Positions 1 to 64,000 of a stretch of DNA of 64,000 bases are shown here, piece by piece. Source of the DNA: Octopus sinensis (taxonomy: Eukaryota); NCBI RefSeq assembly GCF_006345805.1, contig NC_043014.1:28458001-28522000 (forward strand), in the 5' to 3' direction. The notes under the pieces are model-generated. The model ran no database searches, had not been told where the DNA came from, and was given only the letters and a program-made list of their open reading frames with translations. The stretch's first letter is position 1. Every line of letters starts with the position of its first letter. Both the position numbers and the translations under genes were made by a program.

Positions 1-521
1 TTTCTCAGTCTTTTCCTTTCTTAACTCTATTCTATCAAGGTCTCTCTCTCTCCATTTTCTTGCTTTCTCTATATTAAAATGGCTGCCTGTCAGACAGACA
101 CTTCATTCTCTTACGTTCCTTTCCCCTCCTTCTTTGTCCTCCTCTCCCACTACATAACTCCGTCTGACATGTTACTTCTGTGACTTTTCTTTGTACATGT
201 GCAGTTCCAACAGACATTTGCACGTATGCATCTGCAACAACACATGGACTGCTTTTTGCAGACAAACATTTATGCATGTGTGTAGCATATACATAGCCTA
301 ACATAACTTACTTATGAAGATACATACATACATACACACATATACACGCACACACACAAACACACACATATATATTGTATTGGAATATCTCGAAGCAAAC
401 AAATAAAGCTATATATAATAACATTAAATACGCTTTATGTGCGTGCTTCCAGATATTCCGAAAGTAAAAAGAAATTGTTCACGTTCTCTCCAAAGTTTAA
501 AAAATATTTTGACGTCAACAT

Positions 522-522
<1 letters not shown>

Positions 523-578
<56 letters not shown>

Positions 579-579
579 T

Positions 580-616
<37 letters not shown>

Positions 617-625
617 TTCTATCTG

Positions 626-668
<43 letters not shown>

Positions 669-700
669 TACATATGCCATATATATATATATATACATAC
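523..700. repeat. (TATC)n followed by (TA)n compound microsatellite
   Basis: Directly visible; one example of dozens of similar TA/CA/GA/ACAT/TATC tracts across the window (e.g. 2787-2960, 5538-5650, 8579-8662, 43370-43600, 57328-57490). Confidence 0.98.
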
Positions 701-1289
701 ACACCACATATAATATGTTTATATGCATATATATTACACACACTACACACACCACACGCATGAACATGCATACGCGGGCACACACACACGTACATGCACT
801 TCCACATTAACTCACACATATACATATACAGAGAGAGAAAGAGAGAGAGAGAGAGTGATACAGAGAGAGATTGAGACACACACACGTACCCATACACATG
901 TTCACACATACACACATTCCCATTCCGTCTACGTACACATGCCAACACACACACATTCGCACCCACCCATTCATGCACCCTTCAGGCTGCCTCTCAGTTA
1001 GCCTTGAAACTGTCCTTGGCTCGCGACTGACCATTCCATCTACGCACATACGAACACACACTGCCACAACCACCCATATACACACCTGTCACTATAGCTG
1101 CTGATTTCTCATTACGACATTAACATACGTACACTGACCACTCGCATAACACAAACAAATACACACGCACACACTCTACCACACACAAACACACTCAGTT
1201 ACTGCCACACACGCACATGCTACCATACACACACACATGCCACCATTCTCCCCACTCTCCTGTCCCAGAAAACCCTTTTTCTTTTTGTC

Positions 1290-1500
1290 TATCTACTTCC
1301 GGTCATTTAAAAAATGGTGATTTTTTCCTCTTTCTTCCTTTTCTTTTGGACTTTCCTATGTTTTCTGCTTCCGAAGAGGAGCTTTTTTCGAAGCGTAAAA
1401 CTACCATTCTTTCCTTCTCTGAGCATCTTATTAATACTTTGTATGTGCTACGTGGTCGCATTGTTGTTAGTTCTTGTCTTTTTTCTTGTTTTTTCTTTAA
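1290..1500 (+). mobile_element. Penelope-like element 3' tail (degenerate)
   Basis: Homologous to 2960-3138, 40810-40950 and 48640-48860. Contains CCGAAGAGGAGCTTTTTTCGAAGCGTAAAAC, a decayed minimal hammerhead motif typical of PLE terminal repeats. Confidence 0.55.
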
Positions 1501-1866
1501 TCAACTACATGTATGTTGTGTGTGTGTGTGTGTCTGAATATATATATATTATATAGATATATATATATATATATAATATATTATATATATATATATAATA
1601 TATATATATAATGGGAGTCATTTATGATCCAATGATTGCATTGGGGCGGCACGTCTTAGATAATATCAAGTTGATGATATTAATCAGATGATATAACAAC
1701 AATATCTTGAGTGTGTTTCAGATTCTCTTATTCTGATAACAAAGACTGTTTGATAATATTATTGGTGTTTATAAGGGAGACCCTTTGTGCGTGCATGAAC
1801 ATATATATGTGTGTGCGTGTGTTTCATATACGTATATATAAAGAAACATAGATAAATATATACGAA

Positions 1867-2693
1867 TACATGATCTGATCAATAAGTATCCGGACTGTTG
1901 CCATAGTATCAAAGCTAAAGCACGAACATGATGCCGCTTAGCACATATTGACCTTGATTTCTCCTGTCCATGAGCACCAAACTTTAACGTTCTAGTGCAA
2001 TTCCGTTGCTTACCCCAGTGCCTGGAAGGAAGGTATGTAGCGTGTGATCGTCGCATTGAACATAACAGAGAAATTTGAGCAAGGAACCAGCATAAAATTT
2101 TGCCAAAAGCTAGGTGATAACTTCTCAGAGGCCTATCCAAAGTTTTCAATAAGTTTTCTTTGTTCTAGATACAGCCAAGTTCATGTGTGCAATTGAAATC
2201 CGAGTGTCTTTTTGATCAGCTGAAAGCACTTTTGGCACAAAGTTGGCAGTCACGTGTCTCATACCCAAATCTTCAGTGATAATGGACTGAACTGAACCAT
2301 TACTAATCTGCACAATTTCCACTCCTAGCTACATGTACATTTGTGATGTTTTCTCAGTTCTGTTGGTTTTGGGTCTCCCAGAACGTTCGTTAATATCGAC
2401 ATTTTTTTGGCCATCTTGTAAAAGTCTGGACTACTCGTACACTTGTGTGCGGCTCATACACTCCTCTCCATACACTTTCTGTACCGCTGCGCAGGCCTCT
2501 GGGCAGATATCGCAATGAGAGCTTTCTCTCACAGTCAATGTGACGATCACACGCTACAGACGTTGATTCCACGCTCTGCTGTAAACAGAGGATGTGAGCT
2601 AGAATGTTAAAACTCAGTACACCGGCTTTACTCTGCATTCAGTAGCTTCGTTACTATGCCAACAGTCCAGATACTTGTTGATCAGATCTCGTA
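1867..2693 (-). mobile_element. Internally deleted mariner element with both TIRs
   Basis: TIRs at 1867-1908 (TACATGATCTGATCAATAAGTATCCGGACTGTTGCCATAGTA) and 2652-2693 (inverse copy, few mismatches). Minus-strand translation VQKVYGEECMSRTQVYE*SRLLQDGQKNVDINERSGRPKT matches the mariner N-terminal HTH. Confidence 0.85.
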
Positions 2694-2797
2694 CCTGCGT
2701 ATATACAAATGTTAATGCATGTGCTTCGATACATGCATACGTACAGACATGCATATCGGCATTCATACATAGATATTTCTATACTTATCTATTTGTA

Positions 2798-2900
<103 letters not shown>

Positions 2901-2904
2901 AAAT

Positions 2905-2959
<55 letters not shown>

Positions 2960-2962
<3 letters not shown>

Positions 2963-3138
2963 ATCGCTAGCCACTACACATATTTTTTCTCTCCTTGGTT
3001 TTTCTGTGTCCTTTTTGTAGAAGAGCGTAGGCTCGAAACGTAAAAGACTTTTCTATTCTTGAGCGTTATACTAATACATCTGTTTGTTTTGTACACCACT
3101 GTCTTCGTCTTTTGTTCTTTTCGTAAACTCTCCCTATA
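2960..3138 (+). mobile_element. Penelope-like element 3' tail
   Basis: GTAGAAGAGCGTAGGCTCGAAACGTAAAAGAC hammerhead-like motif followed by GAGCGTTATACTAATAC, shared with the other PLE-like tails in the window. Confidence 0.6.
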
Positions 3139-3314
3139 TATATAATATATATATATAATACATATATATATATTTATTTTATTGAAGGAGCTTCTACAGG
3201 ACTAGAACTGTTTCATTCAATGCTGTTTCATTCATTTAATTTACTCTGCTATGTATTGAGTACCTTATTTACTGTGGTTAACCCCGACTCAACCCGGGAC
3301 CCCTACATATATAT

Positions 3315-3367
<53 letters not shown>

Positions 3368-3570
3368 CATTTCTATATATCTCAGAGAGATTTATGTAGT
3401 GGTACGATAAAGTAGTTGTATACTGTCAACTTAATGTGACAGTCCCACGAAGGGAATCAGCTGCTATTTAACTCTAGGAAGCAGCAACACTTCCTGTCGG
3501 CCTTGACATATTTCCTGTGCCCTTATGTTTACAAGGGGGAGATAAACACCCACCCACCTAAGCCTGAATA

Positions 3571-3609
3571 CAGGGACTAGTTTCTGAGACTTTGCTCGTC
3601 ATCAGTCTG
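3571..3609 (-). ncRNA. Minimal type I hammerhead ribozyme (variant core), PLE-like
   Basis: Minus strand: CAGA CUGAUGA C GAG CAAAGU CUC A GAAAC UA GUC CCUG. Palindromic stem III (ACUAGU), GUC cleavage triplet, short stem I. Confidence 0.55.
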
Positions 3610-3678
3610 GAGTAGCATGGCTTGCTAGCTGGAGATGCATAACAGAATATTGTGACAGACGATATAGTTTAGTTACAC

Positions 3679-4072
3679 TTTACTCTTTTACTTGTTTCAG
3701 TCATTTGACAGCGGCCATGGTGGTGCACCGCCTTTAGTCGAGCAAATCGACCCCAGGACTTATTCTTTGTAAGCTTAGTACTTATTCTATCGGTCTCTTT
3801 TGCCGAACCGCTAAGTTACGGGGACGTAAACACACCAGCATCGGTTGTCAAGCGATGTTGATGGGACAAACACAGACACACAAACACACACACACATATG
3901 TATATATTCATATATACAACGGGCTTCTTTCAGTTTTCGTCTACCAAATCCACTCACAAGTCTTTGGTCGACCCGAGTCTATAGTAGAATACACTTGCTC
4001 TAGGTGCCACGCAATGGGACTGAACCCGGAACCATGTGGTTCTTAAGCAAGGTACTTACCACACAACCGCAC
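3679..4072 (-). mobile_element. tRNA-derived SINE family A (internal CA/TA microsatellite)
   Basis: Matches the multi-copy consensus GGCGCAGGAGTGGCTGTGTGGTAAGTAGCTTG...GACTGAAACAAGTAAAAGAG seen at least 12 times in the window. Confidence 0.9.
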
Positions 4073-4262
4073 TTGAAAAAATTTTGGTAATTGTATTCCC
4101 TTGGGGCGATCTTTCGCTTTGACTCTCAGAACTGTCATCCGGATCAGCTGGTTTTGTTCGTTAATTTCCGTAAATTGTTTTTATTTATTTACTTTTGTTT
4201 GAAAGTGAGGAGGTGAAAGTGAAAGAAGTATGAACGTGTATATTACATGGACGTGTGTGTGT

Positions 4263-4317
<55 letters not shown>

Positions 4318-4479
4318 TGCCACTTACACATACATGAGAACACACACGTTCACTCACTCACTCTCACTCTCACACACACACATGCACACGTACATACAAA
4401 AAAGATATGTATTGATGTATGTACGTATACATGACAACACACCCCCTTCACTCACTCTCTCTCTTTTTCTCTCTCTTCC

Positions 4480-4519
<40 letters not shown>

Positions 4520-4810
4520 ACAAACACGTCCATTTCATATACATGTACATACAAATTTCACTTTTCCACCCTTTCACTTTAAAACAAAAGTAAATGAATA
4601 AAAATTTTTAGGAAATTAACGATCTCCGGATGACAAGCGGAAGACTGCCATTCACTTGAAAACAATTTTTAAAAAACATTCAAATATTGTCTGTTGAAAG
4701 AAAGCTAAAATATAAATACTTACTGTGCAAACAACTCACATTTTTGAAATCACATTCAGTTAAAAATATTTCTGAATGATTAAAATATTGCGTACGCCAA
4801 AAAGTCGATA

Positions 4811-5197
4811 TACTCTTTTACTCTTTTACTTGTTTCAGTCATTTCACTGTGGCCATGCTGAAGCACCGCCTTTAGTCGAGCAAATCGACTCCAGGACTTG
4901 TTCTTTGTAAGCCTAGTACTTATTCTATCGGTCTCTTTTGTCGAACCGCTAAGTTACGGGGATGCAAATACACCATCATCGGTTGTCAAACGATGTTGGG
5001 GGGACAAACACAGACACACAAACATACATATATATATATAAATACATATATATATGACGGGCTTCTTTCAGTTTCCGTCTACCAAACCAACACTCAATGC
5101 TTTAGTTGAAGACACTTGCCCAAGGTGCAACGCAGTGGGGCCGAACCCGGAACCATGTGGCTCGCAAGCAAGCTACTTACCACATAACCACTCCTAC
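4811..5197 (-). mobile_element. SINE family A
   Basis: Near full-length copy of the same consensus. Confidence 0.9.
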
Positions 5198-5694
5198 ACT
5201 TATGTGTGTGTGTGTGTAAAACATGAATGTTGACAGCAGATAAGAAAAATGTATGTATAGTAAATACCATACATAAATTCGTTAGTTATGGAAATTATTT
5301 GCCATTCAAGAGAAAGGTAAAGAAATTCCTTCCCTGAGGAAGGTACCGGTTTCTAATGAAGATACAAAGATCTATTGATGGAATGTAGATCACAAAAATA
5401 ATGTCACATTTTAAACCTCAGAAATGTTTTGCTCATTTCCACTGTTTTGCTTGCAGATTGTATATGTGTACGAGTTAGTTTTTTTCTGAGAACCCTAGCT
5501 TATCAAGATTGTAATTTTGGCATTTATTCATATGTATTTATGTATGTATGCATGTATGTACGTATGTATGTATGTATGTATGTATGTATGTATGTATGTA
5601 TGTATGTATGTATGTATGTATGTATGTATGTATGTTTATGTATATATATATGTTAGTAGATGTATATGTGCAAGTGAATGTGAGCGTTTGTATA

Positions 5695-6901
5695 TTGGGC
5701 TGAGTCATAAATAATTTCTATATTTTGGAAGTAAATTGTAATGACATATTTCTAACTTCAGATATTTAAAATTGAAATGGAAACTACCGATTTTAAAAGA
5801 CCCTCATCTGCCATTCGTATTTAAGCAGCGAAAGTGTGCACATCATAGTTTAATATTAAATTTCACTCCCCTAAAATGGATGAACTGGAAGTGCATATTC
5901 AACATGTGATGTTGTGAGAGTTTAAGAATGGAAATAACGCCACAGAAACAGTTAAGAAAATGTGTAGTGTTTATAGTCAACTGAACAGCAAGTAAGAAAT
6001 TGGTTTTCAAAGCTTCGTTCCCGAAATTTGTCATTGAGGCCTGATGCTCTTCATGCTTTAAGAGAATTAGTGGAATTAAAATCCTTGTAAAAGTACTTGG
6101 GAATCAGCAGTTGACCTCAACACATCCAATCACGATCTGCTGCCACTTTGAAAGGATAGGAAAAGTCAGCAAGCTGAGTGTTTGAGTTCCCCATACTCTT
6201 AGTGAGAAGAATAGGGAAGATCACGTTTACAGGGACAAGTCTTCTTTCAAGGTACAAAAATGACCCGTTTTTCATCAATATCATTACAGGTGGTAGAAAA
6301 TGGGTCTTTTATGACAATCTTAAATGCAAAAGGGTATTGACTGATAAGGATAAATCCCCACAACTTATCTGAAAGGCTGAGCTCTATGTAAGGAAGGTTA
6401 TACAGCCTGCATAGTGGAATCAAACACTAAAGCCAACATATGCTCTGAACAGTTATAACATGTGCATGAAAAGCTTTAAAGAAAATGCCCAATTCTCGTC
6501 AATGGGAGAAACATTGTGCTTCTCCATGATAAGGCAAGACCATATTAGCAAGGATCATGCAGGATAAAATATTGGATTTGGGCTGGTGTGTTCTATTCCA
6601 TTCACCGTATTCACTGAAACTTACACCAACCGATTTCTATCTTCGCTCTATACAAAATGCTCTGATGGGGAAAAAAAGTTTCCCTAGAAAATCAAGTGAA
6701 AACGTGAGTGGAAAGCTTCTTCATGTACGGACCAGAGGAATTGAATTTTACTCAAGAGCAATCAAAAAGCTATCTGATAAATGGCAAGAAGTCATTCAAA
6801 ATAATGGCAACTATACTGATAATTGAAAATTATCCATTGTAAACTTTGTTCATAAGTAAATGTATTTAACAAAATCGGAAATTATTTATAAGCCAAACCA
6901 A
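5695..6901 (+). mobile_element. Mariner (Hsmar1/Mos1-like) transposon, decayed, with TIRs
   Basis: TIRs TTGGGCTGAGTCATAAATAATTTC and GAAATTATTTATAAGCCAAACCAA flanked by TA. Broken ORF from 5878: MDELEVHIQHVML*EFKNGNNATET, IITGGRKWVFYDN, LHDKARP, HSPYSLKLTPTDFYL. Confidence 0.9.
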
Positions 6902-7083
6902 TATATATATACGGATGTGATGTGTGTGTGTGTGTATGCATATGTGTGGGTAGGGTGTGAGCATCTTTCTTCTCTTTCTTTCTCTTTCTTTTTCTTTAGT
7001 CTGCCTCCTTTTATTTTTTCATATTTAATTCTTTATATGGGTCGCGGCGTGTGTTGCGATAGTGGGAGGTGTGGGAGTGAGTG

Positions 7084-7125
<42 letters not shown>

Positions 7126-7462
7126 GTGTGTTTATCTGCGTGGGTGTGTGCGTAAGAATGTGCACATGTCTATTTTCATTTAAACTGAAAAATAGATGTC
7201 GCTGTAACCTGACCCTAAGCTGACCTTATGCAAACCAACTAAAAAACAAAAAACACGCCCCTTACTTTCTGTATCAGGAAGTACTATGTTCTAAAATAGA
7301 AAATTCATTTCATAAAATAATCCATTCACTATATTTTTTGTTTCTACTTTTTTTGTTTTTAGTCATTTTCATTATTTCTCAATTTGCGTTAAATCATTAG
7401 TATATATATTTTATACTATGTATATATGTGTATATTTATATAAATGTGTGAGTGTGCGTGCG

Positions 7463-7495
<33 letters not shown>

Positions 7496-7812
7496 GCATA
7501 TATATATACATATATATATATAAACATATAATATATACATATACATGTATATATATATATATTATATATATATATTATATATATACATATATGCATGTGT
7601 GTGTGTGTGTGTGTGTTTAAGCAAGAGACTCAGTTCTAAATCAGAACTTCCTTTTTTGTACAAAACAACAGAAACACTGCTAAAAGCTATTGTATATATG
7701 TGTTTGCGTGTGTATGTGAGGCCATGAGCTTCTGTTCATATTGTGTGTGTTTGTCCCCACCATCTCTTGACTTGATTACATCTCAACCGCTTAGCGGTTT
7801 GGCAAGAGAGAC

Positions 7813-8310
7813 CACATTTTGAACGGATGCTCTAACGCACTGAGGGAAGGCCGATACAGTGGAGGCAGGACAAAGTGCTTACAAAAATCGCAAAGTGGAC
7901 GAACTTAGAGGTTTACAGACATCTAACAGCAGCTACCACTAACCAAGGAAATCAGAGTCCTAAGGGAAGGTTCCAAGGCTCTTAAGAAGAAAGCAGGGGA
8001 CCTGCTTTCTATTTTGCATCCAGCTTCAGACTCGGAGATACGAGTGGGCCTGAAAGACTGATGCGTCGTCGCAGAAGAGATAGCGGTAACATCACTCCGA
8101 CGAGACATATTCATGCTCTCTAGGAGTACAAAGCAATCGCCGATGTCGATGGGAGGACAGACTCGATATTTCTCACCAGCTAAAGAAAACCAAATATCAG
8201 AAATGGATCGGCTAGGTCCCTGTTAAAAGATGGCACGCAACTTCACTCCCCATTGAAGTCGGCTGCCGCGGCTTTCCGGCTGGGTCTGTTTAGAAGATGG
8301 GTCTGCAACC
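7813..8310 (+). mobile_element. HERO-like REL-endonuclease LINE fragment
   Basis: Frameshifted translation HILNGCSNALREGRYS/WRQDKVL ... EEIAVTSLRRDIFMLSRSTKQ ... PIEVGCRGF matches the zinc knuckle, RH motif and PD..D/E nuclease region of HERO-type elements. Confidence 0.75.
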
Positions 8311-8576
8311 CAGAAAACTGATATGTGTGTATGCGTGTATGTGTGTGTGTGAGTGTGAGTGTATTTGAAATTCTCTTGCTTCTTCGAGTTTCTGTTTTCT
8401 GGGTTCGATCTTCGTCGCTTTGTCACCAGAACGAACGAGCAAGACCAAAACACTTTGGTAAGTGACAGAATGAATCATCATTCAGTTCAATAAATAAATG
8501 AACTCTACAACGTATATTGAGTACTTTTTCTCACAAATACATACACACACACACACACACCTATATCTGGGAGTAA

Positions 8577-8663
<87 letters not shown>

Positions 8664-9581
8664 GGACATGCATTCATTCAATATACACAGTACCAGCCCA
8701 TATCCATTCTATATGAACCAGTATTATTTCTGCTATAAAGTCGATAAAATTGTCCACTCGTTCGCATAGCACATTACATCATTGGTGTTGTAAAGGATCA
8801 TATTTCCTCTATATTTATTTAAAAAATTAATTTAATGCTTTAGCAGTGAGGAAAGGTTGCATAAGTGTGTATGACAAATGGGCAAAAAAAAAAACAACCC
8901 AAAAGCAAAAAACAAAAATCTTTTTTTTAAGGGTAATTTCTATACATATTTTCACTTTGAATAAATACAAACACCATAATAATTTTTTTCTCTTGCATTA
9001 AAAATTTGCACTCTCATTGTTGAAAAGTGCCTTAAAATATTGACTTTCCTTTGATGATGGACATTTTTATGTAAAATGCTTGAAACATCAATTGAAGATG
9101 TCCGCCGTTTAAGAGTGAATCGATCAGTGTTTTTTATTTATACTTTTACTGGTTTGTTCGGGGGATAGGGAAGATAGTGGCCTTGGCCTTCCAGATCATG
9201 ATGCCGAGAAGCTTAAAAATTCCAACTTTAAACTTCTCTGCATCATGTTCTGCAATGTAAGATTTTCTTCTATCCTGGTGACAGAGGTTTGATCTATCCA
9301 ATGTTTATTTGCTTCCATTATGGCCTGCATATTTTGGGGAACTACATCTATGATGGATTTCCAAGCCCCATGAAACAGCTGTTCGACTTGTAACACCTTA
9401 ACTTTTCCCCTTTTGTTTTCTCTGTCAATTGTACTCTGTGTAAGTTTGATCTATTGATATAAATATCTATATGTTTATACTGAGATATTTTTCGTCTGAA
9501 AGTCTTTGCTTTCTTTCTGTTTGCATGTACATACATACATACATACATACATACATACATACATACATACATACATGCATA

Positions 9582-9620
<39 letters not shown>

Positions 9621-9763
9621 TAAATTAAGTAGAGAAGTAGTATTGACAATCCATTTATCTTTATAATTGTATTATACCCATATTTCTATGGTATTCAGCT
9701 GACTTCCAGTGAACTGGATGTTTAACACACCACTTTGAAGGATCTCTTTTCCTCCTCATTTGG

Positions 9764-9884
<121 letters not shown>

Positions 9885-9902
9885 AATATATATATGTATG
9901 TA

Positions 9903-10640
9903 TATTGTAAGCGACGTTTTGAAACATGAAATTCATCACAAAGCATTTCAACAATGCGAAAATTTTATTCATCAAATAAATACTATTACAATCAACACAT
10001 TTTTGCCAACGAGTTGCAAGTTTGTTTATTCTGGTAGCATAAAAATCTGGAGTTCTGGAGCTGATGGACTCTTTGTATGCACTTTCAGCATCGGTTTGAT
10101 TTTTGAACTCCTTCTCTCGCAGGAAACCGTCAAGGTGCTTGAAAAAGTGGTAGTCAGTAGGGGAAAGGTCTGGGGGAATAATGTGGGTGGGGAAGAACTT
10201 CATAGCCAAGTACGCTCAACTTCTGGAGTGTCATTAGGAAGACGTGTTTTCGGGCATTGTCATGAAGAATGATTGGCCCTCTTCTGTTGGCCAATCTGAG
10301 ACAGAGAAGTAGCAGATTTTCGTTCATTTTGGCAATTCCACGGTAATATGTTTCTACAGTAATGGTTTTTCTGTGTTTTAAGAAGTTATATTGGATGAGA
10401 CCAACAGTACACCACTAAACAGTTACCATAACCTTCTTTTTGAAGAACTTGGGTTTAGGGAAGGTTTTTGGTGCTTCATTTTGGTCCAACCACTGCAAAG
10501 AACTTTTTATTATTGTACAGAATCCACTTTTCACCGCAAGTTACAATACTGTCGAGAAATGGATAGGTCTGGTTACGGAGAAGAAGCGACGTCAAATCTC
10601 ATATCTGTGCATATTTTGATATATATACAAACATGATTCA
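9903..10640 (-). mobile_element. Mariner transposase C-terminal fragment
   Basis: FLDSIVTCGEKWILYNN and PPDLSPTDYHFFKHLDGFLREKEFKNQTDAESAYKESISSRTPDFYATRINKLATRWQKCVDCN (ORF 9661..10209). Confidence 0.9.
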
Positions 10641-10661
10641 TAAGCGGTTAGAAATAGTAGT

Positions 10662-11262
10662 AAGGCGGCGAGCTGGCAGAAACGTTAGCACTCCGGACGA
10701 AATGCTTTGTGGTATTTCGCCTGCCGTTACGTTCTGAGTTCAAATTCCGCCGAGGTCGACTTTGCCTTTCATCCTTTCGGGGTCGATAAATTAAGTACCA
10801 GTTACGCACTGAGGTCGATGTGATCGACTTAATCCGTTTGTCTGTCCTTGTTTGTCCCCTCTGTGTTTAGCCCCTTGTGGGTAGTAAAGAAATAGGTATT
10901 TCGCCTGCCGTTACGTTCTGAGTTCAAATTCCGCCGAGGTCGACTTTGCCTTTCATCCTTTCGGGGTCGATAAATTAAGTACCAGTTACGCACTGAGGTC
11001 GATGTGATCGACTTAATCCGTTTGTCTGTCCTTGTTTGTCCCCTCTGTGTTTAGCCCCTTGTGGGTAGTAAAGAAATAGGTATTTCGTCTGCCGCTACGT
11101 TCTGAGTTCAAATTCCGCCGTGGTCGACTTTGCCTTTCATCCTTTCGGGGTCGATTAAATAAGTACCAGTTACGCACGGGGGTCGATGTGATCGACTTAA
11201 TCCGTTTGTCTGTCCTTGTTTGTCCCCTCTGTGTGTATCTCCTTGTGGGCAGTAAAGAAATA
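10662..11262 (+). mobile_element. SINE family B with a triplicated 184-bp body
   Basis: One head at 10662; body units start at 10711, 10895 and 11079. 12-bp direct repeat AGAAATAGTAGT at 10650-10661 and 11263-11274. Confidence 0.92.
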
Positions 11263-11738
11263 AGAAATAGTAGTCTCGTGTCACACAGTTCAGAATTCAA
11301 ATATTTAAACTATGTCCAACAGCAGTCGAGAAAACAGTAAATTTAACCTTTCGTTGTGTCTAAAACGCCACACTATATATATCAGGGCATTCCACTCGTT
11401 AGCATCTCTGTGTGTAAACATGCACTTTCCTGTCAATACAGAGTACATAGACAGACATTCTTCACATTAAAATAAAATGATAGAATGACATTTGAATATC
11501 ACCTAACAACTCCTTCCCTCTGTCTCTCTGTCTTTCTCTGTCTCTCTGTCTTTCTCTGTCTCTCTGTCTTTCTCTGTCTCTCTTTGGGCTTCTTTTTCGC
11601 TCTTCCTCGCTCGTTTTGTTTTAGTCTCCCTCTACACACAAGCTTTCTAACTATTGTTTGCATTTATTTCGTCTCTCTTTCTCTTCTGGCTTTTGAAAAT
11701 GAGTACAATTATTATTATTAAATATATAAATTATATAT

Positions 11739-11910
11739 AGCGGCAAGCTGGCAGAATTGTTACCGCTCCGGTCAATATGTTTAGCGGCATTTATTCCATA
11801 TTTACGTTCTGGGTCAAATTCCACTATCTGGGTTCAAATTCCACTGGTACCGATGGTATCGACTTCTCTTTGCCTCAAAAGCTGCTGAGTGTGCCAAAAT
11901 TTGAAACCAT
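11739..11910 (+). mobile_element. SINE family B, degenerate
   Basis: GCGGCAAGCTGGCAGAATTGTTACCGCTCCGG head and GGTTCAAATTCC B-box-like motif. Confidence 0.75.
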
Positions 11911-11941
11911 TAGTAAATAATATACAATTAAGATGAATGGT

Positions 11942-12250
11942 TTTGTTGTTTGTTCCTTCTCGAGCCACGCCTGGCTCATAAGGGCCAGTTTCCCGGTTTA
12001 CTTGGTGTATAGGTTCCCCACCTGGACGGCATGCCGGTCTGTCGCAGGTGAACTGCTAGATGCAGAAGGAAAGAGTGAGAGAAAGTTGTGGCGAATGAGT
12101 CAGCAGAAGTTCGCCATTACCTTCTGCTGGAGCCGCGTGGAGCTTAGGTGTTTCGCTCATAAACACACACATCGCCCGATCTGAGATTCGAACCCGCGAT
12201 CCCTCGACCGCGAGTCCGCTGCGCTAACCACTAGGCCATGTGCCTCCACC
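11942..12250 (-). mobile_element. tRNA-headed SINE family D with 12-bp TSD
   Basis: Minus-strand head GTGGAGGCACATGGCCTAGTGGTTAGCGCAGCGGACTCGCGGTCGAGGGATCGCGGGTTCGAATCTC (A and B boxes). TSD AAGATGAATGGT at 11930-11941 and 12251-12262. Confidence 0.9.
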
Positions 12251-12649
12251 AAGATGAATGGTAAAGTGACAAATTTGGTAGGAGACATCATACGCCTTGA
12301 TTTATGTATAAAGTACGATTAAAACGAAGAAATGCTTCAAAATAAATTCAAGCTACATATTGAAATAAATACTTAATGTTTTCGATGTCTTTGCTAGATG
12401 CGATTGTTTCTCTAGCATCGAATGCACACAAAGGTATGCAGATACGTGATGTCTTCCCCATAGTAACGAAAATGAGATTTATATGATTTTTGTATATGCT
12501 CTGACGTAGGCAGTGATGGGATATGGAAACAGTTGAAGTATCGAGAGTACAAATACGCTTCATTGGCTCTGTATAGGCCATTATAAGACTACTTGAATCA
12601 CCGAAGTTAACTTGCAAAAATGAGCTGTTATAAGGACTGCAAGGATGTT

Positions 12650-12878
12650 GCTGAAGTATGGAACAAACTGCCGGCATCAGTTGTTAGTTGTCGGAGCACT
12701 GCATCCTTCAAAACTTCCATGCTTCCTGAGATTCGCCAGGACTAGACCAGATTTTCTCCCCTCCATACACACGCAAGCATGTATCTGACTCATACACTGT
12801 TCATTTGTACATTACTACATATGCTTTATACGCAGTTTTGACAAGTTGTGGTGCACCTGAGCACTGTATACAATAATT

Positions 12879-12931
<53 letters not shown>

Positions 12932-12960
12932 GTTATTGTTGTTGTTGTTTTCTTCTTATT
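12650..12960 (+). mobile_element. CR1-like LINE 3' end with (TTA)n tail
   Basis: VAEVWNKLPASVVSCRSTASFKTSML matches the CR1/L2 C-terminal WNxLP motif; followed by a 3' UTR and (ATT)n. Confidence 0.75.
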
Positions 12961-13284
12961 ATTATTATTATACATACATACATACATACATGTGAGTGTG
13001 TCCGTGTGTCTGTGATTGCGCGCACCTGTGTGTGTGTGTGTATTAGTGCTTTTCCCTCTACGATCGCTTGACAAACGGTGCTGGTTTGTTTACATCTCTG
13101 TAACTTCATGGCTCGGCAAAAGGTGATCGAGAGAATAAGTACCATGCTTTAAAATATGCACTGGGCGTGGATTTAGGCAATTATTGACCGGAACAATTAA
13201 AAGATATTCTATACACATGACATTTCTTTGTAGCAAGGAATGCATTTTTGATTATTTTTAACGCTTATCTTGATTCTCCTTGGG

Positions 13285-13615
13285 CAAGTGCCTTCTACTA
13301 TAGCCGCGGGCCGACCAAAGCCGTGTGTGTGAATTTGGTAGACGTAAACTGAGAGAAGCCCGTCGTATATATATTTATGTATATATATTTATGTATGTGT
13401 GTCTGTGTCCCCGCTCCACCATCGTTTGATAACCGATGTTGATGTGTTTATGTCACTGTAACTTAGCGGTTCGGAAAAAGAGACCGATAGAATAAGTACT
13501 AGGGTTACAACAAATAAGTTCTGGGTTGGGTTCGATTTCCTCGACTGAAATCTTTTAAGGCGGTGCTCCAGCATGGCCGCAGTCAAATGACTGAAACGTG
13601 TAAAAGAATAAAAGA
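13285..13615 (+). mobile_element. SINE family A, 5'-truncated
   Basis: TTGGGCAAGTGCCTTCTACTATAGCC...AAATGACTGAAACGTGTAAAAGAATA. Confidence 0.85.
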
Positions 13616-13954
13616 AGGAATATATATACATACACACACATACATACACATAATAATATGTGTACGTGTGTATGTATATATAAACAAAGTGGGTTTAATA
13701 AGGGATATAAATCGAGGCGAAATACTTCTTAAGCTTTCTGCAGATAAAAACAAACCAGGCTAACACAAAACTCTTCTAATCAGTATCGTGCTCCAAGGTA
13801 ATCCGAAGTCGAAAGTTGTAGTATGTCTGCCTGTCTGCCTGTCTGCCTGTCTGCCTGCCTGTCTGTCTGTCTGTCTGTCTGTCTATCTGTCTCTCTCTCC
13901 ATCTCTCTCTTTCTCTTTCTCTCTCTCTTTTCCTCTCTCCCCCTGTCTCTAGAT

Positions 13955-15227
13955 ATTGGGTCATCCCATAAATAATGCGTCTTTTCAATTGCTTGAACTA
14001 AAAAAGTCGGAGGGGACGGGATAAATTATTTGCATCAACTTGCAGGTAGTAATTTATCTTGTACTTATTCTTAGTGCAAGTTTTGAAGAGTGCAGTTCGA
14101 CTTTAACAGTTATTTTTTCAAAGCTATAATGGAAGTAACAAAGGAGCATATTCGGCATATTTTGCTTCTTGAGTTCAATAAGGGTTACAATGCAAGGCAA
14201 AGTGCGAGGAATATTAATGCAGTATATGTGGATCGGAAATGAGTGTAAGCCAGTGTCAACGGTGGTTCTAGAAATTCCAAACCGCAAATTGCAGTCTAGA
14301 AAACGAGCTTCGTCCTGGAAAGTCTGTAGAGCTCGACGAGGACATCCTACAAACCCTGGTGGAACAAAATTCTATCGTAACTGTTGAGGAACTAGCAGAG
14401 AAGCTTGGATTTGGTCACTCAACCATTTATCTAGTTCCGATGGCACCTGTGTACCATCGGAAAAGTTAGTAAATTGGGACAGTGGGTTCCTCACAAACTT
14501 TCCGAGCCTAATCGCGCGCAGCGTGGGAATGTGCGCTCTTCTTTGCTATTACGACAAGAATGAACCTTTTTTAGACCGAATAGAGACTGGTGCCAAGAAA
14601 TGGGCTTCTCTATAAAAATCTCAACCGCCGAAGACAATGGGTAGGGAAAGGAGAAACACTGGTACCCCAGGTTCAAGAAGGTCTTCACACACGTAAGGTG
14701 TTGTTATCTGTTTAGTGGGATATGAAAGGTTTAGTCCTCTTTGAACTTTTAAACCCAAACCAAACGATAACAAAGGAGATCTACTGTGAGCAGCTTGGGC
14801 AGCTTAAGTCAACGTTAGAAGAAGAAAATGACCACCTTTGGTTCAAGACGAAAGGTGTTCCTCCATCAGAATGTTTGGCTACATACAGCGAGGATGACAT
14901 TCCAAAGGCTGGAGAAGTTTGAATGGGAAACAATGCCCCACCCACCATATTCGTGGGACATTGCCTCGTCTGTTTAACATTTATTTCGCAGTCTTAAAAT
15001 CATTTGGACGGTAAAATAGGAATTCTGTAGACGAGGTCAGAACAGTACCGGGGAAGCATTTTACGTCACGGACAAATGAATTTTAGAAGAGGGGCTTTGC
15101 AAGGTAGATGGAAGAGCATTGTAGAAAATGAAGGAGAGTATATTTTAGATTAAAAAAGAAATTTGTTTATCTTAATTTTGAAAAATAAGAGTATAAAAAA
15201 CCGCATTATTAATGGGATGACCATCTA
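13955..15227 (+). mobile_element. Mariner transposon, near full length, decayed, with TIRs
   Basis: TIRs TATTGGGTCATCCCATAAATAATGCG and CGCATTATTAATGGGATGACCATCTA. Broken ORF from about 14129: MEVTKEHIRHILLLEFNKGYNARQSARNINAVY...ELDEDILQTLVEQNSIVTVEELAEKLG...ENEGEYILD*. Confidence 0.9.
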
Positions 15228-15293
15228 TATTAAAGATTAATAGAGAAGTTGGAGTGTACCAAAGCAATTTATTATCACGACAGTTGTTTCATC

Positions 15294-15347
<54 letters not shown>

Positions 15348-15371
15348 GTATGTATGTATATGTATATATAT

Positions 15372-15725
15372 AGTGACATAGTGACCCCCTTCGGTCAGAC
15401 ACTGACCATGGGTTTGCACCCAGAGAGTTACTCTCTGAGGCACAAGTCTGGGCAAGGTTGTTTCATGGAAGACCAGCAGTCGCCCATGCATACCGGCCTC
15501 CCCTCTCCACGTCACCGATGTTGACCAAGGGAAAGGCAAGGGCCGATACAGCTTGGCACCTGTGACGTCGCAACTCATTTCTACAGCCGAGTGAACTGGA
15601 GCAACGTGAAATAAAGTGTCTTGCTCAAGAAACACAACACGCAGCCCGGTCCGGGATTCGAGCTCACAACCTCACGATCGTAAGCTCGACGCTCTAACCA
15701 CTGAGCCACGCGCCTTCACGCCGCC
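15372..15725 (-). mobile_element. tRNA-headed SINE family C
   Basis: Minus-strand head GTGAAGGCGCGTGGCTCAGTGGTTAGAGCG...CTCGAATCCCGG, then TTCTTGAGCAAGACACTTTATTTCACGTTGCTCCAG; head shared with 40018 and 29708. Confidence 0.85.
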
Positions 15726-15747
15726 TATGTATATTATATATAATATA

Positions 15748-15781
<34 letters not shown>

Positions 15782-15786
15782 TATAT

Positions 15787-15828
<42 letters not shown>

Positions 15829-15837
15829 ATATATATA

Positions 15838-15875
<38 letters not shown>

Positions 15876-15927
15876 TACATATTATATATATATATATATA
15901 TATATACATACATATATATATATATAT

Positions 15928-15972
<45 letters not shown>

Positions 15973-16249
15973 TGCAGGGGTGTGTGCCTATGGGTACAGG
16001 AAGGTGTTTAGGACATATATGTTTGTGTGTATGTGTGTGTGTGCGTGCGCGCGCGAGTATATGTGTATTTCAGCGTCTGCACACATATATCATAAAAATG
16101 ACAAATAACTTGAGAGATTTTCTGTTAGATAAGTCGTTAGCTCAATGATGGTATCAACAGAGACACAGAAACAGGGCTATAGACGCATATTTACATGAAG
16201 ATAGGAAAAATGATAAACAGAGAAAGAGACAGCTAGATACTTAAGAAGA

Positions 16250-17171
16250 GGAATGGGATAAAGCAGTTTTGTAACGGAAAACGCTTAACTGTTAATTTAC
16301 ACCATCTAACAGAAGTTATGGAAGTAGGAAAAGAGAAAGTAAATGTTAAAACCAAACAGGACAGTGAGAGGCTTCGACAAGTTGAATTGTGCAAGTGTCT
16401 TGGAGCCACATGTTAGTAAGAATTAGGACATGGCAAGGATATTCATGGAAATGCCGAATAACATCTGGAGCAGCAAGGGTATCTTAATTAAGTTGGAAAC
16501 AAGGCTAGGGCGAGCGCTCATTTGGCCAACATGCTTTTATGGTTGCGAAGTATGAACTCTGAACAAATTTGAAGAGAATACAATGAATACGTTTGAAATA
16601 TGGGTTTACTAGAGATGGTTACGAATCTCTTTCGATGACCAACAGACAAATGACTGGATGTTACAACAAATCGGTGAAAGATGACAACACCTGAATATTT
16701 TGAAGAAACAAAAGGTCATCTTATTTTTTTACTGCCCACGAGGGGGTACACACAGAGGGGACAAACAAGGACAGATTATGTCGACCCCAGTGCGTAACTG
16801 GTACTTATTTAATCGACCCTGAAAGGATGAAAAGCTAAATCGACCTCGGCGGAATTTGAACTCAGAACGTAGCAGCAGACGAAATACCGCTAAGCATTTC
16901 GCCCGGCGTGCTAGCGTTCTGCCAGCTCGCTGCCATGAAGAAGCGAAAGATCATTTATTATGGCCATATTCGAAGAAGAAGAGATCTCATAAACATTATT
17001 ATTGAAGGAAGAGCAGAGGGCAATAGATCAAGAGGCAGACAAAGAATGCAACAGATGGACAATATCACGAGCTGGTTCGACAAGAGTGGCAAGGCAGCTA
17101 GAAAACTCGCTCTTAATTGGGAAGATTTTCGTTGGAGTCTCATCAGTATACTGCAGGTGTACGCTATATGA
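16250..17171 (+). mobile_element. RTE-clade LINE 3' fragment, interrupted by a SINE
   Basis: ALIWPTCFYGCEV*TLNKFEENTMNTFEIWVY*RWLRISF...TND and, after the insert, KKRKIIYYGHIRRR...IIEGRAEGNRSRGRQR, typical RTE C-terminus. Confidence 0.8.
16726..16935 (-). mobile_element. SINE family B inserted in the RTE fragment
   Basis: Minus-strand head GGCAGCGAGCTGGCAGAACGCTAGCAC; degenerate flanking repeat at 16701-16725 and 16936-16959. Confidence 0.85.
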
Positions 17172-17596
17172 CAATGACGAACAACCGGTAATGTTTGTTG
17201 GTGTTCTGGAATCAAACCGAGTTTGATAAAATTGCTAGCTAAACGCATGTCTTTCTAATACTACACTTCAAGTGTGCTTGTCTGCTTCACGTTTTCAATA
17301 AAAACAGTAGATAGAGGAGATAAAATGTTTCAACTAATGTACTTTTAAACGATGCAGTTTTGCCCAAAATAAGCTCCAATACAGGGCCTGGAAGTCTCAA
17401 AACAACAATTTTGCTCCATTTTATATAAGCTCACAAGAGTAACTATTTTGCCATTCCTGAAATGGAATCAGTCGTAAAACATGTCTATACACAAATTCAC
17501 ATACCACACATACACGTACACACATGGACACACACACACATATATTATATATATATATATATATATAATATATATAATATATATATCTATTATATA

Positions 17597-17640
<44 letters not shown>

Positions 17641-17744
17641 ATATATAGAAGTTTGGAGATGATGTACAGGTATTTTATATTAGAAGAAATGAGGTACTCA
17701 TACACATATAACATATATTACATACATACATATATATATTATTA

Positions 17745-17784
<40 letters not shown>

Positions 17785-17921
17785 GTATACACATATATAA
17801 TATATATATATACATATATATATATACATACATATATTACATACATATATATATATACATATACATATATATATATATGTATATATATGTGTGTGTGTGA
17901 AAATATATGTAAGTCTGTCTG

Positions 17922-18005
<84 letters not shown>

Positions 18006-18231
18006 ACTCACTCTCTCTGTCTCTGTCTGTCTGTTTCTCTCTCTTCCTCTCTCTCTCTATTTGCAACGGGAAATTCCGAGGTTATTTTGAAAACTGTAAG
18101 ATGGTTGAATGTTTAAAGAGAATCATGAAAAATGTTTTTGCACATACACACACACACACACACACACGCACACACACACATTTAATGTTTTTAAATTTGT
18201 GCATACATATATTCAGAAAATATGAGTATGA

Positions 18232-18715
18232 GGCGCAGGAGTGGCTGTGTGGTAAGTAGCTTGCTTACCAACCACATGGTTCCGGTTTCAGTCCCACTGC
18301 GTGGAATCTTGGGCAAGTGTCTTCTACTATAGCCTCGGGCCGACCAATGCCTTGTGAGTGGATTTGGTAGAAGGAAACTGAAAGAAGCCTGTCGTATATA
18401 TGTATTATATATACACATATATATATATATTATATATATATATATTAATATATATATATATATATATATATATCATGTATATATATATATATATTTATGT
18501 GTGTGTATATGTTTGTGTGTCTGTGTTTGTCCCCCTAGCATTGCTTGACAACCGATGCTGGTGTGTTTACGTCCCCGTCACTTAGCGGTTCGACAAAAGA
18601 GACCGATAGAATAAGTACTGGGCTTACAAAGAATAAGTCCCGGGGTCGATTTGCTCGACTAAAGGCGGTGTTCCAGCATGGCCGCAGTCAAATGACTGAA
18701 AGAAGTAAAAGAGTA
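18232..18715 (+). mobile_element. SINE family A, full length
   Basis: Complete head-to-tail consensus with an expanded internal (TA)n/(TG)n tract. Confidence 0.92.
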
Positions 18716-19155
18716 TTAGTTTGCTACGAAGACGTAACACTTCCAAGTAATCATACCTTTTTCCTTATAGACTTTTGAAACGTAACTAAAATTTGAAGAT
18801 GTTAAAAAATATAACCTTTTTTGAAATAATTCAAATAGTATTTAAAATGATGTAAGAATCTTTTTCAAACAACGTTTGAAAGAATAATTTTATGCAGAAT
18901 GATTATGATTAAAATTCAACTAACTAGCCAATAAATCAATGCTATATTTTCTGGTTACAAGGGGGGAATTTAAATTTGATAATTTTTCACCTAGCGTACC
19001 ACATATTTTTAGTGTAAATGTAAATTTGTAATCCAGATATAGAAGATGGAAGTTTGGAAGTTATCTTCTTTCTCTTTAATTGTATGTACATATGTATGTA
19101 TTTAATGTATGTGTGTATATATGTATGTATGCGTATATGTATGTATATATATATG

Positions 19156-19210
<55 letters not shown>

Positions 19211-19806
19211 CAGTAGCTATGGAAATAAACGTTGTCTATGTGTGTAAATCATCGTTTATGCTTGCATTCATGTATTCATATCAGGCACATTTTAGACACA
19301 TACATACACGCATGCACGAGGAAGGGAAGATGCATGAAAGTCCGATGTTGAGTTCTGTGATGTTTCAACGAAAAGCACTGCGAAACGAATTGAGTTACTT
19401 TAAACCGTTTAGTCCTAAACTTCTATGGTTTGTTAACCTATTGCCTGCCGCCTTTGCCATTTCTGCGCTTGTAGCGATAGTAGCAGTGAAGCAGACAAAG
19501 AAATTTGCTGGTGTACTTGGTTTGCTGACCCAACGAACTAAACCGGTATGGACAGTTTCTTGGCCGAGCTAAATATAGTTGCAGCATTAGTAGTTTTTCC
19601 CCCCATTCCTGCGGCTGCCATCATTATATTTTGTAGGCCAAAGAAAAGCATCTAGGACGAAAAGGATGAATTACAAAAAATTCTCTCTCTTTCTCTCTGA
19701 CACACACACACACACACAGAGGCACATACACACACACATACAGACAAGCTCACTATTTCTCTGTTTCTTGTATTTTAGGAAGGATAAGGAAGAAATTACG
19801 ATGAAA

Positions 19807-19849
<43 letters not shown>

Positions 19850-20630
19850 GAGGAAGAGAGAGAGAAGGTGAAAAGAAGAGAACTTCGTAAGGAATTACGA
19901 ATTAATTTTTTATGATGATAATGATGTCAATAAAGGGTTTATATTAACTACTATTTTTAGAGGCTTGTAGAATAGTATTTTTTTGCTGTAATTTTAGCTC
20001 AGAGCTACGGCCATGCAAGTGTCTTCTACTATAGCCTCGGGCAGACCAAAAATTGGTGACTTAAGTGTTGGTAGTAGTTGTGTTCTTATGATAGCGGTGG
20101 AGGTGGTGCTAATTGTAGTGGTAATATTAACAGTGGTTCTATCTGTGATTGCTTTTGCAATAGTAATGGTTGTGGTTATGAGTGAGGATGATGTGGTTAG
20201 TCCTGATCGAATACATCTATGATGAAAGGTATTCCGCTCCTGAATATATGATTTTATTTTTGTTTTTGTTTTGTGTGCAGGAAGTACAAGACTGCATCAA
20301 CCAGAGCGTATTTTTCTGGGATAGTTGGGTACGAATTGAGGGAGACACGTCTGCTGCCTCTAGTAGGTTGAGTTGACTCAGACGTGCTGGTGTTGAGATT
20401 AATGGTAAATGTTGTTCTCAATATTGGTGGGAGGGGTGACTGTGATCTGTATCTGAATATGATAGTACACACACACACACCAGTTTTATCTGGTGGGAGA
20501 GATAGTGATGGTAGTTGGTGGTAATAATGGTAATAGTTGATGTGATGTCGATGTGATTGTATTTGTTATGATTGGGGTTATGATGGTTGTAGTGAGATTT
20601 GTAGTACAAGCACTTGTTGCTTAACAAAAT

Positions 20631-21010
20631 AGGAGTGGCTATGTGGTAAGTAGCTTGCTTACCAACCACATGGTTCCGGGTTCAGTCTCACTGCGTGGCA
20701 CCTTGGGCAAGTGTCTTCTACTATAGCCTCGGGCAGACCAAAACCTTGTGAGTGGATTTGGTAGACGGAAACTGAAAGAAGCCCGTCGTATATATATGTA
20801 TGTGCGTGTGTGTGTGTTTGTTGCTCCAACATCGTTTGACAACCGATACTAGTGTGCTTACGTCCCCGTAACTTAGCGATTCGGCAAAAGAGACCGATAG
20901 TACTAGGCTTACAAAGAATAAGTCCTGGGGTCGATTTGCTCGACTAAAGGCGGTGCTCCAGCATGGCCACAGTCAAATGTCTGAAACAAGTAAAAGAATA
21001 AAAGAATAAA
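20631..21010 (+). mobile_element. SINE family A
   Basis: Near-complete consensus ending GTAAAAGAATAAAAGAATA. Confidence 0.9.
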
Positions 21011-21139
21011 ACAAACAAACAAACAAGCAAATAAATAAGTATAAAATTATTGCAGGTGAAGGTGGTAACAAAATAGGGAGAAGCAAACAAAGATCAAAAG
21101 TATGAAGTCCTATCTTAGTTGTACAACCTCTATCACTGG

Positions 21140-21310
21140 CAAGTTTGCGATGTCAAGAGACATATCTAGTTGACTGGTGCCACAGCATCGTAGTCAACTG
21201 TTACAAGGCTAAAGGAAATGATTTAGAGACATGTAATTACAGGGGTATCAAATTGCTGAAATGGGACATGTAAATTATGGAAAGAGTTAATTACGAAGGC
21301 AATTAGCTGA
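21140..21310 (+). mobile_element. RTE RT N-terminal fragment
   Basis: DWCHSIVVNCYKAKGNDLETCNYRGIKLLKWDM*IMERV resembles the RTE motif W...I...YKxKG....NYRGIxLL. Confidence 0.65.
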
Positions 21311-21465
21311 GATGAGATATAACGAAAGAATAGGTGTATACATACATACATACATACATACATACATACATACATACATACATACATACATACATACATG
21401 CATACATACATACACATGCACACACACGCACACAAATATATATATATATATATATATATAATTAT

Positions 21466-22133
21466 AACAGGTTGCTAGACCAAATACCGAAAGTATTAGA
21501 AATAGCAGCCAGAAGACTGTTATTTCTTTTACTACAAAAATATGTCCCACAGACAACAGTATTTGTAACTCATTTTATGGCAAAAAAAACGAAGAAAAAT
21601 AACGAAATCAAACAGTCTCCGGTCAATTATGGACGCATACGTTTCTGGATTAGAATCAAAGATTAATTTCCTTCATCAACATAATATTCCGATAAATAAT
21701 ACTGCCGAAAATGAATTTGTAGAACTACGAATTCATTTTCGGCAGTATTATTTGTAACTCACGGGGGAAAAATTCTGGAGGGAGATACGAATTCACTTGT
21801 CTATATAAATGTGGATATGCTGGTTAGCTTCTGTATGCCCCGATGTCGCCTGGTCGGCGGAAATATGGAGGGTAAGATTTCCTAGCATTTCTAGATTTAT
21901 TTATCGGAATATTATGTTGATGAAGGAAATGAATCTTTGATTCTAATCCAGAAACGTATGCGTACATAATTGACCGGAGACTGTTTGATTTCGTTATTTT
22001 TCTTCGTTTTTTTTTTTGCCATAAAATGAGTTACAAATACTGGTGTCTGTGGGACATATTTTTGTAGTAAAAGAAATAACAGTCTTCTGGCTGCTATTTC
22101 TAATACTTTCGGTATTTGGTCTAGCAACCTGTT
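21466..22133. mobile_element. Foldback/MITE-like element with ~235-bp inverted arms
   Basis: 21466-21699 is the near-identical reverse complement of about 21898-22133; the same spurious peptide appears on opposite strands in the ORF track. Confidence 0.85.
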
Positions 22134-22870
22134 GCAAAGACCCTCATTGTTATAATTATATTTAATTTTACCGAATATGGTCCTTTTCCATACCGAAACA
22201 CTACTTGGTGAAATTTGTTGATTTTATTAAATTAATTATATTTCACTCTTTATCTGTATATATATATATATATATTAGTATATATTATATATTATATATA
22301 TATATATATTTATATATTGACATATAGAATTAAGAGACAGAACCTCCATAAAGTATTATAATTATTGAGTTGATAGATATACCACCACCACCACCATCAC
22401 CATCACCTCCCATCACAACCACCACCACCGCGGCCACCGCGGCCGACGCCACCACCGTCACTGCTGACCCCACTACCGCAAGTGATTAGCTCACTTCTGG
22501 CCACAATTCTGACCAACATAATGCCTAACTTTGATATCAATGCTTTCGTTAGTTACATCAATGATTGTGATTGTTTAAATACAATCTACCTACCGTTGTC
22601 TCAAATGAACAAAGGAGCCCTTTCTCTATTTATGAATGCAAAGCCACCTTTTTGATGTTTTATTAATGTAAAACCAACTTCTGAGGAACTTCGTTTTAAG
22701 ATTCCCACCCTCCTTTTACTGTATGAAATCAGTCGCTAATATTGTAACTTTGCTAACCACCTACGAGTAAGATAGACGCATAGATTCAATACTTTACGCA
22801 TAGCAAACATGGAAAACTAGTATGAGTGAACACATCTTCCTTTGTGGCTAGGAATTTCAGAAATATCCCG

Positions 22871-22923
<53 letters not shown>

Positions 22924-23232
22924 GCACACACACATACACAGAGGCGTGCGCACACACACAACGCACACATGTTTGTGGTATATGAGTGTGTAGATGTGTT
23001 TATCTGAATATACATATATACTTGCTTACATACATACATACGTACGTGCATACATACATATGTACGTACATACATACATACATGCATACATACATACAAA
23101 AATAATCTGTTGTTGATGCTGAAGTTCCAATGAAGAAGCCTTGGATCTAGGTTAGAAACCGGCTCTTTCTGTATTGGCAAGAAATCTTGAAAGAAAACTG
23201 AATAATTACACACCCAGACACACACACACACA

Positions 23233-23270
<38 letters not shown>

Positions 23271-23599
23271 AGACATACGCATGTATATATATGTATGCAT
23301 GTATATTTTGATAAACGAGCGCACACATACACATACAGAACGCGCACACACGTATATAAATGTTGACTATATGCAGATCGGCTGTTTAAAATCTTACCTG
23401 TTTAAAATTTTACCCGAAGACGGTGGAGTGTATATTGTAATCAGATGCGACTAAATAAATAAAAATCTACTAAAATAGTTGTAAATTTTAAACACCGTAT
23501 ATGTTTAAATACAATACTCAATAAGTAAAGACGGACGAAATGTCACTAAGCATTTTGGCCGGCATGCTAACGGTTCTGCTAGCTTTCCGCCTTATTCTT

Positions 23600-23800
23600 A
23601 TTATTGTGATTTCAAAATTTGACACAAGGCCAGCAATTTCGGGGAGGGGTAAATTGATTACATCGACACCATTATCGACTTCCATGGGATGAAAGGCAAA
23701 GTCGACCTCGGCAGAATTTGAATTCAGAACGTAAAGACGAACGAAATGCTGCTAAGCATTTTGCCCGTCCTACTAACGATTCTGCCAGCTCACCACCTTA
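23600..23800 (-). mobile_element. SINE family B
   Basis: GAAAGGCAAAGTCGACCTCGGCAGAATTTGAATTCAGAACG is the reverse of the family B body. Confidence 0.8.
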
Positions 23801-24590
23801 ATGTTTGCAAGTATTATCACTACAATATCTTTGCTAAAATCCTCATTACATAACATCTTGTTATTATCTCATATGAGTCCAAAGTCTATGACAAAACCGT
23901 AGAGGGACAGGACACTGTCTTGTCTAACATTCGTTCATTAACGCATGCACAATAAGCGGTACGTTTGTATGTAATCTTCATTAGGGGATCAGGTTTCCCA
24001 ATCAGGTTCACTATATCAAAAGCTTCCTTACAATCGACCAAATTAATGAATACTGTTGATTTCAATTCGACCGTGTTTTCAGTTATGTAAGAGCAAAACT
24101 AGTACCAGTGCATGCTTTCTTTTCACAAAATCCAAATCGGTGATCTTTAAAAATTACGTCAGTTGTCTCACTTATGATGATTAAGCCATTTGCTGAAAGC
24201 AACTTGTTGATCTTCACAAGCAGAAACTTTTCTCGCCAGTAAAACAATAACTACTTTTTTGGCAGTTTTACAATGGCCACTGCTTTCACTCTCTTCTGGT
24301 ATTTTCTTATCCCACTAGATTATGAAACTTTGGTTAAGTAACATTATCTTCAACGATTTCTTTCATATTTAACAAACGCACAATTTATTCTATGTATAAC
24401 TGTAATTTCATTCTTTTTCAACGAATTTCCAAACGTTATCCTATGTGATTTCAGCATAAAGTTCAGGTTGACTCACCAGTCTTTGAAATGTCCCACGTCT
24501 GTTTCAATCCTTTTTAGTCTTTAGACACTCGCCATTCTTAGTGGTTACAGACATCTTTCCATTACACCTACAATACTCCAACACAGTGAT
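23800..24590 (-). mobile_element. RTE RT fragment, heavily decayed
   Basis: Minus-strand pieces: KKIPEE...AIVKLPKK, FGFCEKKACT, VFINLVDCKEAFDIVN, VRQDSVLSL, matching RT motifs 1-4. Confidence 0.65.
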
Positions 24591-24699
24591 CAGGGAACTT
24601 TCTAAACCAATTACTCCAAAATATATTTATTTACACCGACGTTTGTGTTGAAAGGAAGACAATCATAGATTTTTAAAGGTTAGAAAAAGGTCAATAAAT

Positions 24700-24810
24700 A
24701 TTTGCCATTACATTTTTAATCAATCAAATATTAACCATTTTGTTGCACAATGCGTCTCCATCTTTCCTCTAACTTGAAAATACCCTCTTCCCAGAATAAA
24801 ACAAATGTAA
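24700..24810 (-). mobile_element. Mariner 3' fragment
   Basis: FWEEGIFKLEERWRRIVQQNG*YLID* matches the mariner C-terminus. Confidence 0.6.
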
Positions 24811-24869
24811 TAAATTAAATTAATATCTTCATTGTGAAACTAATGGATTTTTGTAGAAACTTTTTCGCC

Positions 24870-25080
24870 TTCAGGTTTTGGAGAAATGATGCTTTATTTT
24901 TGTTACAATTACATCAAAGTCGGAGCAATTTAAAGCCAGAGAAATTTAGATACGGCCTTCGGAGTCCAATCGTTTACTCTGCTTTGATTTTATATTCATT
25001 AGAATGGAAAATCCTTGTTTGCAAAGGTAGGTTGTTGCAAAAGGCAGCAACTTTTTGATTCCGCATCTGCAATTTTGGAA
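24870..25080 (-). mobile_element. hAT transposase dimerisation-domain fragment
   Basis: ATTYLCKQGFSILMNIKSKQSKRLD matches the hAT C-terminal motif TTYLCExxFS...IKxKxRNRL. Confidence 0.65.
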
Positions 25081-25900
25081 GACTTTGCAGCAGTTTGACA
25101 TCTCTTAAACACCTCTACTGCATTGGACAGGTGCAGTGCTGTCAAGAATAACAAGGAATGCGTTTTTTATATAATTTTACTTATGACTAATTATTCTGCA
25201 TTACTTTCAAGAATTTCCTCTTTTCCCCTCTTGGGGTAATATACTCTGGCTCGCCGACCCCCGCCTCCGCAGTATTTTGGGTGCATTAGACACAGTTCTT
25301 TTCTTTTCTTATGACGGCACTTTCTGCGGATTCACTCCCTTTTACTTTCAAGGTGGCTTCCCTTTATTTCTTTGCTCGGTGTTTTATACTTCACTTTAGC
25401 ATCTCCTGTGACTTTGTTATCATCGCTTATTTATAAATATCCTAAATATCTGGAGACGTCAACTGCTCACAAACATTTTCCCCTTTCTTCTTCTGGTATT
25501 TTGTGTTTCAGTTGTTTTGTCATTGATTTTAGCTATGCTCAAATGCATTTATTCCGCCTGCGACCGTCTTTTAAGAGTAAGAGAGAGAAACAGGGAGAGG
25601 GAAAGAGAGAGAAGAGGGGAAGATAGACAGACAGACTGACAGATAAGGCGAAATGGCGGTGAGAGAGATTAGGAAAGAAAAAGAGCAATGATGTTTGATA
25701 TGTACATATATATACGTATATATATATTTGTATATATATATATATATATATATTAGATATATATAATATATATATATATTATAATACTAAGCAATAAGGG
25801 TTAGCAAACGAATTGCCTTACCACATACCGAATTTAGAAATAGCAGTCAAAGGGTTATAGCTATCTTCTACTAAAAAGGGAGATCTTAGTAAAAACAGCA

Positions 25901-26013
25901 ATTAACGACAACGTTAACGACAACGTATTAACGACAATTAACGACCTGATTAACGACAACGTATTAACGACAACGTATTAACGACAACGTATTAACGACA
26001 ACGTAACGACCTG
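25901..26013. repeat. Minisatellite, 14-bp unit ATTAACGACAACGT, with variants
   Basis: About eight full or partial units directly visible. Confidence 0.9.
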
Positions 26014-26601
26014 ATGCTATCATACACGCCCATATTGTACAACAATAACAAAAACCATGGACAACAATAAACAATCATCATTATCATCATCTGATCGAGT
26101 TTGTTCGGACAACAATAACAATACCTCTACGCAAAAACTAAATTAGACGGAAAACAACGCAAAACATTGGATATCTTGGTTGCTTTGCGCAGGAATGCGA
26201 ATAGCATTGGAATGTATATTCTGAATTTCTGCCAAATCAATAGTTACAACAGAAAAAATATTTTAACAACTTTAACATGAAAATTCACGAGTGTTTATTT
26301 TTTTCTGATTTTTTTCATTTTAATTTTTTATTTTGTTACTTTTTTTTTACAAAATGGAGATGACGAAGAATAATACACTTAAAGATGAAGACAGGAAGTA
26401 GACATCACAGTGAAAACAGCGCGTCGTTCGATTTGATAGACGGCAGTAAGGCAGCCATGTTAAGGCCTTCAATGAAGGTTTATTCAAATTGAAATCGTAA
26501 AAGCTCTTACATTGGAATCATTAAGCTCTTAGGAAACTCATTCTAGATTGCACAAGAAAGCAATCTTGTTTTAGCTGAATAGAAATATTTTCTCCTTCTT
26601 G

Positions 26602-26635
<34 letters not shown>

Positions 26636-26652
26636 TATTATTATCATCATCA

Positions 26653-26870
26653 TTAAGGCGGCGACCTGGCAGAATCGTTAGCACACCGGGCAAAATGCTT
26701 AGCGGCATTTCACTCATCTTGATGTTCTAAGTTCAAATTCCGCCGACGTCGACTTTGCCTTTCATCCCTTTGGAGTCGATAAATTAAGTACCAGTGAAAC
26801 ACTGGGGTCGATGATGTCGACTGTCCCCCTCCCCAAAATTTTAGGTCTTGTGCCTATAGCCGAAAAGATT
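26653..26870 (+). mobile_element. SINE family B with (ATT)n tail
   Basis: TAAGGCGGCGACCTGGCAGAATCG head and GCCTTTCATCCCTTTGGAGTCGATAAATTAAGTACCAG core. Confidence 0.85.
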
Positions 26871-27140
26871 ATTATTATTATTATTATTATTGTTGTTGTT
26901 GTTGTTGTTGTTGTGTTGTTGTTGTTGTATGAAGTGGTTTTTTGGCAGAATTGTTAGAACATCTAGAAAATGATTTGCAGCATTTGTTGTGACTTTATTT
27001 TCTGAGTTCAAATCCTACCGTGGTTAAGTTTTATCTCTCCGGTATCGATAATAGTAAGTACAATGCAAGCACTGGGGGAGATGTAATGGAAGTGTGAAAC
27101 AGTTATTATTATTATTATTATCATTATTATTATTATTATT

Positions 27141-27692
27141 GAGTGAGAGAGCAGTTCATGCCATCAAAGTGACACTGGGGTAAAATATACGAAGCCCAAT
27201 ATACCCATCATGACTACCCGTCTGATAAAGGTACACCAGGCACATGCATCACAACCATATGTGCGCGACATGGTGATCTCATATCAAGATAAACAGCACA
27301 TGACCTTGCAGGTGGGGCCCAGTTAGAATTTTCTTCAGGTTGAGTAGCCCATCCCGCTCAAACGGTCCCTGAATAAGGTTGTTTAAGGATGTTGAAAGAA
27401 CCACCCATGTTTCCAGAGGTGAACAATTCAAACCCCAAAGAATCCTCTCAACACATGGCTATGATGCTCCCCCACTACTTCTGCTCGTGATCAGAGATGC
27501 ACATATCGTCAGCCACTAAGGGACATGCTCAACTGGTTAAGGTCAAACAACTGACAAGCAAATCTGTGGTATTGAGCAGAATATTTGCTGTAGCCCATCT
27601 TTTATACCAAGACAAAACAATGTACATGATAACACTTCCAATCAGTTAAGATCAGAAGCCATGAGAGCCACTGCCTGGTACTGCATCAGGGC

Positions 27693-27695
<3 letters not shown>
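27141..27695. repeat. ~555-bp complex block between two (TTA)n tracts, probable retroposon tail
   Basis: No ORF; TTA repeats on both sides; family assignment not demonstrable from this window. Confidence 0.4.
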
Positions 27696-27769
<74 letters not shown>

Positions 27770-28200
27770 TCATTATTATTATTATTATCACTAAAGCAGC
27801 GAGCAAGCTGAACCGTAGCACTTCGGTGTCCAGTGGCTTTTCGTCCGTCTTGACGTTCTGAGTTCAAATTTCGTTGAGGTCGACTTTGCCTTTCATAATT
27901 TTGGAGTCGGTAAATTAAGTACCAGTGAAAGGTATTTTCGATGAGTTTTTCCAATTTGCTCGGTTTTCCAAGTCGGCGGAAACGTCTGTTGTTTTAAAAT
28001 TCTATATTTGCAAAGTTATCAGTTTCCTTGAAGGTAAAAAAAAGAAAACCTCCTTCCCTCCCACCTTGTGTAGAGATATTTAATATTCACCGGAGATGAA
28101 TATAACACGCGGGGAATGAAAAGGAGTTTAATTGAAACAAAGCGAGAAAATGAAAGAAAGATAGATAAATAGATAAGTAGATAGATTGATAGCTAGAGAG

Positions 28201-28257
<57 letters not shown>

Positions 28258-28789
28258 CAGATAGACAGAGAAATGCGATGGAGAGAAGTGGGGAGATATG
28301 AATCTTTCTAGCGTCTGCTTTAGAAACAACACAACAGTTGTATCCATAGAAACGTTAAGGAGGAAGAAGACGTGGTATCTTCTGCTTCGAATCAACCCGT
28401 AGATACTGAAGAAACTATCACCACCACCACCACCACCACCACCACCACCACCACCACCACCACCACCACCACCAATAATAGTCCTTTCTACTATAAGCAC
28501 AAGGCCTGAAATTTTGAAGGAGGGTACTTGTTGATTACAACATCTCCGGTACACCACTGGTACTTAATTTCCCGTCCACCTCCAATAATGATAATTTCTG
28601 ATTTAGGCATAAAGCCTGCTATTTTTAGCTGGCAGCTCAATCGATGCTTTAGACCCCCAGTACTTGTATTTTGTCGACCCGGAAGGGATGAGATGCAAAG
28701 TTAATCTCTTTATAATTTGAACTCAGAATATGAAGAGCATGAGGAAATATCGCATGACATTATCCCCAACGCTTTAACAATAAATCAGG

Positions 28790-28986
28790 CACTCAGTCGG
28801 TTACTACGATGAGGGTTCCAGCTGATCCAATCAACGGAACAGCCTGCTCGTGAAATTTACGTGCAAGTGGCTGAGTACTCTACAGACACGTGTACTCATA
28901 GCGTAGTTTTCAGGGAATTCAGTGTGACACTGGCCCTTTGAAATACAGGTGCTGGAGCAACGTGAAATAAGCGTCTTGCTCAAGGA
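28790..28986 (-). mobile_element. SINE family C-type body, head displaced by inversion
   Basis: Minus strand begins TCCTTGAGCAAGACGCTTATTTCACGTTGCTCCAG, the segment that follows the head in the copies at 15725 and 40018. Confidence 0.8.
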
Positions 28987-29331
28987 CTCTTTGCTGTCAC
29001 TGTTTGTTGTCTTGATTGTAGTATTTTTTTAAATAGCCACAGTCCCGGCATCTACTTCACTGTTGTAGACAGAAACAGCTATCTCCTGTTGTTTGTCTCT
29101 TGTCATGTATCCTACTGTGAACTGCACTTCCTGCAGGCATTTCCCCACTTGTGTTGAACTGGGAAACTGCAGTTTTATTTCTTTTCTGTTTATACATTTA
29201 TAAAAGATTGAGAGGTGGGTCGGGTATGTGTCGGTGCTCTATACCTCTGCAAATGGAAGTTTCATGAACCCGGGGCGCATAAAGTGGCATTTATACTTGT
29301 TGCTTAACATAATCTTCTATATCATATAAAG

Positions 29332-29629
29332 CAGTGCTTCTCAACCGGGATCCCATATAAGATTTGGGGTTGGGGTCCATACAAGCAAAATAGTAAATTG
29401 AGGATTCAATTTTAAGAGTTCGTGAAAAGATTTTGCTTTAAATGCGTATTTAATCCAAGAAACAACTCAGTTTCTTTCTTTAACATTTTACATGGTTCAA
29501 CCAACAATAGGAATTTTGAAAGAACTATCTATAAAACTAGTTTTTAAACATCGAATGGCTATGAGGATCCGCCAGAATAAAAGAGTAATCAAAGGGGGTC
29601 CATAGATAAAAAATGGTTCGCAACCTCTT
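29332..29629. mobile_element. hAT (Charlie-type) MITE
   Basis: 5' CAGTGCTTCTCAACCGGGATCC and 3' GGGGTCCATAG...GGTTCGCAACCTCTT resemble hAT CAGTGGTTCTCAAC termini; 8-bp flanks match only partially (ATATAAAG / GTCTAGAG). Confidence 0.6.
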
Positions 29630-29707
29630 GTCTAGAGGCTACATGATCTCCTCACTAGCAATCATAGTAGCAAACAAAGTTTTCTTTTTGATTTAATTGT
29701 TGTCAGA

Positions 29708-29770
29708 GTGAAGACGCGTGACTTAGTGTTAGGGTTATTAGACTCACGACCGAAAGGTTGTCAGTTCGAT
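29708..29770 (+). mobile_element. SINE family C tRNA head only
   Basis: GTGAAGACGCGTGACTTAGTGTTAGGG...GTTCGAT, stopping abruptly at the B box. Confidence 0.75.
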
Positions 29771-30059
29771 AACAAACAGTGACAGCAAAGAGTAAAACAG
29801 CAAGAAAAAAAGTTTCTCCAAGATGCATGCGCAGGGTGCTCGAAAGCGCAACTTCCCAACATCACCACAATCATGAGCAACAATAACGGCATCAACAAAA
29901 TAAACGAGCATTACCGAAGAAACAGAAGTCAGCCTACTTCCTACGCCCCAAACCCTCAAATTTAGAAGAGCTAAACAACAGAAAAGCGTTCGACCGACAT
30001 ATTGTAGAAAAGCCATCTGAAAATACAAGAAATGGGTCAGATGAATCAGTTGTGTTGAC

Positions 30060-31560
30060 CCCCAACCATGCATCTTTCCTATTTATTGAGTATGACAATA
30101 TCTAGATGTGAGTGTTATATTTGTTCAACCGTCTGAAGTTTCGTATCCCACAGCACCTTTAAATAATCATTTTCAAGGATGCTTTCTGTTCAAATCTATA
30201 TCTTGTACAGATTTGCCATTGTGCTTTTAGTAACTTTATCATATTACCAGAAGCTGTATGTGCTACTGTCTCTTCTCTTTTATTCTTTTAATTGAGCTGT
30301 CTTTCTTACATGTTCTTCATGTTGTATTTTGTTCTGATAGCTTGATTCTGCGCGGCCTTATTCAGTAAATATATTCCGTGAATTTATACCGTCAGTTCTT
30401 TGGTATTACCTTTTATCCACCAAAAGGGTTCCACGCTTAGAAATACCAAATCCCATTCTGATGTCATTGCTTAGAATACTAACAAATGTATTCGATGACC
30501 TCTCAGTCTTGCCGTTAGCTTTAGGTCATCCATGAATAGCAAAATGGTTAACTATCTCCTGGTCTCTTATGCTATATTTTGCTTTACTTTTCTCAGTTCT
30601 AGGGAGTGTTCTAGAACAATGACAAACAGTATAGGGAATCTTTGGAAGTTATCCCAATTATTTTGACCTTTCCAAATGTAAGCACTCTTTCAGTTTCCCA
30701 TACCTATCTTTTATCAATTAAGTGATGGCATCTTTTATCTATCATCTTTTATTTGTTTCCGTCATTAGACTGCAGTAATTTACGGAGACGTAAACACACC
30801 AACACCGGTTGTCAAGCGATAGTAGGTGACAAACAGAGGACAACATACACACAAATGCACACACAGGCTTTTTCAGTTTCCGTCGAACACATCCATTCAC
30901 GAGGCTTTGGACGGCCCGAAGCTATTATAGAAGACACTTGCCCAAGGTACCTCGCAGTGGAACTGAACCTCCGACGCATATGGTTGGGAAGTAAGCCTCT
31001 TACCACATAGTCACGCTTGCAGTTATGGTATTTGAAATCCTGATCATTTTAAGTCTCCACGAAACCTTAGAGAGCGGGTACTATGTAATATGCTGCTTTT
31101 GTAATCGAGCTAAGCCAGTTCATCTTATTTTGTAGTATCTTAAAATCCCTTGCCAATTAATAGTAGGACATTTCTCCCTCTTGAATTCATCAGGTACCTT
31201 TTCTCTTCATTGGGGAGGAGGCAATGCTCCACTAAGTATACATACATCTTATTCACAAATGTACTTTTTAAAAGTTTCCACATGGATAGCAACCAAATTA
31301 TTTGTCTACCGTTTGAGACCACAGTAACCTTCTGCTTATCTTTCGCAATAAGAGCTGTCTTATTTTCAATTATCCTATTTCGGATGCTTCCACCGAGGAG
31401 GCAATCACTTTGTTAACTAATAGTAATAATGTTCTTCAGCCAGTACTTCGCCTGGCCCAGATGCTTTTCAAGTAGGTCCCTTGAAGCGTACTTTGTAATG
31501 AACCCATGAAACCCAGTGTGGTTACTGTGCCAAACTGCTGCTTTGCTCGTCCAAGTCTCT
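30060..31560 (-). mobile_element. R4/Dong-clade LINE RT plus REL fragment, decayed, with a SINE A insert at about 30745-31020
   Basis: Minus-strand pieces: RQIIWLLSMWKLL...LLPNEEK...SRG, LFMDDLKL, AAQNQAIRTKY, KVLWDTKLQT...HSHLDIV. Confidence 0.8.
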
Positions 31561-31627
31561 ACTTCTATCTACCCAGTTACCTCGTTATACTTATTTTTCT
31601 AGCTTTATATATATATATATATTATAT

Positions 31628-31670
<43 letters not shown>

Positions 31671-31671
<1 letters not shown>

Positions 31672-31900
31672 CTTTATATATATATAAAACTGAGAATGTG
31701 TGTCTGTCTGCCTGTGTGTTTCCCTAAAACTTGAGAACTACACAACCAATTTCATTCAAATTTTACACATGCCTTACTTAGGGTCTGGGGAGTGTCATCG
31801 GCAAAAAAAAATGTTCAACTTCTTGCCTAGAGCGAGCCCATAGCAATATCATATCTTCTCCACTATTTCAGTATTCTCTATTTTATGTCAGATACTTTCA
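31671..31900 (+). mobile_element. Non-autonomous Helitron/Helentron (DINE-1/Lep1-like) 5' part
   Basis: A|TCTTTATATATATATAAAACTGAGAATG, then a (GTCT)-like tract, then CAACCAATTTCATTCAAATTTT, resembling the recalled 5' architecture of HINE/Lep1 elements. Confidence 0.45.
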
Positions 31901-32084
31901 CTTTAACAATAGCTGATGTTCTAGGGATTAGGGGCGGGAGCCCCCAGACCTTGGAAAAAAAAAACACTTTGGTCGTCTTGTTGTAGTTGAGGGCTCTTCG
32001 TTGACGCCCGACACCACTAGGAGGTGGCCCTCGAAGTCACTGGAAATGGAGATCTCTAGGTCCAAATTCTTGAACGGCTGCTAC

Positions 32085-32092
32085 TGCTGTTG

Positions 32093-32137
<45 letters not shown>

Positions 32138-32149
32138 TTACCGCTACTA

Positions 32150-32196
<47 letters not shown>

Positions 32197-32739
32197 TTTC
32201 TACTTCTACTACTACTACTATTTCTACTTCTACCACTACTACTATTACTTGAAGAAAAGGTATACTGATTCATGCTCAGTCCATTATAGTTGTATATGTT
32301 CTGCCGGCTCTTCACGTTCTGAATTAAAATGAAAATTTCCCTGAGGCCAACTAAAACTTTCCTCTTTCTGGAGCTCTCCCCTCTCATAGTTCTACTTCCC
32401 ACTACACTCATCTACTGCTGCTTTGTTCCGAACTTTAAAAACCTGGCGTTTCCTACACTCCTGCAATCCGGCAATTTCTGAAGTCTACCAAATCTACTTC
32501 CTAGAGTAGTAGTAGCGGTGTTGGGTTTGGTAGATGTGGTGGTGGTGGTAGTAGTAGTCGTCGTAGTAGTAGTAGTAGTAGTAGTAGCAGCAGTAGTAGT
32601 CGTAGCAATAGTAGTAGTAGAGACGATATTAATGATAAAATACAAATGATGATGATGATGATGATGATGGTGACGATAATGGTGGCGGTTATAATGACGA
32701 TGACGACGGTGATGCTGCTGCTGATGATGGTGGTAGTAG

Positions 32740-32772
<33 letters not shown>

Positions 32773-32820
32773 CGACGACGACGACTGTGGTGGTTGTGGT
32801 GGTGGTGTTGGTGTCAATGA
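32085..32820. repeat. Cluster of trinucleotide repeats (CTA)n, (GTA)n, (GAT)n, (GTG)n
   Basis: Directly visible; source of the poly-Y/T/S/M ORFs in the track. Confidence 0.95.
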
Positions 32821-33095
32821 AGATTTAAATTTATAAGAAACCATTTATATTTCAGGTTGTCATTGGAATTCCAAGAAACTGTCAGACACACACACACACA
32901 CATACATACGCAGACAAAAACGTTGTGCGTGAGAGAGAGAGGAGAGAGAGAGAGAGAGAGAGAGCGAAAAAGAGCGAGGAAGAGTGCTAGAGAGTCTTTC
33001 TATTTTTGTGTCCGTGTTACAGTAACATATTAGAATCCGGGGAGTCACACACACACACGCATATACACATACATATACATACAGCATATATGCAA

Positions 33096-33141
<46 letters not shown>

Positions 33142-33193
33142 ATATATATATTATATATATATTTATGAGCATATATAAATGAATGTAATCTAA

Positions 33194-33287
<94 letters not shown>

Positions 33288-34611
33288 ATATATTATATAT
33301 ATATATATTATATATATATATATATATGTATGTATATATATATGTGTGTGTGTGTGTGTTTGTGTATGCATGTATTCACCAACACGTACACACACTTACA
33401 CATATATACTGTCAGATGTACAAGCATATACTTACAATACATATATACATATATAAATATATGCACATACATGCACATTGGTTATCATATACAAACATAA
33501 ATATAAACATACATACATACATACATACATACATGCATACATACATACATGCATACATACATACATACATACATACATACATACATACATACATACATAC
33601 ATACATACATACATGCACGATAGACACATATGCGCAAAACATACATGTATATAAGGTGACATTCTAGCGATAAGTTGTAAATGGTTATACCGTCTGCCTG
33701 TTGTGCTCAGAATGTCTGTTGAGGCTATTAACATCTGATACTGTTTCCGTCTGGAATAGATAGTCTGCTCATTTATCTGCGCGTGTTTTCGAGGGTTTAC
33801 TTACATAGTTGGCCAGTAAACACAGATTCAGATATTAAAGACACTGATTGTCTGACAGTTTGACAGGTGGCTTGGTTAGATGATAGTTAATCTGATACAT
33901 ATATTACTCAGCATTTAGATAAAGGGATATCATGTATGTATTGTACGTATGTATGTATGTATGTACGTATGTATGTATGTATGTATGTATGTATGTATGT
34001 ATGTATGTATGTATGTATGTATGTATGTACGTAAGTCATGCAAAGGTATTTTATATATATATATATATATATAGTTACTAACGAATTGAAACGTATATGT
34101 ACACATATATGCAAGCATGCACACACACACACCACACACACACACACACACAACACACACACACACAACACACACACAGAACGGGCTTCTTTAGTTTCTG
34201 TCAACTAACTTCACTCACAGGGCTGTAACCGGCCCCTAGCTAAGGTACGAGACACTTGGTCAAGGTGTCTTGCTGAAGACTTAATCCGGAACTGTGAGGG
34301 TGTGCGTGAGTGCGTGCCTGCTTGCATGTGTATATTTATATGTGTGTGTGTGTGTGCGAAAGAGAGAATGAGTGAGAGAGAGAGAGAAAGAGAGAGAGTT
34401 TCGATACGAAAAGACACACACACACACAACCAACCACCACTCATGTTTCACAATAATGTCAGCAAACCCTGGAACCTTCCGAAGATACTGGAAGCTGCCA
34501 TCTGATTAAATCTCAAAAAAATTTACATTATATACACGTTCGTATCAAGACCTCATGTTTGTTGAACCATAGATTGATATATCTCTCTCTCACTCTCTCT
34601 CTCACTCTCCT

Positions 34612-34642
<31 letters not shown>

Positions 34643-34780
34643 GTATATATATATAATATGGGGTGATAGGTAGAACGATAGATAAATAAGGGCTGTCAGA
34701 GAGATAGGCACAATATACATACATACACACGCACACACATATACATATACATATACATACGCAGACGCATATATATGTAA

Positions 34781-34856
<76 letters not shown>

Positions 34857-35814
34857 CATACATAATATACACGCGCACACACACACATTTATATTTATAT
34901 ATGTATATATATATATATATATATGTAAATATATAAGTCATGAGCATCACTCGGGATCATCACAGATTTCGCATAAGATCTATGCCTGGTCAAATAATTC
35001 TACGTTTTTTCGCAATATCTCTAGCCCCAAATGACTTATTTTTCATATCTAGCACTATGCCTTTCTCTACTTCTAAGTTAAGGGTAAAAGTAAAGCAACC
35101 CTGCAAAACATAACTGATATTGCACACACACACAAAATAACAGCAAACAAATAACGACAGCGGACTGCACAACAAGCACCAGCGATGTGACTGTCACCTG
35201 TACTCTTGACAAGAAATACCAGTTAGTCTTTTACACCTAAAAGGCTCGTTCGTATTTAGCCCGATTTGGTGGATAATTTTTCGTTCCTTTAAGAGTATTG
35301 TAGAACGGAAACTTTTCATAGATTCGAATTTAAATCCTAATCTCTCTAGAAATTTATTGCTTCAAAACACATTGAATTTGAATTACTTTTAATTTTTACG
35401 ATTATAGATAACGACTCTGGCTTTAACTTCAGAGCCCGGGTCAGGGGCGTATGAATGATGTCGAGAGAATGTCCGCTACGAATGATATTTTTTGAGACAG
35501 GGCACCTTTAAGACGACTTCCAGACGCTGAACGAAAATGAATGAGCTGCGACCAGGTTCATTAAAAGGAGCCCGAGTTATTGGCTACAATTACACACTTG
35601 AAGTCAATGTTGGCAGATTTTAAATCAGCTTACAAATATACATTCACTTTACTAAATTTATACTCGGCTTTAGCCCGAAGAGCCCAAGTGCCGGAGTCGC
35701 CGTTGATATAAATATATACATACATGCATACATACACACACACGCACGCATGCACACATACACACCGACACACAAACACACACAGACACACACGAACAGA
35801 CACACACACATACA

Positions 35815-35858
<44 letters not shown>

Positions 35859-36048
35859 AAATATATATATAAAATGTATATGCACATCATGTCTATCTTT
35901 TACTCTCGATCTCCCTCGGTCCCTTTCACTTCTCGTTCTCACTCTCCCTCTCTAATAATGGTTTCAAATTTTGCCACAAGGGCAGCAATTTTGGTGGAGA
36001 GGATGACTCGATTACATTGATCCCAGTGTTCAATTGGTAATAATAATA

Positions 36049-36084
<36 letters not shown>

Positions 36085-36119
36085 TGATGATGATGATGAT
36101 AATAATAATGATGATGCTT

Positions 36120-36325
36120 TCTACTAAAGGCACAAGCCTGAAATTTGGGGAGAGGGGGCCGGTCGATTACTAGTGCTTCACTCTGGTACTTAATTTATCG
36201 ATCTCAAAAGGATGAAAGGCAAAGTCGACCTCGGTCGAATTTGAACTCAGAACGTTAAGACGGACGAAATGCCGCTCAACGTTTTGCCCGGCGTGCTAAC
36301 GATGCTCTCAAGTCACTGCCTTTAC
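36120..36325 (-). mobile_element. SINE family B
   Basis: GGATGAAAGGCAAAGTCGACCTCGGTCGAATTTGAACTCAGAACG. Confidence 0.8.
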
Positions 36326-36326
36326 T

Positions 36327-36884
<558 letters not shown>

Positions 36885-37869
36885 TATCATTCAACTAATT
36901 CACAAATTACTCACACGCAGCACCTTTCAGAGCTTGTTGCTAATTCAGTTCTCAACCAAATTGAAAGCTGTTAACATTTTTATAGAGGACTGGTTCCTAG
37001 CTACATTTTGGCATAAAAAATTGAGATTTGATCCAGCAACGTTATAGGAGAGTAAGTAACTCTACTAATCAAGTTTAGATCTAAATAATTCTTTAAAATT
37101 TATAAGCAAAATATATTTGTCTTAGTTTCAATGATAGAAGAAAGTATGAAGAATTTTATAGTTTCGTTCCTATGCAACAAAAGTTTGTATAAAAAAAGTT
37201 GTGAGGTAAAATATCATTAAAAATATATAAAGCATAAATTGGATTTAAGTATAATTAACTTTTTTTTATCTCAAAAACAAACTATATTCTAATTAAGCTT
37301 AAATGACAGAACTCAATTCGAGGAATTTCATGGTATCAATCTCATGCAATGAAGTTTTAAAGGAAAAAAAGTTATGAGAGTTTGTTTCTCAAATTTTTTA
37401 TGAAGGGGACTTATAATATATGTCACCGGCGTCATTGAGGCAAGGAAAAAATTATCAACGACATCGCTAATTGATACATTTGACACATTATTAATTAGCA
37501 TAATAGCATAGCCTGGAAAAAACATGGATTACATGGAAAATGTGAGCAAGAGAAATACTATTCTTAAGATTATAAATCCTGATTATATTACAGGACAAGT
37601 TATTACACTTGGAAAAGTTCAGGACAAGTTATTACATCAGGTAAAGACAACAAGAAAATTTTTACTTAAAATATTGCAGCTAAGGATAAAATTTGAATAA
37701 TAAAAAATATTTGGTCTTAATTTACAACGTAACATTAAAATTAAAAAAGGTATCATCATTTTGTTAAAATATTGACAGACTAGAATACTTTAAAAATGAG
37801 AGCCAGAAGTAGCAATAAAGTTTTATGCAAAGTAGAATAGTATATATGGTAAGCAAATTTATGTATGTT

Positions 37870-38899
37870 ACCATATACCATTTATTTTTCCTGGGATCTT
37901 TGATTGTTTGTTTCCGCGGTGAACTTGGGTTGTCTGGGTAGATTTCTTTTTTGTTTTCTTTTGTTGATGATGCTGCTGGAAGTGTATGCCGCATAAACTG
38001 TACAATGTCCATTTCACTCTCCTTTTTTCCCCCTTTTTTGGACATTTCGGAGGTGAGTTCACTGGTTCTTCCCTTTTTCCTCTGATCATCTCCTTAAATA
38101 GTTCTTCTGTGCATTTATCATTTTCTAGGTCCACCACTCCTGTTGGCTTTCCTCGTTTTTACTTTCTCTCTGGGAACACTTTATTTTAATGTGCCCCTTC
38201 TCTCCGCATTGATAGCAGATTGGGGGTCTTCCTTCCACCACCACTCAAACTTATGTCCTCCAGTAAAATCACCTCTTCGGCGATTTCGTTCAAATCTTTT
38301 CGTCCAACCTGAATGACCATTTCTAGTCCGTATCCCCTTCAATATACCTTCTTTTTCCTTGTCACCTTTAGAATTTTGGCGTCTTCTTCAGTTTTATGCA
38401 TTATGCCTGCCACCAGCCACATTTCTTTGATTTTTGGTGGCACTCTACCTATTCTCACTCTGGTGACCCTTTTGCCGCAGTAGGTATGCAGGAGTACCCA
38501 TTTTTCTGTCTTCAGCGTCACAGTGGAGTGATTTATTGCCTCCTGTTCGTTGGCAGATCTCACCTTCACTGTGCCGTATTTTGTGCCTCTTGTATAGAAT
38601 CTTGTCAAGTTCTTAATTTCTTTCAGACATTCTTCAATTGCTTCTTCTGTAGCTATCTCTATTTTCTTGGTCGTTGTCGATAGTGTTCGGTACACCACTG
38701 TTCTTTTCTTAGTAGTGGTTCTCACTTCTGGAGGGATCAGTTTTAAACTGGATCCCTCCTTCTGAATCAGCCTGTAGTATTCTTTCAGCTTCTTCTGTCC
38801 AATTTTAATTTCTCGCACTTCTAGTGAGTTTGTGGTTGTACCTTTCCCAGCTGCTGAAGCATAACTGCCAGCATGTGCTGGAGCTTGTTCACACTCCAT
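37870..38899 (-). pseudogene. LINE-like (L1/Tx1-type) ORF1 / gag-like protein with a CCHC zinc knuckle, disrupted
   Basis: 186-aa ORF 38339..38899 (…KRVTRVRIGRVPP…). After a stop and a frameshift it continues VVEGRPPICYQCGEKGHIKIKC (C-x2-C-x4-H-x4-C), then a low-complexity tail. No ORF2 is recognisable downstream. Confidence 0.7.
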
Positions 38900-39118
38900 T
38901 TTTCTCTTTTTCTTTTTCCAGTCACTTCACCCTAAAATGGGGAAGAAGACAAGCACAAAATTTAACAGGCCCGCAGGCAAAAACACCAACGGTATTCGAC
39001 AAATTCAACAAAACTTAGTTCACCCGCACTGCACGAGGAGCACCTTCAACAAAGATGCAACAAAGTATAACATGACTTGCGTCAACTGCAATCAAAAATG
39101 ATTTAACACTAACAAAAA

Positions 39119-39641
39119 TACCTCGCGGACTGACACTGCTTGCTGTGTCTGTCCAATGATTTAACAGTAGTAGAACAGCCCACTTCTCACTTGGGGGTAT
39201 CCGCCACAACATCTCCCCCTTTGAGATTTTTTCTTTCACACAGCATTATTATTATTTTTTTCATTTCTTTTTCTTCCACGCACAGAATTATTTTTCTCTT
39301 CAGAATGCCGCAGGTAGTACCAGCCTACATTGTTTACCGGTAACGCTACTAACACATAGCGACCTGACTATGATCCTTCACACGACTTATATTATTTTTC
39401 AATAGAATTTATATATGTTTCATTGTGTGTAGTTCAGTTCTATGTTAGTGTTATCTGCCACAGCGTGTAGTTCGACTCCTCGTCGCCACTGATATGCCCC
39501 ACATTATGACGACGTAACTTCGTCGTCTGCGTGACAGGCACGTACGGCGTACCTCACCGACTGACACTGCTTGCTGTGTGTGTCCACTATTTATCAGTAG
39601 TGGAACAGCCCACTTCTTACTTGGGGGTGACCGACATAACA
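39119..39641 (-). mobile_element. TRIM-like miniature LTR retroelement
   Basis: 5' LTR 39641-39490 (TGT...CA); PBS TGGCGACGAGGA 39488-39477; non-coding interior; PPT AAAGGGGGAGA 39222-39212; second LTR starts TGTTG at 39211 and matches the first for about 93 bp. Confidence 0.7.
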
Positions 39642-40017
39642 CTTTTGCAGAAAATGAAGAACTAGTCTGTATCATTGGATACAAATGAAATCGCAGGGAT
39701 TATATCAGAGTTTTCATTCTCATAGAGAGATGTCTGAACAAAGCCTAGGGGGTCTGTCAATCCCAGTTACTGGATGGCCGTTGACTCTATTGAATTCAGT
39801 TGCTCTTTGACAGGCTTTGTCTTTCGTCTTCTGATGTCCAACGAAAATCACCTACATTACTAAGTAGGCTTGGTAGGGTTGCGGGTTTAGTTGCCACCAG
39901 CCAGAGGATACATACGTAATACATACCTATATGATACATACATATATACATACATACATACATACATACATACATACATACATACATGGTGTATAAACTA
40001 CTAGACAGACTTATGCG

Positions 40018-40200
40018 AAGGCGCATGGCTTAGTGGTTAGAGTGTTGAATTCATGATCGCAAGATTGTAATTTCGATTCCTAACCCGGGCGATGTGTTGT
40101 GTTCTTGTGTAAAACAACCTCATTTCACGTTGTTCCACTTCACTTAGTTGTCAAAAATGAAAGACATGAGTAATCCTGCGACGGACCGTCATCTCGACCA
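40018..40200 (+). mobile_element. SINE family C
   Basis: GAAGGCGCATGGCTTAGTGGTTAGAGTG...TTTCGATTCC...ATTTCACGTTG. Confidence 0.8.
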
Positions 40201-40809
40201 AGGATCAGGGAATATATACACCACAGGATCAGGGAAACCAGACTTATTAAGCTTATGACACGAGAAGGACTGTTGATCCCTTTTGAGACAGACTTATAGT
40301 TAGACATTCTTCAAAGTTTTTGGTTTCGAAGCCTTTTCCATCAAAAGGGAGATGATGGGTACTACTGTCTCATCTGTCAGCAATTGTTATTGTTATTATT
40401 ATTTGGAATAAATTTTAACGCTGTTATACACTCTCCGATCTCCGAATACTTTCACAGTTGTCTTTTCATCTTTTGACATTTATATAAATGTATATTCTTG
40501 TAATTAGAGCGTTGGGATCACGATGGTAAGGTTGTGGGTTCAATTTCTTGGGCTGGCGTCACGCTGAGTTCTTGAACAGAGCGCTTCCCTTCACGTGAAA
40601 CCTATCCAACTGAAGAGTTCTTATGATCCTAGTGCTAGTACAGACCTCTTTACCTCCAGCTGTCGCATCCTTCGTGTTCTGCGTTTACTCAAGTACCCCA
40701 AACAATTAATGAAAGCATGGCACATGGCATATATGTACACACACACACACGCACACAAACACACAGACACACATATACGCACACACACATATACATACAT
40801 ATATGCAAA

Positions 40810-40950
40810 TCGGTGACCAACAGCGACTTCAAGAATAAAAGCAAAAAACATAACCAATGAACATATTAGTTGGACGCTCTTTGAAAGTCCGGATGGAAAA
40901 TTAAAAGTAAACATGACGTTTCGAGCATGGTTTTTCATCGGATAGCAGAA
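40810..40950 (-). mobile_element. Penelope-like tail with a degenerate minimal hammerhead
   Basis: Minus strand CCGATGAAAAACCATGCTCGAAACGTCATG...GAGCGTCCAACTAATATG, homologous to 2960-3138. Confidence 0.55.
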
Positions 40951-40964
40951 TATATATATCTTTA

Positions 40965-41235
40965 CACGCTAGAAGAAGCAGTCAAAATGACCAAAACCAC
41001 ATTTGAGAGCAATTTTCGAAGGGAATAAAAAATGAAAACTTTTATGTTGTTATTTTTTTTTTACGGTTATACCTAGGTTTCAGATTTCTTTAGCAAATAA
41101 AATAATTTGCTAGGCGAATCCTCATCAGTAACCGTGCCTTAACAACTAACATATAATTTAGAGACAATTTTTCATTCCCTTCGAAAATTGTTCTTAAATG
41201 TGGTTTTGGTCGTTTTGACTGCTTCTTCTAGCGTG
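40965..41235. mobile_element. MITE-like element with 69-bp TIRs
   Basis: 40965-41033 versus 41167-41235 are reverse complements with 4 mismatches by hand alignment; ends TA|CACGCTAG...CTAGCGTG|TA. Confidence 0.88.
41046..41146 (-). ncRNA. Type I hammerhead ribozyme
   Basis: Minus strand: GUUGUUA AGGC ACGGUUA CUGAUGA G GAUU CGCC UAGCAAAU UAUUUU AUUUGCUA AAGA AAUC U GAAAC CUAG GUA UAACCGU A10 UAACAAC. Intact core, 7-bp stem I plus 7-bp distal stem I, two-part stem II, palindromic stem III (ACCUAGGU), GUA cleavage triplet. Confidence 0.8.
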
Positions 41236-41785
41236 TAAAAATTACCAGTAAAAGGTAGTTTTCTCTTGTATTTAAATGTACACTATTTTATATTGAGAAT
41301 ATGTTGTCTATTGACTTTTTATAGATGCTACGCCACTGTTGGTGAAATTTCTAAGAATATTCGCAGCCCTATATATATCTTATATATATACATATATGTA
41401 TGTATGTATGTATGCATTATGTATGTATGTATGTATGTATGTATGTATGTATGTATGTATGTATGTATGTATGCATTATGTATGTATGTATGTATGTATG
41501 TATGTATGTATGTATGTATGTATGTATGTATGTATGTATGTGTGTGTGTGTGTATTAATTACGCACATATTCTCTCACGCATGCATATTGTATATATTAA
41601 CGACGGGCTTCTTTTAGTTTCCGTCTATGAAATCCACTCACAAAGTTTTGATCGGCCTGGAACTATAGCTGAAGTCACCCGCCCGAGGTGCCACGTAGTG
41701 AGACTGATCCCCAAACCATGTAACAAGGAAGCAAATTCCTTATCACACACAGCTACGCCTGGGCATATAAAATAAAAAGAACATA

Positions 41786-41878
41786 TGCCCGCTGTGGGAC
41801 TCGAACCCGCGAGCTTCAGCTTACCTCTGAACTTAACAGAAAATTCTGAGCACGTAACCGACTGAGTCGTGGCTAGAC
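41786..41878 (-). tRNA. tRNA-Lys(TTT)-like pseudogene with an intron-like insert
   Basis: CTCAGTCGGT A box, TCAGA/GCTGA anticodon stem around TTT plus about 17 extra nt, GGGTTCGAGTCCC T arm, T5 run about 8 nt downstream; acceptor stem poorly paired. Confidence 0.45.
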
Positions 41879-42398
41879 AGTGCTAGTGAGGTTGTTCAAC
41901 TGATAAGTTTACTCATACACACTCACAAATGCACACACAAACACACACACACATACATACAAAGAGAGAGAGAGATGTGAAGAAAGAGAGAGGGAGGGAG
42001 AGAGCGAGAGCGAGTAAGAGAACGAGAGAGAGAGAGAGAGAGTGAAAGACAGACAGACGGATAAACAGACAGGCTGTGTAAGAAAAAACAAATCCCCGAA
42101 TTTTAATATCTTCTACAGCCTACACGCCGAATATTACATCATATTGTCTTTCCTAATATTAACGTTGAAGTCATTATGTAAAGCCGCTTGCTGTTTCGCT
42201 GTTCTCGACAGCTGTGTGTAAGTGTGTGCGCGTGGTAGTTTGAAAGTTAATTTTTGTGAGAGGCTGGGTACGCCACTTTATTTCGATATATCACTGCACT
42301 GCATAAGTATGATTAAAAATACGAGCGATTTTCATTGTATTTTATGTTTATTTCTGACGGAACACGTATGCGTACGTGTACTTACGTGTATGTGAGCG

Positions 42399-42429
<31 letters not shown>

Positions 42430-42477
42430 GTATATCTGTGTGTATGGATGGATGCTTGTATGTCTGTGTATATCTAT

Positions 42478-42885
42478 ATATTCTTTTATTCTTTTACATG
42501 TATCCGCCATTTGGCTGCGGCCAAACTGGAGCACCATCTTGAAGTGGTTTTAGTCGAGCAAATCGACTCCGAGACTTATTCTATGTGAACCTAGTACTGA
42601 TTCTATCGGTCACTTTTGTCGAACCGGTAGGCTACAGGGAGGTAAATACATTAACACCAGTTGTCAAGCGGTGATGAGGGGAGGGACAAACACAGATACA
42701 AAAACACACATATATATATATGTGTCTATATACGACGGGCTTCTTTTCAGTTTCCGTCTACCAAATCTACTCACAGGGCTTTGGTCAGCCCGAGGCTATA
42801 GTAGAAGACTAGATGCTACGCAGTGGTACCGAACCTAGAGCTTTGTGGTTGGGAAGCTAGCTTCTTACCACATAGCCACGCCTGA
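42478..42885 (-). mobile_element. SINE family A
   Basis: Degenerate near-full-length copy. Confidence 0.85.
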
Positions 42886-42888
42886 GAC

Positions 42889-42979
<91 letters not shown>

Positions 42980-43363
42980 ATTCTTATATGAAGAGCATCT
43001 CGTAGCACAGACATAAAGCTCTGAATAATAGCATGTGAGCATGGGATGAAAGACCCTTTTCGGTAGAAAAAAGCGTTTTTTAACCAATATTTAGTCGTTA
43101 TTATTGGGGCTTTGTGTGTTTCTTCAGACAAGAGTTACCTCACATTTTCTAGAAAGTTTATAAAATTCTTATGACATATATAAGATGTGTTTGTATGTGT
43201 GTGTGTATCAATGTGTATGCAATCTGGTGCACGTTTTCCACATTCGCTCGACAACCGCTGATGGTTTGTTTACACCCCCGCAACTTGGCGGTCACGCATA
43301 AAGTGATCGGTAAAATAATTAAAAGAAAAGGCTCTGGGGTGGATTTCTTCAGCTATATTTATT

Positions 43364-43414
<51 letters not shown>

Positions 43415-43461
43415 GAGAGAGAGAGAGATGATAGAGGATAGATAGATAGATAGATAGATAG

Positions 43462-43525
<64 letters not shown>

Positions 43526-43537
43526 CAGTTAGTTAGT

Positions 43538-43585
<48 letters not shown>

Positions 43586-43631
43586 CAGACAGATATACGT
43601 ATGCATACATATATATGTCGGCCTATATACA

Positions 43632-44372
43632 TACAGGGTGCGATGAATAAACTGCCCTCTAAAATACGCAAAAATGAAAACAACACTGACATCTCGTTTT
43701 AACAGATATATTTACCAAAATTATATAAAAATATCTTCAAATACTAAAGAGTAAATTTATTCAGTAAAATCGCCATTGCTTTCAACCACGGCCTCCAGAT
43801 GACTTAGGAATCTCCTGTAAGTCGTCTGGAAGGCCTCCTTGTTTAAGTTGGTGAATGCTTTCATAGTCCTTGCCTTCAGTTCAACCTAGGTGTCACAAGG
43901 AGTTTTGTTGATCTCTCGCTCAACTGCGCCCCACACATAATAATCAAGGCGGTTACAGTGTGGGGTGTTAGGTGACCAGATACTAGGGGTGATGTGGTCT
44001 CAGAAATTGGCTGAGTTTTCATGCTTGTGTGTCATGGTGCAGAGTCCTGTTGCCAGACGTAGGGTCTTCCAGCATCCACCCTCTTGACCCAGGGCAGCAT
44101 TACCTCTTCTAGACACTTGATGTAGGCCTCCGTGTTGAGTGTGATACGTGTGCGAAAATGAACGGAGGCAAAACGTCGCTATCACTAGTGATCACTCTAA
44201 ACACCATGATGTTGACTGCATGCTTGATTTTTATCACTCTCTGTGCATGTCCTCAGATTGACACCCCAAAGATCTGAAATGTTCGTATTAGAGCTTCCGG
44301 CGCGAATGCCATGCAGTACAGCATGTCGTTTCCAAATTTCTGGCAGAGTGAATTGCGTCATGGTGCTGTTTT
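43632..44372 (-). mobile_element. maT/DD37D-like Tc1-mariner element, internally deleted
   Basis: Terminus TACAGGGTGCG at 43632. Minus translation MTQFTLPEIWKRHAVLHGIRAGSSN joined to LNTEAYIKCLEEVMLPWVKRVDAGRPYVWQQDSAP and LDYYVWGAVEREINK. Catalytic spacing not countable because of frameshifts. Confidence 0.75.
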
Positions 44373-44615
44373 TCTCACACATACATACATACACACACAT
44401 ACATACATACATACATAACATGCATACATACATACATACATACATACACATACACACTCACACATACATACACACACACACATACATACATACATACATA
44501 CATACATACATACATAATACATACATACATGCATATGGGGTTGGCTGTATTGCGGGCGGGCGTTAGTGTGGTGTATGTGTGTACCTGTGGATTCACATAC
44601 ACCACACCATGTATG

Positions 44616-44686
<71 letters not shown>

Positions 44687-44691
44687 TATAT

Positions 44692-44722
<31 letters not shown>

Positions 44723-44813
44723 ATATGTATATATGTCTGTAAGTGCGTATGTGTATATACATTCATACATACAAGTAAACACAAGCGTGCACACACATAC
44801 ACATTCACACTCA

Positions 44814-44848
<35 letters not shown>

Positions 44849-44918
44849 ATGTTGTATGTATTATGTATGTATGTATGTATGTATGCATGTATGTATGTAT
44901 GTATGTATGTATTATGTT

Positions 44919-45018
44919 NNNNNNNNNNNNNNNNNNNNNNNNNNNNNNNNNNNNNNNNNNNNNNNNNNNNNNNNNNNNNNNNNNNNNNNNNNNNNNNNNN
45001 NNNNNNNNNNNNNNNNNN
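44919..45018. other. Assembly gap (100 N)
   Basis: Directly visible; true length unknown. Confidence 0.99.
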
Positions 45019-45296
45019 ATATATATATGCACGCGCGTGTGTGTTTACGACTGGTTTCACTTAGTTTCCGTCTGCCAAATCCACTCACTTCTCTTGGCAT
45101 AGGGCTGTACACGAAAACACTTGCTCAAGGTGCCACGTAGAGGTACCGAACACGGATCCATGTAGCTGTGAAGCAAAGTGCTAACCACACAACAACACCT
45201 GTGCTTATGCACACAAACAAACAGACACGCACACACATCCATGAATATATGTATATATGTAAATATATAAATATAAGTTCATATTATTAAGCATAT

Positions 45297-45700
45297 GGCG
45301 CAGGAGTGGCTGTGTTGTAAGTAGCTTGTTTACCAGCCACATGGTTCCGGGTTCAGTCCCACTGCGTGGCACCTTGGGCAAGTGTCTTCTACTATAGCCT
45401 CGGGCCGACCAAAGCCTTGTGAGTGGATTTGGTAGACGGAAACTGAAAGAAGCCTGTCGTATATATGTATATATGTATATAAGTGTGTGTGTTTGTGTGT
45501 CTGTGTTTGTCCCCTAGCATTGCTTGACAACCGATGCTGATGTGTTTATGTCACCGTTACTTAGCGGTTCGGAAAAAGAGACCGATAGAAGTACTGGGCT
45601 TACAAAAAAATAGGTCCCGGGGTCGAGTTGCTCGATTAAAGGCGGTGCTTTAGCATGGCTGCAGTCAAATGACTGAAACAAGTAAAAGAGTAAAAGAGTA
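45297..45700 (+). mobile_element. SINE family A, full length
   Basis: Complete consensus. Confidence 0.92.
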
Positions 45701-45789
45701 TATATAATATAAATGGTACGTTATAAACATATGCATTCTATCACTCACATTTCCATACATACGTTCGTATACAGACACGCTCACACTCA

Positions 45790-45891
<102 letters not shown>

Positions 45892-46228
45892 AGCACCTTT
45901 ATAAACGATACATTTTACTGGACTCACTGATTGGAAACTATATCTCAAAACACAATAGAGAAATATGAAATTATCTGTGAAAATGAATTCGGACAAGACG
46001 GGTGTAGCATCTGCGTGTGTATGACTTGGTGGTGTGTGTTTGTGCCTGTTACACACATATATGTATGTATTTCTGCTTGTACGCGTATATATCTACGCAT
46101 ATATACACATACACACAGAAATATGCACATCATAGAATGTTAGGCAACGCGAAGACATTGAAAGCTGCGCAAAATATACATACATACATACATACATACA
46201 TACATACATACATACATACATACATACA

Positions 46229-47450
46229 GTGCCGATCTCAATATTTGGGATACTTGATTGGTGTGTAGAGGAAATCCACTCCATAGATACGAGAACTGGG
46301 AACTTCCACGAAAAGTGTGATGTTGACAGGCTCTACCTAAGAAGAAATTAAGGTGGTAGAGGCCTGAGATCAGTGCAGACGGCCCTCGAATGCCGTATGG
46401 TATCACTCAGGCAGCAACTGATAAACAGTAGCAACAAAAATAAATATATAAATGCAGTGAGCAACATTGTACGAGTTTGCATTGAGCTCCTCAAGAAGCC
46501 CTCTCTTCTTGATGATCCAAAGCAGCTAGGCTCTATTACCTCAGAGAAGACCTGGATGGAAAGCATTCAGCATACAAAAAAAAAAAAAAGAAAAGAAAAA
46601 TGACTATGTTGTCCGGAAGCTGGAAGAAGACAGTAGAATTGACACGAAGCGCAGCCGCTTTTGGACACAAGACCACTAAATCACACTTTTGAAGACTATG
46701 CATGTGCAATCCAGGAACAGGAGATTGCCATAAAGTACCCGGTGAACAAGAGAGACAGTGATGCTCTTGTGCAACCGCATGTGTAGGCTATGTCATGTTT
46801 CTGTGCAAGACTTCGTGTATGTGATTAGCAGCTGTCTAAAAATGTCGTCATAGTACTACTTCCATATGCGGCACGATGTTGTCGCTAAAACAATTTACAA
46901 TACCATCTGCAAAAATGACTGTTCTGAAATAAACTTAGAAAATCCCTCTGTTATGGAATACATTCATAAACACCAACTCAGGGAATATTAGTGGAATATT
47001 CTCATCAAAACTTCTGTGAAATGTAAGCATAACAAGCCGGATATTGTTGTTTGTGACAGAGGGACAAAGCTATGTGCCGTCACAATGGCCAGCTGCCCTG
47101 CAGATATAAATATCTCTTTGAAACTCAAAGAAAAAGAGAACAACTGCGTCGAAACCTCCAGCTTCTATATCCAGACTATGAATTCGTATTCATAACAAAA
47201 ATAATTGGAGCACTAGGTTTTGTTAGTAAATGCTTAAAGAAGAATCTGGATAAACTAGGATTTTCAGAAAGAGAAACCGACTGGTTAATTCCTATATTAC
47301 AAGTGCAATCTGTGAGTGGATCAGTAAAAATATGCAAGACTTTTCTCAAATTCCAAATGTGAATTTATCTGTGTTAACTACATCCCAAAGATGGGACCTT
47401 GTATCTTTGTTGGAAACTGACTTCTCCTCCGTGGAAGATTTATAATAATA
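46229..47450 (+). mobile_element. R4/Dong-clade LINE, 5'-truncated
   Basis: FHEKCDVDRLYLRRN*GGRGL; CRLCH...VISSCLKMSS*YYFHMRHDVVAK; KHNKPDIVV; LLYPDYEFVFITKIIGALG...ICKTFLKFQM*; short (TAA) tail. Confidence 0.88.
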
Positions 47451-47893
47451 AAGAAATAGAAGAGACATTCACATCGTGACAGCTTTCTCGTATACGATCG
47501 AAGCCATTGTTAGAAAGAGTCATTGAAATGCAATGTGAGGCCCTTATATAACTCTTACGCCCCTCCAAAGGTTTCCAGATTTTATTACGTAATGCACAAC
47601 TGAGCTGGCTGACAGAAGGAAGCGGTCTCACGGATTGAAGTCATTTGACATGTCGTTTTAATCCTCTAACCGAACGGCACACCGTTTATATTTATATTTT
47701 ATATTTATACATATATATAATTCCTTTTACATCCCCATGATGTTTTATATTTTTTTTTTTATTTTATATATTAAGAAATGTTATATCTTATATATTTATG
47801 TATGTCTGTGTGTCTTTGTTTGTGTGTATGTGTGTGTATAAGTATATAAGGGGTAGATGGAACTCCTATGTTTAACATGCACACATACATACA

Positions 47894-48032
47894 TACTAAC
47901 GGGTGCTGAAAAGTTCCTGGCGTTGTCTAAAAGAAAATACAGGCGCATCAGTTAATTACGATTTTAATCAACATACTCCCCTCTCCCATTCACACAAATT
48001 TTGCAGCGGTCCTTCAGTTTTTCTAAGCCGTG
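47894..48032 (-). mobile_element. Mariner 3' terminal fragment
   Basis: GGGTGCTGAAAAGTTCC TIR-like end; minus strand encodes GEYVD*. Confidence 0.6.
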
Positions 48033-48584
48033 TACATAGATGAATAACGGACTCTCCCGTCGTTAGACGATATATGAGGGTTCAGCAATTTCCGAACAAG
48101 TGTACACAGCCATACAATATCCGAATAACCACACAAATGATTTCTTTATAGCGATAATATGTTTGAGTTCACATAAGCTCACCCGCCTCAAAATGACATG
48201 GCCAGCACGGTGCGCCACATGTCAGATGACGAAATAATATATATAAATATATATCTATATATCTATATAATCGATTAAAGAACAGAAGATGGATGTATTA
48301 TTAAAGACTAACACCAAATCCGTCTTCTGTTTCCTTAATCGATTACTATCTCAACTAACACTGCAGATGACATTGGGTAGCCCAAACCATGACAGTGCTT
48401 TACTCAACACATCACCACACTAATTGACATACTTATTAGCACGAAATATTACACACACACATACACATACGTAGACAATGTATACATGTATGTATGTATG
48501 TATGTGTATGTATGTATGCATGTATGTATTTATGTGTATGAGTATGTATGTATGTATATATATATAATATATATATATATATAT

Positions 48585-48628
<44 letters not shown>

Positions 48629-48639
48629 TTAATTGATAA

Positions 48640-48860
48640 AAAAACGGAGAAAAAGACACCAACGAAACAAAAACAACACGAGGACGTGGTACATGCAAAG
48701 TATTCATATGACACTCAGAGAAAGAAACAAACAAAGGAAGGTTGTTTTACGTTTCGAGCAAACCTCTTCTTCAGAAACAGGAGACAAAGAAACACCAATA
48801 GAAAAGGAAGATGGAAGAAAAAATCACTAACAATCCACATGTATTTACATTCTGGAATAT
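48640..48860 (-). mobile_element. Penelope-like element 3' tail
   Basis: Homologous to 1290-1500 in reverse orientation; contains the hammerhead listed next. Confidence 0.6.
48743..48779 (-). ncRNA. Minimal type I hammerhead (PLE variant)
   Basis: UGUUU CUGAAGA A GAG GUUUG CUC GAAAC GUA AAACA: 5-bp stem I, 3-bp stem II, palindromic ACGU stem III, one-nt insertion after A9. Confidence 0.6.
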
Positions 48861-48947
48861 AAGTGTATATATATATATATATATATGGATTAGCGAAACA
48901 ATTATCAGAACGTATGAAAATATCCTTTTGTTTATCTTAATTATAAA

Positions 48948-49700
48948 CACACAAATGTCTTTTTTGTCTGGTGCCTGAAATATTTTAACGAATTCTTAAG
49001 TGATTTTGCCTGCTAAATTCAAAAGTAACTTCAGTTTGTCTCTATCAGGTCTAGTTTTCTGGCTAGACCTGATACAGTAAGTAGTTTATTCATACAAGAG
49101 GTATATAATATGAATCAATAAAGAGAGCGTAACAAAAAACAAAATACAAATAAAAATTCAAAATTGAAAATGCACATTTGCAAAGATTTTTGTCAGAAAA
49201 TTCAAGGAATAAATTTTAGGCTTCTTTGTGCACCGTGAATGTTGAGCAACAGGAGTATCTCGTTTTAAACACAAGCAATGATCTGCCTTCATCACAGCGT
49301 CCCAACGTCCTTGGTACCGAATTTCCCTCTCTTTGATATCCTGATGGAATCGTTCGCCTTGCTCATCGCATACATCGAGATTTTCAGGAAAACGATCAAG
49401 ACGACTAAAAAGATAGCGCATTTTGATCCTCATATTCGCGCCAGTATCACGAAAAGTTGATATCAAGTTGGTAACAAGGTTTTAATAGTTTTCACTTTTG
49501 TGTTTTACAAGGAAATTTTACTCTACTTCTGCAAAGGCTAGCCAAGCTGATGCTTCATTTTCGCTCATCGCTTTCACGATAATTGGGTCCTTCAAGAGAT
49601 TGCGGATCTGTGGTCCGTCAAAAATCCCTACTTTAAGTTTTTCAATCGTCAAGTCTGGAAATACTCTGCAGATATGTGTAGGGGCGTCTGATTGCTTTTT
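48948..49700 (-). mobile_element. Chapaev3 (CMC) transposon 3' fragment
   Basis: EKLKVGIFDGPQIRNLLKD...GANMRIKMRYLFSRLDRFPENL..DEQGERFHQDI...RYQGRW...LKRD matches the Chapaev3 C-terminus as recalled; terminus begins CAC on the + strand. Confidence 0.75.
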
Positions 49701-49769
49701 GTTCTCCTGTTAATTTCACGCTTTGTGTTGACCGCAACTGGGAGCAGTAGTTTAAGGAGTCCCAATACA

Positions 49770-50370
49770 AGTTCCTTGAAAGGCTCTACTTAGCATCAAT
49801 GTCATCTTAGAAAGAACACCACAAGCTGTGAATGTTTGGCTCCTATCATTTAAAATGTCATGCAGTCACTCCCCCAGTTTTCCGACGAGTCGCAGACTGT
49901 ATGGCTTATGCAATGTCCGGGAGAGCCACCACGAACGGTAGTAGCCCCAATACAGTTTCCTGGAAGACTCCGCTTAGTATTAATGTTATCTTCGTGGCTG
50001 CGAATGTCTGGCTCCTATCTTTTAAAATATCATACAGCCACTCCCCTAGTTTTCCGACGATAAGAAGGAAAATATAGTTTCTGACATATCTTGTAACCAA
50101 CTTTATCAAAGACCTTGGCAAAGTCGAGATATATCACAACCAAATTTAAGTGGTTGAGCTCTTGTTTTAGTATTCATTCCTGATGCTAAAGAAGCTTTGT
50201 AAGGCAGTTCCTTTTTGGAAGGAAGCCATGATTCGTGTTACTGAGCAAATCATTTTCTTCTAGGAACGTGACCAACTTCGTTCTAAGAATGTGTTCCGTG
50301 GCTTTGCTGACAAGTGAGGTAAGAGAGACTGGCCAGTAATCTTTCGCATAAGATCTGCTCTCTCCTTATA
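49770..50370 (-). mobile_element. CR1-like RT fragment with an internal tandem duplication
   Basis: DYWPVSLTSLVSK...NHGF...YLDFAKVFDKV; GKLGEWLYDILKDRSQ...SGVFQETVLG; then a second GKLGE*LHDILNDRSQ...FQGT. Confidence 0.8.
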
Positions 50371-50943
50371 TAGATACATATAACATACATACATAATAGA
50401 TACATACACACATACATACATACATACATACATACATACATACATACACGCATATTTATATTTGCTCATTAATACAGCAGAATACATCTCCATCTTAACG
50501 TTAATTTCACAAAATGGTCAAAAGAAAATTTAGGATCAAATGTATCTCCAGAAGGAGGTGAGGAGCAGTGACATGGCCATCTCTGCTGACCACCAACGGG
50601 AGGGCGTTACAGTTCAGGGTCGAAACACCCGATGAACGTTGGATACCGTCTGTCGATATCAGTTCCTACTAGCCAAGACTCCATTCACTTCGGTGAATGA
50701 ATAAATCACTCCCCTATAGGTATTATTAGCGTACCCCCCACACCCCCACCCGCCCACATACACAATCACACACAGATACGAACACACACACTCACAGTGA
50801 CAGACAGGCAGACAGACTGACAGACAGAGATACACATATATCCCACCAGCTTGGGGAGACAGGGTCCGTTAGGGAGTTGCACAGAATCAGAATCGACTGT
50901 TTTGAGTTATATATATAATATATATATATATATTATATATATA

Positions 50944-50975
<32 letters not shown>

Positions 50976-51974
50976 GATAGGTTGCCATATTGCTTCTGTG
51001 CACTAAATTTTATTTCAGTCAGGGCATTAATCAGGTCGAGGATATAGTAGAAGACACTTGGCCAAAATACTACGCAATGAATCCGAACTCAGAGCAACAT
51101 GTTTACGTATCAAACGATACAGCTATGCTTGCAAATACTATATCACTAGATATGGTATTATAGAATCAATAGCTGAGTGATCTAGGTCCTACATTTTGTT
51201 CACTGGGATTGTGGGTTTTAAGCTCTAACCATACGAACTTTACTCTGACATGAAAATAAGCATGCCCTACATCGTATTATGTTTTGTTGGAACTTTACCA
51301 ACGAAGTCGTACAATAGTAGAATATTACTGATAAGTTGCATTTTCTATTTGGTTCCATAGTTAAGAGTCGTTACTTCTTAACGTAATGTGAAAAATAATA
51401 GATGACGGCCCTCAAATTAAAAGAAGTGACAAGCGTATATGAAAGAATACGAATTTCAGAGATGTTGACTAACAAGATTGTGCAATTAATATTATTACTT
51501 ATGTTGATTTTTAAAGAACAAAGTGTTAAAAAAATAATTTCAAATGAATTTATGAATATATAGCTCTTTTATCTCGCTACCATGTTGTTCCGAAATAACT
51601 GTGAAACTTTTACGGGTATTGCCAGTATATGTATAAATGCGCATGTATTGATATATGAATATAAATACAAAGATACGTACACATACACATAAATACACAT
51701 ACATGCACGCACGCAGACATACACACCACCTCTTACACACGTATATATATATATATATACATATATTTTTAATAATTTTGATTTATATTTAAAATAATAT
51801 AAATTAATTAATTTTATGTATTGGCTTAAGTTTTTCATTGTTTGATTTGCCTAATAGTGGTTTTATCTCTAATTTAATATAATATAATATTTTACTATAA
51901 AATTGGATTCAATCCTAAATCTGATTTTTCCCTGTAAGTTTGGATTTATTCCCTAATATTTTATATATATATAT

Positions 51975-52020
<46 letters not shown>

Positions 52021-52039
52021 TTGAAATTTCGTGGGTGTT

Positions 52040-52320
52040 GTCTATCAAACAAAATGCCAGTCAAATACTGAAAGCTATTGAAATGATATTATTTCCTACT
52101 CTAGGCACAAGGCCTAAAATTTTGGGGGTGTTGGGCCAGTCGTTTATTAGATCGAAACTAGTACGCAACTGGTACTTAATTTATCGACCCCGAAAGGACG
52201 AAAGGGCAAAGTCGACCTCGGCGGAATTGAACTTAGAGCATAAAGAGCGACGAAATACCGCTAAGCATTTCGCCCGGAGTGCTAACGCTTCTACCACCAG
52301 CTCGTCACCTGGCCATTAAA
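52040..52320 (-). mobile_element. SINE family B
   Basis: GCAAAGTCGACCTCGGCGGAATTGAAC...GAAATACCGCTAAGCATTTCGCCC. Confidence 0.85.
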
Positions 52321-53569
52321 ATATTACGTCTTCACTGGTCTGGTATTTTATCGACTGTGGTCAAATTTAAAGGTAAAATTAACCTCGGCAGGATTTGAAG
52401 TGCCAGACAACATATCATAATGCATTCTGCTATTCCGCCACCGAAGACACGCAGACACACGCGCACACACATACACGCGCACATGCATACATACATACAT
52501 ACATACATACATTCATACATACATACATACATACAAACATACATACATACATACATACATACATGTATACATACATGTATACATATATGCATACATATAT
52601 ACATACATGCATCCATACATGCATTCATACATTCATCTATACATACATGCATACATACATATGCACATACATTGTATATATATATACAGGCATACATGTA
52701 TCTGTATGTATATATGTATATATTATATATATATATATATATCTATATCAATATCTATCTATCTGTGTACACACACACACACACACACTCACATACACAA
52801 ACACAAACACACACACACACATACACGCATGCAGTCACGCACACACATACACTCACATATGTATATAGACGGATAGACAGATAATACGTATTCAAATCTT
52901 ATTTACCAATATATATGAATGCGTGTATATATGTGTGTGCTTATATGTGTGTGTGTATGTGTATCTATGGATATGTTTATATATGTATCCATATGTGTGA
53001 GTGTGTGTGTGAATGTATATAAACCGTAATAATTAATTTAATTTAAATCCAATTGTAAAAGAAATTTTATTTTACACTCATCAAATCAGTAAATTTAGAT
53101 AACGTTAACAAAAAGTGAAAATCGTTTTTTATCCTTTCACCCTCTCCTTCCACTGTCACCTTCTACAATATCAGTGACTCTTGCACGTTCAACCGTCCTC
53201 CTTCTTTTTTTCATCATTTCAACTGTCGTCTGCTTTAACGAATGTTTTTTTCGAAGGCGGGAAAAGAGTGAAAGAAAAAGAAAAATATACAACATTATAT
53301 ATATAATATATATATATAATATATATTTGTTGTATACACAACATATATATATATATATATATTATATATTTATTTGTTGTATATATATATATATATATAT
53401 ACTATATATTTATTTGTTGTATATATATATATATTATTTATTTATTTGTTGTATATATATATATATACATACGTGCATATATATACATATCAACACGCAC
53501 ACACTCAGACACACATCTATGTATATATACGTATGTGTGTGTGTGTAAAACCGAGTACACAAAGAAAGA

Positions 53570-53614
<45 letters not shown>

Positions 53615-53858
53615 AATAAAGAAAGAAAAGGAAGATATTACTAACGTCATGATGGCAGCGTATTTAGTTCAGCTGAGAAAGACAAGTCACACGAAACTCT
53701 TTTTTATGTTTCTTGAGGTCTGTATATGCAGATAAGTTAATGTTTTAGTCTATTTTGTTTTACAAGTTAACTTTATCTTGGGATTTTAATAGGCGTGTTA
53801 ATGGGACGTATTAAACATGTACACTCATACAAATTTACCTAAATATATGTGCATATAA

Positions 53859-53923
<65 letters not shown>

Positions 53924-54685
53924 GTGTGTTTGTGTATTTGCACATCGTTTTAGCTTATAGCAAGTAAAGTTATGAAAGAAAGTTTGGAAGAAAATAGCTA
54001 ACCGCCAAAATTTTTGAAAGAAAATTAATGAAAAATTATCGTTATACATATGCACACAAAGATTCACACGCACACATACAAAGACACACACTCATATACA
54101 TACGAACATATAGTGCATCTACATATAGGTATATGCAGCTGCATACATACCCATACGATGTTCCTGCCAGTTTTCACATTTATATGCATTATGTATAAAG
54201 AAGTACATATTAAATTTGATTAACTTTCTCAATCAATCTGCCAACTAAAACTTGCTCTTCGTAACATTCTCCAAAATCTTTCTTATCTCCTCACTCGGCA
54301 ATGTTAGAACCTCTTTCGCAGCATGTCTGAGCGGTTTGCAATTTTCTGCTGCTCAATTTTGCAACCGTAAACTTTAAATATTCAAAGTAGCCTGAATAAA
54401 CCGACGTCATCAAACTTTCTTATATAAATATATTTGATTCTAAATTTCTCCTAGAATTCTTTATAATGTTTAAATTGGCGTTAACATATGCCATATATGC
54501 TAAGTATTTACAGATTGTGATAATACATATACATACGTATATCTATATTTATGTACATATCTATTAATCTTTCTCTCTGTGTCTCTCTGTGTCTCTCTCT
54601 TGCTCTCTTACTCAGTACATACGGACACATACAAGCATATATATATATATAATATATATATATGTGTGTGTGTGTGTTGTGTGTG

Positions 54686-54730
<45 letters not shown>

Positions 54731-54917
54731 CGTGTGTGTGTTTGCTTAGAGTAATTATTTTACAGTAATTCAGAAATTAACATCAGAATATTTACAGATA
54801 GAGGGACTAAGTGCAAAAAGAACAGCCAAGTGTATTCAAAGCTTCGTTATGAAATGAAATTTAAGTTATGTCTGTCTGTCTGTCTGCCTCTCTCTTTCTC
54901 TCTCTCTTTCTCTCTCT

Positions 54918-54978
<61 letters not shown>

Positions 54979-55168
54979 GCAGGCGTAGCCCTCTGGTAAG
55001 AGCTTGTTTCCCGACCACCTTCTATAGTCTCGGGCTAACCAGTGTTTTGTGAGTAGATTTGGTAGAAGAAAACTGAAAGAAGCTCTTCATATATATTATA
55101 TGTGAGTGTGTGTGAGTGTGTGCGTATGCATGAGTGTGTGTGTGTCTTTGTGCATGCGTGTGTGTGTG

Positions 55169-55237
<69 letters not shown>

Positions 55238-55476
55238 AGTGTGTGCGTGTGTGTGCGTGTGTGACTGTCTTTGTGTTTGTCCTCCGCCACTGCTTGATAA
55301 CAACTAGAAAAATGCATGACTATAAACTCACCTAAGCGGTATCCCAGCATGGCTGTAGTCTAATGACTACTAACTTCATTGAAACATTTATTATTTGGTG
55401 TCCAAACTTCCATACCAATTGCAATAACCTGGTGACTGACAGACCCACCTCAACTCTGTCTTCTCTTTCAAGATAT

Positions 55477-55507
<31 letters not shown>

Positions 55508-57325
55508 CATATATATATACATGTATAATACATACATACATACATGCATACATATACATATATATACACACACACATACACACACACATACATACACATA
55601 CTGAAAGGGTGGTTTTCTCTGAAATTAAAATACTTATGCAAACACTTGGCTATCCCCACTTTTAAACCAAGCTTTTCATAAACAAATATATATATATATA
55701 TATATATATTATACACACACACATACATAGGTTTGGTTTAAAACAAGAAGAAATATGATTCAATACATGAATCTATATAATTTTTCTCAAAAGTTTGCTG
55801 CCGATTATTAAAGAAATTATAGAGATTGCATTTTATCGCTACAGCTGCAGATGATGACCCGATTGCGGCAATTAAATGCTTGCAAACTGTTTATACCGAG
55901 AAGTATATTTCGACTGAAAGATATTTATATATGCATAAAATGGCGTGCAAAATGTGGACGCACGTGAACTTTATATTGAAAAATTGTTTATGCGGCTTGA
56001 ATTCTAGTTTCTAAATTCTGAAACCGCTAAACTAAGTAACACGCGTGAAAGGATGGCGATAAAAAAAAACAAAACAAGAAAGGAAGCTGGTCAGGATTTG
56101 CAAACACTGCAGGCTACAGAGTATGATTGTCTTTTTTCTTGCACATTTGCATACACTTAGACACTTTAATGCACACCATACACTTCATGGCATGGTTGTT
56201 GAATTTCTTAAGATTTGCCCCACTTTCACTGTTCTCAGTCATTGTCCCACAGGGTATCCGAATATCTATTACTCTTGTCACTAAGTAGGCGTGGTAGCTT
56301 TGTCGGTTTAGTCATCGACGCTCAAATAATGTCTTAAATTATTAATAGTTATAGTTATATGATTATCAGAATATTTGAACTGACCCACACATGCGCGCTC
56401 GCCTGTATATTTTATAAAAATTTCTAATACGATGATTTATCGTACTTACACAGTAATATATCTGGAACAATATGCTCTCGGACTATAAGTCAAAATGATT
56501 CAGCTGTTTTGCCGCCCGGCTCCTTCATATACCTATAATAATTGGTAATGTTCTCAGAACATTGACTTAAACCTATATCAAATTCTATTATTCTCCTACT
56601 TGCGAAGCAGCTTGATCTTTCCGCTTACATCAAATTTTATATTGTTTGACCATCCTAAGAATTGGCCATCCTAATATGGCTACCAGCTAAACAACTACGC
56701 TTTTTATATTCATTAACATTGTCTTGTAGGGAAATTACTTAAAAGAAATTAGATTCTTACACGTAACGTGAGTGGTAGATGCATACATACTGGGTACGGG
56801 TTGGACAGTTATTTATTATTCACTATAAGTGTTTCGACTAAACGTAGTTCTTCAAGAATACAGGTATTTGATTATGCAACTATTTGTTTGCATAATAACA
56901 TCTATTTTATATTCACACACTACGAATGCCCAAATTCAAACTCGGAAGTATATAATAATACTACCGATAGTACCTGGGTAACTCTGAAGGTGGACGAGAT
57001 TTATACAGTACTCTACCACGTTCCTAACAGAATGTAATATAGCTATATTGTATTTATATTCGTGTGGTGGCATCGTCCGGTTTTCTATCCTTGTTTCGTA
57101 TAGATTCGATCCTTTTTCCAAGAAATCTAATGCTCGTAGCTTAGTTTTTCCTTGGGGCTGGCCGGATCGGAGCGATCTCAAGATTAATCAGCCGAAATTG
57201 CGAGGATGATCCGGTTCTTGACTGAAGATTAGAGGCTTTGAATGACCCGTCCGTTTTTTGTGTCGTCTATGTGAATGTTTTGCGTTCTTGTCCCATTTTG
57301 TATTTTTATATATATATTTTTATAC

Positions 57326-57356
<31 letters not shown>

Positions 57357-57492
57357 TGTATGTATGTATGTATGTATGTATGTATGTATGTATGAATGTA
57401 TGTATGTATGTATGCATGTATGCATGTATGTATGTATGTATGTATGTGTGTATGTATGTATGTATGTATGTATGTATGTATGTATACATATA

Positions 57493-57640
57493 TGACGGGC
57501 TTCTTTCAGTTTCCGTTTACCAAATCCACTCACAAGGCTTTGGTCGGCCCGAGGCTATAGTAGAAAACACTTGTTCAAGGTGCCATACAGTGGGATTGAA
57601 CCCGGATCCATGTGATTCTTACCGCACAGTTACGCCTATC
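57493..57640 (-). mobile_element. SINE family A, 5' half
   Basis: GACGGGCTTCTTTCAGTTTCCG...GAACCCGG. Confidence 0.85.
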
Positions 57641-59994
57641 CTTAATTACCATTTTATGTTTAACTATATATCTGTATATTACGTCATTAATTGAATTACC
57701 TATACTGCCTGTGCATTCAATATTATTCTCCGCCTACTCTTATGGTTTATCGTTCGGCTTAATTTTTGTCGTGTATTAAGTATTTTGACAATTTCAGAAA
57801 TTCATTTATAGATTAATTCCTGATAAATTCTTATTTTTTCTCAAGGTCTTATAATTTGTTATATATTCTTGTCAGTCTGCATATTTCTCTCTGTAACCGA
57901 AAAAAAAGTGATTTTTAATAATAGCTTTTTGAATGGTCACTTTGATCATTCATATATTGCGGCTAAATTCCAACTTAATGTAGAAGATTAAGACGAATTA
58001 CAGGCGATCAAATCACTTCCTTTGTATTTATCTCATTTATTTTCTCGTTCCTATAGAAATAAAATTAGTCTTATTTAGATTTGAACCCGATTTACCATCA
58101 ATCATTCTGTTCATCATTATTTTATATTAATTTACGTTGAAGATGAATAATTGATTTTCATATTCATACATTTGTATTTTTATTAATTACTCTTTGGTGA
58201 CTAAATATACTGTATAAGTGTTTGTACATTCGAACATTTTACAGCAGATGTCCTTGGGGCTGTTGCGTTTCATATAGTGTCATTGTGGCTACAATTATTT
58301 CAAGTTTTATAGTAATAGTCAACGGAGTAATTCAGTGATGGTCATATCCGTGGTAGCTTTTACACTGTCCAAGTTTTTATTTAGTAAAGTAATAGCTGTT
58401 ATTTTATATTTGCTGTCATACTAAGTTTCAGGCAAGTTTTTGATAATGGCAGCATCCTAGACAATTACTTAATGGCTTACTTCGCAACAAGTGAAATGAC
58501 CCATTAAACAATCAGTATCAGTGACGTAAATTATGCAGTAAAACTACATCTTCTGCCATGGTCAGGCACTGCCTGAATTTCAAATGACTTTGAGGCAGAA
58601 AAGACGTAATATCTTTTGTAACCTGAAATAATACAGAATTTATTACTTATCCACGTTAAAAGATTTAATCTTCAGAACATATTTCCAGAGAAATTCTTTG
58701 CAAAATTGACATGGGAAATACTGTTCTGTAATGTGTGACACCTATTTATGCAGAGAAAGGTGCTAATGAAAGAATTAAAAAAAACGAAGAAAGCTAATGA
58801 AGAAATGTGAAGGAGTGAAGAAATAAGTAGGAAAATTAGATTTCAACATTTTTATCAGTTTGTCTCAATTAGAAACAAAACCGCATTTTGCCATAAACTT
58901 GAATAGATTTTTCATCTTTCAAGATACTCACGAATTTCGTTTGATGTTTTTCATACATGCTTCAATAAGTTTCACAAACTAACCAAAACTTTTGAATTAT
59001 GAGAACTTTTTCAAGCAACTTTGTAGACTTTGTTGAACAACGTGAAATCAGTAAAGATATTTATATAAATCTGGATTTTGCTAAGGTATCTGAAGTGTAC
59101 AAGAACATATTTAAATTAATAGATACGATATTGTAACTTTGAGGCAAAGAATGTTTCATTGTCATTGTAATAACTCGAAAAGCCAGACTGAAGCGCGTGA
59201 ATAGCACCTATAAAAACTGTACGACTAACAGCATTCTATTCGTGTCCTGGCCAACCTACTAGACCAGAAGAAACATCATGGCTGTGGTTATCAAGGTGTG
59301 ATTATACTTTCTAATTAAAGCATTTGTGTTACTTTAACACCATTAAAACGTAAACTGAATCCTCACCTTTTGTAAATATCTGTGTTAGTAGCAAAATTGC
59401 TCATGAATACACATGGACATATCTAAATATTTATGTATAAATGTAGTACTACCTGATGATATTTATTTTAGACTTCTATTTTCTTTTGCTACAATGTTTC
59501 TGGTGAAAGTCTTCAAATGTTCTGTTTATGTGGATCATTTACTACTGTGACAAAATGTATTGCCATATCTGACGATATATGTACATAAGAAGAAGCTACC
59601 TTAATATACCTTAATACCTACTAGGTTTTCACTCGACAGTATTTCATGGTAACGCAGCTCGATACTTTGATGTTAAACATCGACTTAGGCTTGTAATAGG
59701 ATACATAGAGTCAGCAAAAAATTAAGTTACGGTCTTTATTTTCAGATTTTCTTCATTGCTTGTATTTTGTTCTTGGTATTGTTTTGCGCCGACCCTTTTC
59801 ACATGATCGAGAAGCAGTACAAACATAAAATTGGAGCTGTGTGTTTCGATTACTATATACTTCTGCAAGAATCTAACTCTTTTTACACAGTTGCTGTATA
59901 CATATTTGTAAATACTAAGGCCTTGTCATCTAAATATATATCTGTCTCTAGTTTCTCACCGAAGTGGAACTAATAGTTATATAAATAAATTGGG

Positions 59995-60185
59995 CACAAG
60001 GCCCGAAATTCGGAGGAAGAAACTAGTCAATTACATCGAGACAATACTTGACTGGGACCTTTTTTTATCGACCCTTAAAGGACCAAAAGCAACGTTAATC
60101 ACAGCGGGACTTGAACTTAGAATGTAAAGAGTTGGAACAAGTGCTGCAAAGCATTTTTTCGAACACTCAATTGGTTCTGTCAGCA
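59995..60185 (-). mobile_element. SINE family B, degenerate
   Basis: GGCACAAGGCCCGAAATT tail and TTATCGACCC core. Confidence 0.65.
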
Positions 60186-61534
60186 AGCCAAACAACTGAG
60201 AAGGATAAGAATATATATTTTAAAGCCAGTGAAATTTTCATAACATTTCTTACGCTTTTTCTTTTTTAAGATGTTGAAAGTAATACAAACTGACACAAAC
60301 GGAACATGCCTAATCAGCAGCTTTTGACATTTAATTTCGAAGTCAACCGGAGATTTATTAAAACTGAAGATTGTTTTTTAGATCAAACTAGAAGTTTTAT
60401 GAGTTTGTTAGCTCAATGTGAATATTCAGACATGAAGAACAGAGTTATTTCTCCGAGTTATTCCTTTATTTTTTAGTTAATGCATCTAAAATCTGATTAA
60501 AATATTTTAATATTTCATTCGTATATTTTTAAAGATATACATGGAATTCAATCAAAAATAAACACGAAATTCGTTCTACTTTCTTGAGTATATTCTTACG
60601 AGTGGCAGCTGATACAGATTCGAAGAAATCGTCTATTTTGTTCGTTATTGTAAGTATTTTGGTAAAGCGTTTGCCTTGTAGGGTTGGAGGGATGGGAGAA
60701 AAACTGTCTCCGGTATAGACACTGCATTCTGATTTAAACAACATCATGCATGAAATTATGTTGCAATCTAAATTATCTTGAATCGGATACTACACACCGC
60801 ATGTATTCAGTTTGTTATCGGAAAGCAACCATATTGAAAAGGTTTAAATGTTTTCTTCTTATGACTGAATATTTATTGATAGGGAATAACAGCTCAAACT
60901 CTCGATAAACTTTGGAGAAGTCAAAGATAATGCTTATATATTTTCAGACTAAAACGAAAATGGTTTCAGTGGCCCCTTCATATCTGTTACTTCTAGCTTA
61001 GTCGCGTTGATTTTGTGCATGTTGACTTGGTTGGCATCATAGTGAACAGTGAAACCATCGCAAGTGAGGAACTCTTAACTGTTTCTTCAACATCCTATAA
61101 GGAAAGGAACACTCTGATTAACAACTATGGTCTCATGTGCTTCTGGTCATCTTGCTATGGCTTGTCACTAGTTATTAATCAGGGAGACTCAGAGAGTGGT
61201 AGCCGTGTTGTACAAGCGAATATCCCTATAACCCAAAGACGTACAAATGTTTTGTTTTTTTTTATAATGTACTCATTTGACATTCCATCACTCATTTGAC
61301 ATTCCATCAACTGAAAGCCATATGACGATGGAAAAGTGGCAACAAGTGCAGACCAGTTGGAAGTGCGCACATTATGCTTGAAAGCAAGCAGATCTGCAGC
61401 GACACTGGATAATCATCTGAGAAGTCATGGAGGGAGAGTCAAATATGCTGTTCACAACGAGGAAGCACAGACAGAAATCATCTGTGAAGATGGAGCAGTT
61501 GTCATGTATGTATGTATGTATGTATGTATGTATG

Positions 61535-61565
<31 letters not shown>

Positions 61566-61599
61566 GTATGTATGTTCTTCAATTTTTAATTTACTGGTC

Positions 61600-63950
61600 A
61601 CCTACTTAACTGTAAGGTTGTGAAGGAAAGCATCTTGTTTTAACCACAATCCTTTAAATCTTAAGAAGGTCATGTGGATTTTTGTAATCCCAAATATCGT
61701 GATCATTTGTAGTGCATGAATTAAGGATTTGTGTTCTCTCCCCAACAGTCCAAGTTCAATCATACTTCGCTCCAGATGGGTCGGTATGTATCCTGTTGCT
61801 CCAAAAATAATACTATAAAACTGAAAGCATATCTTGGGAACTGGATTTGCAAAATCCAAAATCAATGGCCCATTGATGTCCTCTTTCTCTTGTATATTTT
61901 TAACCACATTGGTGTTCAGGGGACAACTGATTTCCACAACAACACATATCTTTTCCTTGTGGTCCCATAACAATATATGGCCGTTGTATTTTAATTGGCT
62001 GGCTGTTCTGATTTTTAAGTTCCACCATTATTCTTTTCACCCATCGGTTTCAATATAGTTATCTTCGTCTTTAGGTATTTTCTTTTTTGTTACCCTATTC
62101 CAGACTGTTCTGGCCACTGCATCATGCTTCACGGGAAAATAATATCTGGAAGACATTCTCTCACAGTTGGCAGTAATGTGGTTGATGTCTTCAGGCTTGG
62201 TCTTGCACAGTCTACGTTTGTTGTCTGTCAACGTTTTCTGCCTTTTATGCTATAGGTACTCCCTTGTTCTCGAATTGTATGGAATTAGCCTTCAAAGGCA
62301 GGATGTCATAAACTTTTGGGAGGACAGGCACTGCGAATGTTTTGAGGGCAATATGCTTGCTGTAGGCTGGGAGTTCTGATGACTATATTCTCATTACTTT
62401 GCTGAGGTATTCATTCCTGGTCCTCTCCGAATATGTGGGCCCATAATATCTGTCTAAGATACCTATAACTTCTACCTGACTATAGGGATTATATTGGCAA
62501 GCTGTTCAACTTTAGGTTTTCAGAGGTGGGAACGTTTTATTATGAAACGTGCACATTTCTACTGACCAAATTTCATCACAATGTCAGTAGAAAATGGATA
62601 ATGCGGTCCAATTGCTTTTTTATATGGTTGATATTTGGTCTATACAGTTCCTGGTCATCGAGAAAGAATAGAAGGGAGATACTTCTGGATGCATCTCCCT
62701 AGTCTCTATGTTTTGTGAGCAGGTATGATTGTCGGTTTAATAAGAGGAGGAAGAGCAACACTAACAGGCTATCACGCTGAATGATGCCTTTTTGGCAGCG
62801 AATACTATTCGGCTCAAGTTTCTCCTTCTCACATCTAAGGAGCAAAGTGGTGTACCAAGTCTTGGTCAGGCTTTCAGTAACACTCACTAATGGCTTTCAA
62901 TTACACTCACTAACTGTAAAGCCTTGATAATCCAGCTATGTAGTATACTATGAAAAGTCTTCTGGTGGTCCACACACACTACGGTTAAGTTCTTGCTATT
63001 TTTTACAGTTTTTTTTCTGGAGCATTTTTTTAATTAGTAGCTACTGTGTGCAGCCCTCACCTCCTTCTTTCCTTCAACTTGCTCAGGTGTTATAATGTTG
63101 TTGGTGGCACAATGTATCCAGGGTATAATAAGTGCATTATGTTCTAGCAGACTATTGCGTGGTAATTTTTAGCAGGGTGGTTTGGCTGTTCTTGGGGATG
63201 AGTAGTTATAGTTGATGACCATCGGGGCAGTTCTTTGGTGCCTTTGATACTATTTCCATACAACTTTATGAAATCTCGACGATAAATGGTAAAATTCTTT
63301 AGCCAATTAGTACCTGTTATGAGATCTAGGCCTAGGGCTTTCCTGTCTGACATTTTCTGTAGAATTGTTTCCAGTATTTGCCGTCTGTTTCATATTACTT
63401 TTGCAGAATATGTTGGCAGTAGTCCTTCTCCAGTTCTTTTAGCCATACAGCTTATTTGTTCAACTCATCAATTGTTTCCTACACAGATCTCCAGTAGCCC
63501 TCAACACAAACTTTTGTGTGGGATGTATTTTACAAAGATGGAGCCTTTCGAATTGAAGCTGCAATAAACTAATTTGGAATCTTTAGCAAATAATTTATTG
63601 CACATTTGCAGTTTATTTGTTGTAGACTTATATTTTAGTTTTTCAGCTGTATCTGTGAGTTATTGTTTCGGCTGGCACAGTTAGGGGTTAAGGTTTTTGA
63701 ATCATGTAACACCAGATCACTATTCTATTTTCTTTTTTTTTTTGAGATTTCCCTGATGTCGTGTGAAGTTGTTGTATGTGTTACATTTCATAACAACAAC
63801 GATCTCTGGGATACTTTTTCGCAGGAATAAAATTTTATTTTTTAAGCTACGTGCCCATGCTGGTTGAGACGTTTTGGTTGAATCTCGATTGCGTGACTTC
63901 AGCGCTTTGCGATACGCTAGTAATGTAAGAGCTGAGACATATATAAAAAA
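61600..63950 (-). mobile_element. R4/Dong-clade LINE, decayed, with internal deletions; may extend past the window
   Basis: KALGLDLITGTNWLKNF...KNYHAIVC; KGIIQRDSLLVLLFLLLLN; RLCKTKPEDINHITANCERMSSRYYFPVKHDAVAR; LWDHKEKICVVVEISCP...KIHMTFLRF. Confidence 0.85.
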
Positions 63951-64000
63951 AAGTTAATGGTTCCGTAAATCGTTTTCATACTTTAGTATGTCTGGTCTTC

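What the first reader, a model, noticed from the sequence alone, without database searches (positions are those of the whole stretch)
40965..41235. Hammerhead ribozyme filling the spacer of a TIR-bounded MITE-like element (ribozyme-capped foldback)
Seen: 69-bp TIRs (4 mismatches) with TA on both flanks enclose 133 bp, of which about 100 bp fold on the minus strand into a type I hammerhead. It has an exact CUGAUGA and GAAA core, a perfect 7-bp stem I plus a 7-bp distal helix across an internal loop, a 5+8-bp stem II, a palindromic stem III (ACCUAGGU) and a GUA cleavage site between 41070 and 41069. The only core-adjacent deviation is G10.1-U11.1 instead of G-C. Established: animal genomic hammerheads are mostly tied to Penelope-like element termini and tandem retrozymes, and palindromic stem III variants can cleave as dimers; class II MITEs are not normally described as ribozyme carriers. 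Inference: a transcript would form a long rod (TIR duplex continuing stem I) capped by a self-cleaving apex. This could be an undescribed ribozyme-bearing MITE family or a hybrid RNA/DNA mobile element. Cleavage would open the hairpin into a nicked dsRNA with three A-C mismatches, a plausible ADAR or Dicer substrate.
Basis: partly seen in the sequence, partly recalled or inferred. Interest (0 to 1): 0.92.

Follow-up and report, generated by a model that had tools for sequence, protein, structure and literature searches.

The report
Hammerhead ribozyme inside an octopus foldback repeat
A real hammerhead self-cleaving RNA motif sits at the tip of a 285-bp inverted-repeat insertion in an octopus genome, and it most likely marks a broken Penelope-like retrotransposon copy, a known carrier of such ribozymes, rather than a new kind of ribozyme-carrying DNA transposon.

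Summary
On the minus strand, 41135-41063 has a complete type I hammerhead core, a 7-bp helix I, a 5+8-bp helix II, and a palindromic helix III (ACCUAGGU). Cleavage would fall at 41070/41069. It is the only such motif in the window, against about 0.002-0.01 per shuffled window. No Rfam hammerhead model detects it.

The MITE interpretation is not supported. The short palindromic helix III is the hallmark of the dimer-acting hammerheads of Penelope-like elements (PLEs) and their retrozyme derivatives. PLE insertions are known to be 5'-truncated, head-to-head inverted, palindromic at the junction, and targeted to (TA)n. Penelope elements are abundant in octopus. The "TA duplication" cannot be told apart from the repeat itself, which runs 5 nt further.

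The G10.1-U11.1 deviation and all five arm mismatches are transitions, which fits a decaying copy.

I found no second copy in the window, in 100 kb of Octopus vulgaris, or in the metagenome, viral and prokaryote scans, so family status is untested.

Verdict: a new member of a known kind. PLE-type origin is about 0.58 likely, a ribozyme-bearing MITE about 0.1. Interest is 0.3.

The parts
40951..40962 (.). Left copy of the 12-nt direct repeat TATATATATCTT. It is a candidate target-site duplication of a 407-bp insertion (40963-41369).
   Evidence: D3. Both copies are exact, and the bases just upstream of each differ. The empirical chance of such a (TA)4-type 12-mer recurring 100-520 nt downstream in this window is about 8%, so the support is weak.
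40958..41033 (.). In the minus-sense RNA it is the 3' strand of the rod and the 3' end of the longer, hammerhead-bearing copy.
41034..41166 (-). 133-nt centre. It is an imperfect native hairpin: a 31-nt 5' flank, the 73-nt hammerhead, and a 29-nt 3' flank. The hammerhead is centred on the symmetry axis of the repeat.
   Evidence: Flank-to-flank complementarity is only marginal: -9.0 kcal/mol, reached by 55 of 1000 shuffles.
41063..41135 (-). Type I hammerhead ribozyme motif. Helix I 41135-41129 / 41069-41063; CUGAUGA 41128-41122; helix II 41121-41082; GAA 41081-41079; palindromic helix III ACCUAGGU 41078-41071; A17 at 41070; predicted cleavage between 41070 and 41069.
   Evidence: Descriptor scans. 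The hammerhead fold at -18.1 kcal/mol lies 2.3 kcal/mol above the MFE. The dimer is 11 kcal/mol more stable than two monomers, through an 8-bp intermolecular helix III. No Rfam hit.
41082..41082 (-). U11.1, the only deviation next to the core (G10.1-U11.1). It precedes G12, so a C11.1-G12 CpG that decayed to TpG would explain it.
   Evidence: Read from the sequence (plus strand 41081-82 is CA). Window CpG observed/expected is 0.77. The ancestral state is inferred.
41167..41242 (.). Right arm of the inverted repeat. It is the short inverted copy, joined head-to-head to the longer copy at 41166/41167.
   Evidence: All 5 differences between the arms are transitions, and one is at a CpG.
41243..41369 (.). 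127-nt unique stretch between the right arm and the right copy of the 12-nt repeat. It is either a one-sided 3' extension ('tail') of the insertion or simply flanking DNA.
   Evidence: It has no similarity to the rest of the element, the window, or the O. vulgaris loci.
41370..41381 (.). Right copy of the 12-nt direct repeat TATATATATCTT, followed by a (TA)n(TATG)n microsatellite.

Best explanation
This is a small, dead-end insertion made by the Penelope-like element (PLE) retrotransposition machinery in an Octopus genome.

Origin (inferred). The source RNA has the sense of the window's minus strand. Near its 3' end it carried a native imperfect hairpin capped by a canonical metazoan type I hammerhead, followed by about 76 nt of 3'-terminal sequence. 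Reverse transcription was primed at an AT-rich (TA)n target and produced a severely 5'-truncated copy, 41166 to about 40960. A second, inverted copy of the last 76 nt (41167-41242) was added head-to-head. This could happen in two ways: the cDNA 3' end snapped back on the hairpin and copied itself, or the PLE protein primed from both target strands. Either route gives arms that were identical at birth around an older, imperfect centre. Both routes are inferred from published PLE behaviour and are not shown here.

What is shown. The arms are now 6.6% diverged and all the differences are transitions. The ribozyme has one change next to its core, G10.1-U11.1, which fits decay of a C11.1-G12 CpG.

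Activity (inferred). The hammerhead has a helix III too short to form in a monomer but perfectly palindromic. It is therefore of the kind that cleaves only as a dimer of two ribozyme copies, as in tandem PLE or retrozyme transcripts. With one ribozyme per locus and a weakened 10.1-11.1 pair, this copy probably self-cleaves poorly if at all. Any transcript would mainly be a long hairpin RNA.
For: 1. The hammerhead is real and of the PLE/retrozyme type.
- The core and three helices are complete, and it is the only hit in the window. Chance gives about 0.002-0.01 per window.
- The palindromic helix III ACCUAGGU is unstable as a monomer (+0.9 kcal/mol). It forms an 8-bp intermolecular helix in the dimer, which is 11 kcal/mol more stable than two monomers.
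- Cervera & de la Pena describe most metazoan hammerheads in these terms: type I, helix III of 1-2 bp capped by a 2-4 nt palindromic loop, active as dimers. Those in PLEs have a longer helix II, and most occur as single motifs, which the authors attribute to truncated PLEs (PMC4209133).

2. The architecture matches published PLE insertions.
- They are 5'-truncated with an adjacent inverted copy that forms inverted repeats, and they favour (TA)n microsatellites (PMC8557442).
- Inverted pLTRs with 8-10 bp TSDs, a one-sided tail, and frequent palindromes at the inverted junction have been interpreted as self-priming (PMC3846280).
- A purified PLE protein nicks and extends both target strands and prefers AT-rich DNA (PMC11167929).

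3. Features of this locus fit that picture.
- The left flank is (TA)n, and a (TA)n(TATG)n microsatellite lies about 130-140 bp to the right of the right arm.
- The centre is a hairpin with the hammerhead on the symmetry axis (31 nt and 29 nt flanks).
- The arms are 93% complementary, while the inner flanks are only weakly complementary.
- A candidate 12-bp TSD is present.

4. The host is Octopus. Penelope elements are among its most abundant TE groups and include recently active families (PMC13282606; PMC8967140).

5. Decay signature: 5 of 5 arm mismatches are transitions, one at a CpG, and U11.1 sits in a former CpG position.
Against: - I could not retrieve any PLE, or any other copy, that carries this hammerhead or these arms. 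The homology to a PLE pLTR that would prove the case is therefore missing.
- There is no RT/GIY-YIG coding remnant in or beside the insertion.
- The 12-nt direct repeat is weak evidence, with about 8% empirical chance in this microsatellite-rich window.
- If that repeat is real, it implies a 127-nt one-sided extension, much longer than the 30-40 bp PLE 'tail'.
- The 40-nt helix II is longer than the 7-8 bp described for PLE mini-hammerheads.
- No Rfam hammerhead model scores the site.
- TA dinucleotides at both ends of the 69-nt repeat also fit a Tc1/mariner MITE.
Confidence: 0.58

Rival explanations
1. A non-autonomous hairpin-RNA retroposon or solo non-LTR retrozyme unit. The whole rod (arms, inner flanks and hammerhead, possibly with the 127-nt stretch as a 5' leader on the minus strand) already existed in the RNA. 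In this reading helix I of a type I hammerhead is extended by the rest of a retrozyme-like molecule, and one unit was retrotransposed by PLE or LINE machinery.
For: - In a type I hammerhead the rest of the molecule emerges from helix I, and metazoan retrozyme RNAs of 170-400 nt are highly self-paired (PMC7229834).
- The element is 285-407 bp, AT-rich, and folds as one rod with the ribozyme at the apex.
- Dispersed monomer derivatives of retrozymes are common (bioRxiv 10.64898/2026.07.22.740005).
- The hammerhead is centred on the symmetry axis.
Against: - There is no tandem arrangement and no second hammerhead within 64 kb.
- The complementarity is uneven: 93% over the outer 76 bp but only marginal over the inner 30 nt (P about 0.06). 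That looks like a DNA-level or cDNA-level duplication added to an older hairpin, not one evolved RNA rod.
- Known retrozyme rods are imperfect throughout (my knowledge of the published structures).
- The DNA ends lie opposite the cleavage site, not at it.
Confidence: 0.15
2. One reading: a class II MITE (Tc1/mariner-like, TA duplication) whose internal region carries a hammerhead. This would be either a new ribozyme-bearing MITE family or a PLE-derived foldback later mobilised by a transposase.
For: - The 69-76-nt terminal inverted repeats are flanked by TA on both sides, and the total length is 271-285 bp.
- Mariner transposase remnants lie in the same window (PF01359).
- Tc1-Mariner and MITE families are numerous in O. 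vulgaris (PMC13282606).
- The centred hairpin geometry is natural for a foldback MITE.
Against: - The inverted repeat continues 5 nt beyond the TA with 4 of 5 matches, so the TA is not separable from the repeat.
- No other copy turned up in the window, in 100 kb of O. vulgaris, or in the other collections.
- Nothing else in the window, including the mariner remnant regions, resembles the element's arms.
- My searches found no paper that describes a hammerhead inside a MITE.
- This exact hammerhead type is characteristic of PLEs and retrozymes.
Confidence: 0.1
3. The hammerhead is a chance look-alike in the loop of an ordinary foldback or inverted duplication, and no ribozyme was ever involved.
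For: - No Rfam hammerhead model reports the site, even at E<=10 on 91 nt.
- The 10.1-11.1 pair is G-U.
- At 0.002-0.004 chance hits per 64-kb window, a genome of a few Gb would hold on the order of 100 descriptor-level false positives. This extrapolation uses my own figure for octopus genome size.
- A hairpin apex supplies helix I for free.
Against: - All 13 invariant core positions are present, with A15.1-U16.1 and H17.
- Helix I has 7 perfect pairs that abut the core exactly on both sides.
- Helix II has an 8-bp distal helix.
- Helix III is a perfect 8-nt palindrome of exactly the kind described for metazoan dimeric hammerheads. The palindrome requirement alone lowers the chance estimate by more than ten-fold (inference).
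Confidence: 0.05

Closest known systems
Canonical metazoan type I hammerheads with a short palindromic helix III (newt satellite 2, Aedes repeats, coral, mussel and axolotl retrozymes, PLE pLTR hammerheads)
   Same: Type I topology, the full conserved core, a 6-7 bp helix I, and a 2-3 bp helix III whose loop completes an 8-nt palindrome that predicts dimer-dependent cleavage. The context is low-GC and repeat-associated (PMC4209133; PMC3088659; PMC7229834).
   Different: Helix II is 40 nt (5 bp, a 4x4 internal loop, then 8 bp) instead of about 4-8 bp. The 10.1-11.1 pair is G-U. Loop 1 is replaced by a rod about 100 bp long. It is a single copy, not tandem. No Rfam model recognises it.
Penelope-like element insertions with inverted pLTRs (for example Pen2a_Av of Adineta vaga; Penelope/Poseidon, Neptune)
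   Same: Head-to-head inverted copies with their 3' ends outward. Severe 5' truncation. A palindrome or hairpin at the inverted junction. An AT-rich/(TA)n target. A candidate TSD of about 10 bp. A possible extension at one end only. A hammerhead in sense orientation near the 3' end (PMC3846280; PMC8557442; PMC11167929).
   Different: No RT/GIY-YIG sequence is present and no homology to a named PLE is shown. The arms are 76 nt, against about 180-220-bp pLTRs. The putative tail is 127 nt, against 30-40 bp.
Non-LTR retrozymes (metazoan tandem repeats with type I hammerheads that give circular RNAs)
   Same: The same ribozyme type, a unit size within 150-450 bp, low GC, and a highly self-paired predicted RNA. 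Recent work derives them from PLE pLTRs.
   Different: They are defined by tandem arrays in which each unit has a hammerhead. Here there is one hammerhead and no direct repeat of the unit. The outer 76 bp is a near-perfect duplex, which is unlike an evolved rod.
Stowaway-like (Tc1/mariner) MITEs and foldback elements
   Same: Short, non-coding, with long terminal inverted repeats, TA next to both ends, and a hairpin-forming transcript.
   Different: My searches found no MITE reported to carry a self-cleaving ribozyme. The TA cannot be distinguished from the repeat. No family of copies and no matching autonomous transposon was found.

Membership tests
Hammerhead ribozyme (type I) | Invariant core C3 U4 G5 A6 N7 G8 A9 / G12 A13 A14 / A15.1-U16.1 / H17 (consensus as in Perreault et al. 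2011, PMC3088659) | tested here: met
   CUGAUGA 41128-41122, GAA 41081-41079, A15.1 at 41078, U16.1 at 41071, A17 at 41070.
Hammerhead ribozyme (type I) | Three helices abutting the core, with helix I open-ended | tested here: met
   Helix I has 7 perfect bp. Helix II has 5 bp plus 8 bp distal. Helix III has 2-3 bp intramolecular or 8 bp intermolecular. The hammerhead fold lies within 2.3 kcal/mol of the MFE.
Hammerhead ribozyme (type I) | Conserved G10.1-C11.1 pair | tested here: not met
   The pair is a G10.1-U11.1 wobble (41121/41082). It is one C-to-U transition at a CpG away from the consensus. The effect on activity is unknown.
Hammerhead ribozyme (type I) | Match to a curated covariance model (Rfam hammerhead families) | tested here: not met
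   No hammerhead family is reported at gathering score, or at E<=10 on 401 nt or 91 nt. The likely cause is the 40-nt helix II and the minimal helix III (inference).
Hammerhead ribozyme (type I) | Covariation in the helices among homologues | tested here: inconclusive
   No homologue could be retrieved, so no alignment exists.
Hammerhead ribozyme (type I) | Site-specific self-cleavage | not testable with these tools
   This needs in vitro transcription of monomer and dimer constructs.
Dimer-type metazoan hammerhead (PLE/retrozyme class) | Helix III of 1-3 bp capped by a short palindromic loop, so that two copies form an extended helix III | tested here: met
   ACCUAGGU is a perfect palindrome. 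The duplex is -11.4 kcal/mol. The dimer MFE forms this helix and is 11 kcal/mol more stable than two monomers. The definition comes from PMC4209133.
Dimer-type metazoan hammerhead (PLE/retrozyme class) | A second ribozyme copy nearby (tandem unit or second pLTR) | tested here: not met
   It is the only hammerhead-like motif in 64 kb on either strand. There is no tandem repeat of the unit.
Penelope-like element insertion | Head-to-head inverted terminal copies with a 5'-truncated body | tested here: met
   The arms 40958-41033 and 41167-41242 are inverted with their 3' ends outward relative to the hammerhead-sense strand. The longer copy is 209 nt.
Penelope-like element insertion | Target-site duplication of variable length (about 8-10 bp reported) in AT-rich/(TA)n DNA | tested here: inconclusive
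   The exact 12-nt repeat TATATATATCTT lies at 40951-62 and 41370-81, and the rebuilt empty site is a (TA)n(TATG)n microsatellite. However, the empirical chance is about 8%.
Penelope-like element insertion | One-sided 30-40 bp 3' extension ('tail') | tested here: inconclusive
   If the 12-nt repeat is the TSD, only the right arm carries an extension, but it is 127 nt long.
Penelope-like element insertion | Sequence homology to a pLTR or 3' end of an element encoding RT and a GIY-YIG endonuclease | not testable with these tools
   There is no DNA search of cephalopod genomes or of a TE library. The 100 kb of O. vulgaris I could fetch holds no copy and no hammerhead. No RT/GIY-YIG remnant adjoins the element.
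Non-LTR retrozyme | Tandem repeats of 150-450 bp, each with a type I hammerhead | tested here: not met
   There is a single unit, with no direct repeat of the unit.
Class II MITE (Tc1/mariner, Stowaway-like) | Terminal inverted repeats | tested here: met
   69-76 nt, 93-94% complementary.
Class II MITE (Tc1/mariner, Stowaway-like) | TA target-site duplication | tested here: inconclusive
   TA is present on both sides (40963-64, 41236-37). However, the inverted repeat runs on through it to 40958/41242 with 4 of 5 further matches, and TA is its own reverse complement.
Class II MITE (Tc1/mariner, Stowaway-like) | Multi-copy family of uniform length with the same termini, and TIRs shared with an autonomous transposon | tested here: inconclusive
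   No other copy was found in the 64-kb window or in 100 kb of O. vulgaris. Nothing else in the window, including the mariner remnant regions, resembles the arms. The source genome itself could not be searched.

The most novel reading that the evidence does not exclude
The element belongs to a real multi-copy family of TIR-bounded, TA-flanked foldback transposons in octopus that carry a working dimer-type hammerhead at the hairpin apex. One route to this would be a PLE-born inverted structure later captured and spread by a Tc1/mariner transposase. That would be a retro-to-DNA hybrid mobile element whose transcripts are processed into nicked long dsRNA.
Probability: 0.1. Interest if true: 0.75.

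Novelty: new member of a known kind. Interest (0 to 1): 0.3.

Why it matters
If the favoured reading is right, this is one more decayed Penelope-type insertion, and it matters in three modest ways. First, it shows that octopus genomes hold canonical dimer-type hammerheads that the current Rfam models miss, here with an unusually long 40-nt helix II. Second, it is a worked example of how PLE insertion products can pass for MITEs in TE annotation. Third, it is a source of long, near-perfect hairpin RNA in an animal with very active ADAR editing. Only if the minority reading holds, a true ribozyme-bearing DNA transposon family, would it change how self-cleaving ribozymes and class II elements are thought to relate.

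Tried and rejected
**Searches for a second copy, all negative**
- blastn of 40900-41420 against the whole window found only the self-inverted match and microsatellites.
- A protein-space search used ten stop-free frames of the element joined by X. It gave 2450 word candidates and none at E<=10.
- An exhaustive HMMER search with the 45-aa frame that spans arm plus hammerhead found only an unrelated tandem-repeat ORF.
- Exact-pattern scans were run for the hammerhead (gapped pattern) and the arm (22-mer). They covered metagenome contigs, viral contigs and prokaryote genome contigs.

**Attempts to find the window's own locus or its orthologue**
- Exact ORF look-ups failed. None of the 12 ORFs tried is on record.

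**Sampling the host genome**
- SINE-derived ORFs identified Octopus and let me fetch five 20-kb loci of O. vulgaris.
- These loci hold no copy, no descriptor hammerhead and no Rfam hammerhead.
- A 42-nt, 78% match in L003 turned out to be a different foldback and is probably chance.

**Smaller checks**
- A concatenated TE-ORF query recovered only distant hAT-like proteins.
- There is no tRNA-like head in the 127-nt stretch.
- Promoter and terminator scans were uninformative.

**Ideas rejected**
- Simple cDNA snap-back from helix I would give perfect complementarity from the apex outward. What is seen instead is a weak inner part and a strong outer part.
- A rolling-circle cDNA of a circular RNA would give direct terminal redundancy, which is absent.
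- An assembly foldback artefact would give long, identical arms, not 76 nt at 93%.
- I first rated the 12-nt direct repeat at P about 0.02. An empirical test raised this to about 0.08, so I downgraded it.
Full report
**1. What is in the sequence**

The inverted repeat is real. The repeat finder reports arms at 40958-41033 and 41167-41242, 76 nt long, 93% complementary, with 133 nt between them. A fifth mismatch lies at 40960. TA lies directly outside the 69-nt version on both sides. The 285-nt minus-strand RNA folds into one long rod at -132 kcal/mol, against -50 +/- 4 for shuffles, z = -19.7.

On the minus strand the centre reads as follows:
- ACGGUUA (41135-41129)
- CUGAUGA (41128-41122)
- a 40-nt helix II (41121-41082): GGAUU/AAUCU, a CGCC x AAGA internal loop, then UAGCAAAU/AUUUGCUA with a 6-nt loop
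- GAA (41081-41079)
- ACCUAGGU (41078-41071)
- A17 (41070)
- UAACCGU (41069-41063)

This is a complete type I hammerhead. All invariant core positions are present, and so are A15.1-U16.1 and a GUA cleavage triplet.

**2. Is it more than chance?**

A descriptor scan finds this one site in 64 kb on both strands. The descriptor requires the core, helix I >= 5 bp, helix II >= 4 bp, and helix III >= 2 bp containing A15.1-U16.1. A much looser scan finds nothing else. It uses no helix III requirement, helix I >= 4, helix II >= 3, and also allows the U3-A8 core variant.

Markov-1 shuffles give these rates:
- 0.01 relaxed hits per window in 300 windows
- 0.004 relaxed hits per window in 1180 windows
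- 0.002 hits per window of the observed quality

Across a genome of a few Gb that is still on the order of 100 false positives, so the descriptor alone is not proof. Two further points lower the chance estimate by at least another order of magnitude (inference). Helix III is a perfect 8-nt palindrome, and the motif sits exactly on the symmetry axis of a 76-bp inverted repeat.

Two points count against it. No Rfam hammerhead model reports the site at gathering score, or at E<=10 even when only 91 nt are searched. I attribute that to the 40-nt helix II and the minimal helix III, but I could not test this. The pair next to the core is G10.1-U11.1 rather than the highly conserved G-C.

The hammerhead secondary structure lies within 2.3 kcal/mol of the MFE of the 101-nt stretch. 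A monomeric 2-bp helix III costs energy (+0.9 kcal/mol). Two copies gain 11 kcal/mol by forming the 8-bp intermolecular helix III.

**3. What kind of hammerhead it is**

Cervera & de la Pena (PMC4209133) describe most metazoan hammerheads as follows. They are type I, with helix I of about 6 bp and helix III of 1-2 bp capped by a 2-4 nt palindromic loop. Such a helix III blocks cleavage by a monomer and allows an active dimer when a second copy is near. [quoted passage not shown] Perreault et al. (PMC3088659) show the same palindromic helix III for Aedes, newt and ASBVd, and note that mutant hammerheads are common in repeated elements. The motif here therefore belongs to the class tied to PLEs and to their non-autonomous derivatives, the non-LTR retrozymes (PMC7229834; bioRxiv 10.64898/2026.07.22.740005).

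**4. Host and surroundings**

SINE-like repeats in the window give frames that match predicted proteins of Octopus vulgaris and O. bimaculoides, so the window is from an Octopus genome. It is repeat-rich and microsatellite-rich. It contains mariner transposase remnants, retroelement and hAT-like fragments, and a 100-N gap.

Penelope elements are among the most abundant TE groups in octopuses. A curated O. vulgaris annotation lists 31 recently active Penelope-like families (PMC13282606; PMC8967140). Tc1-Mariner and MITE families are numerous there too.

**5. How the inverted structure most likely arose**

Published PLE insertions have these properties:
- They are 5'-truncated and often have an inverted 5'-truncated copy directly adjacent, so that inverted repeats flank the unit.
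- They favour (TA)n microsatellites (PMC8557442).
- In Adineta vaga they carry inverted pLTRs with 8-10 bp TSDs and a tail at one end only. Palindromes at the inverted junction are frequent and were interpreted as self-priming (PMC3846280).
- A purified PLE protein nicks and extends both target strands and prefers AT-rich DNA (PMC11167929).

The locus fits this point by point:
- The hammerhead-sense (minus-strand) copy runs from 41166 to about 40960 and ends at a (TA)n tract.
- The short inverted copy, 41167-41242, is joined to it head-to-head.
- The junction region is itself an imperfect hairpin with the hammerhead at its centre, with flanks of 31 and 29 nt.
- The outer arms are near-perfect (93%), while the inner flanks pair only marginally: -9.0 kcal/mol, reached by 55 of 1000 shuffles.

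That unevenness is what one expects if a native RNA hairpin was copied once and the terminal 76 nt were then duplicated in inverted orientation at insertion. The duplication could come from snap-back of the cDNA 3' end on the hairpin, or from priming on both target strands. I infer these mechanisms from the literature. Nothing here shows which one acted.

**6. Boundaries**

There are two readings.

(a) TA | CACGC...GCGTG | TA, a Tc1/mariner-style TA duplication. The inverted repeat continues through the TA for five more nucleotides with four matches, and TA is its own reverse complement. The TA therefore carries no independent information.

(b) An exact 12-nt direct repeat, TATATATATCTT, at 40951-40962 and 41370-41381.
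- The bases just upstream of the two copies differ.
- The rebuilt empty site is a plausible (TA)n(TATG)n microsatellite.
- This reading makes a 407-bp insertion with a 127-nt extension on one side only, which recalls the PLE tail but is three to four times longer.

My first estimate of chance for the 12-nt repeat was about 0.02. An empirical test on this window's own (TA)-rich 12-mers gave about 0.08. I treat this repeat as weak support only.

**7. State of the copy**

All five differences between the arms are transitions, and one is at a CpG. U11.1 is followed by G12, so the one deviation next to the core is what deamination of a C11.1-G12 CpG would produce. Window CpG observed/expected is 0.77.

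With about 3% change per arm since the duplication, an intact 13-nt core is expected in more than half of neutral copies. Its integrity is therefore no evidence of selection.

There is one ribozyme per locus, its helix III needs a partner, and the 10.1-11.1 pair is weakened. This copy is probably a poor self-cleaver (inference).

**8. The family test could not be run**

No tool allowed a DNA search of cephalopod genomes. All the indirect routes came back empty:
- the window itself
- a protein-space search with ten frames of the element
- an exhaustive HMMER search with the arm-plus-hammerhead frame
- exact-pattern scans of metagenome, viral and prokaryote contigs
- look-ups of window ORFs
- five 20-kb samples of O. 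vulgaris

**9. Verdict**

The hammerhead type has a known, near-exclusive association with PLEs and retrozymes. The structure matches PLE insertion products. Penelope elements are abundant in octopus. The TA evidence is ambiguous. Weighing these, my estimates are:
- PLE-type retro-insertion: about 0.58
- pre-formed hairpin retroposon or solo retrozyme unit: about 0.15
- ribozyme-bearing MITE: about 0.10
- chance motif: about 0.05

This is a new member of a known kind. Its mild points of interest are the long helix II, the Rfam miss, and the way it mimics a MITE.

Noticed in passing
window 41082-41121 (minus strand), helix II internal loop: In the CGCC x AAGA internal loop, three of the four oppositions are C-A. 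Each is one G-to-A transition away from a C-G pair, so the ancestral helix II may have been a continuous helix of about 17 bp. A-C mismatches are also the preferred ADAR context. I read this from the sequence only.
   Followed up: no
window 3738-4043(+), 4876-5106(+), 20662-20943(-), 30726-31007(+), 42554-42835(+), 45333-45545(-), and about 41600-41775(+): Multiple copies of a SINE-like repeat. Their ORF-like frames match 'Hypothetical predicted protein' entries of Octopus vulgaris and O. bimaculoides. This identifies the host genus and shows that repeat-derived ORFs are annotated as genes in that assembly.
   Followed up: partly
window 9664-10414(-) and 6533-6823(+): Decayed mariner transposase remnants (Pfam PF01359 at 10157-10414, E 9e-4, below the curated cut-off), interrupted by microsatellites. 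Nothing in these regions resembles the element's arms.
   Followed up: partly
window 49161-49481(-): A fragment resembling the C-terminus of hAT-like transposase-derived proteins. It is 55-75% identical to proteins P0001-P0015, including one from Penaeus vannamei.
   Followed up: no
window 61605-62027(-), 62040-62249(-), 63147-63389(-), 47057-47359(+), 38342-38926(-): Stop-free stretches that look like retroelement protein remnants. None has a Pfam hit at E<=0.01.
   Followed up: partly
window 44919-45018: A run of 100 N, which is an assembly gap inside a microsatellite-rich stretch.
   Followed up: no
L003 2198-2367 (O. vulgaris OX597823.1): A different foldback of about 170 bp with 24-bp perfect arms. 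It shares a 42-nt, 78% match with the element's arm (E 0.02). This is probably chance, but a distant TIR relationship is not excluded.
   Followed up: partly
L001 18201-18328(-), L003 14768-14873(+), L004 4540-7257(+): In the O. vulgaris loci I fetched: a U4 snRNA gene, a mir-1 precursor, and a 905-aa single-exon C2H2 zinc-finger gene for which the precomputed table showed no Pfam family.
   Followed up: no
window 36269-36894: A long, low-complexity A+T-rich tandem tract. Both strands read as poly-Ile/Tyr/Leu 'ORFs' of up to 204 aa. These are not genes.
   Followed up: no
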